DNA of 62,801 bases, filler included, from Folioceros fuciformis (taxonomy: Eukaryota), in the NCBI GenBank assembly GCA_049999805.1. It is 6 parts of 6 records of this genome, joined end to end, with 100 filler letters (N's around TTAATTAATTAA, not from the genome) between each part and the next. Parts side by side here need not be neighbours in the genome. Positions count along the whole stretch, not along the records: positions 1 to 14,532 come from JBNGIO010004414.1; 5 more parts are not named here. One strand, given 5' to 3'. Positions 1 through 62,801 of the stretch are shown here, piece by piece (position 1 is the first letter of the stretch; each line of letters starts with the position of its first letter). A model generated the notes under the pieces. It searched no databases and had not been told where the DNA came from. It saw nothing but the letters and a program-made list of their open reading frames with translations. A program made the translations under genes and the position numbers.

Positions 1-250
1 TTGGAAGTTTTTGGTCCTCTTCCAACAAATCGTCTGAAACATAATTAGTTATCAAACTCTTCCCTCTTGGAAGTTTTTGGTGCTCTTTCGACAAATCGTC
101 GGAAACATCATTAGTTATCATACTCTTTCCTTTTAGAAATTTTTGTTGCTCTTCCAACATATCATTCAAAATACAATTGCTCATCATAGTCTTCACTTTT
201 GCAAGCTTTTGGCACTCTTCGAACAAATCATCCCAAATATAATTCATCTC
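1..250. repeat. Degenerate ~70-bp tandem repeat
   Basis: The unit ttggaagtttttggt..ctt..acaaatcgtc.gaaacat.attagttatca.actct occurs at 1 and 68, with decayed copies to about 250. Confidence 0.6.
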
Positions 251-983
251 CATTGTAAAATATATGTTTTCAAAAATTATAAAAGAAAGAGTTTTAATAA
301 AATATTGATAAAAAAAATCTACGTGAGAAAAATCGTATTCACGTTCACCAATGACAAATTTCTGTAGTACGGTCAAAATAAAATTAGTAAAAAGATTATA
401 TGATATAANNNNNNNNNNNNNNNNNNNNNNNNNNNNNNNNNNNNNNNNNNNNNNNNNNNNNNNNNNNNNNNNNNNNNNNNNNNNNNNNNNNNNNNNNNNN
501 NNNNNNNNCAATGAGAGCGACGTTTTAAAACATTCATCCAAAATCATACATATATTTAGGGGCTCCCTATACAAATTGATAAAAAAAACAATTAATTTAT
601 ATAATTACATAGTAAAAGTTAAAAAAACTCATCACCAAGATATATAAAGATTTTCAAAGCCAAGATAAAAATTACCGTTAAATAAAATAACAATCTTTAC
701 CCATAAGATAGAAGAGTAAAAAAAATGTACCAATATAGTTCTAAAATATAGACCATAAAGTGCATATATAGTAGTAGGTGCTAATATATAGTAATAAGCC
801 TAATTACTATTTAACCGAGAGCTTTAACCGAGAACAATTCATGTGATATAAGATGCACCGAAGAGTCCATTTGTGATGAGTTTCGAACGCAACACACCGC
901 GAGTTCGAGCCTGAGTCGAGTCCTTTTGTTGCAGGAGGTTGAGAAATACATTGGCCTGTCGAAAGGTGGGTAGGTGGATGATT

Positions 984-2777
984 CTAGAGCCTCCGCGACT
1001 GCAATGGCATCGATGCGTCCGCAAGAAGAGCCTGGGCGGCTCGCTTGCCCGAGACTAGGGCGCCATGGTGGGTGGCATGGTCCCGGTGGTCACCGCACAC
1101 GTACAGCTTGTCGCCCAGCCTCACCTCGCGGGCGATGTCGGTGGGAGCGTCCTGATTGGGTTGTCCGTACACTATCTTGTAGCTGCGCAGAAACTTCCAT
1201 GGCTGAACCACGGACGCCCCGAACCAGCCCGCGAGCTCCTGCTTCACCGCTTCCTCCAGCCCCTCCTTGTCCCAGTCCGCGGCCCCCAGCCTCAAGGACA
1301 CGCTTACCAGGCATTTGCCGGGGGGCGCATACGATGGGGCGACGTTGGACACCGCCACCACGCTGTTCACGACACCGTTCCTGGATCCGTTGAGGTAGAG
1401 CAGCGGTCCGGCGTACGGGGCCTCGTCTGCGGAGTAGTAGAGCGTGATGGAGTTCCGGGGCGGCCGAGTCACAGGGGCGCTCGGCGGGAGCGCGTCTCCC
1501 AAGAGACGGGCTGCCTCGGGGCCCTCTACTGCGATCACCACCCCATGCCGGCTTCTGACAATGCTTCCGTTCTCGAGCTTCACGCCCGGGGTTCCGTCCA
1601 GCAGGAGGGCGGAGGCCCGGGAACTGAACCGGATAGCGCCCGCCGGTAGCCGCTCCGCGAGCTGCTGCGGGATGGCCCCCATCCCCTCTGCGGGAAGCAC
1701 ATTTCTGCCCACCGCGAAAGTGCGGAAGATGAACTGGTAGAGGCGGGACGAGGTGCTGAGCTCGTAGTCGAAGAAGACTCCTCCGAAGAAGGGACGGTAG
1801 AAGGCGTCGATCATGGACTGGGAGAACCCCTCCCGTTTGAGACGCTGGAGGGTGGGTTCCTCGTCCGCGTCATTCAGAATGTCTTCCGCGGACCGGGAGG
1901 AAGCTTTCAGCCTGCGTGTGAAGAGTGGGCGAGGAAGAGTTGTTAGGTCCCTTCCAAAGAAACAAAGGGAAGGCAAGCAAAGCTTGAGTGAGGATGGCGT
2001 GTTTTGGGAGTAGAGGTAGTACCTCACGTTGCATACCAGGAGCTTGTCCAGCAGCGAGCCCACGGGGTTGAAGATGGAGAGGATGGAGTCCACAGGATGG
2101 CGCAAGGGGTCGGCCAGGCGGTGGAAGCCGTCGTCCAGCCTCACCATGGCTCCGGCGTAGAACTTCTGGAGGTTCAAGGCCTCGTAGTCCAACACCTCCT
2201 GCGTCTCAGGGTAGCCGGAGAGGAGTAGCTGGAATCCGCGGTCCAGCTTGAACCCCTGGTGGAGGTCGGTGCGCACTCTGCCCCCGACGCCGTCCGAGGC
2301 TTCCAGGAGCAAGAAGGGAACGTCGGCCTGCGACAGCACACGGGCTGCAGCCAGCCCCGCCAGGCCTGCTCCCACGATTACCACCCCAGTCTCCTCTTCC
2401 AGGCCTTTTTCCGCATCGCTGCTGCTCCCTGCGCTGCTGGGCCTGTCGTCTGTGGACACAGCCGCGGCCCTGGTGGTGTGGGCCTTCCGCACTCGCCAGC
2501 ATTGCGCCGCTTCAGGTGCGGTTGGTCTCACTGCGTTCAGTCCGGGCTTGCTTTGGAGTAGGAAATGGACTTCGGATTTGATGCTGGCAGACTTAGGCTG
2601 CCCCTTGTCCACGGACTTGGGGGCGAGGTGAGTGCCGGCATAGCAGGCTGGGCTGGAGAGCAACATCCTAGCCTGGCCAAACTCGCTGTGAGTCACACGC
2701 GATCCGGGGCTCTGCTGGCATATAAACCTACTCTGCACTGTCGCTATCTCAGCCTTCAGCTTTGTGAGGAAATACAT
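984..2777 (-). CDS. FAD-dependent oxidoreductase, amine oxidase family, probably plastid-targeted; two exons
   Basis: Rossmann motif VVIVGAGLAGLAAA..LLEASDGVGGRVRT, DRGFQ, and C-terminal LYVCGDHR..HGALVSGKRAA. An in-frame 111-nt GT-AG intron is predicted at 2022-1912. The N-terminal extension is transit-peptide-like; the true start may be the Met near 2665. Confidence 0.9.
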   Translation of the reverse strand: MYFLTKLKAEIATVQSRFICQQSPGSRVTHSEFGQARMLLSSPACYAGTHLAPKSVDKGQPKSASIKSEVHFLLQSKPGLNAVRPTAPEAAQCWRVRKAHTTRAAAVSTDDRPSSAGSSSDAEKGLEEETGVVIVGAGLAGLAAARVLSQADVPFLLLEASDGVGGRVRTDLHQGFKLDRGFQLLLSGYPETQEVLDYEALNLQKFYAGAMVRLDDGFHRLADPLRHPVDSILSIFNPVGSLLDKLLVCNVRYYLYSQNTPSSLKLCLPSLCFFGRDLTTLPRPLFTRRLKASSRSAEDILNDADEEPTLQRLKREGFSQSMIDAFYRPFFGGVFFDYELSTSSRLYQFIFRTFAVGRNVLPAEGMGAIPQQLAERLPAGAIRFSSRASALLLDGTPGVKLENGSIVRSRHGVVIAVEGPEAARLLGDALPPSAPVTRPPRNSITLYYSADEAPYAGPLLYLNGSRNGVVNSVVAVSNVAPSYAPPGKCLVSVSLRLGAADWDKEGLEEAVKQELAGWFGASVVQPWKFLRSYKIVYGQPNQDAPTDIAREVRLGDKLYVCGDHRDHATHHGALVSGKRAAQALLADASMPLQSRRL

Positions 2778-3362
2778 GCAGATGCCGTCATCCTCGGTCG
2801 TGGAGATGCAGATACCGTCGCAGCAAGATTACTTCATCCACTTGCTCCCTAGAACAGATTAGGGGCGCGTGATTCCCGCATATTGAGGATGTATGACCTC
2901 GTCGCTCGCGCTCCATTTCCATCAACGAGGAGGGGTAGCATGCACACGCCCCAGTGCTCCAGACATTAACTTTTCAAGATGGTCTTCTGAACTGGACCAG
3001 TAGGAGGAAGCTTCCCGCGCGCCGCTGTTGAATGGATAATGCTCTGCCTGGATGTCCGAGTGCATCGGTGGGGTGCACCTTTCACCAGTATAGGTACAAT
3101 TGCACTCATGAGCCTGTTGCAAAAGCAGGCCAACAAACCTGCCACAGGGCTACGAGTACGGTCTAGGCGATCGATTGATAAGGCTTACACGGAAAGATCT
3201 GGTGTCATTATCCGTCGTGTGTGTGTCTCGGATTTCCCTTCCCCAAGAGGCGCAAGTGGCCCCTGGCAGATGACAACTGACATGGGCTCTGGGAATCGAT
3301 GACCTTCGTCGTTGCCAACTTCTTATGACCTCTCCCTTACCGTTGTCACCAATACCTTGAGG

Positions 3363-4869
3363 CTACACTATCACCTTCTGGGCCTTCAGCAAAGAAGATT
3401 TGACGCTCGCAGAGAGCTCCCACCCCTTTGCCGCCATCTTCTGGTACATGCTGCCGGCCTCTTCAGAGAGGTTCCCCACCAGCAGGCCCTGGATGAGTCT
3501 GTTGTACGCTCCCTCATCTACTTCCATCCGGGCGTCGTTCATAACCTGCAAAATGTCTCTGACTTTTTCCAACTGGCCTGAACGGGCATATACCTCGTAC
3601 ATGTTTGTCGCCACTCTGGGAGTAAGTCGGAAGCCTCTATTGAGGTAATCCCGGTACACCTCCTCGGTTTCTGTCACCAGGCCGTATCTTGCCAAGTAGC
3701 CCATCAAGGTTGTGAGGGATTCTGGACCAGGCCTAATGCGAGCCTTCTCCAAATCCATCATTAGCTGCACAGCCATTTCGATTGTACCTGCCTTCTCGTA
3801 AGCCACAATCATTCGGCTGATAAGTCTGTCATCGGGGACCAGGGCTACATCCAGCAGCAGCTGGAAGGTCTTGACTGCACCTTCAGCATGGCCTGCTTTT
3901 GTGTAAGAATCTATAAGAGCCGTGAAGGCTTTCAGGGAGGGCCTCACTCCGTTCACCTGCATCAGGTTGAACACTCTCTCTGCTGCGATTGCTGCCCCAG
4001 CCCTTCCGTAAGCTGAGATCAGGGCAGTGAAGGCATCTCCGTTCATCAGTTCAGGAGAAGCCGTCACCAAGGCCTCCGCTTCTGCAGGCAAACTCGCGAG
4101 TCCATATGCCACTATCAAGGCTGTCAAAGCCTTGCTGTCCGGCTTGAGCCCAGCCTTCCTAATCTGCTCGTAGGCATCCCTAGCGCGATCTACCAGGCCA
4201 AGCCTACCATACAAACTTATCAGAACAGTGTACGTGACCACGTCTGGTGCAAATCCAGACTCCAGCATTTCCTTCATAACGTTCTCTGCCTCATCCAATC
4301 TCTCCAGCTTGCCATATTTGTCGACAAGCTTCGTATAGTCCCGTGCGCAGACTTCGAAGCCCTGCTCATCCAGAGCAAAATGGAAGACCTGCGGTACAAT
4401 CAGCAACAAAATGAGCGTCTGTCATCAAGCTCGTTTTCTTCCTAAACGAGCGTTGCATTGTGACAAACACCTTGAAGTAGAGATCACGGTCTCGGAAGTT
4501 GTCGAACTGTATCAGCAAGTCCAGCCAGTCCCGCCTTCGGGGACTCATGCCCCGCACCCAACGCCGAAGAACCTCCCAAATGGATTGCTCGTCCAGAGAT
4601 GACCGAAGTTCCCGAGTGACGAGCCTGGCCCTGTTGGTTACCCTACCCTCGACGGTAGTCTCGTTTCTCCAGAACTTTCTCGTAGAAGCCAGCACCTTGA
4701 CACTGCGATCCTTTGAAGCATTTCGTAGGCTAGTTGTTCCCCATGACGACGTTGATAGTGAGCAAGACAGAAGGCCTGTCTCTAAAGCTTTGGGCAAATC
4801 CCTTTGGCCAGGTGATGTCCCGACCATGCGTGTTGTTGCAGCCCGAAGACATGAACCGCATGCTGCCAT
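3363..4869 (-). CDS. P-class pentatricopeptide repeat protein (resembles At1g01970); two exons
   Basis: Tandem 35-aa P motifs (PDVVTYTVLISLYGRLG, PSLKAFTALIDSYTKAG). Exon 1 is 4869-4471, the intron is 4470-4389 (GT..AG) and exon 2 runs to the stop at 3363. Confidence 0.88.
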
Positions 4870-5145
4870 GTTGAACTGAGAACCTGGCGTTGGCTACGTT
4901 CTTCCATTGCAGTGTGTGAAGAAGGTGAATCTCTGCTGCCCTAATGGCCGGAATCTGTCAGCATGCATGGGGTTTCCATCTGCTGCGCTCCAGAAGGGTA
5001 GTGTCCGCCTACTCGCCGGAATCTGACAGCATGCGGGGAGATTGCATCTGCTGCGCTCCCGGAATGTAGTGTCAGCTTTGCTGTTATGTGTGTCGAGGGT
5101 AGCAGCTAAAAAGGAGACCTTGGAACAGCGTTGTTTCTTCAAACA

Positions 5146-8100
5146 ATGGCATCCGCGTGTTACAACAACAACTGTGCCTCGTTCTCCTTTTCTGCTCAGA
5201 AATTACCGACCCCGAAGCACGGAAGAGGTGTCAGCACCGTCGTCCATGTTACAGCATTAGAGAACCGTCATACAAGTGCAGATAAGGCAATGGAAGTGGA
5301 GAGGCTCTGGGAACAGCTGTTCTCCAATCCTGCTGAATGGTGGGACAACAGAGCAGGCAAGGTGCGATCTTGTTCGTTTCTTCGGGCTCTCCTCATTCAT
5401 GCGCCGGTCCTTTGGATGCTCGAATGCGAGAACGATGTTGATTACTCTGATATTTTGCTCTCTGTGCAGAATCATAGGAAAGTTCCTGACTTTCGACACA
5501 AAGTCTCCAAGGAAGGCTTGTGGGTTGATTGTGAGCTGAATCCCAGCTGGGTCCCATCGAAGTTGGCTTCCTTTTACAGAGATAAACATCAGGGCTCGTC
5601 TTGCAAAGGTCTGCAACATCTGTTCATATTCTCATGTCAGGGATGCAGACAATCCAGAATGCGGTCTTTACGGGAATTTGTTGTCATCCCCGGACTTGGT
5701 TCATGACAGGTGTTGACGAGCATACACCAGAAAGGGAAAGTCTTTCCCGGCCATACTACTCCTCAGGATGCTCTCAGAATACAGACCGGATACCCCGTTC
5801 CGAGTCCAGGAGTGCAAGGAGCCAAGAAGAACTCCGGGATGAAGTGACAACTTTGCCAAATGGTCGTGCTTTTGGAGTCGAGAATTCATCACGTACCGGG
5901 TTAGTGGATCACCTAATCAGTAACATCACTTAGGTTGTGGTGATTTGAAGCTGCGGAAAAGCATAGCATCAGATTGTCATCCAGAGTTTACATGCCAGTC
6001 AACATTATCTGTCAACTGTTGTCACTGACAGGTCAAACACTGGGGCTGCATCAATGTCAACACAGGTCGCAGGACAATCTGGTATTGAAGAACTTGTGTA
6101 GGGACGGACGACTGAAGGAAGCAATTGCTGCATTGCAGCGGATGCACCAGCAGGACAGAATGCCTTCGGTTGAAGCTTACAGCCACGTTTTGCAGGGGTG
6201 CATGAAGATGAAGGCTCTAGCTGAGGGCAAGCAGCTACATGACTTGATCGTGAAAGTTGACTTGGAATTGAACAGCATTATTGGCCCCTCGGTTGTGAAC
6301 ATGTTCATAGAATGTGGGAGCCTCTCAGATGCGGCCCACGTCTTCAACAGCCTGTCCCAACGTACGACTTCCTCCTACATGGCAATCATCTTGGGTTATG
6401 TGAAGTGTGGAGCTGAACTCAAGGCTTTGAACATGTACCAGCGAATGGTGCAGGAAGGGGTGGAACCAAACAGATCAATCTTTGTGAGCCTACTGAAAGC
6501 CTGTGGCAACTCATCAAATCTGGAACTCGGGAAAAAAATTCATGCTGACGTCAACAGAAGTCGTTGTGCAGCCGACGTGTTTGTGGGTACGGCTTTGGTG
6601 TGCATGTATGCCAAATGTGGTCGCATGATGGATGCCAGACGTGTGTTCAGCACATCTTACAAGCGCGATGTGGCGTGCTGGAATGCAATGATTGCTGGGT
6701 ATGCTCAGCAAGCACAGAATGAACAGGCATTGCAAATATATTTTCAGATGCAACGTGACGGTGTTATACCAAATCTTCGCACCTATGTTAGTGTATTGAA
6801 GGCATGTGGTGGCCTGGCATCAACAGGGCCCCATGACCAAGTGGTTAAGCTGGATTGCCTCCAGAAGGGAAAACAGATTCACAGTGAAGTTGTCAGGAGG
6901 GGTTTTGCAACAAATATTTTTGTGGCTACCACCCTGATTAGCATGTATGCAAACTGTGGGAGCACGCTGGACGCATGTTCTGTATTTGACACTCTGCCCC
7001 AGCGTGATGCGGTAATTTGGAATACTATGATAGGCTGTTTCATTCAGGAGGACCAAAGTGAAGAGGCTCTGCAACTTTTTGGCAAAATGAAAGACGCGGG
7101 TGTCCCTGCGAGTAGTAGAACCTATGTCAATGTACTCAGAGCATGTGGCAGCCTGGGAATCAAGGAAGATGGCATTGCGACCCATGGGACATTAGTGAAG
7201 CCGGACTCCCTGCAAAGAGGAAGGGAACTGCATGCTGAGATTGTTGAGGCAGGCTGTGCGCTGGATGCAAACATTGGCAGCAGTTTGATTGATATGTATG
7301 CGAAGTGTGGGAGCATGACAGATGCACAGCAGGTATTTGAAACATTGCCAGAAACAAATGTGGCAGCATGGACTGGAATGATCACTGGTTACAGGCAACA
7401 AAAGGACATCAACCGGGCTTTGCAATTGTACGCAAAAATGCTGGAGAAAGGTATTGTGCCAAATAATCGGACTTTTGTGACCGTGCTGAAGGCATGCAGC
7501 AGTCTGGCTGCCGTGGAAGAAGAGCTGGTTATAGATGGGGAACGAGTTAAGCCAAAATCTCTTGCAAAGGGCCAGGAGATCCACGAGGAGATCGTCAGGA
7601 GAGGGTATGCATCGGACACGGTTGTTGGAAATATTCTTGCTGCCATGTATGCAAACTGTGGATGCATGAAGAGCGCACAGCAGGTGTTTGACGCGTTATG
7701 CCACCGTGATGTTGGATCATGGAATGCAATGATCATTGGATATGCTCATCAAGATCGTGGGGAGCAAGCTTTGCAACTATATTCCAAAATGCAAAATGAA
7801 GGTGTTATGCCCGATAGTTGGACCTTTGTGAATTTGCTCACTGCATGTGGTACAATGGGAGCATTGGAAGGGGCCACTGCAGTTGATGGTGTCTATGTGA
7901 AAGCACAATGTTTGAGAAAGGTGATGGAGATACATAAGGAAGCGTCCGGAGCTGGGTTTGAAACAAATGCGTTTGTTGGTGCCACGCTTATAGACAGGTA
8001 TGCGACCTGTGGGAGCATGATGGATGCACAGCAGGTCTTTGACAGGTTTCCGCAGCGTAGTGTGGTGGCGTGGACAGCAATTATTGGAGGATACGCCCAA

Positions 8101-10794
8101 CAAGCACAAGGTGACACAGCCTTGCACCTGTTTTACCGGATGCAGGAGGAAGGGGTAAAACCAAACAACCGAACGTTTGCTTGTGCTGTAAAAGCATGCA
8201 GCAGTTTAGCAGACTTGGAAGAGTCTACTGTTGTAAATGGAGCACACGTTAAGATAAAAAGCTTGCGAAAGGGTGAAAGGTTGTATACTTACATTTTAAA
8301 TTCTCTTGATCAATTTGATACGGTGGTTGGTAATGCCCTTGTTGACATGTTTGTAAAATGTGGGAGCATGGACAGAGCAGAGCAGGTTTTTGAGACCATG
8401 CCAGCTCGCAATGTTGGGACATGGACAGCAATGGTGGCAGGATATGCTCAGCAGGAACTAAATCTCAAGGCTTTGCAACTGTATAGTCGAATGCAGGATG
8501 AGGGTGTGCAGCCAAACCATCGGACCATTGTTTTTGCTCTGAAAGCTTGTGGTGCCCTGGCAGCCAAAGAAGGAGCCACAAATGTGTGTGGAGAACTGAT
8601 GAAACTAGATTGCTTACAACAAGGGAGACGAATACATGCTGATAGTATTAATGCTGGTTGCGAGTCAGATGCATTTGTTGGTGCAACGCTTGTTGACATG
8701 TATTCAAACTGTGGCAGTTTGGTGGAGGCCCGTCATGTTTTTGACAGAATGACGGACCGGGGAGTGGTGGCGTGGACAGCAATGATAGCAGGGTATGCCC
8801 AGCGTGCGCAGGGTGAGAAGGCTTTGCAATTGTATCAGCAAATGCGGGATGAAGGTGTTAAGCCAAATAGTCGGACCTTTGTGTGCACCCTCAAAGCTTG
8901 TGTTAATTTAGCAGAAGTAGGAGAGTCGATGCCTGTGGAAGGAGAGCTACCTATAGAACGGGCCCTTAGGATGGGCAAAGAGATACACTCTGACATCAAT
9001 GAGAGGGGCCTGGAAATGGACCCGTTTGTTTCTGCCAGCCTGGTTCAAATGTATGCAAGCTGTGGGCGCATGCTGGAAGCGCAGCGTGTTTTTGACGCAT
9101 TGCCCAGCCGCGATGTCGCAATGTGGACAGCGATGATTGCAGGATATGCTCAACAGGGGAAAGGTGAGAAAGCCATCCTATTGTACGAAAGGATGGGGAA
9201 GGAAGGCGTCCCTCCAGACACATGGACTTTAGTCAGTGCACTAAAAGCTTGTTGCAGGCTTGCAGGCAAGGATCAGGCTTCTGTTGTGGATGAACAATGT
9301 ATCAAGACAGTGTGCCTGCAAAAGGGTAAGGAGCTACATGAGGAGGTTATCCGGAGGGGTTTTGGGCTGGATTTGTTTGTTGGTGCCAGTCTCGTCAGCA
9401 TGTATGCGAGCTGTGGAAGCATGGAAGATGCACAGCGAGTATTTGACTCGTTGCAGCAGCATGATGTGGTGTTGTGGACAGCAATGATAGGAGGATATGC
9501 CCACTGTGGAGAAGGTGAGAGAGCTTTGCAGCTATATACACAAATGCAAGAGGAAGGACACAGACCAAACAACAGGACGTTTGTGAGCTTACTGAAAGCA
9601 TGTGGCAGCTTGGCAGTCAAAGAGCAAGCTACCCTAGTGAATGGACGATCGATGAAACTAGGAAGCCTGGACAAGGGACGGGCAATTCATGCCGAGATTG
9701 TGGAAACTGGCGTAGAGCTGGACATGTTTGTGGCCACTACTCTTGTCGATATGTACGCAAAATGTGGTAGCATGGTGGATGCACATCGGGCTTTTGACTC
9801 CCTGACCACGAGAGACGTCGTGTCATGGACAGCCATGATTGCAGGATATGCTGATCTAGAGCAGGGCGAGCGGGCTGTTGAATTGTACCGTCAGATGCAA
9901 GAGGAGGGTGTGAGGCCAAGTCAGGCAACATACCTGAGCACCCTCCAAGCATGCAGCTGCGCAGGAGCGCTCGAAATATGTTCCGAAATCCATCAGGATC
10001 TCATCCACAGCGGACTGGGTACCAATGCCAGGCTTGCAACCTCTCTGATCAATGCATATGCAAAATGCGGCAGCATGGTGGATGCTCAACACGTCTTCGA
10101 CACGTTCCGACAGCAATCTTCCGGACAGCACGATGTGTGCTCTTGGACTGCGCTTATAGCAGGGTACGCTCGTCAGGGCAGCGGTCTCCTGAGCTTGGAG
10201 TGCTTGAACCAAATGCAACAGGCAGGGATCAGGCCAGACGGAGTGACAGCCTTGTCCGTACTTGCAGCCTGCAGCCACGCAGGCCTGGTGGACGAGGGCT
10301 TGGAGTACTTCGAGTCATTGAGCAAACACGACACCACCACCCTAACAGTCGACCACTACACCTGCCTGGTGGACCTCCTGGGACGCGCAGGACTCTTCAA
10401 CAAATTGGAGCAGCTGCTGCTCCTAATGCCCATGCAGCCTAACATCGCCCTGTGGCTCTGTCTTCTAGGCGCCTGCCAGAAACACAACAACCTGGAGCTG
10501 GGACGTCGGGCCTTCGAAGAAGCACTCCTCCTCGATCCAGCACAGTCGGCCCCGTACCTCCTCATGTCCAACATCTACGGCAGAGCAGGCATGTGGGAGC
10601 AGGCCAGAAAAATCGACTATCAACGGAGAGCCGCAGGTGCGTGGAAGCAGCCAGGCTTGAGCTGGGTGGAACACGGAGGCCAAGTGCACACGTTTGGAGC
10701 TAACGATACCCAAAACACCGAAACACCAAAGGTGCTGGCCAGGTTGAAGGAGCTGGACGAGGGGATAAACCGCCAAGTACAGGTTGGCGGTTAA
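5146..10794 (+). CDS. PLS-class PPR RNA-editing factor (LL motifs, E1-E2-E+, no DYW) with predicted upstream exons encoding a transit peptide and an OSB-type PDF motif
   Basis: The 5974-10794 ORF has repeated P-L-S triplets, P2-L2-S2 (VLAACSHAGLVDEG), E1/E2 and a PG box (KQPGLSWVE), then stops. Predicted exons 5146-5361, 5470-5608 and 5710-~5899 join in frame by GT-AG introns. The PPR body is certain; the 5' exon model is inferred. Confidence 0.9.
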
Positions 10795-10915
10795 TCCGGT
10801 TATTGTTCCGAGTCCGCGGACTGCGTCCCAACGGTTTTGTCGCACGAGTCGGACGCGCAACGGTTACGTTCGCGCGGCCTGGGAACGCCAACAACGCTTG
10901 CAGAAACGCGCCACG

Positions 10916-10946
10916 GGAAGGAAGGAAGGAAGGAAGGAAGGAAAGG
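10916..10946. repeat. (GGAA)n microsatellite
   Basis: ggaaggaaggaagg... lies between the PPR stop and the next ATG. Confidence 0.85.
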
Positions 10947-10976
10947 CGTAGCTGCTGATCGTCGCGGGGTGCGAGA

Positions 10977-12263
10977 ATGTGGCAGGGGGTGCGGAACCAG
11001 GCGGCGGTGGCGTGCTTTGAGTACGCTCGGGAAGCCGGGCTGATCCCGGGCCAGGTTGCGGACAATAAGATCAAGACGTGGGTTCCCGACACACTGAAGG
11101 CGGAGCTGGTGGCCTACGTCCTGCAATGGCACCGGGCGCTGCCGCTGCGCGGAATAATCATCGGGCAGTCCCCGACATCGTGCGACAAGGGCAGCCCAAG
11201 CACCACTGAGACGGCCCCGCATCTGGCCGCCAGCTTGGCCTTCCGGGAAGGAGTGGAGCCGCCGGCGGCGTCCGACATCCTGGTCAACGAATTTCGCCTC
11301 TGCGGGAAGGACGGGGCGGAACCTTTAGAGGCTGTGCGGGACTGCTGGAAGCTGGTGGATCACGGCGTGTTGTCGGTGCACGCGCTGCCGCTGGGCATGG
11401 AGAACCGTTTCGACTGGTCCCCAGCCACGGAGAGCGACACGGCGCAGATGCAGGCCTTGGCGCGGGTGCTGTGCCATCTCGTGTCTCTGAGCGCGGAGAT
11501 GGGACCCCGCGGGAGCACACGGGTGGTGGCCATGGGGCGATGGGCGCACGACGTGGCTTCGGAGCTACGGCGCCAGTTCACCGAGCGGCTGCAGGCCGGG
11601 CAGAGCAAGTTCTGGACGCTGGACATCCGCGGGTCCCTGTCGCATCCCATCCGCACCTGGCACAAGTTCCACTCACGCACCCCGGACCACATCACTATGG
11701 GCCGCGAGGAGGACCTGCTCGCGCTCTACGACCTCTTCGTGTCCGGGAAGCCCCAGCAGCAGGGCAGCCAGCACCTCAACGGAAACGGAGCCGGGAACGG
11801 TAACGGGCACTGGCACCCCCCCGTTCCGTCTCTCCCCGACAGGTGCTCCACTCCCGCGCCGGAGCCGAGAANNNNNNNNNNNNNNNNNNNNNNNNNNNNN
11901 NNNNNNNNNNNNNNNNNNNNNNNNNNNNNNNNNNNNNNNNNNNNNNNNNNNNNNNNNNNNNNNNNNNNNNNCGGCGGCATCGGGAGCGTGCGCTCCAGCT
12001 TCACCTTCGGCAGCTCCCCGGCGGATAGCTGCAACATAATCGGCTATGGCGGCGGCCTGATCAAGCCGCCTGAGGACTCGCACTCTCAGTCGCAACCGCA
12101 TGTCCTCAAGGAGCTCCAAATCGAGAGCAACATCAGCAACCTGGGCCTGAATGGATCCACCGGGGCCAACTCCGTGTGGCCGGAGCGCGGCCTCAAACCC
12201 AGGGTCGACCGCGCCTCGCCCGTCTTCCGAGGCGACCTGCAATCTCCAGCCCGCCACTGGTGA
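10977..12263 (+). CDS. Orphan GC-rich ORF with a divergent uracil-DNA glycosylase (UNG/UDG superfamily)-like motif order; interrupted by an assembly gap
   Basis: About 298 open codons precede the gap at 11872-11971. Motifs occur in UNG order: GIIIGQSP, ASLAF..GVEPP, DHGVLSVH, VVAMGRWA, SHP. Frame continuity across the gap cannot be verified. Confidence 0.5.
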   Translation: MWQGVRNQAAVACFEYAREAGLIPGQVADNKIKTWVPDTLKAELVAYVLQWHRALPLRGIIIGQSPTSCDKGSPSTTETAPHLAASLAFREGVEPPAASDILVNEFRLCGKDGAEPLEAVRDCWKLVDHGVLSVHALPLGMENRFDWSPATESDTAQMQALARVLCHLVSLSAEMGPRGSTRVVAMGRWAHDVASELRRQFTERLQAGQSKFWTLDIRGSLSHPIRTWHKFHSRTPDHITMGREEDLLALYDLFVSGKPQQQGSQHLNGNGAGNGNGHWHPPVPSLPDRCSTPAPEPRXXXXXXXXXXXXXXXXXXXXXXXXXXXXXXXXXXGGIGSVRSSFTFGSSPADSCNIIGYGGGLIKPPEDSHSQSQPHVLKELQIESNISNLGLNGSTGANSVWPERGLKPRVDRASPVFRGDLQSPARHW

Positions 12264-12595
12264 CAACAGCAAAACAATTAGGGTTTTGTCCCATTTAGGA
12301 GTGTGGCCTGTGTTTGGTACTGGTTCCTCGTTTCCTCAATTCCGGAGCTTGTTTCGTTCTCTGGGGGCTTCCGTCGCCTCGCTCCTTGCTTATCTTCTCC
12401 AATTGCTCATCATGTACATATGCACGTCGCATATATGTGGATCTTGTTGGACTTTTGATAAAAGAAAAAGAAATTCTTTTGCTCTTTCTATCTCAACAAA
12501 ATATAAAACTTCTATAAACAAAAACAATTTATTATTATTATTATTATCAAGATATATTAAGTCAGACTAAGGCTAGAAGACAATTAGATGGGTCA

Positions 12596-14532
12596 TTAAT
12601 TGTTATCCTTAAATCCTGAAATGCTCGTCCTTAAATTTCTCATCTTAAACAATGACTTAGCAGAATCAGATAGAGAATTATGTCTTTGTTTCTTAGCAGA
12701 TGGTCTCCTTTGATACGTAACTAAAGCTACTGCTTTAAGGTCTAGAGGAGACTTTAAAATCATGGACATTCCTTTCTGATATGTGCTCCATGCCAATAAA
12801 CTAGATCTGCGCCTAGCATTGACAGCCCTCTCTTTTATCTCGAGTTCTTGAATAACACGTCGATCATATGGAAAACGAATACTACAAAGATGTCGAACAC
12901 ATGAATTAGTTTCAAAGAGAATATGCATAACACTTTTGTGTGTTGAAGCTTCATCATGTAGTAATCAAAGCAATAACATTAAGGAGACATGGTCTACCTT
13001 CTGATTGATAAGTAGATACATGCTGGAAGCAAGAGTAAATAAAATATGAAAAACAAAAACAACCACATACAGTTCGTACTGTATAGTAGTACAAGGTTTC
13101 CTGAATAATCACCACCTACGAGATTTGGAGGCAAGGTTGGATAAAATGTGTAAAATAAACAACAAGCAAAAGCTTCAATCAACCAAACTCGAAAACCCAA
13201 CCAAGTCCAACTCTGCAAATCAAGTACGAATTGAATTAAAGGATGATCGCTTTGTAATCTTAAGCACTTGGAATAACATGCAACAATTTTAAACTTCAGG
13301 GGAAAATTATGAAATTGCCTAAACTTGTTTACCTCTGTTAAAAAGAGATATTGTAACTTTGTGATAATTTGCAAAGTAGGCACCATTACGAATGTGATGT
13401 AAATGAGTCCCCCCATTTTTCCAGTTTTGTCTACGGATCTATGCCCAAATATAGATACTATAAAAAATGGATACAACACTCCCTACAACAATCATAAAAA
13501 GTGTTAAGATGTTATATTTTTAGTATATTACACAATGGCATATTTAAGTATGTTTATGACTACGACCTCGACAAATCAGCGTTATGTTATTCATTTCATG
13601 ATCGCTGCAAAGAGAACCTGAAAAGCGCTCAGTACAATCCATCCTAGGAAAGTAACATTGGTTTGGCATTGTTGGCCCTATGTCACACCACACGAATATA
13701 TTGTTATTGGATAAACGTATGGGAAATAAACAAACTCAACATATTGATAACCTCTTTAGATCACCGCTGACCTCTTCATACATTTCTGGAAAACGTAATC
13801 TGGAAGACGCTGAGACATCTTGATCTAAGATTGATGTAAGCAGCATGGGCAGATTTCCAAATGTCATATCGTAGCTATTGTGAATCCAAATATCATCGAG
13901 TATCGATATTGAAGATCCTTTGGTTCCGTAAACGTCCCAAAGAAGTATGCATAGAGTGACAGCAAGACCTCTGAAAAAAAAAAAGTAACCTGCTATACCA
14001 AATGTGAGTTCAGATACATGGGCTACAACTATGAAGCATGAAATCTTCGTCAAAGTCACTGTACCAGCTTAAGCACTCGTTGACAACACCATGCACCATG
14101 CACCAACAGAAGGCGTTCTAAGAAATGAAATTCTCCTACCGATATGTCTGCCTCCAAATAAGCCTGTATTCATTCTTCGACGCGTAAGAAAAGTAATGCG
14201 TAAGGAAGGTAGGCGAACATTGTAGTTTGGACTACTCACTTGTTGATTTTCAATGCCCTTGATACCCACTCCTATATTCGCTTTTTGGATCATGGGAATG
14301 TCGTTCGAGCCATCTCCAATGCTAAGACAAATACATCCACTACCCTTGCGCACTAGCTCTGCGATTTCGCCCTTCTGAACAGCACTTACTCGACAACAAA
14401 ATACTGACTCGCACGCTAATGCAAGCGACAAAAATTCTTTTCTCATCTTCTTGTTTTTCATTATATATAAAAGACAACATCCATCAATAATGAGAGAATG
14501 TTGAGTTTTATTTTTATCCTTCTTAACCATTA
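12596..14532 (-). CDS. P4-type phospholipid-transporting ATPase (ALA family), C-terminal part, 5'-truncated at the scaffold end; multi-exon
   Basis: LIIDG, VFCCRVSAVQKGEIAELVR, LSIGDGSNDIPMIQKANIGVGI; the next exon reads FHFLERLLLVHG, followed by LDQDVS..RFPEMY and transmembrane exons. An intron is predicted at 14239-14164. Confidence 0.85.
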
Positions 14533-14632
14533 NNNNNNNNNNNNNNNNNNNNNNNNNNNNNNNNNNNNNNNNNNNNTTAATTAATTAANNNNNNNNNNNN
14601 NNNNNNNNNNNNNNNNNNNNNNNNNNNNNNNN
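14533..14632. other. Artificial scaffold linker N44-TTAATTAATTAA-N44
   Basis: The six-frame stop 12-mer at 14577-14588 sits within 100 nt; the same structure occurs five times in the window. Confidence 0.97.
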
Positions 14633-16816
14633 TCTGCAATTTTGTGTGCATCTATCGATCTCAATCTAGAATTTTTACAGACCAAAGAACATGTGGACCA
14701 AATGGAGTTGGTATGGCTGGTAGCCCTATTAGACTACAATGAGAAGTATGGGTTGGGGCCATCTAGAGTGAAACAACCTTTGTCCCCACACGGATAGAAG
14801 AAGGGGAGAGGGCCTTGATCCCCTAGCTCACCCCCAGTTGGAGTGATACCCCCTCCTACCCTGAGGGCTACCGAGTAGGAACAGGACCTGAGGAAGGCGT
14901 TGACCTAGTTTATCGTCCTGGAAGACCTAGTCGAGGGAGGAATCATTGATCTGAAGGCTATGAGACAAGCCATTTGGGTGTTGTTCAAGAGAGCCCGGTT
15001 GCCTCCTAATTACCAATTCTTCTCCGGAGCCACCTCAGAGGGAGGGACATAGGCAGTGCAAAGAATCATGACCTCTGTGGCTAAGGGGTTGACATGGTCC
15101 TTTGGGCAGTTGGCCGCTTGAGAGAAGGAGAACATCGCCCTTCGGAGGTAGATGTCTAAATTGGTAGGTTAGTTGACTGCCCTTAAGGGACGGGGGGCCG
15201 TCGGACTTACTTTGGAAATCCAAGATGAGTCGAATAAACTCTGGGAGGAGTGTGACTATTGCATGTAGGAGCTCGAGGAGCTTAAGAGATGGAACATAGA
15301 GAAAGGGGAGAAGGTGGGGTCTTTAGCCAAGCAGGTCGAAGAGGCACGATGGTGTGGTTCAAGTGGGAGACAGACCTATAAGAAGCATGCTCGCAACACT
15401 CAGCGGACCGAGATCATTACTAGAGGGATAGGAATCAGGTTTTGGACACGAAAAAGGAGCTCACTCAGAAAGGAGCAAAAGCAACACAACATCTAGAAGA
15501 CCTTTGGGTCAAGCTCCAAAATTCATAAGCGTTGAAGAAGACATCCCAGCATGAGGTCGGTACCTTGCGAACAGAGATAACCCTCATGTGGGAAAACCTC
15601 CAGAACCACGGCCACCTCTGGGATAACGAAAGGAACGGGCTACTGGAATGAATGCAAAAGCTCTTGTCTAAATACGGGGAGCTTCATATCAAGGTGGCAG
15701 AGTTGGAGAGTAGAAACAATGACAATAAGGTCAGACTTCTCTGAATGTAAGTGGAGGCTGTCACCACTTTACATCTCCGAGAACAAACAAGAGCTACCTC
15801 TATGACCCTAGAGGACCTTCGGAGGTACGTAGGGATCGTTACGGCACAACAGGCAGACCTACCTCAAGCGTAGTGGAGGCCAGTGTACCGGACACTTCGA
15901 AGAATGGTAGCACATGTCATTTAGCAACTTGATGACAACTTTACCTTGTACCATAACGAGGTACTTCGTGTCCTTTGGGAGTCCGCAGAAGAAGTCATGG
16001 TCGAGGAAGCTCTAGTGGTGCCCTCCTCAGGATAGCAAACTGCTTCTACTAGTTCACCAACTTAGTCCAAAGTTGACCCTCTCCTACCGCAAAAACCCTA
16101 CCTCTATCTGCTCCGCCACAAGAGGTGTCCGCTGCCTTGCCCATTGCAATTGGCGGGGAAGAATCTCCGCTTGGACTCACCTCGCCGTCAGCCATGGCCC
16201 CGCCTCCAAGCCAGCCAACTCCTGCTACCCTTGCTGCGCCGCCTTCTCACTAGGGCAGTCCAGCTAACCAGAGTCCTAGCAAAGTGGATGGTCCACTAAA
16301 CTCTTGGGGTAGACTAATGACTTTTTGCTTTAATAATGGTTATCCAAACTCTAGGTCTGACGCATGTATAAATTATGTCTTTGCAATACAAAAGGGCCTT
16401 GGATTTGTTCTCCCTAGTGCTTCCGATTACTCAGGCATCGCGTTCTTGTCTCCGGTGCTATTAACCTCTACCTACAAGCACTTTCAGAAGTAGCTAGGAT
16501 AGCTCTAGTTGAGACCTGCTCCGTGTTGGGGGCATGATCTACGCAGTCTCTTGCTTGGACATGGCACCGATCCAGCCCATGAGTGATTAAGTCTTATGAC
16601 ATTCGTGGGACAAACCTAGTGGTACTTTGCTTTCCCTACAATAACTCACAACAACACAGTTTGGGCCACGAGTTCTTTTCTCCTCACCTACCATGCTCCC
16701 CTTGCCTTCTTTCCTCCCTCATGTTTGTTTTTTCCCTTCTGCTAAGTGGCTCCTATTGGTCTCGCACTATGTGCTCCATTCCGCGGGAGGATTCAGCTCC
16801 TTTCCTCCGCTCGTAC
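14633..16816 (+). mobile_element. Probable decayed transposon/retroelement relic (stop-riddled former coding sequence)
   Basis: Coding-like, charged or coiled-coil-like segments are broken by frequent TAG/TGA codons and lack intron structure. The family is not recognised. Confidence 0.35.
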
Positions 16817-17882
16817 CNNNNNNNNNNNNNNNNNNNNNNNNNNNNNNNNNNNNNNNNNNNNNNNNNNNNNNNNNNNNNNNNNNNNNNNNNNNNNNNNNNN
16901 NNNNNNNNNNNNNNNNNACTCTGCAGACTCTCCACACATTCGACCACTCCGCCATTCTCCCACAACAGGTCCAGTCACCCATGGACCTCCCTCCTTCATA
17001 CCTCTATGTTCACTCTCTCACTCTCACCTATCGCCTCTCGCCTCTTACTCTCCCTTCTCTAGTCTTACCTTGTTGTTCGAAAAAGGACTCTACACCTTGG
17101 CAAATGCAAGGTCATCCTTGTGGTAAGCATATGGATATTCCATAACTAGGCACAAGGTTGGATAAGTTTAAATCAAATAATTTCAATCTAAATAAGCTTA
17201 TTATGTGCAACCACATTATGCACTATTATGGACTCATTAACTATATTATGATCTTCTTCTTTTTTTCTCCTCCCTCTATTATACAGGAAAAATAATTCCT
17301 TCATACAACTTCTACAATTTCACATCACTAGCCTTGCCTCAATATTGTATAAACTTTGTTTTTCTTCGTAAGTAATCAAGGTTGTAAATTGATTGATTCA
17401 CACAGGTGTTTTTTCTTCACAATTGTTGGATGGGTTGAAACTTTGTGCTTATACGAACATAGACACATACATATTGAAACATCTTGATGCTACACTTGGA
17501 TGTATACTAGGGTCTAGCTGCGAATGTGATTTAGGTCATGTGATTCAATAGGATGAAGTTGTGAGTTGTCTAACATTAGGCAACTACATGTAGCTAAAGA
17601 GCTCTTATTAGTCTATGTAAGCTATTTCCCGGACACAAAGGTTACATAGAAAACAAAGCCTCTTATGCATCTTTGTTGTTGCTGGGAAGAACTTAGGTCT
17701 TATGTTTGATACATACCTTCGTGCACAAGCCAATTGTGCCTCTTTACCACAGGTAAGGTATGGCTGCCTCATGTCTATAGTGCGGCAAGACGGATATCCA
17801 CATCGTATGGAGCTTGCATAATGCCGCGACCATGCGTTGATGCTAGTGAAAACTTATTGGCATGAACAAAAAGAAGCTTAAC

Positions 17883-18146
17883 CTTTGTAGAAAGATATTG
17901 CTCTTAAAATATGATGATGCCCTCGCTTAGGCCAGCAAGGAGATAGCCCTAGAGATTGTGTGTGTCTCCACAAGAACAGCCCTAACGGTTTGACAATCCA
18001 TGTTTGGAGGAGCTTCAGCTTTGTAGAAAGATATTGCTATTAAAATAGGGTGTTGCCCTCGCTTAGGCCAACAAGGAGATATCCCTAGAGATCATGTGTG
18101 TTTGCACAAGAATAGACCTAGTGGTTTGACAGTCCATGTTTAGAGG
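17883..18146. repeat. Diverged ~136-bp tandem duplication
   Basis: ctttgtagaaagatattgct...gccctcgcttaggcca.caaggagata.ccctagagat...gtttgaca.tccatgttt occurs at ~17883 and ~18019. Confidence 0.8.
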
Positions 18147-18179
18147 TATTTAGGTGGTACATTGTTCGTGATGGTGCCC

Positions 18180-18570
18180 ACCTCATTGTGGCCCATGCAC
18201 ACCTCACTGTGGGTAATGTAACACTATGAATGAAGGTATCTACCTCATTGTGGGTAATGTAACACTATAAATGAAGGTATCTACCTCATTTTGGGTAATG
18301 TAACACTATGAATGAAGGTATCTACCTCATTATTGGTTGTGCACACCTCATTGTGGGGTAATGTAACATTATCAATGAAGGTGCTGCCTACCTCACTATT
18401 GGTGCACCTCATTGTGNNNNNNNNNNTATCAATGAAGGTGCTGCCTACCTCACTATTGGTGCACCTCATTGTGGGGTAATGTAACAATGTAACACTATCA
18501 ATGAAGGTGCAAGCATCACTGATGGTGATGTAACACTGTGAATGACGATGCCTCTCGTTGTGGGCAATGT
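18180..18570. repeat. ~41-60 bp minisatellite array
   Basis: The unit ctacctcattgtgggtaatgtaacactatgaatgaaggtat is repeated with variants; the array includes a 10-N gap at 18417-18426. Confidence 0.85.
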
Positions 18571-20054
18571 AGCTACTTTTGGGGCAATTATGCCTTAAGA
18601 AGAATTAAAATTGTCTCACCTACTTTTGGGGCAACTATTCCTTAAGAAGAATTGGAATGGCCTCCTTCAACACATTGTGCCTGATAATGATCCACTTGGG
18701 AGAGGTATGGTTGGGGGGCCTCGAAAGGGTATGGACTTCCTTAAAGTGTACCGGTTACATATGGCCTCAACGACCTTCTGTAGGGAGTGCAAAAGCATGA
18801 TGGAGCCATTGCAAACGTATATGCAACTGTGGATGGAGTAGGCCACGCCTTGGGCATGGACATGCATATGTCTTCTCCAATCTTTGCATAAGTGTGGGCA
18901 CATCTTATGTAAGTGCAAGTCTTTTGCAAAGACCTTGTGGTTTATTCTTGTGTAAAGGCCTTATGGCTTGTTCTTATTCTTAGAGAATATGGCAATAAGA
19001 TAGTGCAGATTTGTCTCTCCCCTAGTTGTGTCTCAATCCATGGATTTCCCACATTGAATTGCATCCCAAGAGAAATCCCTTACATTCACATTCACATGAA
19101 AGCCTCTGTAATCACTTACATAAGAGGATGCTTACCACAGTCATTGAAACCTTGGTAACATAGTGAACCCTAGCCTCTCAATTGGAAAAAAAAAACCTAA
19201 AACTTTGTAGCACATGGACTTTGCTTATGTTAGAAAGGCTTGTGTAAGACGAAGGAAAGTTGCAACCATCTATGTGATAGTCATATCGGGATGCCTCTTT
19301 GGACACACAAAGTTGATGTGGTCATGTGTATGATGGCTAGAAGTTGCTTATATACGTATGCGGGAGACAACATTATTTCCTCACAGGAACAAAAACATAG
19401 GGTCATCGCAAGGGTGTGCGTAAAATTGTTTTGTAAAAAACGTAAACTTTTTCTGGGGGTTACGCCTTCACCAAGCAACCTGTTCTACAGAAGGGGTAAC
19501 AGGGTACTGACCACAAATCATATACCAGTTAGCACAGGTTCATGCTAACCTGCAAAGATACACTACCACCCTCGTCTACTGACATTCCTACAGAGACCCT
19601 CATGTACTGACATTCCTAAACAGGACCTACATCCAGAATCGCGGTCCATTCTTATTAGGCCATGACTTTCCAATGTGACTCGTGGTTAGTGGGCATTCCC
19701 ACCAAAATCACCCGACTCTCCGCGAGCTCGAGCATGAGCTCCAACCGGAGAACCCGGCTACGCAGGCTACCAAGTCACCCTTTCTGTGCATCACAGGGAG
19801 CTGTAGCAAATATCTAGACCACGACTCTCAACCAGCCCAAGATGTGGTCATCAAAAGCAATGTTTCGTGAAGCAAAAAGGAAAGTCAGGCCAGCTCTGGC
19901 AGCGTGCCAACTGCTAGAAAAGACATTCCCCTCCAGAAATCCAACTGTCAGCTATCGTTCTTCTCTAAGGGATCACGAGGAATGGCGTAAAATGAGTTAG
20001 TTGTTGTAATATACAGCAGGCAACAATTCTCACGCACGCGTCACTAGTTGTCCC

Positions 20055-21369
20055 CTACTCCTCGACCGTGGTACCGTAAACCATGGCGCAGAAGGACTCT
20101 ACTGACGGCAGGCGAGACACTAATCCTGTGTACTTGTTATCCGCCGGTTCCTCCAAGAGAGAGTTGCTCAGGCTTGCTATTGCCGGAAGTAATTTGGCCA
20201 AGGGTAGAATATTGTCTCCACAGTAGGCATACAATTCCGATGTGACTCCCTCCAAAATGGCATGGACAGCTGCTCTAAGCACTCGGCGGAACTCCTCACT
20301 GGGGAACAACACCAGAGTCAGCCATTGTCAACTGGAAAAGGGCAGGCCAACGCAATCCGAATCAAGCAAGAGCCAAGGCAATCACAATTGCCAACCTACC
20401 TTGACAAAACTCGTCTGGTTTCCTTCAACAGCTGCCTCAGCCGTGCATCATCGTCGGTGCCCTTCATGAGGGCCTCTTCTGTTAGCTGTGCTGCATCTGC
20501 AGCTAATGAAGCGGCCGCCAGATCAGCTGGTAAGTTGTCGTCCACTGGAAGCACATATTCGGTCCAGCTGTCGATGCTCTCTTCCAAGCGATTGCGAATA
20601 TCAGCAAAAAGACGATGCAAACTGCCGACATCGTGCTCATCCTTGAGGGACTTGTCTTTCATCACCGTCTCTACCACCTCTTGCACATGAGCCACCAGAC
20701 TACTCAGGCCCTTATACGGCAGATAGTCAGCAAACGCAATAAATTTGTGCTGGCAGCCGATGGAAAGTGGCGTGTGCATGTCCCCGTACTTCGAGGCCTC
20801 CAATCCACGAGCCGTGTCTGTGTAGACATGCCTTCCGAGAATGTTCAGTTGAGTTCGGATAAACAGATCCAACAGACTGACGGCCCAAAAAGCACTCACA
20901 GTCCTTGTAAAGCCTGACAGAGACACACACCAGTCAGCAACCATCGTCTGTCAGTGAAAAAACTATCCCGTGCACCCGGATCTATCTTACTTTGAATTTT
21001 CAGCTCCTGCCACAGCTGCACCTTCTCCTTGGCACTCAGAGCCATCGGATCTCCTTTCGCCTGAAGCAGCTTGTCCATCAGCCCCGTCAGATCAACCAGA
21101 GCAAACAGCCGAGACCTCAAGTGAGGCAAAATGGAGGGCAACGTAGTCGTATCCGATATCCTCTGGATGCTCTCGAAATGGCTGTGCAGCTGAGCCTCAG
21201 CCCGATCCTCGGCCTCCTTTCGCAACAAGGCAGATTGGACATCATACTCGGGGAGGGCATTCCTCCCCGGCCTTAGAGACAGGACATAGCACACACAGCA
21301 ACCGGCTCCGACCACTCCAGCTGCCACCAGGATGGCTCGCCTGTGTTTCTTCACCCATGCCCTAAACAT
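20055..21369 (-). CDS. PEX3: Peroxisome biogenesis protein 3; three exons
   Basis: Basic N-terminus plus TM (KKHRRAILVAAGVVGAG), AQLHSHFESIQRISDTTTLP, LWQELKI, IRTQLNILGRH and LPLAKLLP. Exons are 21369-20991, 20913-20400 and 20298-20055, all with GT-AG boundaries. Confidence 0.92.
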
Positions 21370-22795
21370 CGCTCCGACTGTCTGATGTCTCAGCACGTCA
21401 CATCAGGCTGGAGAAAGCGGGGAAGGTAACAGGCCAACGGAACAGAATCGAAGTCACCAATCACTACCGCTAACAATTGTTTGGGATGAATCAGCCTCAG
21501 AATCTGCTGGAACCGACAACATCGGGTGCCTCGCTAGGGCTTTTTAGGGCCACCTTGCCAAATCGGTAGGGGAATTCGCGGATTTCACTGCCGACGCCAG
21601 TGTGTCAATCAATCCTCGGGGTTATCGGGATCTTTAGTCACGGCGGCACAGATTTGCGCTCAGGTTGAGTGCACATGTATGTAGTGTCTGAAGCTGCCTG
21701 GCACACATCCAGACGCCTGCGCTGTCTCGGCAAGTTTTTGGGGGCCACGAGAACCAGACAGCCCGAGGTGGCAAGGTTACAATCTCAGTACATACAGTAC
21801 GCATGTATGCGTCTGCCTCTCTCCTCCTTGCATGCCGCTGCGCCTCCTGATCCGCCGCCCTCCGGCACAGTATGTCTGCCCTCATCTGAGCACCGGCAAA
21901 GCGTCCTCAGCCTTGCTTGCCTTGACGATTAGCATTTGGCTCCAGCTTTCTCTTGCGGCTTCTTTTCCCTACTCCAGTCTTTTCTGGCGTGAACCGCCAA
22001 TCCGGAAACGTGTCTCAAAGGGAAGATTTCTTGCGCAACAATCTTCGTTTTGTCGCTCTTCGAGTTGGTAGGTGAATCCCTTTTCAGTCCTCGCAACGGT
22101 GAGGCCCTATCTCTTGCCCCCTGTGCTACCTTCCGGTGAACCGCGATTTGTCCGAGGAAAAATTGGTGCACGGGATCTTTCCTCTACTGTCTCTGCAGCT
22201 CTCGCGGCGGTGAATTCTCCTCGTTCTATGCATCCATTTCTTGAATTGAGGTTATGCACAGCTTGGTTGCACAGAAGTTGCAGGTGCCAATGCTGGAATG
22301 ATTAGGGTGGACCTCGCACTCTGCTGAAGATACGATTTTCCGTATGTCTGTTTGCTATCCATAGCTTTAGTCATTCAGACGTCGTGGGAGACATCGATCT
22401 GAAGGGGTCGACTTCGGATTCATGTCTGATTCTGTGATCCGAGAGCCACCTTGAGCACGTCCCGGAATGGATTTGTGAGTCTCTGCCATGATGGTTGGAG
22501 ACAGTTGAGCGCGCGAGTTATCACCCCTTACTGTTTGAAGAGTTACATGCTGGTAATCCAAACACATCCCAGTTGATTTTTTCTCATCCAAACCGTCCTA
22601 GATCGGTCGAGGATGCCTTGGAGCACAGGACAGTAGTCCCTGTCGGGGCTCCCCCACCAGCTTGGACACAGGCACGGCATAGAATCTGGGTACGGTCGAC
22701 TTGTCCGCCGACATTGTACTTACCAGACAGCCTTCCATATCAATAGGGTGACACTACGTTTTCTCCTGCAGTTGACCTGGTAGGAACTTGGAACC

Positions 22796-25700
22796 ATGGA
22801 TGACTTCGAGAAGGCTATTCTATTTACTTTTGATCAGACTGGTGCAGTGGATGCACAGCTCAAGGCACAGGCCATGGCCTATTGTGAACGGGCTAAGCAG
22901 TCCCCAACCATTTGGCAAGCATGTCTCGACAGATTTAGATGCTCGCAGTTTCCAGAAGTCCAGTTTTGGTGCTTGCAGACATTGGAAGAGACGGCAAAGC
23001 AAAGATACGCAGGTTTATCGCCTCCTGAGCGAATGTTCGTACGATCGTCGCTAATGGGAGCTGTTTGCACGGTGAATGCAGACGCTCAGTCACCACAATC
23101 GGCAGATGCAGGAGAGGTCATGCTTGCTAGACCTGTCTTTGTCAGGAACAAACTATCCCAGATAATTGTTATTCTCATCTTCCTGGACTACCCTTCAGAG
23201 TGGTCCTCTGTCTTCCTCGACGTGCTTGCTTGTCTGAACCAGGGACCGGGAGTTGTGGATATGTTCTGTCGCATACTGATCACTTTGGATGAAGAGGTTA
23301 TTAGCTTGGACTACCCTAAGGATGCTGGCAAATTTTCTGCTGCCACTCGTATAAAGGATGCGATGCGCCTGCAGTGTATCCCTGAGATTGTGAGTGCTTG
23401 GTACAGCCTTGCCGTCGCTTATAAGAGACAAACTCCTTCTCTAGTGGTATCTGTGCTTGAAGTTATGCGCAGATATGTGTCCTGGATTGATATCTCTTTG
23501 GTTGCCAATGAAAAGTTCATCCCCCTGCTTTTCGAATTTCTAGCTTCCGGCAGTGAACCTCCACAGCTCCGCGGAGCTGCTGCCGACTGCTTGTTGGCCA
23601 TAGTCTCAAAGAGAATGGATGCAGCTGCTAAGCTTACTTTGCTTAAGCAATTGCAGATAGGGCAGGTTTGCAGTCGCATCATGCAAGCGCAGGAACCAGA
23701 CTTTGCCCTTAAGCTCACATCTTTGCTGACAGGGCTAGCCACAGAAGTACTCGAGTGCAGCAAGAAAATAACTATAAATGGCACGGAGACAGTGGAACTT
23801 GTCACAGCCCTTCTGGATGATGTGCTGCCATCTGTATTTTACTTCATGAAGCATGGCGATGAAGAAATATCCTCTGCGACGGTTCAGTTTCTGTCTAGTT
23901 ATGTTCTGAGGATGAGAACTGCAGACTCTTCAATGAACGGGAAGCAGACTCTCTATATCGGTGAGATATTAGAGGTTATTCGGATTCGGATGCGTTTCGA
24001 TCCAGAGAGCAAAGATTCTTTAGATGTTCCAGATAAAGATGGGGTAGAAGAAGAGGAGAGGATGACAGAGTACCGGAAGGACTTGTTTTCCTTGTTTAGG
24101 TGCATCTATCGTGTTGCTCCTGATTTCACACGAGCTTTTGTGCAGACCTCCCTAACCTCAGCTATTTCAAATCCTGAGACTCCATTTGAGGACGTTGAAG
24201 CAGCGATCACGTTGCTTTATGTTCTTGGGGAGGGTGTCGGAGAAGATGCATTGAAGCCTGGTGGGGGGCCACTTGTAGATATGATTGGAGCTATATTATC
24301 TCGCCCAGTGCCGTGTCATTCTCATCGACTAGTCGGACTGGCTTGTTTAGAAACAGTAACAAGATATGTCCGGTTCCTGCAGCACCATCCACAATATCTT
24401 CCTTCAGTTCTTTCAGCTTTTCTTGACTCGAGGGGGTTTCAGCATCCAAACCCGAACGTAAGCAACCGAGCAGGGTACCTTTTTATGCGCCTGGTGAAGA
24501 CAATGCGGTTACAGATGGTCCCCTACATTGAAGATATCCTTCAGGTAGTAAATCTGTTCATAGCCTTTTTGCATGTTGTCGGGAAGGATGTCATTTTGTC
24601 ACATTTTACGGCAACTCGGAAATCCTGATCAAATGTTCCTCTAGCATTTTTCGCAGAACTTGGAATCTACTTTGAAGCTGACCACCAGCACTCAAGATGA
24701 TGTTCTATCCCCAGACCGAAGCTATGTCTTTGAGGTGAGATGAGCAGTTGGCCTTCATGGGACTATGTGCTGATACATACAGCCTGCTTGAAGGGGCCCT
24801 ATCAATATGCAAACGTGATGTACTTTCTTCTACCGTCCGAGAGCTCATCAGCTTATACTTTTCTGTGTTGCCTTCAAAACGCTGTAGGCAATTGGGTTGC
24901 TACTTGGGATGGAGGAGCTGCCTGTAGAGAAGCAGTCAACATTCTTATCGGCGCTGTTGCTGTCCTTGTGCGGGCAGGTACCATGAACACAGTTTGGGGG
25001 GCATTTTGAAGGCATGATTGTCATTTCTTGGGATCAGAAAGACATTTCGGCCCTGTCATTTCGTTCTTTGCTCTATGTTCCCAGGTGGATGCCATTATTG
25101 GGAGAGAGTCTCAGCGAGGAGATCCTTCACCTTCAACTGTAGCTGCATTGCAGCAGCTTATTTTGGCCATCAGCCATTTGAGCAAGGTATCTACAATAGT
25201 TGGATATCAGTTCATTCTGTTGCTTCGCACTCAACGCTAATCACTTCTAGTAATTGTTCCTTTTAAATGGTGAATTTTTGGTTGGCCGTACAGGGTTTTC
25301 GTGGGCACATTTCTTCCACTGTGAGGCCTGTGCTTGGCGGCATGTTCAAGCAGGTTGTGTTCGTCTCATATACGCCTGCAAATGGTTGTGTTTACTGGTA
25401 CCTATCAACATGTACTAATGCACGAGGATGTCTCTTTTGTGCTCAGACCATAGAAGTGGTGCTGCGTGTTCTCATCGCGTTCCCAAGAATCAAGGACCTT
25501 CGTAGTAAGGTATATGTGCTTGCTGTCGTCCTTGGCTATGGAAGCTTGTTCAAGAAGATACGACGTTGGCATTGAATTGGACCAGTGAGTAGTGATACCA
25601 GTTTGATTTTCTAGGTTGTTTCGTTTTTACATCAAATGGTGGAAACTCTTGGCGGTGAAGTGTTTCCTTTCCTTCCTACAGCTATGGAGCAGCTACTGGC

Positions 25701-27178
25701 TGAAACTGATGTAAGTCCTTACCCTCATCTAGTGCTTCTTTCGCTTTGTTTGACTCAAGAAGTTGTCACCTGTCTGGAAGCACTGAGAACACTGCATGGA
25801 ATATGAGATGTTTTTCAGCATGACAGGCTGTTAAGTCATGTGATTTCCATGTTAGCATCTGTCCGAGCCCTGCCCACACATTGAATAGCTTTTTCACAAG
25901 TCGCCTGTGCCCCAGCCAAAAGATGTGGTGGAGTGTCTGCAACTGTTTAATCAGCTCGTGAGCAAGTTCAAACAGGCTATGAGGGACATCGTCGCAAAGG
26001 GATATGGGCGACTGATGAGTTGCATTTTTTCCCTTCTTCCAAAAGATGGGTTTCCAGAAGGTCCAGGAAGTAACACAGAGGTTAGCAACGTGCAGCACGT
26101 CCTATTATTCGCGTGTGATCTGAATGTTTGCACGTTTATTCATTTGCACTTGTTGCTAGACAAGTGCCGAGATACTATGCACTAGCCCGCCTGTTTCAGC
26201 ACTGCTCATTCTGATCCGTCACTTGGGGTGATGTCGCTATTCAGGAGGTTCGTGAGTTGCAAGAACTCCAGCGAACTGGCATCACGTTTTTCCACATAAT
26301 TTGCACGAACGACTTGTCTTCAATTCTCCTTGAAGCAGGAAACCTTCCGTGGTTACATGATGTAATCCGCTTACTGTTTCATGGTGTTTGCCATCATAGG
26401 GATGTGCTCGTGAGAAAGGTCCGCTTCGAATTTTGGCTGACTGGGCATATTGTTATCTAAAGCAACTTGTATCTTCTGATCTCGGTCCTAAATTCAATTG
26501 CAGATGTGTGTGCTAGTCTTCTCAAAGCTTATTTCAGATTGGTGCGGTAACAGTGCAGGAGAAGAGAAGGTAGCTTGCCAATTAGGCCCCTTTCTTGAGC
26601 TTTGACAAAGTTCGCGTGTTTTGATATTTATATGGGAATGCTTAAGCGCTTCTTATTTTTATCAGTGTTGGGCTGGCGTCTGCAGGTTCCTGGATTTCGC
26701 CGGTTTGTTATTCAGCAATTTGCTGCAGAGTGCTGCATTGACAGTGTATTAAATACAACGTTTGACCTCAACGATGCAAATACTGTAAGTGTGATAGACC
26801 TCATCGTACGTGTGGTTTGAAGTCAGCATTAACTGCGCTGTCTGCGTCTGACGGGTCACATGTTGTTTGTAGTGGTTCCTTTTTGGTGAAATCGTGGCTG
26901 TGCAAAAGCTCATATACCAAACGTGCGGAGATGAATTTCTGATGCACCTGGCGACAAACGTGTTACCTGCAGTGAACTGCCCTCCCAATCTGGCTGAGCA
27001 GTACTGTCTTCAACTTCAGGTGAGAACTTCACCAGTACGTAAGGACACAGGTCTCCAACTTTGTATATAACTGACTGTAGTCGATTTGGTGCAGCGGTCC
27101 GGCTTGCAAGATCTGAAAGCCTTCTTCCGCTCCTTTGTCGAGAAAGTGAGACCTTTGCGGAATCTGCCTCGCAGATAA
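22796..27178 (+). CDS. PSD: Exportin-T (tRNA exportin, PAUSED); multi-exon
   Basis: The N-terminus MDDFEKAIL..D.QLKAQA..YC, VQFWCLQTL, FVRNKLSQI, RIKDAMRLQC and YVSWIDISLVAN match plant exportin-T. A long first coding exon ends at 24544 and many short exons follow to the TAA at 27176-27178. Confidence 0.93.
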
Positions 27179-29034
27179 CGACTATGAACGGTTGCCTTTC
27201 CATGACTCACGCAAGTTATGCTGGCGCAACCTCTGTCCCATCAATCCATCTCTGTACGTAGAAATCTTCGTCCTTTCTCGCCAGCTTCCTGTATCCGGAA
27301 CAGTTGAGACTAAAATCACCTTGGCAACTGCTTCACAGTTGCAGACCAACTTAGCGTTCTTCCAATGGTAAGATCGCGTCCCACAGGCCAATTGTTGTCT
27401 ACACACACGTACCTAGTCTGGCTAGTTGCAAAGTTTGGTACCCATTGACGGCACTTGATAGAACTGGTCCGAGTGGTCATGCAGTGGTCCGTCGGCTCAA
27501 TTCCTGCTTGTTGTGGTACAGGACTGAAGGTGACAGGATGAGTCGCGGCCATTTCGAGGATTTTCGACTGCCCTCCAGCTTAGAAACTACCAAAAAAAAA
27601 AAAGTTGGGTTTGCCACAGCAGAGTCCCATTGACTTGCTACATAAGGCCTCAGACTCGTTGGATGGTGTTCTTGGGTTTGAAAGCTCATCTGTTCCTGCG
27701 TGGTTAAAAGCAAATACCATCTCAAGCTGCGATAGGTCGAGTTGAGATTATTCCCTCACCCCTGACCTTCGTTTTGCAGTTGATGAACATGTTGACACAT
27801 CATGGCAGGTACTGAACGTAAGGCGTCAGAGTTCTGGGCACGCAAATCTGTAATATGGTTGGCCCCTCGGCTGCATCTTCTCTCACTTGTCGCGCGGCTT
27901 GGACTGTGTCGTCCATCATAAGGAACTGCAAAGCCACTGCATCAGCTGGGCTCATGCCTTCTTTGGTCATTGTTAGCCGATAAGTCCTCTTGGTTTCAAA
28001 GCCGTATGTAACTAGAGATGTCTTAGGGTCTTGTTTTCTACCATTCAGTATGCTACAGCTGGCACTGGCCGCAGACAGTGGTTTACATCTCGGTGTTTCG
28101 CAGCGCCGGGCGAAAAACAATGGTGTTCTCGGTGTGTGTGCAGCTCCCATTGAAATCTGCTGTCGACTCTGACAGCAGCAACGTCTTCTCCTCTGCAGAA
28201 CCACGTATCAGCCGTCCCTCGTACCCAAGCGTCCCATGGTCACAGCTGGATTGGAGGGGATTTACACAAGGAGGAGTACTGAGCTGTTTCCAACAACTCG
28301 GCCCCATCCTCTTCCAACCACCTCCCTCCTCCATACATGTGCACGTGCAGACGTGGTCCAGCTTTTGGAGGTGGGAGGCAGTTGGATGTACGGCGCTTAG
28401 CATGCGTTAGTAGCGATACCTGTGGGCAGATGCGAGTGCCTACCGGGTAATTAACCTTGACGGACTCCATCAGAAACTTACAAGACAACCCAAGTAGGGC
28501 ACGGTGCGGGAAACTGGTTTACCTGAAGGGACTGTGCAAAGTGCTTGCCTCTATTACGTGAGGCCTGAGTGCATACACAAGCAGAAGAGCAAGTAGGTTG
28601 AGGCATGTCCAGATCGCAAGGCACGGCCCTATTGTCATCTACTCCACACCGTTCGATTTAGTCGTATTCCACTTCGCTTCTAGGAAGGGACAGCAGTTGT
28701 GACGATGAGGACGGGCAGGCCATGGGGAAGTTTACGTGGTTTGCCCTCTCGTGAACATCGTGTGTTGGTTTTACACACGTTGGCAACATGTGCAAGGTGG
28801 TGTCCTACACCTTGCCATGCACTTACATTCGTCAAGGGCACCTAGTTTATGCGACATGTAGAGGAGCGCATCTTTTCTCTTCCAACCCAAGGAGATCAAT
28901 TTTGTTGAGCGGATCGTTGGGAAAAGTCATGGGGCGACATTACATCGGAGAGAAGTGTACCCGGACTATTCCCATTGAGAACACAGCCGCTCGATTATGT
29001 CCATGTAAAGCTCATCACTACCCAAATAGAGTGA

Positions 29035-31146
29035 TTAACCTCCGCGACCAAATGGAGGTTGTTGTTGATTACCACGAGCAAATGGAGGTTGTTGTTGGTT
29101 ACCGCGACTAAATGGAGGTTGTTTTTGGTTACCATGACCAAATGGAGGTGGTTGTTGGTTACCGCGACCAAATGGAGGTGGTTGTTGGTTACCGCGACCA
29201 AATGGAGGTCGTTGTTGGTTACCTTGATCAAATAAAGCTTGTTGAGTCTGCATACCAAATGGAGGCATTTGAGCAAAGTGTGAAACGTCCATAGAAGGAA
29301 GTGGTTGCCCGAATGGTGTCTGCATAGATGGAAGACATAAAGGTGAAGAACAGTTAATTGTCATTGCATTTGTGTAAACAGTACTATTGCATATGACAAC
29401 TTGAAAGATTGCATTTGTGTAAGCAAAACTATTGCATATGACAACTTCAAAGCGTACTTGAGAAAGTATTTGTGGTTGTTGTAGTTGCACACTTGGCAGA
29501 CCTCCAGATGCTTCTTGCAAAGGTTCAGCGTTGTATACACCTTGTTTCAAGAAGACAGGATGCGCTTGCGTTTGCATGTTTAAAGTGGAACAACTAGGTA
29601 GTAACTCTATACTTGGAATAATTCGAGCTTGTTCATGTGCTTGTGCGTCTTGCATAGTGGAAAGAGTGCTTGGAGGAATATGTTCGGGCTTGTATGGTAC
29701 ATCCAAGTTTGGAGAAACTTGAGCTGGGATGTGCGGGAATCTATTAGGATATGGTAATTGTTGTCTTTGTTGTAGTGATTGTACAAGTTGTATTGTTTGA
29801 CCTATACGAGGTTCCACTTGTGGAGACTTAGTAGGAAGTGGTGGTCGGGTGTTCCATATTGGTGCTTGATTAGTAATTGGTTGTTTTAGAGTGGAGGATC
29901 CTTGGGGACGAATTAAAGGGTGTGGCCGACCAAGTGTTAATAGTTGTGGTTGTACACTCAAAGTTGAAAGAGCTTGAGGCAATTCCCTCTTGATGGCATT
30001 GAATTCAGCACCTGGCATGCTAGATTGTGTTGGAGGCAAGCTTGTATTAACTTGTGATCGACCATGAGAAGTATATGGTTGCACACTCAAGCTTGGTTCT
30101 ACATGCATCGACGGCCTCATACCAGGAAGAGTCCCAAATGTTGGTGCAAGAAGTTGGGAACGAGCAACACTAAAATTACTTGAGGATAGTCGTTTAGAGG
30201 ATTGTGTTGCTTGTGGTGGTCTTACCAAACTTGTATAATTCCCTATTGGTTGTCGTTCATTTGTACTCCTCACATTGCCCATAGAACTTGATGTATATTG
30301 TTCATTAAAATGATGAGCTTGCATTTGCGGAGCCACTGCTGGTGATTTGAGAGTATGTTTTTCCAACTGTGCAATCTGAGGTCTTAAGTTGGGTAAGAGA
30401 CTAGGTGCAACTTGTGGATGGATCTGTGGAAAAGGAGTGGCATTTAGTTGGACTCCTATGTGAGAAATGGATAGAGGTTCTACATAAGAGAAGGGTCTAG
30501 GGCTTTGATGTACCGTTGTAATAGGTGGTCTCCATTGAACTTGAGGAAGAGCTTGAGGCATGAGATTTGAAGTTGGCCAAATTTGGGTTGAAGAGGGAAG
30601 TGATTGTATAGATTTTGTAGTTGCACTACTACTACTTGGTGAAAATGTTGTTTGTGGTTGCAATGGTGGTGGAGGTTGTGCAATAGAAAGAGACTCAATG
30701 GGAGCAGTTGGTTGTGGTTGGGTTGCGGGTGAATCAAAAGCAATAGAAGCTATGGGAAGGGCTAGTTGTGTTTGGGCTTGGGGGGGATCTAAAGCAATTG
30801 AAAGAGTCGCAAGGGATGGTTGTGCTTGAGCTAGGGGCTGATCCAGAGCAACTGAAGGTATCATCAGTGTGAGCTTAGGCTCAGGTGCAAGTGGAACTAT
30901 TGATTGGTTTTCAGGTGTTGGTATTAATGAGACCATAGGATAAGAGGGAGGATACATGGTTGATGTAGAATATAATGATGTCATGGATTGAAGTGGATCT
31001 AAAGTGGTTAAAGATGGAGATCTTATTCTAGTTGAATTTAATGGAGATTGTGGTTGTGGTGTTGATATTGGAAATTGTGGTTGCATTGAAGATGGAGGTA
31101 GGGCTGAGAATGGTGGACGTAGTCGTGGCCACAAAGGTGGTGGTGG
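29035..31146 (-). CDS. Pro/Gln/Ser-rich low-complexity protein, partial (starts at the scaffold end)
   Basis: A 699-codon ORF stays open in AT-rich DNA. An intron is likely at ~29457-29322 and the C-terminal part has PPFGRGNQQ repeats. No folded domain is recognised. Confidence 0.55.
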   Translation of the reverse strand, partial: PPPPLWPRLRPPFSALPPSSMQPQFPISTPQPQSPLNSTRIRSPSLTTLDPLQSMTSLYSTSTMYPPSYPMVSLIPTPENQSIVPLAPEPKLTLMIPSVALDQPLAQAQPSLATLSIALDPPQAQTQLALPIASIAFDSPATQPQPTAPIESLSIAQPPPPLQPQTTFSPSSSSATTKSIQSLPSSTQIWPTSNLMPQALPQVQWRPPITTVHQSPRPFSYVEPLSISHIGVQLNATPFPQIHPQVAPSLLPNLRPQIAQLEKHTLKSPAVAPQMQAHHFNEQYTSSSMGNVRSTNERQPIGNYTSLVRPPQATQSSKRLSSSNFSVARSQLLAPTFGTLPGMRPSMHVEPSLSVQPYTSHGRSQVNTSLPPTQSSMPGAEFNAIKRELPQALSTLSVQPQLLTLGRPHPLIRPQGSSTLKQPITNQAPIWNTRPPLPTKSPQVEPRIGQTIQLVQSLQQRQQLPYPNRFPHIPAQVSPNLDVPYKPEHIPPSTLSTMQDAQAHEQARIIPSIELLPSCSTLNMQTQAHPVFLKQGVYNAEPLQEASGGLPSVQLQQPQILSQVRFEVVICNSFAYTNAIFQVVICNSTVYTNAMTINCSSPLCLPSMQTPFGQPLPSMDVSHFAQMPPFGMQTQQALFDQGNQQRPPFGRGNQQPPPFGRGNQQPPPFGHGNQKQPPFSRGNQQQPPFARGNQQQPPFGRGG
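29041..29230. repeat. 30-bp coding minisatellite, six copies plus a partial
   Basis: The unit accgcgaccaaatggaggtggttgttggtt recurs at a 30-nt period and encodes QQPPPFGRGN on the minus strand. Confidence 0.92.
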
Positions 31147-31246
31147 NNNNNNNNNNNNNNNNNNNNNNNNNNNNNNNNNNNNNNNNNNNNTTAATTAATT
31201 AANNNNNNNNNNNNNNNNNNNNNNNNNNNNNNNNNNNNNNNNNNNN
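31147..31246. other. Artificial scaffold linker
   Basis: TTAATTAATTAA at 31191-31202, flanked by N44. Confidence 0.97.
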
Positions 31247-33085
<1,839 letters not shown>

Positions 33086-34604
33086 CGAGAGTTCCGAAAG
33101 CCACTGCGCTGCCATCCGGGGTGCCACTGTAGTGACCATTGATAGACAGACTAAACTGTACAGATTTGTTGACCACTCATTGCAGGTGAAGCTGTGGACG
33201 ACTTGAATGCAGAAACTGGTTATGTACACATTTAGACCGAGGAGCTTTGCTGCTTCACAGTCATATAACTGCGAAGCAAGATACTGTGAAGTGAATGACT
33301 CAACACACCACAAGGATAGGGCTATATCTCGGTGTGTAAAATTATGTGATAATCTTATTGTCGATACCGACAATGCGTAAGCAGACTGCCGGCCAGGTTA
33401 CAGCTCCTGATGGCTTACGCCCCACGGACAAACATTTACGAGAACGTCATTGTCAAGCATCACGCGCTGCTACAGAGTGGTTGTCCTCTGAGTATTANNN
33501 NNNNNNNNNNNNNNNNNNNNNNNNNNNNNNNNNNNNNNNNNNNNNNNNNNNNNNNNNNNNNNNNNNNNNNNNNNNNNNNNNNNNNNNNNNNNNNNNNGGA
33601 CGAAAATCCGTCATTAGACTGCACTTTGAAGTAAAATTCTTGTCCTCGTTCTTGCCTTTACACTCTTCGCTTCGAAATGCTTTACCTCTTCAAAAATCTC
33701 TCCTCAAAGAGTCACTAGCAGTGATACCACTCTTCAACGAAATCGAAAGCGTGCACCTGTAAGCCATGGACCGGAGGTCAGCTCCTGCTGTGAGGGAAAG
33801 CAAAACTTGCAGCTTGAAGGCTATGAACTGTGAACGTATCTTATGAATTATGAATGTCTTCGTTTGTCTTGTCTTCGTTTGTCCGAAGACAAACGAAGAC
33901 ATTCATGATTTCATGATTTCGGGACATACTGGTGGTCTGTAAGTGCAAGAGTGATGAGTTTACCATAGGAAGCCAGGACGGTGTTAGTCGCTAGTTTTAG
34001 ATCTTAGGCTAATTAATGGTAAGCACCGCAATTCCGAGGAGCAATTATGGTTACTCCTTCTTTGCGGCTATCTTAGTGAAAGCCAAGCTCCTTGCAATAT
34101 AGCCATAAAAATAATTTAAGTACTACACATCAAAATAATAAAGAGGAAGCTAGGTAGTTACTGACGAGGCTTAAGCTAGGTAGTTACTAACCATAGGGAG
34201 TTTCTTATAGTTTTTTCAAAGATGTGAGAAAAAAATCAGGATCTTTCTCCATGAAATGTTTCACTAATTTCACTCCAGGCGTCATACTACCCACAATAGT
34301 CCCATGAGTCACACACTTCAAAAAAGGCAACCCGAGAGCAGTCCAGTCCACAACAATCACAGAGCAATAGGGTCAAGGCAACCAATTGTTTTAATGTAGC
34401 TTCGATTTCCGAGTATAGTGTGGAATACGGATATTTATGTGCTTGGAGGCGACACTATGCCTCCTATAGACCAATGGACAAATCGCTGTGATATCCACAC
34501 AAGAGTGAAATTTGTAGGGATGACATAGTGCGGACTACAGATCTGTCCTGATCAGGCCACAGTCGGTAACGTGTGCACAAAATGCAATACAAGCTGGTGG
34601 GAGA

Positions 34605-35522
34605 TCAGTGCCACTTATCAGTGCGCACCCAGTTGGTTCTGAATTTCCATTCGCTCAGGAGGTAGACCCCATTCTCAGCCTGCGGAACTCTGGAAGAGAA
34701 ACCCACAGTGGACTTTTCGTTCACATGGTCCGACAGCTTGAGGCCAGAGTAGGTGAGCATCAGCTTGGCCAACTTCTTATTAGGCTGCTCGGTGCCGTTG
34801 AGGATCCGCAGGCGCACAGCCAGATACTCCCTCTTGGCATCGTAGTCGATGAACACTGCAATGCGGCGGTCCACGAAAAGCTCCACGTCCCCTAGAGATG
34901 TCTCAACCACGGAGTTGACGCTGTTGATGTCCAGCCCGAGGTGCGGAATGGCGGGGTCCCAGGCGAACTCCCGCGAAGTGTCGATCTCCACGGCCACAGT
35001 CCTGCTCTTTTTGGGGTTTAAGGGGTTCCCGGTGGCTGTATCTATCTCAAACAATCCCAGGCTCTCGCGGCCGCTATTCCCCACGTCCTGATTGGGAGTA
35101 ATGGCGAAGGCAAAGCCTCCCCCGAACGAATTGAAGATCCCGCTCTCCACCCAGTCGCCGCTCCGCTGGAACTTTATCACGTACGAGGTGGAGAAGGAGA
35201 CGGAGTAGGGGCTGTTCTTCTTGTACAGCCGCACCTTCTTGTTGTAGGCGTACCTCACGGATACCACATCGTCGTAGCCGAAGACGATCTCTGGAGGCGG
35301 GCTAGAGCTCGGCGTGCAGATGGCCGCGGCTGTCGCGCCGACCGACCCGGCGAAGCTGCAGTTGAGGGCGGACATGAAGGGGGGGAAGGACAGGTTCACC
35401 CCTTTCAGGCCGACGCCGTTCCCCTTCCCGTGAACCCGCCCGTTGGCCTCCGCCCCCTGGACCGCGCCCGCTGTCAAGAGCAATGTCACCACGAGCAGCA
35501 GCCTGTGCATGTTCCACTCCAT
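34605..35522 (-). CDS. Secreted legume (L-type) lectin domain protein, intronless, no kinase domain
   Basis: Signal peptide (RLLLVVTLLLTAGAVQG), SFSTSY, GGGFAFAITP, TVAVEIDT, HLGLDINSVNS, VFIDYDA, VGFS and W-x-F. Confidence 0.88.
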   Translation of the reverse strand: MEWNMHRLLLVVTLLLTAGAVQGAEANGRVHGKGNGVGLKGVNLSFPPFMSALNCSFAGSVGATAAAICTPSSSPPPEIVFGYDDVVSVRYAYNKKVRLYKKNSPYSVSFSTSYVIKFQRSGDWVESGIFNSFGGGFAFAITPNQDVGNSGRESLGLFEIDTATGNPLNPKKSRTVAVEIDTSREFAWDPAIPHLGLDINSVNSVVETSLGDVELFVDRRIAVFIDYDAKREYLAVRLRILNGTEQPNKKLAKLMLTYSGLKLSDHVNEKSTVGFSSRVPQAENGVYLLSEWKFRTNWVRTDKWH

Positions 35523-36069
35523 CTGACCCCTTGTAGCCCACCCGGTACTAAATGTTGAATGAATCTATTGAAAACTCTAGACCTCTGGGCCTGCACTTGC
35601 AGCAGCCTGAGGAAGGGGATGCAAGGCCGTGGCCCGCGCAGAGTGGATGACAATCGTGACGTCTTGAAAAAATCGGATGGCACGTACCCCACTGCACGCT
35701 CCTCTGCCCACGGACACTGGCACACGAGGCTTGTCCGCCGCTGGGGGTTTATACCTCCTGCAAATCGGATGTCCATCCTTGACCGGGTTCTCGAGGCTGT
35801 GGAGAGCCAGCTCATGGCGAGTTGACCAGCCGGTGCCCGATCTCTCACCTCCGGAGCCTACTTGGAGGTACGGCCATTGGTATGAGCCAAGAGCCGTCCG
35901 GAACTGCGCTTTCCCTACTTCAGCACAGCCCTTAGGCAGGGTGTCATTTTGACCGAGTACTAGCTCAGTCCGGGGCCCTCTAGCCTGGCTATGCCGGGAC
36001 CGAGCAGGGACCGTGCCTTTTTGCGACCCTTGGTCACTAAATATAATAAATAGTAAATAAATTATTTAT

Positions 36070-36070
36070 A

Positions 36071-36110
<40 letters not shown>
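36070..36110. repeat. (AAT)n microsatellite
   Basis: A near-perfect aataataat run inside the hAT subterminal region. Confidence 0.9.
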
Positions 36111-36111
<1 letters not shown>

Positions 36112-37086
36112 AAAAATTTTAGTATATTCTATCGTCGGACTGCTCTTTCCAAGCTTTAAAAATACCATTCCAATCTATCTCCTTAACAGGGGACCATTGA
36201 TGGATAGATACCATTCCAATCTATCTCCTTAACAGGGGACCATTGATGGATAGANNNNNNNNNNATACCATTCCAATCTATCTCCTTAACAGGGGACCAT
36301 TGATGGATAGATGGATAGACTAGTCAATGCATCAAGGTTAAAATATTAAGATTAGTTTTCATATTATTTATCACAAATAGAAAATTCCTCAAAGTTAGAA
36401 TATTAAGATTAATTTTATATTATTCATCATAAAATTTTGTTTAGAAAATTTTCAAGGTTAAAATATTAAAATTAGTTCTCATATCACAAAGTTTCATTTA
36501 AAAAATCCCCATTCACATATCGTAGTACTAAAAGGTATAACCAAACATAATTCCCAAAGACGTAACATAAAAGATGCTAGTATTACCCACTCCTGAGTTC
36601 TTGAGTATAATTTGTAAGTTGCTAACATACTCAATCCAGCACAAGAAGACTTCAAGATCAACACAAATGTTAGCAACTCAACTTGACACACTTCATCAAC
36701 TACAAAAGAGTCGACAACATTAGTGTGTGCATCCACGGAGTTAGTGCCAATCTTTTTCAACAATACCTCTAATAGACTATTAACTAGCTGTATACAGTCA
36801 TCTGTATCTTCAATATAAAATTTATAAAATTTAGGACTGAATAGACGACAAGCATGCAACACACAAAGATCATGGAACGTATTATTCACTACATCAACAA
36901 CAACTAAAGCATATTTTGTTAGCACTAGCAATGCAAGAGCTTAGTTCGGTTTTAGAGTGGTCAGATATTATAAAACCCTCATTCACTCCATGACTTAAAG
37001 TTTTCAAGAAAAGAGAAAAGCTTTCTACTTCCCACTCATCCTATCAATTTTATACATACTTTTAACCTGTTCAACAATAGAATCTA

Positions 37087-38259
37087 TGAGGGAGTGTGGA
37101 GTGATTTCTTGCACACCCAAGAACCACCAAGGGGCCACACTTCCCCTTATTATCGTTGTAGTCTTATGATTCGCTCCCAAGGGAGTGAACTAATGTCAAG
37201 GTTGCCTACATCTCCCTAGTCTCACCCTATCTATCAGCATATACCAAGTGCTACAACAATAGGTCAGAATTCTCGGTCCTGTCTTCGGCTCCTACCACAA
37301 CACTAACCCTAGCCTCAACAAAATGAAAACTCCAGCATTGTCTTCAGCCCTCGTTTCCAACTCCAAGTATCAATCACTTCAGTGCTGAGAGGAGGCTCCA
37401 GCCCTAAGTCTAGCCTCCAACTCTCAGCACCTAGTGCTAGCTACCTCCGCAGCTAAACGAGAACCTCAACTTCAGCTAGCTCCTCACTCCAGCTTCAACA
37501 CTTCATTCCACCACTTCAGCACTTCACTTCACCCTCCAGCCCCTCACTTCAGCTCAACTCCTCACTTCAACACTTCCACTTCCAAAATCTGCAACTCAAC
37601 CCTTCTCTCCTGCAATTTGGAACACAACAGCCTTCCCTCTTGCAGCCTTCCCTTCAAGGCAGAGGCGAGGCCTAGGGCTGGGTAGCCTCCTTGGCTCACA
37701 GCCCTGCAACCTCACCTCAGCCAGCATGCAAGGTGGTCAGCCATTGCAGATCCGGCCACACGAATCTTGGCAGTCTTGGGATCCTCCACGTTCCCCTAGT
37801 GGCAAGGGAAATCAAGACCTTGGTTTAGTCTCAACCAGCTCAGCGCCCTAAGCCAGGAGTTCTGCACCCAAGGTCCAGGGAAATCGCACTGTAGACAGCC
37901 CCCTCCTCAATGGCCTCTTATACTACCTTGGCCCAAACCTCCATCTCTATCTATTAGGGTTAGCCTTAGTCAACCACCCAGCAATCTCTCTCTGACCTAA
38001 GCCGGCCCTAATTCTGACCTAAACCTAACTCTGACCTAACCCTAACTTTGACCCAAACCTAGTTCTGACCTAATAGGGGTTGTGTCCCATGGACACCACT
38101 GGGTGCCCTTACCAAAATTGACCAACCTCTCAAGACTACCAAAATGGTCAGTGCCTCTCAACACTCTCCCTCCTCTCTCAAATCATTCCATCCCTTCTCT
38201 CAGATCATTTCAGCAACCCTTCAAAGACGCGTCCCGCCTCACCATTGATCTAGCTACTA
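37087..38259. mobile_element. Probable solo LTR nested in the hAT transposase
   Basis: An abrupt C-rich block interrupts the AT-rich transposase. It starts TG, ends TA (a mutated CA) and is flanked by the 5-bp direct repeat atcta (37082-37086; 38260-38264). Confidence 0.65.
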
Positions 38260-39361
38260 ATCTAACCTAATTTTTTAACTTTTTCACTACAGGGTTCACT
38301 TAGAGATTCCCAAAAAGAGAAATCCTACCATTTTCCAAGGACCTATTCAGCATGTGGAGTCCACAGGGAGCTATGCTAACTGGCTCCAAATAATTACGTT
38401 GAAAGTTAGTATTCAAGGTATTAAGTACTTCTAAAATATCTGATAAACAATTTAATGAAACTAAGGCCTTAGTAGTTAATAAAGCTTTGAAGACGATTTT
38501 CCGCTACAAAGAAGAAGAACTATTTGGACCCTCATTGGCTTTTGGCCAATTTAGGTTTTCATCTTCTTGAGCAAATTTAAGTAAAGCTAGTGATAAACAA
38601 ATTATTTCACTCATGGCTTGGCCTCTAAACAATCAACGAACATCATGAATTCATAATACAATTAAGACTTGCATAATTCATAATACAATTAAGACTTGCA
38701 TTTCTAAGTGCACTTGCAATTCACGCAAAGCCGTAGTCTTCTTACTTGAATGATGAAGAACGACGTACAATTTCTTGACAATCTTGTCTGCCACCTCAAA
38801 GTCGGGAACCTTGGATGCTGCCTCTACAGCTGCAAGCACTGTACAGTGAGCAACACAATGAGTTTGAGCAAAATACAGATTCACATTACATAGAAACTTC
38901 ACAACATTGTGATTTTCTTGGCCTTCGTCCTTGAAAATCCTGCTGCACATGTACTTCTATTGTTGGCTAGCTTCAAAAACTCAATTCGTACCGTCGCATT
39001 ATGCAAATAATACACATAAATAATTATGTGTTGCACTATCAGCTTATCTATCCCCTCATCTATGGGTATCCCATACCATGGACTTGCATGCAACCTCTCC
39101 TTCAATTGTTCGCGTAAAAAATGGGCTATGAGGACCATATACTCCATGTAAGCACTATCCGTAAGATATGAACCATAGATCTTCACCTCTAGAATGCTTT
39201 TTACTACAATATTTCCCATGAACTCACGAAGGTCGTCGTACAAATGGAAACTCAAATCCTTCTTAGCAATGAAATAAGTGAACTTCAACAAGTTGAGAAT
39301 CTTCTTATCCTTTTTGGAAAAATGCATTTCCAAAGTTCGTTGCATGGTTGGTTGTTGAGCC

Positions 39362-41296
39362 TGTAGGGTTATTAAAGCCCAATGTGTTTAGTCTAAGATT
39401 AGTATCTAGTTAAGTATCAGTTATTTAGATTAGCTTAAGCTAATCTTTAGGAAGCTTCTTGCGCAACTTCCTGTGAGCTTCTTGTGAAGCTGCCTTGGGA
39501 GCTCTTCTAGAGGGTATAAATACTCTCTCGAGCTCCCTTGCAATATAGTGAGTGTGAGACCTCTCTTTTTCCTCTTCTTCTTCATCATGTGTCTCCCCTT
39601 GCGATCCTTCAACTAGTATCAGAGCTTGGTTGTGGAGCAAGATGGTGATGTCTGTAGGTGTCGTGGACAAGGTGCATAAAGGCGTGAGGAAGGCTCCGGA
39701 ATGAGGACAACATCTTGGGGGCCTGTGTGCGACACACCCCGGGGTGCAGGGGTCTCTAACCCCGTAGTGCTCAGGCCGCAGCAGCGTCGGGCACCCAGGA
39801 GGGCGCCGCCGCATCACCCCACAACGCAGGGTGTCTGCCCCAATGCGGGTGTCATAGCCGGGGGTGCTAGGCCGTAGCAGTGCTAAGCCATGCGGGGCGC
39901 GGGGGGTTGCCTGGCCATGGGGGCGCCAGGCCGGCAAGCACCACCTACCCGCGGGGCATCCAAGCCCTATTCCAGCGCCAGGCGTGGGCGCCGAGGGCGT
40001 GGGCGCTAGGGCGCGGGTCAGCTAGGATCCCAGCCGCGAGGCGGCGGGACAGGCCTCAAGCATGGGGCAGCCCGAATCCCGGCCGCGGGATCAAGCCTGG
40101 GCAGCCCTGGCTCGGCTCCTAGCCACTTGGTGGTGTGGCCGGATCCGGAGCCGCGGGCAGCCAGTTCTTGATCGTAGGACGGGACACTCCAGTCGTGAGC
40201 GACCGAATTCCGACCGTTTTTACATGGAGAAGGGGAAGGTATTAAGTACTCCGTTGCCTCCATATGTAAAACTTTCGAGCAAGGATTGCCTAAGCTCTGT
40301 GGAGGACAAAGCTGAAATGGAGAAGGTTCCATACTCATGACCTGTAGGGAGTTTGATGTATGCAATGATTGCTACACGTTCTGACATTGCTTTTGCAGTG
40401 GAAGTGGTTAGCAAGTTTATGTCAAACCCTGGCAAGAAGCATTGGGAGGCAGTAAAAGGAGTTATGAGGTATTTAAATGGTACAAAAGATTTGTGCATAT
40501 GTTTTGGTAGTGAAAATGCATTTATCGTTGCATATATGGATGCTAATTGTGTAGGGGATATGGATAAAAGGAGGTCCACAATAGGTTATGTCTTCATGTG
40601 CACTTGAGGGGTAGTCTCATGGCAATCTCATTTGCAATTGTGCTTAACGCTATCTACCACAGAGGCCGAGTATGTTGCAGCGACTGAGGCTTACAAGGAA
40701 GCCATATAGCTTGCTTGTTTAGTGGGAGACTTGGGGATCAAGGTTGAGCTGTCAGTGTTGCATTGTGATAGCTAGAGTGCTATCCAATTGGCAAAGAATT
40801 CAGTGTTTCATGCGCAGACCAAACATGTGGAAGTGAAGTATCATTTCATTTGAGAGGTGTTGGAAGACAAGAGCATACAGCTTGTCAAAGTTCACAGTAG
40901 TCAGAACCTTGCAGATATTCTTACCAAGGGGCTCTCTACGAAGCAATTCGCACAAACTCGGACACTCATGGGCATGAAGTAGACCACTCTCCTATAAAGG
41001 TAAATTGGCCTTTAAGTGGGAAGTTGTAGGGTTATTAAAGCCCAATATGCTTAGACTATATATGTTTAGTCTAAGATTAGTGTTTAGTTAAGTATTATTT
41101 GTTTAGATTAGCTTAAGCTAATCTTTAAGAAGCTTCTTGCACAGCTTCTTGTAAACTTCTTGTGAAGCTACCTTGGGAGCTCTTCTAGAGGGTATAAATA
41201 CCCTCTTGAGCTCCTTGCAATATAGTGAGTGTGAGAGTGTGAGACCTCTATGTCTCCTCTTCGTCTTCATCATGTAGCTCCCCTAGCGATCCTTTA
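39362..41296 (+). mobile_element. Internally deleted Ty1/Copia LTR retrotransposon nested in the hAT
   Basis: LTRs at 39362-39611 and 41025-41296 (tgtagggttattaaagcccaat...gcgatcctt(c/t)a). TSD gagcc at 39357-39361 and 41297-41301. PBS-like tagtatcagagc at 39614 and a purine tract before the 3' LTR. Decayed RT C-terminus and RNase H (MYAMIATRSDIAFAV, STTEAEY, TKHVEVKYHF) at ~40220-40980. Confidence 0.93.
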
Positions 41297-42759
41297 GAGC
41301 CTTGGCTTGGGCTTGCTCCATCTTTAGTGATACTAAATGATATGTACTCCTTGCATGGTCCTCCAATGCACTCTTTTGAAAGTTTTGACTGCCAACTTTT
41401 ACCCAAGCTTGAGTCACAACCTTAGCTTGTCCCACTACACCGTGACCATGTTTTTCACAAACAACAGAAAACATTTGATTCTCTTCATTGATTGAGCATA
41501 ACTCTATCAAATGAAAGGCAACCTTCCATTCTTCCTTAAAGACTCTTGCCTTTTGCATTTTTTATCTCTTTAAAAAGAATTTAAAAAAAGATGAGCTCAA
41601 ACAAAAATGAACCCTAAACCTAAAGAGCTCAAACAATTGAGCTCTAAAAATGAAGAGCCCCTACCAAGAAAGAGCAACAAGGAGCAAGGAAGAAAAATAA
41701 GAAGCAAGAAAAAAGAACAACAAGCACACCACAATGAGGAGAGCAACAATAAGTGATGGTCCAAATGCTAGTGTTGTGGCCTCATGTACTCTTAAAGGGT
41801 GTCTATTTATAACACGATAGATAAGAAGCCTATGTAGGCCTATGGCTGAGATACCATATCTTAGTCTATGATATGCATATCAACAAATTATTGTGTGAAT
41901 TAATAACTACATCCAAAACAAAATACCACAGATGTATTAAAATAAGCCAATAACATCTCATAGAATAAGGATGGTATTAGATAAATAAAGACATAGTCCA
42001 TAGATTTATGGTAAGTGTCTATGACCATACCAATTATAAGATGGGTCCATGTGTTCATAAAAGATATAAATAGATAAAGTTAAATAATTTATTAATTTCA
42101 AATGGAACTTTTTATGAACCCTCGGTCCTCGGAAAAATAGGGGACCGAGGGTGGGGATTGGACTCTAGAAGAACCTTTGGTCCCCTATTTGTTTTTTAAC
42201 ACATGCCGAGACCGGGACCGAGCTTGGGACGGGGTCTGAATGACACCCTATCCTTAGGGCCCTTGTAGAGTCATTGAGGCCATGAGGTCCTGCAGCCTGT
42301 CGCGAGACTCTACTATTGATTGAGCTCATCATTGGCCATTGGCCCCTCCTCTTCTAGATTGTCATTCCCCAAACTGCACCGCGGCCCCGAAGCTAGCATC
42401 TATTTCCAGACTCTACTTAGGGATTGCTCTACTCATTGAGGGATGTAGTTGTCAAGGACTCAGAAACACTGGTTTAGCCTTCTCCTTTTTGTTTATACAT
42501 TCGACCCTCTATAACTCTATAAATGTGAATTCTGTAAATGTTATACCTCTACAATGTTACGAGTTTGGATACTCTCGAATTGGGGAATAAGATTAAATAT
42601 TATTTATTTTATAAATGTTATATTTTAGGAAAATAAACACTCCCATCACTATAATCCAACTCTATAAATATTATTTTAATTATTATTAGAGTTTATTATA
42701 ATAATATTATAATAATTCACAAGATAATATTTATTATTTATGAGGTTAATTTGAAGTTA

Positions 42760-42859
42760 NNNNNNNNNNNNNNNNNNNNNNNNNNNNNNNNNNNNNNNNN
42801 NNNTTAATTAATTAANNNNNNNNNNNNNNNNNNNNNNNNNNNNNNNNNNNNNNNNNNNN
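42760..42859. other. Artificial scaffold linker
   Basis: TTAATTAATTAA at 42804-42815, flanked by N44. Confidence 0.97.
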
Positions 42860-43419
42860 GTGTAACTTGAAGTACTTAAATAATGTACGCAAAGAATAAT
42901 TTGCAACAATCTAACTTACTTTCTATGAGATAAAAAAAAGTCTTAGATGTGTATAAAATATCTCAAAATAAACATACATTCAATATATGTGCCATGTAAG
43001 AAATGGCACCAAGTATAAAATATAAAAATATATCAGTTTATATAAAGTATATATCTTAGGAATAATATTATTCACTAAAAAAATCAGTATTTGCATATTC
43101 AATAAATTTATTATATTACATTTATATATTTGCGGATATCAAAATTATAAAATATCTACACTTGTACTCTTAGATGGATGATACATAGTGTCATATAATA
43201 CGTAGTTCTATTAGAAAATACATTCTGTCGTAATACATATGTATGTTGAAATTATGCATTGTGATTATTGAATGGCTTCTAGTGATTAATTCGATGCAGT
43301 TATAAGTNNNNNNNNNNNNNNNNNNNNNNNNNNNNNNNNNNNNNNNNNNNNNNNNNNNNNNNNNNNNNNNNNNNNNNNNNNNNNNNNNNNNNNNNNNNNN
43401 NNNNNNNAGTGAGTAAGCT

Positions 43420-44090
43420 TACTATATGTCTCAATCAATCACTTTATTGGTCTTAATCAATGTATGAGTGGCAATCAATAAATTGAGTCTTGATCAATAA
43501 GTGGGTTACCTTGCTACATGCCTTTATCAATTAGGGGTTGCTTTGCTACATGTCTCAATCAATGCGTCGGTCACTTTGCTATGTGTCTCAATCACTATGT
43601 AAGTTGATCACCTTGCTAGTGTCTTAGTCAATGTGTGAGTTGTTGTAGTACATGTCAAAGTCAATATGTCCGTCACCTTCCATGTCTCTATGAATTGTCT
43701 GTCACATTGCAAGTCACTATGAGTCATCAATCACCTTGCATGTCTCTATGAGTCGTTAGCCCACCCACTTGCATGTCTCTATGAGTTGTTAGTCCACTTG
43801 CATGTCTCTATGAGTCCTTAGTCCACTTGCATGTTTCTATGAATCGTCATTCCACTTGTGCCACATCTTGATCAATTTGTGAGTTGCCAATTGCCTTGCT
43901 ACATGTCTCAATCAATGTGTTGGCCATATTCTAAATATCATAATCAATGTGTGATGTCTTGCTACAAGTCTCGACCAATGTGTTAGTCATCTTCTACATG
44001 TCTTAATCAATGTGTCATGCCTTGCTGCATGTCTCAATCAATGTGTTAGTCACCTTCTACATGTCTTAACAAATATATCATGTCTCTATT
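43420..44090. repeat. Degenerate satellite-like array (~29-40 bp units)
   Basis: Recurrent cttgctacatgtctcaatcaatgtgt, with a 29-bp sub-array cacttgcatgtctctatgagt at ~43730-43860. Confidence 0.8.
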
Positions 44091-44807
44091 TAGCCTAGCT
44101 GCTCTCATAGATAGATCCTTTATCTAACACTCTCACCTTAGCTGCTCTCATAGCTAGGTCCCTTATCTAACATCCAGGCATCCTATTTCAATTTTTGTAT
44201 TAGAATCTGGGTTCACCTACCACGTAATTTTCGTATTAGATCCTAGTTGCTGCCCAGACTAGCAATTGGTCATCCATGCACAGAAGTTGTGCCATGCTCC
44301 CCGAAGATAGATCCCGGTGGCAGCACCAATCGAGAAAACAAGGCGAAATTTACGCAGACACGTTGGTTAGAGGTAGTAGCGAAACGACCAAACTCGAAGC
44401 TGTACTCCACATACACGTAACGATGAGAAAATGGACAACAGAACAATAGCTTCATTAAGCAGACGACAAGTGTCTGTTTACCATTGACCATAATCTACCC
44501 AACCAATGCGACGAACAACCCCATGTCGTGCAGTGATGAAGAGCGAGCTCCGATGGTGCCAATGTCAGGACGCACTTCGGAAAGAGTACCAAAAGTGGCG
44601 TCTATCCATCTCACATTTGCTGAAGAGGATTTCAAGGAGGAGGTCCCCGAAACTGGCGAAAAGGAGACTTGGTGCCCAGAGATTGACCCCAGCAAGTACC
44701 CCACAGGAGAGTTGAGAAAGCGTCCAGGAACGCCTCTTGTCCAGCCGCGATAAGAGAGACAGAAATACTCGTACGTTTTCTCTGAAAACAAGCTGGAAGC
44801 AGACTAG

Positions 44808-45937
44808 TTAGCCGTCTTCGTACAGTCCTTCCTGCTTCCACACATCCACAAGAAAGTCCACCATCTCCTGCGGCAGAAGAAAGATCACAGGCGTCAGCGA
44901 GATGGTTAGATAGCAAAAGGGAAAAGAACCAATACGCCACAGATGCAGCCTTGGAAGAGGAGCCATTCAGAGGTGGCTGGCTGTATGGCAGAATCAAGGT
45001 GGCCTGTAACATTATTACGTTAAATTGTTGAAGCGCGTAGAGACGCACAAAAAGATGGGCAGCACTTACAGGGAGAGGTACAGGCTGCGGGAATGGCCGA
45101 CTGGTAGCAAGCAACTCTTCGTATGTCGTACTCCAACTGCACATATTGTGAACCAACTTGCAGATGGTCAGCAGCTTGCCACAGAAATCGAACTGTATGG
45201 ACTCCCTGATCACAAGGGGAATAAAGGAGGGCCATTAAGGGCAACGTCATGCGGACAGCACGAGACACAAATGATAACGATGCAAGAACGTTAGCCCGGC
45301 AAAAGGAAGCAGCAAAATGGGTGCAAGAACCAGATGATGCAGCAGCAAGGAAGAAAACGATGCCTAAATCAAGATTTCGGCCACAGTGGTTGCATGGCAA
45401 AAAGGCGAGGTAAGTCCCCCACCTGATAACAGGTTCAGGAGGCTGCCGCGATCGTTGTCTAGGATGAGATCCTACCCATTCCCGCCTCCTCTCGTTCCAC
45501 AACGCCAATGCTGCAAGCAGCGGACAGCAGGGAGTGAGCCCCCACACACACGCAAGATACAAGCAAGAGAAGAAGCAAGGCCATAGAAACCTCCTACCTT
45601 GGTTGACGAACACGCCGGAATTGGTGTTGTTGGCACTTCTGCTACTATCTTGGCTATGGTTAGCACCAGCAGCTGCGGAAGACGCTAATCTGTGCGAAGC
45701 TCGGGAATTAGCGGAGTTGTTGTCCATATCATTGGAGCTGGAGGTCCACCAGTCCTTCGGGGGGTGGCTGTGCGCCCGCACCCCCCGCTTGGAAGACCTC
45801 TGCCTCTTGGAGGGCTTCTCGGTCGCCGTCACGGGAGGGGGCTTGACACAACCTCCGACACAGCCACTGCTCTGTTCCAAACGCACGTCCACAGTCACCG
45901 CGTTGGACACATGAACAGAATACACAGTACACGTCAT
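44808..45937 (-). CDS. DUF4050 / Gag1-like clamp domain protein; multi-exon
   Basis: Exon peptides GCVGGC, VFVNQ, LALWNERRREWVG, SWSTTYEELLATSRPFPQPVPLP and EMVDFLVDVWKQEGLYEDG* (stop at 44810-44808). The start codon is uncertain. Confidence 0.85.
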
Positions 45938-46920
45938 AATCTGCACCAGATTGAACCCGCTGCCACGCTATGCGATGCGATGCGATGCACTGCGACGCAC
46001 AGACACACACACACGAACGCACGCACTCTCACCCACAAGCCTAGCCCAGGCAGCCAAGTCAAGTCGAGCCAAACAAACCAAGCCCTAGCTCCACCCCTAA
46101 ACCTAGCCATCCATGCCTTGTCACACACACATTCCTCCAAATCTAGTACGCAGTAGCAGAGGTGAAAGGAAGGAGACACACCCCATGCATGCGGTGCTCT
46201 GGGAAAGCAGGGAAACCCCTCTGTCAAATAGGAGTAACATATGGTATGCGGTATGTACACGGCTCACAGAAATGCAGCTGAGCGGAGCGTACAGCGCACA
46301 AGACCGCCTCGCTGCGCATTGAGAAAGGGTAGAGCCGGCAGGTCGGCCCGACGCCGATGCCGAGACCGTTGCCGCGCTGCTCGCTCCAGCGTCCTCTGCC
46401 CTGCCCTTCCCTTCCCTTCCCTTCCTTTTCCTCTCCTCACCGCGCTCAACAAGTGCCACTCCAGGCAGGAACCCCAGCCCTTTGCCTCGCCGCGGCGTCA
46501 AGCACAGCACAGCACCTGCCAGGCCGAGGCCGCACCGAAGAGTCACCAGCCCAGCCGAGCCCAGCCCGGCCTAGCCTTGCCTTGCCTAGCCTAGCCCACC
46601 ACAGCCCCCAGCACCAGTCCAGTCCAAAGCCCACCGCAAGCGAGCTATGCAAACGCCACGCATTACCTCACCACCACCTTCTCAACACCTTCCGTACTGC
46701 GCCCATCCCCAGCTCCAGCCCGCGGGTTAACTCTTTCCTCTTTCACTCGCCCTCTTCTTCCCTCTCTCCCTCCCGTTCATGCGCCCATGCATGTACTAGG
46801 CATACATACATGCGAGGCGTGTAGTCAAAGATCGCAAACCCTGGTCGCACGCCGCTCTTTATGACATACGCTTTAAAAGATGCGCTCTCTATGTCTTGCT
46901 CCTGCTTTGAAGTTAAGAGG

Positions 46921-48482
46921 GCCAGCTCCTAAACCTCACCCGAAGTTTATCACCTTCTTCTCGAGGGGCGTGCAGGATTTGTCGTTACGCGCCCGGCCAC
47001 CGGCTCCGTTCCACCGGCTAGTTTTCAATCCATCGGTTTGCTGTTGGCCCAGTTCGCACCAAACTCGTCCCCTACGTACATTCCTGTGGTAGACGTATGT
47101 ACAGATCTGTATATATTTTGGTTTGAATACTTTCGTATTCTGCAAGCTCCACTCCATAGCCCGTGAATGCACTTCTTGGGCTATGGAGTTTGATTGGGCC
47201 TTTGCTCTTCAGGCTTTTGGTCCATCGTAAACGCAAGCTTGATCTTTACTTCCTTTAGTTTTCCCCTTCACCACAACTGTTTCAAAGCACATACCACAGT
47301 GATCTGAAGCATAGTCCTAGCTTCCACCTCATAATCAACTATGATTTTCATTACCTCCACTTCCACTCGCTACAAGTGATCAACTATATCTCCATAGTCA
47401 TGGCTTCCACTCGCTGTAGGTGATTAACTATGATCTCCACAATCACGGCTTATACTCACTACACCACTTTTTCAAATTCTTTGTCTCATAGCATGCTCAA
47501 GTCCATGGCCAGCAACCTACTATGCAAAAGTTCTCACTTTCTTCCATGACGACCACTTCCAGGCCTTACTCAAGGACTGGCCAGCAATCCTCTCAAGCAA
47601 ATATTTCTCCCAAAACGCTTGTTCCTTCTTGTTCGAGTTACCTGCCCCAATTTTGCCTCTTGCTTAGAGTACTTCCCTTTGAATGCTACTATCCAGTTTA
47701 AGTCATCTTTATAGAACAAACCTAAGATAGGATGCTGCAAGTTTTCAAACCCCAAGATATGTTCATGGGTGCACATTGGTGAGAAGCCCATTTGAAGTAG
47801 ATGCGAAGAAAAGATACTCGCATTGGACAAGAATGGTCAGCAGGAAATACTGCAAGTGTATCAAACCTATTACTCCATGAAATTGAGACGTGGACTTCCT
47901 AAAGCCATGTAGTCATTGTAGAAACTGCGCACTTGAGATCGGGGTTGCTAAAGACCCTTGAACTAGAGATCGGGGTTGCCAAATACCCTTGAACTAGAGA
48001 TAGGGTTGTTGAAGACCCTTGACCTTGAGATCGAGGTTGTTGAAGACCCTTGAACTTGAGATCGGGGTTACTGAAGACCCTTGAACTTGAGATGGGGGTT
48101 GCTGAATACCCTTGAACTTGAGATGGGGTTGCTGAACTCCGTTGAGAACCATAACACTCATAAAAGAAGACCTGAGCCTCGCATGGAAGGAAAAATCACG
48201 CTTGCATTTATGATGGACTACAAGCCTGAAGAACAAAAGCCCATTCAAACTCTATAGCCCACAAATGCAGTTCGCGGTGGAAGTGGAGCTTGGAGAATAT
48301 GAAACATACGTATCCACAGGAATGTACGTAGGGGACGAGTTTGGTGCGAACCGGGCCAACAAACCGGCGATGGATTGAAAACTAGCCGGTGGAGCGGAGC
48401 CGGTAGCCGGGCACGTAACGACGAATCCTGCACGCCTCCCGAGAAGCCCGTAATTCACTTGGGGTGAGGTATGGGCGCAGGG
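46921..48482. mobile_element. Non-autonomous Mutator-like element (MULE) with ~300-bp TIRs
   Basis: 46921-~47250 is the reverse complement of ~48185-48482 (for example gcaccaaactcgtcccctacgtacattcctgtgg). The 9-bp TSD gttaagagg is at 46912-46920 and 48483-48491. No transposase ORF is present. Confidence 0.88.
47931..48146. repeat. 30-31 bp minisatellite inside the MULE, seven copies
   Basis: The unit is acttgagatcggggttgctgaagacccttga. Confidence 0.9.
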
Positions 48483-49422
48483 GTTAAGAGGGCAGTGGAG
48501 TTAAAGCGTTGGGCTCCTCCGGAAATGGGAATCGCATCTTTTCCAGCCTTGCACTTTCACGTTTCTTGCCCCTGCCCTGCCCTGCCCGGCGCTTTCTTTC
48601 TAGTCACCCCCACTTCACACACCCGGCGGCCTGCCCGCGTGTTAGGTTAGAGAGAGAAAGAGTGCGTCACTTCCAGCTATGCCTCGCCTCTATCCGTTGC
48701 TGTCCACTTTGCCTTGCCCGGATCCTAGGCACGGCACGGCACGGCACGGACTGGGCTGGGCACCCTGGGTCATCATTCCCGCCTGCCCGCCTCTTTCAAA
48801 CCAAACATCTTTCCTTTCAATCAAACATATATATATATNNNNNNNNNNNNNNNNNNNNNNNNNNNNNNNNNNNNNNNNNNNNNNNNNNNNNNNNNNNNNN
48901 NNNNNNNNNNNNNNNNNNNNNNNNNNNNNNNNNNNNNNACAAAAAGGGACTGGGCCTCTTCCTTCAATCATTCCCAAAATTATTCTTGCTCCCAAAATGT
49001 TATGGTGAAATTAATGTTATGGTGTTAAATAAATGCCATGATGTTAAATAACAAAAGGTCAAATAAATATTATAATACAAAAACAATAATAATAAATAAT
49101 ATAATAATAATATAATAATAATAAATATCATAATACAAAATAATCAATGGCCAAATAAATGTCATGATGCAAAAAGATAACAAAATAAATATCACAGCAC
49201 AAAATAAATATTATGATGCAATTTTTTATTTTATTTTTAAAGACGAAATAAATACCATGATGCAAAATAACCCATTGCCCAATAAATGTCATTATGGAAA
49301 AAAGGACTAGCCTTTTCCTCCCATCATTTCCAAACCTATTATTTTTCCCAAAAAATCACGATGTGAAATAAATGTTATGATGTGAAATAAATATCATGAT
49401 GTTAAATAACAAAAGATCAATT

Positions 49423-49522
49423 NNNNNNNNNNNNNNNNNNNNNNNNNNNNNNNNNNNNNNNNNNNNTTAATTAATTAANNNNNNNNNNNNNNNNNNNNNN
49501 NNNNNNNNNNNNNNNNNNNNNN
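49423..49522. other. Artificial scaffold linker
   Basis: TTAATTAATTAA at 49467-49478, flanked by N44. Confidence 0.97.
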
Positions 49523-50949
49523 GGCCCAGCTCCCGCACCCTGCCCCCTCCTCCCCCGGGGGCCTGCACCTGCACCTGCACCGGGGACAGGAATCCGCTGG
49601 ACCCCAAGAGCGGGCTGCGATTGCTGCAGAGAGAGCAGGAGGAGGCAGCCCCATCCCGCAACCTGCTGCTCCCCTGCAGCGCCGCCGCCATGGAAGAAAC
49701 TCACTCCAATTCCCTCCCACCGCCCGCTCTCACAATGCAAGGAAGTGGCAGCGGCGCCGGCGCCGCATCCCGCACGCGTTGCGCTGTGCTGTGCTGTGCT
49801 CCACCGCAGCGCGGCAGCGCTCTCTCACCACCTCCCGCTGTACTAGCCGCCTGCTCTTTGCTGTACCCAGCCGGCTATGGCGGACACCGGGCTGTGGAGG
49901 ACACTGACCTCGGGTTCCTGGGATCCCTCCGACCTGGAGCCGTGGTCAGCCGCGGGAGCGGGTAGGGGGGAAGCGCAGGCTGGCCTGCCCTCTTTGGGCC
50001 CACATTATCCGGCAATTCGCAAATTTGCAACGGGCTGCCAATGCCATTTGCTCGCAAATCGTATGGCCAGGGGAGCATGGCATAGCGGCTCCTATCCCTC
50101 CCATCTTTCTTCGCGATCTGCCATGCTGTACCCCAGCCAATGGTGACCCTCATCCCATCGCTCATGGCCTGCCAGTCTCCTGTCGCACAGCCAAGTGTCT
50201 CTTCTTCCTGCCACCACTGTTGACGACCGTTTGCAACTTTCGTAACTCCGTTGGGCTAAACTTCCATCCCTCTCCTAACTGCTCTTCCTCCTAACCACGT
50301 GAACCCCCTAGTCCACTAGAGTTTCATCTTCCGAACACACCATGACCCGACCCCAGCACAACTAGTGGCTGCTATCCGTGCTACTTCCAATGTACTTGGT
50401 GACACACCTCGGATATAGCACACAGACATCTTCTGACCTTCTTGTGCCGTTTCTGGGCTCTCTTTTTTTTAATATGAATGCGTGCAAAATGTATACCTAC
50501 AGGTGGAGAGCGAGCTGAACTGCTCCTTCCCCCTGCGCCCCTCAAGGCATGAATCTCCTCGGTTGCCTTTTGCAGGGTGGGCCTTTTCCATCATTGTTTC
50601 TCTCTGTAGTACTTGAAAAACCAAAAGAGATACCATGTTTTTCCCACCATCCCTCGCACAATGTCTCCTACTACTTCAAGCCTTTGACATGATCTTCGTG
50701 GAAGTGTGACATGCTGTGCCCTTGTGTAGTTTCCTCGATACACCCGAGGTGTCCCACTCGTTGTGTTCAAAGAGCCAGGGCCAGGGCTGATATAGTATCG
50801 CGCATACCCACAAAGCACAATATTCCGTGTCCTGGCTTCTGACACCAACCTTTCGTAGAGTAAAATGGCTTCGCTGCTTCCTCAGACCACCTCTCGTGCT
50901 CTCTGCCTTGACCGCAATATCCTATCTCCGACCACTCAGCGATGCATCA

Positions 50950-51700
50950 GTTTCTTAGTCTCACCTGTGGACACTGCAGGGGACTCTTAGTGCCAGCTAC
51001 TGCTGCTTTTGCTGATGTTTCAATCCTGTCTACATCACTCCACCTACCTGCATCTGCGGCATGAGCACATATGCGAGTGCGTCCTGGGGGTCCAGCCTAA
51101 CCATGCTTTGGAAGCAACACATCACCGTCTCTGTCTGGGTTCAGTCCCGTGACCTTTGCAGGCATTCGACAACGACGTCAAGGTTGATGCACAGCATTAC
51201 TTTCATCCTCACATGACAGAGGCTTTTACAAGCATCTTCTCAGACTACCTCACGTAGATGACCTGCACGCACAAGAAGATGAATTACGAGCTCAATAGTT
51301 GCTGCTCCGCCATTGAATGACGGTGCTTGCAACTCTCGTGGACTATACTCGTACCCGTGACTGCAAGCTGCGACCAGACGAGACGTGGAAGTACTCGCAG
51401 CATCGGGCTGTGGACCGGCAGGTAACGTCTCCTCCAGGTAGTGCTCTCTGACCATCGTCACAAGTACCACAGCCAGGTGTCAGGGCATTCCATGTCACGG
51501 AAATTCTCTCGACGTCTTCGTGCCATGAAAAACCTGGCGAGTACCTCCCGGCTCAGGACAGTCTGCGTACATGTCCACTAAGCGGGTGCGCACCCTGGCC
51601 AACAAAGGTGAAGAGCTCCTGTGATGGAAGAAGGAAGGCATCAAGAGACCAGGTTTCGTGTCGTGGCGCACTGGCAGGAGGCAGTGGCCAGTGAGCAGGA
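50950..51700 (-). pseudogene. Degenerate PLS-class PPR (P2-L2-S2-E) pseudogene
   Basis: Broken frames read RLVDMYADC..TRQVF, AGPQPD..LVAACSHG, HLLVRAGHLREV and ADAGRWSDVDRI, in the order of a PLS PPR C-terminus, with stops and frameshifts. Confidence 0.65.
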
Positions 51701-52599
51701 CTTCAGAATGCAGCTGCCCGCCCAGCCCGGGGCGAGCAGATGGTGGAGGGTCTGGTGATGGAAAATGGCATCGTGCAACGTGAGGTACAAAACTGGTCAC
51801 GTTGGCAGGAAGCAGGAGCGAGGGACTGTGCAGCGTAACCCAGGGCTTCAGGAGCAGGCTTGGAACAGTGGGTCAGAACTGCAGGGCTCCCNNNNNNNNN
51901 NNNNNNNNNNNNNNNNNNNNNNNNNNNNNNNNNNNNNNNNNNNNNNNNNNNNNNNNNNNNNNNNNNNNNNNNNNNNNNNNNNNNNNNNNNNGGGAATCGT
52001 GGTGCTCATGCACCACGGAGCATCGTAGCCGAGGAGCTATCGCTTACTCGCAGAGGCGCAATTAGGACTCGTTCCCTCTGTCATTATCTAGCATGCTTCT
52101 GTCCCAATCCATCAATCTGGATTCCCTCTCCTTACATCCAGGTACGAAATGGACAAGAGAATTACGTGGTCTCCCTACGAGACAGACACACCCCGATGTT
52201 GGCAACCTCATCAGGCCTTGCCTTGGTTCCCCATGATGATCCCTCTGAGACACGGTACCTATTGGGGGTGGACTAGACTCCGTGCAGGAGTTCGAGGGTC
52301 AGAACTCAGTACACACATCCGACTACAAGAAATGGACAGTCACGTTGGAAAAAGTCGCTTTGGAAAAGTCCATACTCGCATGCAGCTTGCAAGTTCTGCA
52401 TACTATGCAATCTCCTCTATTGATTGCATGCCTCCAAATGCGAAGTACCTCAGCCAGAAACTTGATCATGTATCACTCCCTGCCAGTAGACGTTGCGAGC
52501 CTAAAGTTGCATCAAGTAGAAGTTATTGTGGATGTGAACTCTTAGCATCCAAATTTTTTTCGTGGGTCCACATAGCTGCTAAGGAACCAATCCACAAAG

Positions 52600-54822
52600 C
52601 TGCAAAACAAAGCTTACTTTCTCATTGAACATACATCTTCCTGGTAGGGTTTGAGCATCACTTTCTACATCCCAAGATGTTGCCAACTTCAACCAATCTT
52701 TATCATAAGCTTCAAAATCCAGAGCTAAGAACATTCATGCAATACATCAGCATTAGCTTAGCTCAAATGAATACAATCAAATCCTATTGAACCAAAGCTA
52801 TTAGATGTAAAGTACTTCATGAAGACAAGGTGGAAGAATACAAACCTGAAGTCCATTTCAGAAGCTCAAAATCATGAGAAGAGTCCAAATCTTTCAAGAT
52901 GGTACTCTTGGTCTTTACAGGTTTGTCATGGTCATCTAAACAAAGTTCATGCACCACACATACAAACCCATAGAATCAACATAACCTATACATAGAGAAA
53001 ACATAAGATGGGAAACTCATCTACCCCTAAAGAGAGACAAGACAAACCACCAAAGGTGACTAGGCCAAATAAAGCTAGGCTAAACTGCAGACCAAGATTC
53101 AAACAATAATCATATCTTCATGAGAATATGTTCAAAAATTTGACCTTCTTCGACTTCAGCAAGACGGCCCTCAGTGTACCTGTACAGGTACCCATTTCTA
53201 AAATTTGTTAGCGCATAACTAAAGCTTTGATCGTCCATTAAACCTTCTTACAATCTGGAATCTTCTTACAATTTCATTAACCATGCTCTCTTCTTCTGTC
53301 GCACTTTTTTAGCTCTACATTCTCTTCTCATCACCAACATGTGTGGGAATGTCTCTCTAAATATGTCAAGCATAAAGCTCTTCATAAATACATTCCAAAT
53401 AAACTTCGTTCTTATAAGAAAAACAAACACATGCATACAGTCATGAGACAAATGCCAACCTACACTTGTTTTGCAGCAGAATCTATAAGCGCAGAAGGAC
53501 AAATCTGCATCCAGTATGTGGAGGTCACCAATCTCCACCCATTATTCTCCCACCGCTTATACATATCTGTTATATGAAACAGAGATTACAGATGCACAAA
53601 CATTTGATAATTCAACCCTTTTGTGCAAACAGCTTCATTACATATAAACCACTTCACAAACGATACCCATATAATGAACCTGCATTTTCATCTTTGCAAG
53701 GAGCATACTGCCGCGGACTAAACGCTCCCATATCCACAACAGGCCTATGTGTGTATATTTTATACAACATCTGATGAGAGTTTGATTAGTTTCAAGACAA
53801 CATGTTGTTTCTTCTGCAAATCACAATCAGTATGGAACAACATACCAACAAAATTGATCCTCACCAAAGGTGGAAATGATATCCCACTGAGTCGGAAACG
53901 AATGTGTAATCCGGCAGCCTTGTCTGCTAGACTTGCCTATAGGTATAGAAAACAGGACTCATATCCATAAACTCCATTAACAGAAACAGAACAAGGCGAA
54001 TTAGAATACATGAACATCAAGAGAAAGATGTGCTTCCACAAGAAGTGTACCTCAACAGGATTTAACCCACATCGCAAGAGAAAGTTGGGTGCAACATTCT
54101 CCCGATGAAGTATCATGTCTCGATAGTACCGGTACACCTTCTTGTCCTGTTTTGTGTGGATCAACCAACATTCTTGGATCAGTAACCAAGAACTAGTCCA
54201 ACAAGACAAGCATCAACTTACTTACTTGGANNNNNNNNNNGTCCAACAAGACAAGCATCAACTTACTTACTTGGAATGAATGCCAACATCGTTGTATTCT
54301 TTGAGCAGCTGAGTTTTGAGTTCGTTTGGATCTCTTCCTTCGTGGGTTTGCTCTATAAATGTGCCAACATCTTTGAATAACTTGAGCAGCCCGCCTCTGC
54401 AATATACCAAGTTATATTGTTCTACTACATGTGCACTTTCAGCTGGTGACTTCAAGCTGTTCATTACGCCAAGCCAAATTATACCCTTTATTTAGAATGA
54501 AAAAATATTTTACAGGAGGAAGCTCTAAGCTACATTCAAACTTTATTACCTTGGTTTGGAAGTAAGAGAAAGCTATTCTTCCTCTCCACCAAGCTTGCAC
54601 TTTGATAACATTCCATAAGTAAAACCAATCAGGTTCTTTGATTGGTGGGATAAATTCTACTCCATCTCCACCACTTTGGCTTGAAATTGTTGATTCTGGT
54701 GTTTTTGGAGGACTGAAAAATGATCTGTATTCAATGTTGTCTGAGAACCGCACTTTAGATAGGCTAGCTTTCTTGGGTTTTTTCCCTTTCAATCCTTTGA
54801 TATCCATTGGAGAGCTTTTCAA
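52600..54822 (-). CDS. IQ-motif protein of the MFI/C11orf65 family; multi-exon, boundaries approximate
   Basis: IQ motifs (IKVQAWWRG, AAQVIQRCW, AAQRIQRCW) are followed by FRLSGISFPP, LYKIYTHRPVVDMGAFSPRQY (~53770-53705), YKRWENNGWRLV (~53560-53525), KKRAWLMKL and ELLKWTS..LDFEAYDKDWLKLATS (~52870-52675). Confidence 0.75.
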
Positions 54823-55091
54823 ATCTCAACAAGCTCAAGAAGTAGCTGGAATAGAAGTTTCTTGATCTTGTCTTTGCTACACCTTATAAATATGAAAAAG
54901 TCTGCACCATAATGTCAACAACATATGGTTGTACAAAATATAAAAAATGTTAACAACATATGGTTGTACAAAATATAAAAAAAACATCTAAAAATAAAGG
55001 TTAGGGCACGTACACTATGTAGCATGACCATTTATGTGAAGTATTAAACTACAATACAATAAAGCGCTAACCTACCCTAACTTCAAGCCCC

Positions 55092-55191
55092 NNNNNNNNN
55101 NNNNNNNNNNNNNNNNNNNNNNNNNNNNNNNNNNNTTAATTAATTAANNNNNNNNNNNNNNNNNNNNNNNNNNNNNNNNNNNNNNNNNNNN
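55092..55191. other. Artificial scaffold linker
   Basis: TTAATTAATTAA at 55136-55147, flanked by N44. Confidence 0.97.
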
Positions 55192-56871
55192 GGGTAAAGC
55201 ACCTCAGCCCCCAGGTAGTGGTCCACCTCCACCTCCTGGGTTTGCTCTTCCTCCTCCAGGAAAATTTGGAAAAGGTGGCCCAGCATTGTCAGTACAGTTA
55301 CCTCCGGAACAGACACCAGCAGCCAAGCTGAAACCTTTGCACTGGGAGAAGATAAAAGCGAATCCTGGTCACTCGATGGTGTGGGATAGACTTCGAACTG
55401 GCTCTTTCTCGTGAGTGCAGTCCTATCTCCAGGGTCTTGTATACTTTCATTCTGTTCTTTTTTGTCAAGTGTTTTGACAGCATCATGTGAAATTTGTCCT
55501 TGCAGGCTAGATGAGGAAATGATGGAATCTCTATTCGGCTTCAAACCTGCTGCTGCTACAAGTTCGGCGCCATCCAAGCCAAGCAAGGCAGAAAAGCCAG
55601 CCACTGTCTCTCTTATAGATGCAAGGAAAGCTCAAAATATCGCTATTCAACTGAAAGCTTTGGGCCTAACCAAAAATGATGTCATTGATGGACTGCTTGA
55701 AGGTTAGTAGTGGTACTCCTGGTTCTACTGTCTGGATGTGGACGTACGCTCTCCGCCTAACATGAACTGTCTGTATTTAGGGACTGGGCTAGCCCCAGAC
55801 ATTTTGGAAATCCTGGTGAAGATGGCTCCTGCGGATGATGAAGTGAAAAAGCTTAAGGGATTTCAAGGCGATGTGTCAACTCTTGGACCTGCCGACAGGT
55901 TCCTCAAAGCACTCCTTGAGATTCCTTGTGCATTTCAACGGTTTCGAGCTATGCTTTACCGCTCATCGTATGAGGAGGAGGTCTCTCAAGTGCAGAAAGC
56001 AATCCGTGTACTGGAGGTGGGATTTATGCTCATTGCATGTGAAGAGCTTGATGTGACTGGGCATAAGGTTGTGACTCGTCCATTATATTTTGACTGAGAA
56101 CTTTGATTCATTCTGCTGCAGCTTGCAAGCCTGGAGCTTCGAAACAGTAGCACTTTTGAGAAGCTGCTAGAAGCAGTGTTAAAGACTGGAAATCGAATGA
56201 ACATGGGGACATACCGGGGTGGTGCGACCGCATTCAAGCTGGACTCCCTTTTGAAACTATCAGATGTGAAAGGTACAGATGGGAAAACTACTCTACTCCA
56301 GTTTGTCCTACAGGAGATAATGCGGAAGGAAAGTGCACGGGCATCAGAGGAAGGCACGCCAAGGTCACAGCCATCCACACCATCGGCTGCTTTCACTCCC
56401 AAATTGTCTGGTGGAGGTTCAGAGAGTCATAAGCATATGGGCTCAAAAGTGGTTCTGAATCTTAGCTCAGAGCTTGCGAATGTCAAAAGGGCTGCAGCAC
56501 TAGACACGGATTCGTTGAAGAATTCCGGCCAAAAGTTGGTGAATGGATGTGAGCAGACCCAGCATCTGCTAAGTCAAATTGCAAGTCAGCTACAGGGGAG
56601 CACTGGTGAGGACACAAGCTATGACCCGTCAGAAGATGTGTTTGACAGGAACATGAAGGACTTCGTGGATAAAGTGGACAGTGAGGTTAAGAAGCTCGTG
56701 GAGGACCTGAATGCAGCTTTTGAGGGTGCTAAAAGGGTGAATAGATACTTCAACGGCCAGACGCCCACTGATGACAAGCAACCTCTGAAGGTGTTCCAAG
56801 TAGTGAGTGATTTCCTTGTGATGCTGGAGAAGGCCTGCATGGATGTGATGCCACCTGTGAAGAAGTCTTGA
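55192..56871 (+). CDS. Formin (FH1 remnant plus FH2 domain), 5'-truncated; four visible exons
   Basis: Poly-Pro, then KLKPLHWEKI..SMVWD, LDEEMMESLFG, IDARKAQNIAI and LKTGNRMNMGTYRGGATAFKLDSLLKLSDVKGTDGKTTLL. The stop is at 56869-56871. Confidence 0.93.
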
Positions 56872-57659
56872 AGGGAGTATTTGGCTCGGGAGGAAATTGT
56901 GTCACGAACGCAAAGCAATTGTGGCATTGTACCTTTCCGCTTGGAACCAGGAGGCCACCACGAGTGTGATGAAGCAACGAGCCGGTCTTCTACTGTGAAA
57001 CTTACGTCCATCCAGTTTACTGGTGTGACGATCCTATTGCGACCGATGGAGTGACTATACTAGTTGGCACTGTTGCTGCAATGTTCCACTGGCACGTGCT
57101 TGCAATGCCACGTTTCTTGTGGCATTGTTAGAGTGGAGTGGAATGCGTTTTCTGTATATATCCCCGAGTGAGCCAGTATATCCCGTTGAATCTTGTGGTG
57201 CTCTGGACATGAACATTGTCAGGTATCTGCAAGGTGCTGTACGTTTCTATTTATCAGTAGCTGCATCCTTCCTTCGTGATTGATTGCCTCAGGACAGGAA
57301 CCGAGATTGGTTTAGCCTAGAGGCTGTATCGTTATGGAGCACGACACCGGTACAGTATTCAGATTTGGCTAGAGGGAAACAGGAGCTGTCTTCAGGCCTC
57401 CACTGAAAGTGAGCTAGCCTGTGTCCGAGGACTTTTATGTATAGTGGCGTCTGGCACCACTGGTGGCTGAGTAGCTAGGTCTGCGTTCCCTGTTGTACTC
57501 TGTTTTAGGTTATTGAGTGGCTGACACCACCATTAATTTTGCAGGGCTTGAAATTCAATAGATCATTAAGTGTGTTACCTACCTTTCATCGCCGAGTACG
57601 CAGGGCATCTTTGCTGTTGGCCAGGGATCTTCATTTGTGTGTACAACGGCGAAGAATTA

Positions 57660-59853
57660 GGATCCCGTTGCTGCAACTTGTTGATCGCTTGCTGGGCATT
57701 CTCCCGCAAGGGTACCCAACTCGTAGCCATCTAGATCTTCCATCACCAACATCTTCGTGCGGTGTATAGCGTTTACCTTGAGTGGGTTGAAGCTTGCATG
57801 GAACCACTCATCGAGCGTATCCGGATATGATTTCGTCCATGACACCATATCAGTCGTTGAGTCTAGGGTTCCAGCAGGCTCCCGTATCTTGCTTGCTTTC
57901 CCCAGATTACACGCATGTTCAAAACATGGCAACATCCAGCGTCTTCCGTGTTCGGAAGGGTAGCGTGGGCACCGGCCGACGTGGTTCGGCAACAATTAAC
58001 ACGTGATGTTCTGTATGCGTTTCCTAAGGGAAGGGCGGCAAGGGCCCAAGGTACCCTTCTCTGCAGCATCAAGGGCATCCGGCAACATTGCTGCTCCATG
58101 AACGTGTACGTCGGCCCTCTGCAGCATCAAGGGCATCCGGCAACATTGCTGCTCCATAAACGTGTATGTCGGCCCTCTGCAGCTTATCACAAGCTGGGGA
58201 GAGCTCGTCTGGTAGCAATGTATCTTTTGAGGTGAGTCCCTTCCAACCAAGCACGTTGCAGGCTACATTATCTCCGTGTGCCACCAACACTTTCTAGTAG
58301 CACACCTTGAAGAAATCTGCTCCATAATAATCTGACGAGGAAAGCTCCAGTTGCAGCCCGGCACTGGGAATTGGAGATGGCTCTTTGTAACGGAATGAAC
58401 ATAACCCTCTCCCTGCCTCCTTGCTCATACGTGGCTGCACATCTGCTGCCACGCAACGGCCATACCAGCGTGCTCCTCCGTTCTCGTTCTGGAGGAGCTG
58501 CCACAGCCAATCTACACCAGGATGTGCGAAGCCAGTGGGCGAGGGCTTTGGTGCAGTCCCAGAATAAGCAGTTGCGGCTGCCGCATCTTACGCTGGTCAC
58601 CCAGCAAGCTACGGTGGACGGGCAAGAGCTGAGTGCTCTCCTAGCTGCAACCAGCCAGACCTGTGAAATGTTTTCCAGACTCTCCAGCGAGGTGCCCTCG
58701 CAATCCTGCATTTTGCCGAGCTCTGGAGTTGCCTCTTGACCATCTCTGCCCTCTCAGGACGGCGCTTTGCAAGATGTGGATGTGGTCAAACTGCGCCGCG
58801 CTCTGCAGCACAGCACCGTGGTAACGGCGATGTATGTCGAAGGACCGATCCCCGATGACTACATGCAGAAGGACTGTCCGGAGGAAGGTCGTCCGGCCAG
58901 TCAACGGTGGAAGGAGCCCTTGTTACCATCCAGCTCCTCCCACCGATGCTTGGTCGGCTTCGGCCGTTCCACATCTGATCAGGCCCTCACAGCATCCGTC
59001 TACGACCTTGCTGTACGTACACTGGTGTTCTGCGCAGTTCTTGCACTCTGCCTGCTCTAACTGCTGATGCCGCGTACGCAGAAGCGTGATCTGATGGTGC
59101 GAACGGTCTTCAGGAAGCACCATCGTTTCGGCGGATGGGAATCGGAGAACGGATTCTTCAACGAATCTAGCTCTATGCACTCCTTTACTGCCCGAAATCC
59201 CTTCCAGACAAACCATTCACAGCTGTGTGTTATCGATGCAGGGAGCTTCTCCGGAAGGCAATTTCAGACATCGCGGTGCTATCGTCCAACGAGCTCAGGT
59301 AAGTTTCGGCCATAGGTTACATGTGCATAGATTGGAAACAACGGCATCGGTGTCCACTGATGTGCTTGGAAGCCAATAAAGCTGTATTCTGCTCTACATG
59401 GCGACAGGCCCTTCTTTGTGTCTTGCAGCTTCGGAAATGACTTTCTAAGCTCGACAGCTGTGGCTCATACCCAACGTGATCAAACAAGAACCTCGGGTGG
59501 GATCGCCTAGATGTCGTCTTCGGTTTCCAGCAACACCAAGTGGGCATATCATAGCATAGGCCCTTACGTGAAGGGTCTGATGGGGCCATTTTGTCCCCTT
59601 TGTGGGTCTCCCCCTTGTGAGTGCACCCTGTCGTAAGCTGGAGGCCCTCTACTCCGCCACCTGTCCTTGGGTGCTGGGGATGGGGTCCCTCTACTTGTGC
59701 CAATGGTGTTGTCCACCCGGACCGGGGCAGTCAGGAATATTTATTTCCAGTCTACCCGTCTACTGTACTAGGCATTTTGCAAGCCACACCGAGGCCGGGC
59801 CCACGCTGTTGGTTTTGGACTTTCGTAACGGCGTCGGTCGCTCCGGCGACCTG
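57660..59853 (+). CDS. Possible multi-exon gene of unknown function
   Basis: A series of open, coding-like blocks is bounded by AG/GT (for example ~58300-58691, 58759-59013 and 59082-59297). No recognised domain; it runs into the gap at 59854. Confidence 0.35.
58059..58183. repeat. 58-bp tandem duplication, two copies plus a partial
   Basis: ctctgcagcatcaagggcatccggcaacattgctgctccat.aacgtgta.gtcggcc occurs at 58059 and 58117. Confidence 0.9.
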
Positions 59854-61005
59854 NNNNNNNNNNNNNNNNNNNNNNNNNNNNNNNNNNNNNNNNNNNNNNN
59901 NNNNNNNNNNNNNNNNNNNNNNNNNNNNNNNNNNNNNNNNNNNNNNNNNNNNNATTATGGAGAAACGTAAAAGTGAAAGCATGGTACAATCTTGAAGGTA
60001 TGGTGTAGGATGTACAATATGATCTGCTTACATAATAATATATCCTAACTTTTCTATTAATATGATTTGTGGCCCTTTGTCTACTAGTTCATTAAGAGGG
60101 GCTGTTTATTATATTATATTCATAGATTAATAGATTTGTTATTAAAGTTTTTATGTGTCAAGACATAAGAGCGAGTCTCTTATGTGTTTTCACAAATATG
60201 TCATAAGGTAAAAATCTTATGTCATAACAATGATGGTAAGTACATAAGTAATGCTTCTCAAGAATAGAGATCCACCACCAGCTCACCATGTCGTACACTC
60301 CTACTTAAAACTCATTTGCGAAGAGGAAAAATTAGGCATTTTAGCATCTCTTACTTTTGCTAGTTTATCTCATAGATATTGGATTGGGGCATTGATAGCT
60401 GCTAACTATGTGCTCAACGAACTACCTTCTAAGGAGCTTGGTTTGACTATTTGTTTTGAGATATGGACAAGACACAAGCCTTGCATTGGGTACTTGCATA
60501 TATTTAAATAACCCGCTTCTATTTGGATGACCCGGCTTATGCTTATGTTTATGCTTATGTATTTGTTGCTACTAGGTCATAAGATGAACTTGAAGGTTGT
60601 ACATATGATTTTGTAGGTTACTCCAATGATGTGAAGGGTTAGAAGTAATTTGATCCCATTGCCCGCCAAGTGACCATTTCACGTAGTGTGTTTTTCTAAG
60701 ATATTTTGCTTTGTCAACATGTTGCTTAACTCACTCCTAGAGCACCAATGCCTCCACCCTCTGGTGTTTTAGACNNNNNNNNNNNNNNNNNNNNNNNNNN
60801 NNNNNNNNNNNNNNNNNNNNNNNNNNNNNNNNNNNNNNNNNNNNNNNNNNNNNNNNNNNNNNNNNNNNNNNNNNCCTTCCATGTTGCAATTGGTTATGAA
60901 TACTCTATTTTTCTATAGTTGGCCATTAACACTATTGTACTTGAACTTACACATAATAAAGCCAATGAAGAGCCTCCTCACGTTGCCAAGTCTTCACCTT
61001 ATATT

Positions 61006-61175
61006 CCTCCTTGGGCTGCACCTTCTATGTTGCACTTGGTTATTGGTTATGAACACCCTCCTTGTCCTTGGGCTGCACCTTCTATATTGCACTTGGTTAT
61101 TGGTTATGAACACCCTCCTTGTCCTTGGGCTGCACCTTCTATGTTGCACTTGGTTATTGGTTATAAACACCCTGT
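61006..61175. repeat. 57-bp tandem repeat, three copies
   Basis: The unit is ccttgggctgcaccttctatgttgcacttggttattggttatgaacaccctccttgt. Confidence 0.88.
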
Positions 61176-61209
61176 TCTTCTATAGGTGGCTAATAACACT
61201 ATTGTGCTT

Positions 61210-61610
61210 AAACCTACACATAATGAAGCCAATGAAGAGCCTCCTCAAGTCTTACGCTGTTCTATTACACATTATTCTCCAAGGTCAAAGTGGAAAGAGC
61301 TTACACATAATGAAGCCAATGAAGAACCTCTCAAGTCTTACAATGTTCTACCTAGACATCATTCTCTAAGATTAAAGTGGAAAGAGCTTACATATAATGA
61401 AGCGAATGAAGAACCTCTCAAGTCTTACGATGTTCTACGTAGACATCATTCTCTAAGATTAAAGTGAAAAGAGCCTACACATAATGAAGCAAACGAAGAG
61501 CCTACACATAATAAGCAAACGAAGAGTCTACACATAATGAAGCAAAACAAAGAACCTCCTCAAGTATTACATCATTTTCCTAGATATCGTTCTCTAAGGT
61601 CAAAGTGGAA
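61210..61610. repeat. ~90-bp tandem repeat with ~28-bp sub-repeats
   Basis: aaagtggaaagagcttacacataatgaagccaatgaagaacctctcaagtcttac recurs, with shorter ctacacataatgaagcaaacgaagag units at ~61470-61550. Confidence 0.8.
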
Positions 61611-62599
61611 CTTTCTATAAGGCCAAAGTGGAATGAGTCTAATTATCAATCCCTCATTTTTAATGAGATTTGGGTTTTGTAGATCTTTCTCTTTATTATA
61701 AACTAGTTATTTGTAAATTGATTTTCAAGAATGAATTTAATATTTATGGTAATGTTGCTAAGTATCAGGCTCAACTTGTGGCAGAGAGATATTATTAAGT
61801 AGGAAGGTTAGGCTACAATGAAACATTTGCTCTAATTGTTAAGTCTATTTGTATGAGAATATTTATAGCTATGAGAATATTTATATATTTATTTCATTAA
61901 AGAGCCTACTAAAGATTGTTAACTTTAAAAAAAAATTATGATCCTTTCACAATTATCTTATAAATAGAATCAAATGGTATATGCCTTGTTGATAGAATTG
62001 GGTTTTCACATGCTTGAATGCTAATAACAATGTAGATGATAATGTAGTATTTCACCACTATTAATGACCAGAATTAAATCAATTCTTTTCATGAGATTTG
62101 ATATGGCTGATTTGAAACAATTATTAACAATACTATCATGAATATTCAATTTCATTTTAACAATTTGATAATACTATTGATATTCATTGAGCATTTTGCA
62201 TATGAAGAATGCAAGACCATATATAAAAAATACAAGACCAGTCTTCACACCTGAAAAACTATCAAAGAAATTAATACTTTAATAGCTTTTGGAATATATT
62301 GCATTATAGCATTATATTGCCCAACAACAAAAGAAAAAAAGAAAAAAACATTTAAGCCTTATAGGCAAGTTTTTTTTGTTGTTTAATCTACCTACTAAGT
62401 TGAACTCAATTAGACACTACATGACGATAGTAATGTAAGTCAATACTTAGAAAACCTTGACAAGCAATGACGAAAATTTTCACATATCTCAAACGAATAG
62501 TGCACAAAGGTAAAAGAATTGAAAAATTAAATCAATTCTTTTTACACTTTTCTAAACAACCAAATGACGTGCGGCTAATGTCTTTTTGTGATGCTAACG

Positions 62600-62801
62600 A
62601 AGTAGGAGACCCAAATACTAGCTGTAGTGTTATCAAATGCTTTTTATCTACAGAAATTGAATATAGTACTTTAACAAAGTAGGAGACCCAAATACTAGCT
62701 GTAGTGTTATCAAATGCATTTTATCTACAGAAATTGCATATAGTGCTTTGACAAAGTAGGAGACCCAAATACTAGCTATAGTGTTATCAAATGCATTTTA
62801 T
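62600..62801. repeat. ~77-bp tandem repeat running off the window end
   Basis: aagtaggagacccaaatactagctgtagtgttatcaaatgc occurs at 62600, ~62677 and ~62754. Confidence 0.9.

What the first reader, a model, noticed from the sequence alone, without database searches (positions are those of the whole stretch)
5146..6065. OSB-type PDF ssDNA-binding motif apparently spliced onto the N-terminus of an RNA-editing PPR
Seen: removing the 108-nt GT-AG intron at 5362-5469 gives LWEQLFSNPAEWWDNRAGK|NHRKVPDFRHKVSKEGLWVD, after a transit-peptide-like start (MASACYNNN, ATG 5146). A phase-1 intron at 5609-5709, then either 5900-6065 (phase 2) or 5893-6031 (phase 1), keeps the frame into the PPR array. Known: W..F..P..WWDNR..K....PDFKHK....LW is the PDF motif of plant organellar ssDNA-binding OSB proteins. 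There is no OB/SSB fold here. Inference: a PDF-PPR fusion could tether an editing factor to nucleoid ssDNA or transcription bubbles, coupling editing to transcription. I do not know a functional description of this architecture.
Basis: partly seen in the sequence, partly recalled or inferred. Interest (0 to 1): 0.8.

Follow-up and report, generated by a model that had tools for sequence, protein, structure and literature searches.

The report
OSB-type PDF module upstream of PPR
A plant gene for a long organelle RNA-binding (PPR) protein carries, in small upstream exons, the DNA-binding "PDF" module of organellar OSB proteins; this pairing recurs unnamed in mosses, liverworts and clubmosses, but the only transcript evidence here joins the two parts out of frame.

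Summary
Removing the GT-AG intron 5362-5469 restores a gapless 50-residue PDF motif. It scores 64.8 bits against a profile built only from OSB proteins. It is the only such match in the window.

A spliced contig from a roughly 92%-identical relative lacks all three introns and runs from the PDF exons into the PPR array.

The architecture is not a one-off. 36 database proteins carry one to three N-terminal PDF motifs ahead of a PLS-type PPR array. They include 15 of 27 listed Diphasiastrum proteins, two Sphagnum and one Calypogeia. Eight of the 36 have a DYW deaminase. I found no paper describing this pairing.

The relative's third junction is 5900-6031. That is out of frame with the PPR and gives a 204-residue PDF-only ORF. 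Only an unobserved acceptor at 6065 gives the 1757-residue fusion. So the family-level fusion is well supported (about 0.9), while a fusion protein from this locus is about 0.55.

The protein ends after the E motif and has no deaminase. Tethering to nucleoid ssDNA is untested.

Verdict: a new variant of a known kind; interest 0.6.

The parts
5048..5145 (+). 5' leader (minimum extent). It holds two tiny upstream ORFs: ATG-TAG at 5064-5069 and a 7-codon ORF at 5086-5109.
   Evidence: The relative's contig begins at 5048 (table 8). The sequence was read.
5146..5361 (+). Exon 1 coding part, 72 codons. It holds a transit-peptide-like start (no Asp/Glu in the first 38 residues) and the first half of the PDF motif, including WWDNR.
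   Evidence: Organelle targeting is an inference from composition only.
5305..5562 (+). PDF motif, residues 54-103 of the spliced product, coded by 5305-5361 plus 5470-5562 and interrupted by intron 1.
   Evidence: OSB-only profile: 64.8 bits, gapless, profile positions 2-51 of 52. It is the only hit in the six-frame scan.
5362..5469 (+). Intron 1: GT-AG, 108 nt, phase 0, placed inside the PDF motif directly after the Lys that follows WWDNR.
   Evidence: Absent from the relative's contig. Five database PDF proteins show read-through inserts at the same place.
5470..5608 (+). Exon 2: the second half of the PDF motif (PDFRHK ... LW ... WV) plus a short tail.
5609..5709 (+). Intron 2: GT-AG, 101 nt, phase 1.
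   Evidence: Skipped in the relative's contig.
5710..5899 (+). Exon 3: a Ser/Arg/Glu-rich linker of about 63 codons with no family match.
   Evidence: The relative's two length differences here are +6 and -6 nt, which preserves the frame.
5900..6031 (+). Intron 3 as seen in the relative: GT-AG, 132 nt. This junction puts the PDF frame out of register and gives a stop at 6099-6101 (204-residue ORF).
   Evidence: table 8 (pieces ending at 5898 and starting at 6031, with one ambiguous G). Frame arithmetic.
6032..6065 (+). A 34-nt segment that must also be removed, using the alternative acceptor AG at 6064-6065, for an in-frame PDF-PPR fusion of 1757 residues.
   Evidence: This junction was not observed in any run.
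6067..10482 (+). PLS-class PPR array. Its first motif starts at LCRDGRLKEA. It includes eight tandem PLS triplets at an exact 117-residue period.
   Evidence: Pfam PPR_2 at 567 bits and PPR at 423 bits. Period measured.
10483..10794 (+). E motif, then a short PG-box-like tail and the stop codon at 10792-10794. There is no DYW deaminase.
   Evidence: PF20431 E_motif at 55 bits against a cut-off of 27.3. tblastn with a DYW segment matches only its first 35 residues, at 10651-10755.
10795..10909 (+). 3' untranslated region (minimum extent).
   Evidence: An identical contig of run X1 covers 9018-10909 without a joint.

Best explanation
The locus is a member of a conserved but undescribed family of organellar PLS-class PPR proteins that carry OSB-type PDF modules at the N-terminus.

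**Gene structure.** Three short 5' exons encode a targeting-peptide-like start, one PDF module split by a conserved phase-0 intron, and a linker. One long exon follows, encoding about 14 PLS triplets and an E motif but no deaminase.

**Proposed protein.** Splicing 5900-6065 would give a 1757-residue protein. In it, the PPR array reads a long RNA sequence and the E motif marks it as an editing-type specificity factor that would need a deaminase in trans. The N-terminal PDF sits at the 5' end of the RNA footprint. There it would act as a sequence-independent single-strand nucleic-acid grip, either on RNA upstream of the site or on single-stranded organellar DNA.

**Alternative isoform.** The 5900-6031 isoform seen in a relative would instead yield a 204-residue PDF-only protein. 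The locus may produce both.

**Shown:** the motif, the introns, the joined exons in a relative, and the family architecture in other plants.

**Inferred:** the in-frame isoform, organelle targeting, the editing role, and what the PDF binds in this context.
For: **The motif**
- It matches the OSB-only profile without a gap, and shuffles do not approach its score.
- 240 library hits at E <= 0.001 match only the exon-coded halves.
- Of the best 150 hits, 64 have an SSB-like domain and 15 have a PPR array.

**The family architecture**
- 36 database proteins have a PDF N-terminal to a PPR array.
- They include a complete 564-residue PDF-PPR-E-DYW protein, P0099, and named proteins of Diphasiastrum, Sphagnum and Calypogeia.
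- On a tree of 312 PDF motifs, the PPR-linked ones cluster: 11 label changes against a shuffled mean of 40.0, and 0 of 500 shuffles as low.
- The window's nearest neighbours on that tree are PPR-linked motifs.
- The first-motif signature LC-x-x-G-x-L occurs in 14 of 36 proteins with a PDF and 4 of 98 without. In those 4 it sits at residues 14-32, as expected of truncated gene models. The window has this signature at the start of its PPR exon.

**This locus**
- The relative's contig joins all the exons.
- No in-frame ATG lies between the stop before 5944 and the first PPR motif, except one inside intron 3. A PPR with a targeting peptide therefore needs the upstream exons.
- The PPR ORF of 1575 codons is intact here. 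The relative shows only one compensated +1/-1 pair in it.
Against: - The single observed intron-3 junction (5900-6031) is out of frame with the PPR.
- In run X2, the depth in bins 5028-6097 is fully accounted for by that one contig.
- Contigs cannot prove a single transcript across 6032.
- Run X1, which is identical to the window, covers only parts of 7221-10909 and gives almost nothing over the PDF exons.
- The run kinds are guesses ('RNA?').
- PDF binding is documented for ssDNA in OSB1, known to me only through reviews. It has not been documented in a PPR context.
- No targeting predictor was available.
Confidence: 0.55

Rival explanations
1. This is a decoupled descendant of an ancestral fusion. 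The upstream exons now make a separate 204-residue PDF-only organellar protein (isoform 5900-6031, stop at 6099-6101). The PPR is translated on its own from transcripts that start in or retain intron 3, using the ATG near 5991.
For: - The only junction seen is 5900-6031.
- An in-frame ATG exists inside intron 3, 25 codons before the start of the PPR exon.
- A de Bruijn contig can merge two overlapping transcripts.
- The best library hit, P0001, is a 228-residue protein with two PDF motifs and no other domain.
Against: - The 30 residues from that ATG do not look like a targeting peptide, by eye.
- No contig covers intron 3 in any of the 4 runs.
- 36 homologues keep the PDF and the PPR in one protein.
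- P0001 may itself be a fragment.
Confidence: 0.3
2. The PDF ORF acts mainly as a long upstream ORF or unproductive splice form that sets the level of the PPR. The PDF peptide itself has no function at this locus.
For: - The observed isoform ends in a premature stop followed by 4.7 kb of downstream sequence.
- Two small uORFs already lie in the leader.
Against: - The motif keeps every nearly invariant PDF position of the 57-protein alignment: W, P, W, D, R, K, P, D, F, L, W, P, W.
- Both length changes in exon 3 between the two species are multiples of three.
Confidence: 0.1
3. The resemblance is due to chance, or the gene model is an artefact: unrelated ORF fragments upstream of an ordinary intronless PPR gene.
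For: PLS PPR genes are usually intronless (established knowledge). Pfam has no PDF model, so no curated family call is possible.
Against: - The profile score is 64.8 bits, against at most 10.0 for 200 shuffles.
- It is the only hit in 104,217 six-frame residues.
- Splicing was seen in a relative.
- The intron position is shared with other PDF genes.
Confidence: 0.02

Closest known systems
[quoted passage not shown]
   Same: - It has the same 50-residue PDF module, matched end to end against a profile built only from OSB-type proteins.
- It has the same phase-0 intron position inside the motif as an OSB-type database protein, P0013.
- It has an N-terminal targeting-like region.
- According to two reviews, the PDF motif of OSB1 is responsible for, or sufficient for, ssDNA binding (passages read).
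   Different: - It has no SSB-like or OB-fold domain.
- The PDF lies N-terminal to a different nucleic-acid-binding domain, whereas in OSBs it lies C-terminal to the OB fold.
- The 2026 OSB survey required both domains, so it would have excluded proteins like this one (methods passage).
PLS-class PPR proteins of the E/E+ subgroup (organellar C-to-U editing specificity factors)
   Same: It has tandem P-L-S PPR triplets, an E motif above Pfam's cut-off, and a short PG-box-like tail. The PPR part lies in one exon.
   Different: - It has three 5' introns and an N-terminal PDF module.
- Its triplets are 117 residues long, against about 101-102 (a recalled figure), with a roughly 16-residue insert in the L motif.
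- Its array is very long, about 1575 residues.
- It has no DYW domain.
Unnamed PDF-PPR proteins in public databases, e.g. Diphasiastrum complanatum O6H91_21G032400 (P0108), the Sphagnum jensenii DYW protein (P0179), and P0099
   Same: The domain order is the same: targeting-like start, one to three PDF modules, a linker, then a first PPR motif of the LC-x-x-G-x-L type, a PLS array and an E motif.
   Different: - In those proteins, the PDF and PPR are one continuous ORF in the database record. Here the in-frame junction is unobserved.
- 8 of the 36 carry a DYW domain; this protein does not.
- The best identity to the window's PPR start is only 47%.
PPR proteins with an N-terminal RNA-binding add-on, e.g. 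maize PPR4 (RRM plus PPR)
   Same: It follows the same logic: a general nucleic-acid-binding module ahead of a sequence-specific PPR tract. PPR4 is mentioned in PMC9459714 (passage read), and RRM-PPR fusions are counted in PMC13386178.
   Different: The add-on here is a PDF module, not an RRM. Those proteins are P-class splicing factors, whereas this one is PLS/E class.

Membership tests
OSB (organellar ssDNA-binding protein) family | One or more PDF motifs | tested here: met
   64.8 bits, gapless, against the OSB-only PDF profile. The motif alone scores 73.9 bits, against at most 10.0 for 200 shuffles.
OSB (organellar ssDNA-binding protein) family | SSB-like / OB-fold domain N-terminal to the PDF | tested here: not met
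   Pfam finds no SSB domain on ORF 5146-5706. phmmer with the SSB-like region of P0003 hit 64 database proteins but not the window product.
OSB (organellar ssDNA-binding protein) family | Binds ssDNA in mitochondria or plastids | not testable with these tools
   This needs EMSA and localisation experiments. The claim is known to me only from reviews of OSB1/OSB2.
PLS-class PPR, E/E+ subgroup | Tandem PPR motifs in P-L-S triplets | tested here: met
   Pfam PPR_2 at 567 bits, PPR at 423 bits and PPR_3 at 278 bits. Eight triplets sit at a 117-residue period.
PLS-class PPR, E/E+ subgroup | C-terminal E motif | tested here: met
   PF20431 at 55.0 bits against a cut-off of 27.3, full profile 1-63.
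PLS-class PPR, DYW subgroup | DYW cytidine deaminase domain | tested here: not met
   The stop is at 10792-10794. tblastn with the last 135 residues of P0099 matches only its residues 1-35, and there is no deaminase core anywhere in the window. An identical contig runs unspliced to 10909.
PLS-class PPR editing factor | Specifies a C-to-U (or U-to-C) site in an organelle transcript | not testable with these tools
   No organelle genome or editing data for this organism were available.
PDF-PPR fusion proteins (undescribed; 36 database examples) | PDF exons and PPR on the same strand and in one spliced RNA | tested here: met
   X2 record 10 spans 5048-6622 with the three introns absent. This was seen in a relative, not in the window's own organism.
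PDF-PPR fusion proteins (undescribed; 36 database examples) | PDF and PPR in one continuous reading frame | tested here: inconclusive
   The frame holds only with the 5900-6065 intron, giving 1757 residues. The observed 5900-6031 junction is out of frame.
PDF-PPR fusion proteins (undescribed; 36 database examples) | First PPR motif of the LC-x-x-G-x-L-x-E-A type shortly after the linker | tested here: met
   LCRDGRLKEA sits at the start of the PPR exon. The signature is found in 14 of 36 PDF-bearing and 4 of 98 PDF-less PPR proteins.

The most novel reading that the evidence does not exclude
PDF-PPR proteins are an ancient family, shared by bryophytes and lycophytes, in which an ssDNA-binding module physically couples sequence-specific RNA editing or processing factors to single-stranded organellar DNA. 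That DNA would be the non-template strand of transcription bubbles, R-loops or replication intermediates, so these sites would be handled co-transcriptionally. At this locus, a 34-nt choice of splice acceptor switches output between a free PDF protein and the PDF-PPR fusion.
Probability: 0.2. Interest if true: 0.85.

Novelty: new variant of a known kind. Interest (0 to 1): 0.6.

Why it matters
PPR editing factors and OSB proteins are both well studied, but as separate systems: one handles organellar RNA, the other guards organellar DNA. A recurrent natural fusion of the OSB DNA-binding module to PLS-type PPR arrays has two possible meanings:
- The PDF module may be a general single-strand grip that also works on RNA. 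That would change how OSB biochemistry is read.
- Alternatively, some editing factors may be anchored on organellar DNA. That would make co-transcriptional editing directly testable.

The fusion is present in 15 of the 27 Diphasiastrum proteins listed here, and in mosses and a liverwort.

Because Pfam has no PDF model, domain surveys miss it. Two 2026 surveys, one of OSB genes and one of editing factors, do not mention it. The PDF module also matched no solved fold, so it would be a worthwhile structural target.

Tried and rejected
**Protein and database searches**
- Word-index protein searches with the unspliced 186-residue ORF, at 'longer' and 'near' lengths, gave no hit at E <= 1. The full HMMER scan then found the family.
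- Pfam has no family for the PDF region.
- No whole genome is held for this window.
The sources of P0002, P0099, P0102 and others stay unknown.
- Earlier-findings look-ups by sequence, genome and relatives returned nothing.

**Sequencing runs**
- No RNA holder is listed. All 4 runs are contigs of guessed kind.
- Run X1, which is identical to the window, gave no usable cover of 5028-6097.
- The in-frame 5899/6066 junction was not seen in any run, and neither was intron-3 retention. Table 5 showed only 15 of 115 joints and table 8 only 32 of 859 pieces, so rarer forms may be hidden.

**Structure**
- Foldseek against the PDB gave 0 of 18 matches at E <= 0.001.
- VIA-align wide gave a best Z of 3.8 among 48,161 chains.
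- I rejected the weak top rows, including one for a trypanosome RESC-B RNA-editing complex chain at Z 3.7, as common helical arrangements.

**Literature**
- The terms 'PDF motif' or 'PDF motifs' with PPR or pentatricopeptide returned only a replication review whose PPR mentions concern RNA polymerase.
- 'PDF domain' with pentatricopeptide returned 0 papers.
- 'WWDNR' returned 1 unrelated paper.
- Zaegel et al. 2006 and Gutmann et al. 2020 are not held. A mention there cannot be excluded.
- Supplements were not consulted.

**Other readings rejected**
- The 5893 donor is a poor site and was not the one used in the relative.
- A second PDF copy in the window is excluded.
- A downstream DYW exon is excluded.
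Full report
**1. What is in the sequence**

On the + strand an ATG sits at 5146 in a good context. The ORF that follows runs to 5706 only because it reads through a GT-AG intron (5362-5469, 108 nt) that happens to be open in frame. A second GT-AG interval lies at 5609-5709.

From 5944 a stop-to-stop frame of 1616 codons runs to 10794. Pfam calls it a PPR protein: PPR_2 567 bits, PPR 423 bits, E_motif 55.0 bits against a cut-off of 27.3, and no DYW.

A tblastn with the last 135 residues of a complete DYW protein (P0099) matched only that segment's first 35 residues, at 10651-10755. It found no deaminase core anywhere in the window. The PPR is therefore PLS-class and of E/E+ type.

**2. Is the PDF motif real?**

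Pfam has no PDF model, so I built a test.

- phmmer of the unspliced 186-residue ORF against 1.84 billion representatives gave 240 proteins at E <= 0.001 and 30 at E <= 1e-10. The best was 1.9e-22.
- The matched stretches fall at query residues of about 36-75 and 106-170. These are the end of exon 1 and exon 2, not the intron-coded middle.
- Of the best 150 hits, 64 carry an SSB-like domain. For example, P0003 has Pfam SSB plus three PDF copies. These are OSB-type proteins.
- From those 64 alone I derived a PDF profile with jackhmmer (152 motif copies, 52 positions).
- The window product, joined by coordinates in a script, aligns at residues 54-103 to profile positions 2-51 without a gap, at 64.8 bits.
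- The motif alone scores 73.9 bits, against at most 10.0 for 200 shuffles.
- In a six-frame scan of the window (2473 pieces, 104,217 residues), only ORF 5110-5703 hits (E 2.5e-17, two halves meeting at profile positions 19-21). The next hit has E 0.11.

Splicing at 5361/5470 is therefore exactly what restores an intact motif.

Five database proteins (P0013, P0031, P0033, P0078, P0131) show an insert at the same point. It begins with Val and ends with Gln, as a read-through GT...CAG intron would. P0013 is OSB-type. The phase-0 intron position thus looks shared with OSB genes, which argues for common descent rather than convergence.

**3. Transcript evidence**

No run on record as RNA was listed. 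Four runs of guessed kind were laid as contigs.

*Run X2* comes from a relative that differs at about 6-12% of the letters in each laid piece. One of its contigs (record 10, 1274 nt) lies on 5048-5359, 5468-5610, 5729-5898 and 6031-6622 with adjoining contig coordinates. The exception is 23 unlaid letters after 5610.

- Introns 1, 2 and 3 are all absent from this contig.
- The depth of X2 in every bin from 5028 to 6097 equals what this one contig contributes (my arithmetic on table 2).
- X2 has no cover of the introns or of 4911-5047. That fits RNA, not genomic DNA.
- The upstream contig ends at 4910, so the leader starts between 4911 and 5048.
- I read these joints from table 8. Table 5 showed only 15 of 115 joints.

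The third junction, allowing one ambiguous G, is 5899|6032, which means intron 5900-6031. In the contig, the distance from the codon at 5470 to the PPR codon at 6067 is 364 nt, which is 1 modulo 3. The PDF frame therefore enters the last exon out of register. In the window it stops at 6099-6101, giving a 204-residue ORF.

However, 5893 is a weak donor by eye and was not the one used. The 6065 acceptor has about the same pyrimidine content as 6031 (10 versus 12 of the 20 preceding bases, my count), and a CTGAC branch-like element sits only 3 nt before the 6031 AG. Use of 6065 is therefore plausible, but it was not observed.

*Run X1* is identical to the window. It covers parts of 7221-10909 and ends the transcript beyond 10909. 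It gives nothing useful over the PDF exons.

**4. The architecture elsewhere**

- Of the best 150 PDF hits, 15 also match the window's PPR region.
- Pfam on 18 of the 150 confirmed PPR families in 6, SSB in 2 and kinesin in 1. Nine had no family.
- A search with the first 420 residues of the PPR exon gave 2126 proteins at E <= 1e-20, of which 120 were listed. The best identity was 47%.
- Of the 119 listed proteins that were new, 21 carry a PDF hit N-terminal to the array. That makes 36 database PDF-PPR proteins in all.
- In every one, the PDF motifs precede the PPR array. One protein, P0204, also has a second copy in mid-protein.
- They hold one to three PDF copies. Eight also have a DYW domain, including the complete 564-residue P0099.

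I crossed the names with the hits:

| Source | Proteins with a PDF |
|---|---|
| Diphasiastrum complanatum | 15 of 27 |
| Sphagnum | 2 of 2 |
| Calypogeia fissa | 1 of 1 |
| JGI-named PPR proteins | 2 of 2 (partial motifs at the very start) |
| Cryptomeria | 0 of 18 |
| Adiantum | 0 of 14 |
| Ceratopteris | 0 of 5 |
| Selaginella | 0 of 2 |
| 'Gb_' records | 0 of 5 |

This covers only the best 120 of 2126 hits, and gene models may be truncated. The zeros are therefore weak evidence.

On a FastTree of 312 near-full PDF motifs (140 OSB-type, 42 PPR-linked, 130 other):
- The PPR label needs 11 changes against a shuffled mean of 40.0, with 0 of 500 shuffles as low.
- With PPR against OSB labels only, it needs 4 changes, against 37-41 in the five shuffles printed.
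- The window's nearest rows are PPR-linked motifs, inside a group of 18 PPR-linked rows out of 19, with weak support (73).
- The tree has only 52 columns, so this shows clustering and does not establish a single origin.

The first-motif signature of the window (LCRDGRLKEA) is found in 14 of 36 PDF-bearing and 4 of 98 PDF-less PPR proteins. In those 4 it sits at residues 14-32, as truncated models would show (the rows are kin, so the p-value is only indicative).

**5. How it most likely works**

*Shown:* a true PDF module, a PLS/E PPR array, joined exons in a relative, and a recurrent PDF-PPR protein family.

*Established knowledge:*
- PPR tracts bind RNA in parallel, with the N-terminus at the 5' end.
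- PLS/E proteins are typically editing-site specificity factors. Those without a DYW domain need a deaminase in trans.
- According to two reviews, the PDF motif is responsible for ssDNA binding in OSB1, and OSB1 and OSB2 prefer ssDNA over dsDNA or RNA (the primary paper is not held).

*Inference:* in the fusion protein the PDF would sit at the 5' edge of a footprint of about 40 nt. It would add sequence-independent single-strand binding, either to RNA or to exposed organellar ssDNA.

*Structure:* AlphaFold on a 57-protein alignment folds the module confidently (block pLDDT 89-94 over residues 21-80 of P0043). The fold is a helix, three short strands, then a long helix. Neither Foldseek (no hit at E <= 0.001) nor VIA-align against 48,161 chains (best Z 3.8) found a solved relative. 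Structure therefore gives no functional lead.

**6. Weighing the locus**

For a fusion protein:
- The family norm is a fusion.
- There is no other route to a targeting peptide for the PPR.
- The 1575-codon PPR ORF is intact.
- The exon boundary at 6066 falls just before the first PPR motif.

Against it:
- The only junction seen is out of frame.
- It was the only form assembled in X2.

I put a fusion protein from this locus at about 0.55, possibly alongside the short isoform. I put a decoupled PDF-only gene plus separate PPR at about 0.3, a regulatory or unproductive upstream ORF at about 0.1, and chance at about 0.02. The family-level claim, that PDF-PPR proteins exist and that this gene descends from them, I put at about 0.9.

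**7. Novelty**

Full-text searches found no paper pairing the PDF motif or domain with PPR proteins.
- A 2026 survey of 182 OSB genes kept only proteins with both OB-like and PDF domains. The words 'PPR' and 'pentatricopeptide' occur nowhere in it (passages).
- A 2026 kingdom-wide survey of editing factors lists PPR fusions with MORF, RRM and RanBP2 domains. The terms 'OSB' and 'PDF' occur nowhere in it (passages).
- Zaegel 2006 and Gutmann 2020 could not be read, and supplements were not seen.
- One earlier scan note (e1-560559) concerns an Ostreococcus OSB with a PDF motif. It adds that the module is older than land plants. I did not test it.

The proteins themselves already sit in public databases as 'hypothetical' or plain PPR entries. 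What is new is the recognition of the architecture, not the sequences. Verdict: a new variant of a known kind, interest 0.6.

Noticed in passing
window 7915-10455 (residues 617-1435 of the spliced product, and similar units before): The PLS triplets repeat at an exact 117-residue period, eight times in tandem. This is longer than the roughly 101-102 residues I recall for P1-L1-S1. The extra length comes from a roughly 16-residue acidic/hydrophobic insert in the L motif. Database proteins P0002 and P0102 show the same style.
   Followed up: partly
database proteins P0044, P0005, P0023, P0029, P0036, P0090 (one search list): PDF motifs also occur in other contexts. P0044 is a 1526-residue protein with a kinesin motor and 3 PDF hits. 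Several proteins of 700-1160 residues have 9-11 tandem PDF hits, or 21 matched stretches (P0005), and no Pfam family where I scanned them (P0005, P0023, P0029, P0090; P0036 was not scanned).
   Followed up: partly
window 3363-4893, - strand: A second PPR-coding ORF (3363-4421, PPR_2 125 bits) lies upstream on the opposite strand. An adjoining ORF at 4366-4893 has an ATG near 4867 and a transcript contig end at 4876-4910. The two PPR genes are therefore head to head, about 140-270 nt apart.
   Followed up: partly
window 5064-5109: There are two minimal upstream ORFs in the leader: ATG-TAG at 5064-5069 and a 7-codon ORF at 5086-5109. The second ends directly before the main ORF's frame opens.
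   Followed up: no
window 10918-10946 and 11873-11972: A (GGAA)n microsatellite follows just after the PPR 3' UTR. The read-laying tool skipped 10910-11000 as repeat. A run of N (an assembly gap) lies inside the next ORF, 10959-12263, which starts only about 185 nt after the PPR stop and has no Pfam family.
   Followed up: no
window 8932-8936: The relative's contig has a +1 insertion at 8932 and a -1 deletion at 8936 inside the PPR ORF. This compensated pair leaves the frame intact (table 4).
   Followed up: no
window 984-2828 (-), 22784-24628 (+), 34605-35564 (-), 56107-56871 (+): The neighbouring ORFs are ordinary plant genes: a flavin amine oxidase, exportin-T, a legume-lectin domain protein and a formin FH2 domain protein.
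   Followed up: no

Follow-up and report, generated by a model that had tools for sequence, protein, structure and literature searches.

The DNA analysed here, termed the window, is a stretch of 62,801 nt (filler included) composed of six joined parts of the Folioceros fuciformis genome assembly GCA_049999805.1. Found within it are two PPR genes, an amine oxidase, exportin-T, a legume-lectin domain, a beta-amylase fragment and a formin FH2 domain, a gene content that indicates a land-plant-type nuclear genome. The open reading frame at 29035–31134 on the minus strand encodes 699 aa, matches no Pfam family and displays a GC3 of 0.22, far lower than the 0.47–0.86 seen elsewhere among the window's genes; a transposon or another foreign source may have contributed this coding region.

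A PLS-class PPR gene is situated at positions 5974–10794 on the plus strand. It is intron-free, encodes 1606 aa and carries a C-terminal E motif; no DYW domain was seen in it. At the PPR repeats, contigs of many paralogues pile up in all three runs. At positions 10580–10584, near the 3′ end of this gene, one contig from each run (3/3) omits the base at 10580 and adds a C behind 10584. The difference produces a local frame shift of 4 nt, for which allelic variation, a paralogous copy or a minor assembly error could account.

The gene under study starts with an ATG at 10977, 182 nt downstream of the PPR gene stop. The features of this region are as follows.

10916–10945: (GGAA)n microsatellite, in the 182-nt spacer that separates the PPR stop (10794) from the ATG
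10977–11871, plus strand: first part of the coding sequence, Met1 to Arg298 plus 1 nt (ORF list, sequence)
11872–11971: assembly gap of 100 N (64 nt real length by one bridging contig)
11972–12263, plus strand: last part of the coding sequence, a C-terminal tail of low complexity closed by the TGA stop (12261–12263; ORF list, GC3)

The original prediction ended the open reading frame at 11871, but this position is only the edge of the 100-N gap and the frame runs on to 12261–12263. A single 1489-nt contig of run X1 spans 10951–11871 and 11972–12441 with 64 letters between the two segments. This is 36 fewer than the 100 N, thus the reading frame is unchanged, and the open reading frame continues past the gap to the TGA, giving a protein of about 416 aa if the 64 gap letters are stop-free. 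The three codon positions have GC contents of 0.66/0.50/0.86 upstream of the gap and 0.59/0.53/0.84 downstream, and the likeness of the two sides fits a single coding frame; the GC3 of the tail in the continued frame is 0.84. Positions 10977–12263 hold a single nuclear gene without introns, in a genome of land-plant type. The first ~260 residues of its product have a UDG-superfamily alpha/beta fold and the other ~150 form an unconserved low-complexity tail, in which no Pfam family is found. There is no second copy of the gene within the window, the best other tblastn match having an E-value of 0.9.

There are 28 N runs in the window (409–508, 11872–11971, 14533–14632 and others), with fixed sizes of 100, 44 and 10 N. 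The one run checked, 11872–11971, has a real sequence of 64 nt and not 100. The (GGAA)n repeat at 10916–10945 breaks the contigs of all three runs, and linkage of the PPR and UDG-like genes is not visible in the contigs. Run X1 does not cover 12480–13800, where runs X2 and X3 continue; that X1 represents RNA is a guess that was given no weight.

The open reading frame had been considered an orphan, yet sequence searches show six short and a dozen long relatives, none of which carries a name. A word-indexed search gave two relatives and phmmer gave nine at E ≤0.001 among 1.84 billion representative proteins. Two profile searches added further ones, and none displays a Pfam domain. The domain of the window protein is 35–70 % identical to those of the six short relatives, but the tails are unalignable. 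Of the short forms, P0001 shares 70 % identity across residues 106–260 and its tail does not align with that of the window protein, P0004 and P0005 are full-length and ~40 % identical, P0010 is a fragment, and P0002 and P0003 cover the N-terminal ~113 residues. The start MWQ is common to the window protein, P0002 and P0003. Between P0002 and P0003 the identity is 70 %, and the similarity of both stops right after 'LCG', whereas that of P0001 picks up at 'GKD'. The loss of similarity at the same point suggests an intron common to these two related species; the window gene runs on uninterrupted there. A search of genome contigs with the short-form profile (A5) gave 54 pattern matches, none of them confirmed.

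The long forms P0011–P0019 consist of 571–618 aa. P0008 has 527 aa, P0006 is partial, and P0007, at 279 aa, is a shorter relative of P0011. Long forms show an N-terminal family domain with the motifs QSPYP, GxLLxN and HPA, a linker of ~300 residues rich in S/T/P, and a conserved C-terminal block of ~100 residues that ends in CKExFxF. One long-form gene is found at L001:1237–2433 (plus strand) on a 2.4-kb AT-rich metagenome contig. It begins 11 nt after a Cys-rich 327-aa open reading frame (L001:242–1225, plus strand), and a minus-strand open reading frame starts near L001:147, divergent from this neighbourhood. The arrangement suggests a virus or other compact genome. The 327-aa open reading frame could not be identified through the ESM Atlas, viral contigs (0/5 confirmed) or a phmmer search of the PDB.

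A tree was built from 19 rows, with P0002, P0003 and P0010 excluded as too short. Four short forms constitute one clade with a support of 100/100 and a long branch of 2.39. This clade joins P0006 and P0008 with weak support (81/75, 91/92), beside an unresolved radiation of long forms, and the Ung outgroup branch measures 4.95. No order of events can be claimed from this tree.

The fold of the window protein was predicted with AF2. From the single sequence the model reaches a pLDDT of 36.6, while a 12-sequence alignment (A2) gives a pLDDT of 72.4 and a pTM of 0.75. The latter model displays strands at residues 59–63, 131–135, 179–186 and 213–221, between helices, and confidence is low at residues 67–88 and from residue 260 on. 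The motif A equivalent comes right after strand 59–63 (GQSPT at 63–67) and the motif B equivalent right after strand 213–221 (HP at 223–224). The result is a four-stranded parallel beta-sheet with flanking helices that can be superposed domain-wide on solved UDGs. Among the matches listed by Foldseek against the PDB, ranks 1–49 are all UNG or SMUG1 entries (best E-value = 3.8e-4), with a TM of 0.3–0.5 and an rmsd of 4–5 Å, which mark the model as mediocre. Structural matches extend over model residues 6–259, and SMUG1 and UNG tie among them. The UDG-like alpha/beta fold that had been predicted, with AlphaFold and Foldseek as the check, is supported. A library of viral structures also yields UDGs as best matches (Pithovirus, 5.8e-4, then entomopoxvirus and herpesviruses), no closer than the cellular ones. 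The model may be biased by the UNG-like long forms in the alignment, and since the loop at 67–88 is unmodelled and carries an insertion, the geometry of the pocket is not read from it.

Direct comparison with sequence models agrees with the earlier view that the protein is not canonical UNG. The only Pfam match of the window protein is STAS_2 (E-value = 0.042), and neither PF03167 nor TIGR00628 nor the other NCBIfam ung models match it, PF03167 and TIGR00628 at an E-value of up to 10. NCBIfam matched 0/3 short forms, Pfam showed no UDG in seven relatives and six long forms, and phmmer and profile searches of PDB sequences gave no UDG. The short-form profile A5 compared with Ung gave nothing (probability 0.3 %). 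The connection is seen by way of the long forms. In phmmer the window protein matches P0007 and P0008 with E-values of 3.2e-5 and 8.1e-5 among the 1.84 billion proteins, and A5 matches the long-form profile A3 with a probability of 99.1 % and an E-value of 5.1e-19 over 184 columns. As reference Ung we used the bacterial sequence L002 (Pfam UDG, 4.6e-13), which came up together with L003 in a metagenome scan for long-form relatives. A3 matches L002 with a probability of 92.1 % (E-value = 6.3e-7, 169 columns), and BLASTP of P0011 against L002 gives 1e-7. Four of five long forms tested match only the NCBIfam 'ung' models, at E-values of 2.8e-5 to 4.1e-4 and scores of 20–24 bits, compared with cut-offs of 162–186. 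The short forms are thus related to the long forms and the long forms to Ung, and the homology of the window protein to family-1 Ung is, on these sequence comparisons, real but transitive. As a lead only, the best ESM Atlas clusters are bacterial hypothetical proteins (0.91), followed by a phage cluster (0.89) in which 12 % of the members carry a UDG.

Comparison of the A2 family profile with canonical Ung by hhalign (probability 82.9 %, E-value = 9.2e-6, 153 columns) pairs blocks of the window protein with GQDPYP, GLAFSV, VPASL, GVLLLN, ILWGKNAQ and HPSPLS of Ung. The five UNG-like motifs of the original prediction are all present at the positions given below and pair block by block with Ung in this alignment. 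Since the blocks pair with Ung and the predicted fold matches UDG structures, the motif match is beyond chance. The domain and its motifs, all on the plus strand, are as follows.

10977–11771, plus strand: UDG-like alpha/beta domain, ~residues 1–265 (AF2 strands; structural matches at residues 6–259)
11151–11177, plus strand: motif A equivalent GIIIGQSPT, residues 59–67 (hhalign with GQDPYP, family table)
11169–11171, plus strand: Ser65, at the catalytic Asp position (family table)
11175–11177, plus strand: Thr67, at the Tyr position (family table)
11178–11240, plus strand: loop after motif A, with ~8 residues inserted in comparison with Ung and the long forms (residues 67–88 with pLDDT <50)
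11241–11243, plus strand: Phe89, equivalent of the base-stacking Phe of GLAFSV (LAF at 11235–11243)
11259–11273, plus strand: PPAAS, residues 95–99, equivalent of the Pro-rich DNA-backbone loop
11358–11381, plus strand: DHGVLSVH, residues 128–135
11364–11384, plus strand: GVLSVHA, equivalent of GVLLLN, with His135 (11379–11381) at the Asn position
11523–11546, plus strand: VVAMGRWA, residues 183–190
11529–11546, plus strand: AMGRWA, residues 185–190, equivalent of LLWG..A
11640–11648, plus strand: SHP, residues 222–224
11643–11657, plus strand: motif B equivalent, His223-Pro224-Ile225-Arg226-Thr227

The roles given to residues at these active-site positions are those of the UNG residues. The two UNG motifs are also stated in passages of PMC5449639. 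Motif A of family-1 UNG, GQDPY, is replaced by GQSPT in the window protein. Motif B, HPSPLS, is replaced by HPIRTW, which has no intercalating Leu, and the uracil-reading Asn of GVLLLN is replaced by His135 in GVLSVH. The Ser, Thr and His that had been predicted at the Asp, Tyr and Asn positions are therefore found as Ser65, Thr67 and His135, both in the profile alignment and in the family table. Phe89 and His223-Pro224 are kept as in UNG, and Arg226 and Thr227 replace the Pro-Leu wedge.

Among the 17 family members that reach the Asp position, 14 show Ser, two show Asp (P0007 and P0011) and one shows Asn (P0008). The Tyr gate is a Tyr in 12/12 long-type rows and a Thr or Ser in 5/5 short forms. 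The stacking position is aromatic (F/Y) in all 21 rows that cover it (19 family members and two Ung). At the Asn position every long-type row has Asn, as do P0004, P0005 and P0006; the window protein and P0010 have His there and P0001 has Tyr. The motif B His is kept in 17/18, the exception being P0008 (Asn). Ser65, Pro66, His223, Pro224, Arg226 and Thr227 are invariant across the three full-length short forms. Short forms thus display HPxRT where Ung has HPSPL, together with the insertion of ~8 residues behind motif A.

The window gene appears to encode a very divergent UDG relative, from an intronless gene, that probably handles DNA bases in an undescribed way. The best reading is that of a new family-1-like UDG clade with putatively altered specificity and slow, Ser-assisted catalysis. 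In the proposed mechanism the DNA would be clamped by the Pro-rich and motif B loops and the base flipped into the pocket, where His223 would stabilise the base as it leaves. Ser65 would hold a water that takes the place of the Asp-activated one, in the manner of the Asn of MUG/TDG and SMUG1, and Arg226 would act as the wedge that fills the gap in the helix. With the Tyr gate lost and the Asn position varied, the pocket would no longer be uracil-specific and could admit 5-substituted pyrimidines. Such an enzyme should turn over slowly. The Asp position always carries a water-binding side chain and the His is nearly always kept, which is why catalysis is thought to be modified and not abandoned; the mechanism as a whole is put forward tentatively, at a little short of an even chance. 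Against the mechanism, UNG deprived of its Asp loses activity by orders of magnitude, the short forms by themselves show no match to Ung, the structural model is mediocre, and the Asn position differs among close relatives. The variability at the Asn position looks like relaxed constraint on base recognition, which would fit a non-enzymatic role too.

Such a role would be that of a protein that keeps the fold and the DNA-gripping loops but is limited to binding DNA (damaged or modified DNA, or DNA ends), as a reader or a tether. The catalytic Asp and the Tyr gate are gone and the Asn position is variable, as this would have it, and the ~300-residue linker and conserved C-terminal domain of the long forms suit a tethering protein; poxvirus D4 and polymerase-fused UDG domains (passages of PMC3201878) provide a precedent. 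However, a Ser, Asp or Asn at the Asp position in 17/17 and the His in 17/18 are more than binding should need, and the tail of the window protein is unconserved, with no partner domain and no known partner. A binding-only protein is the main rival reading and is considered less likely than modified catalysis. The reading of the gene as a chance open reading frame or a decaying pseudogene that resembles UNG by accident could draw on the missing direct family match, the pLDDT of 36.6 from the single sequence and the gap inside the frame, but is hardly credible in view of the conserved relatives, the strong codon-position bias, the in-frame bridging contig, the fold match and the profile chain.

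Another alternative concerns origin and is compatible with either an enzyme or a binding-only protein. The plant clade may descend from an undescribed compact-genome element or DNA virus that carried a long form, and has since been domesticated. The short clade (100/100) has a long branch and lies, with P0006 and P0008, in or beside the long-form radiation with Ung as outgroup, and none of the relatives found is a named plant protein. The one hint of a foreign source is that the closest outgroup, the long forms, is found in one case (L001) on a compact AT-rich contig, with 11-nt gene spacing and a divergent neighbour. But the placement is weak (81/75, 91/92) and the branches are long, and no specific viral relative is found in viral contig scans (P0011, A3 and L001 ORF1 confirmed in 0/5, 0/24 and 0/5 pattern matches), phage tblastn or BFVD, and models of viral UDGs match no better than those of cellular UDGs. 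The locus also lies between ordinary plant genes with a GC3 in the local range, and relatives appear to have an intron. We consider a domesticated foreign gene unlikely.

The arguments for a viral or horizontal origin that had been made from composition and gene structure do not hold. Two other genes of the window come near its GC3 of 0.86, the amine oxidase with 0.78 and the lectin with 0.82, and the GC-poor 'downstream neighbour' with which the gene had been contrasted is intergenic DNA and not a gene. As for the missing intron, other genes in the window also have long intron-free open reading frames, and the relatives appear to carry an intron. Foreign origin inferred from GC content or lack of introns was rejected on these grounds. 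Derivation from a moss-type UDG of NCLDV was also rejected, as those genes are of the GQDP type and the window gene is GQSP. In the UDG alignment of PMC4083422 (supplement file 7, 12 of 15 files searched), 'GQDP' is found 78 times and 'GQSP' never.

A further proposal takes the near-invariant Ser in place of Asp (14/17) as the mark of a UDG chemistry or role that is new. It might be a sugar-trapping nucleophile that links the protein to DNA, a eukaryotic counterpart of UdgX. Or the domain might be the DNA-holding head of a replication tether, joined by a 300-residue linker to a C-terminal docking domain, in undescribed compact DNA elements, one copy of which a plant lineage captured and reduced to the head. 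This is regarded as quite improbable.

The family-1-like clade with modified catalysis, the preferred reading, is rated as a putatively new and very divergent clade of a known superfamily, SMUG1 being compared by structure only. The plant UDGs given in passages of PMC10573277 are UNG, a homologue of TDG in green algae and, in the non-flowering lineages (mosses, ferns, horsetails and gymnosperms), a homologue of SMUG1 that is uncharacterised; the window family is not among them. The literature covered, with bioRxiv supplements and subscription journals outside its scope, holds no description of the family, or of GQSPT, GQSPY or QSPYP in a UDG context. A clade with the UDG fold that is missed by every family model would extend the set of proteins in plant base excision or base modification, and the open pocket without its Tyr gate raises possible action on thymine-like or modified pyrimidines. 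The UNG-like pocket of the long forms combined with Ser for Asp represents a recurrent, conserved design, which makes possible a direct test of how far UDG catalysis needs the Asp. The family is also an example of a rare one whose placement is possible only through a chain of intermediate sequences, followed by folding.

Family-1 UNG is like the window protein in the order and spacing of all five conserved blocks, and the stacking aromatic and the His-Pro of motif B are kept. The window protein differs in having Ser for Asp, Thr for Tyr, His for Asn and Arg-Thr for Pro-Leu, in the ~8-residue insertion after motif A and the disordered tail of ~150 residues, and in scoring on neither PF03167 nor TIGR00628. 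SMUG1 and MUG/TDG do without the Asp, a neutral polar residue holding the water, and they show an Arg-type wedge and accept 5-substituted pyrimidines. This Asp-free scheme is the proposed working model for the window protein. The SMUG1/MUG motifs, GMNPG/HPSPRN and GINPG, are absent from the window protein, however, and the sequence link reaches Ung models only, SMUG1 being compared by structure and by these motifs.

Comparable uses of a UDG are seen in poxvirus D4, a polymerase processivity subunit together with A20, and in phage fusions of UDG with family-A polymerases. D4 keeps its glycosylase activity. An A20-like or polymerase partner is not seen for the window protein. The use of UDG domains for polymerase processivity is discussed in passages of PMC3201878. 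The UDG known as UdgX, which forms a crosslink between itself and DNA (passages of PMC4787834 and PMC10776899), is structurally more distant, and its family-4-type motifs and crosslinking His loop are not evident in the alignment. The NCLDV-like UDGs of moss genomes described in parts of PMC4083422 are canonical UNG-type genes situated in viral gene clusters, whereas the window locus lies among plant genes, but in both cases a UDG-superfamily gene is found in the genome of a non-flowering plant.
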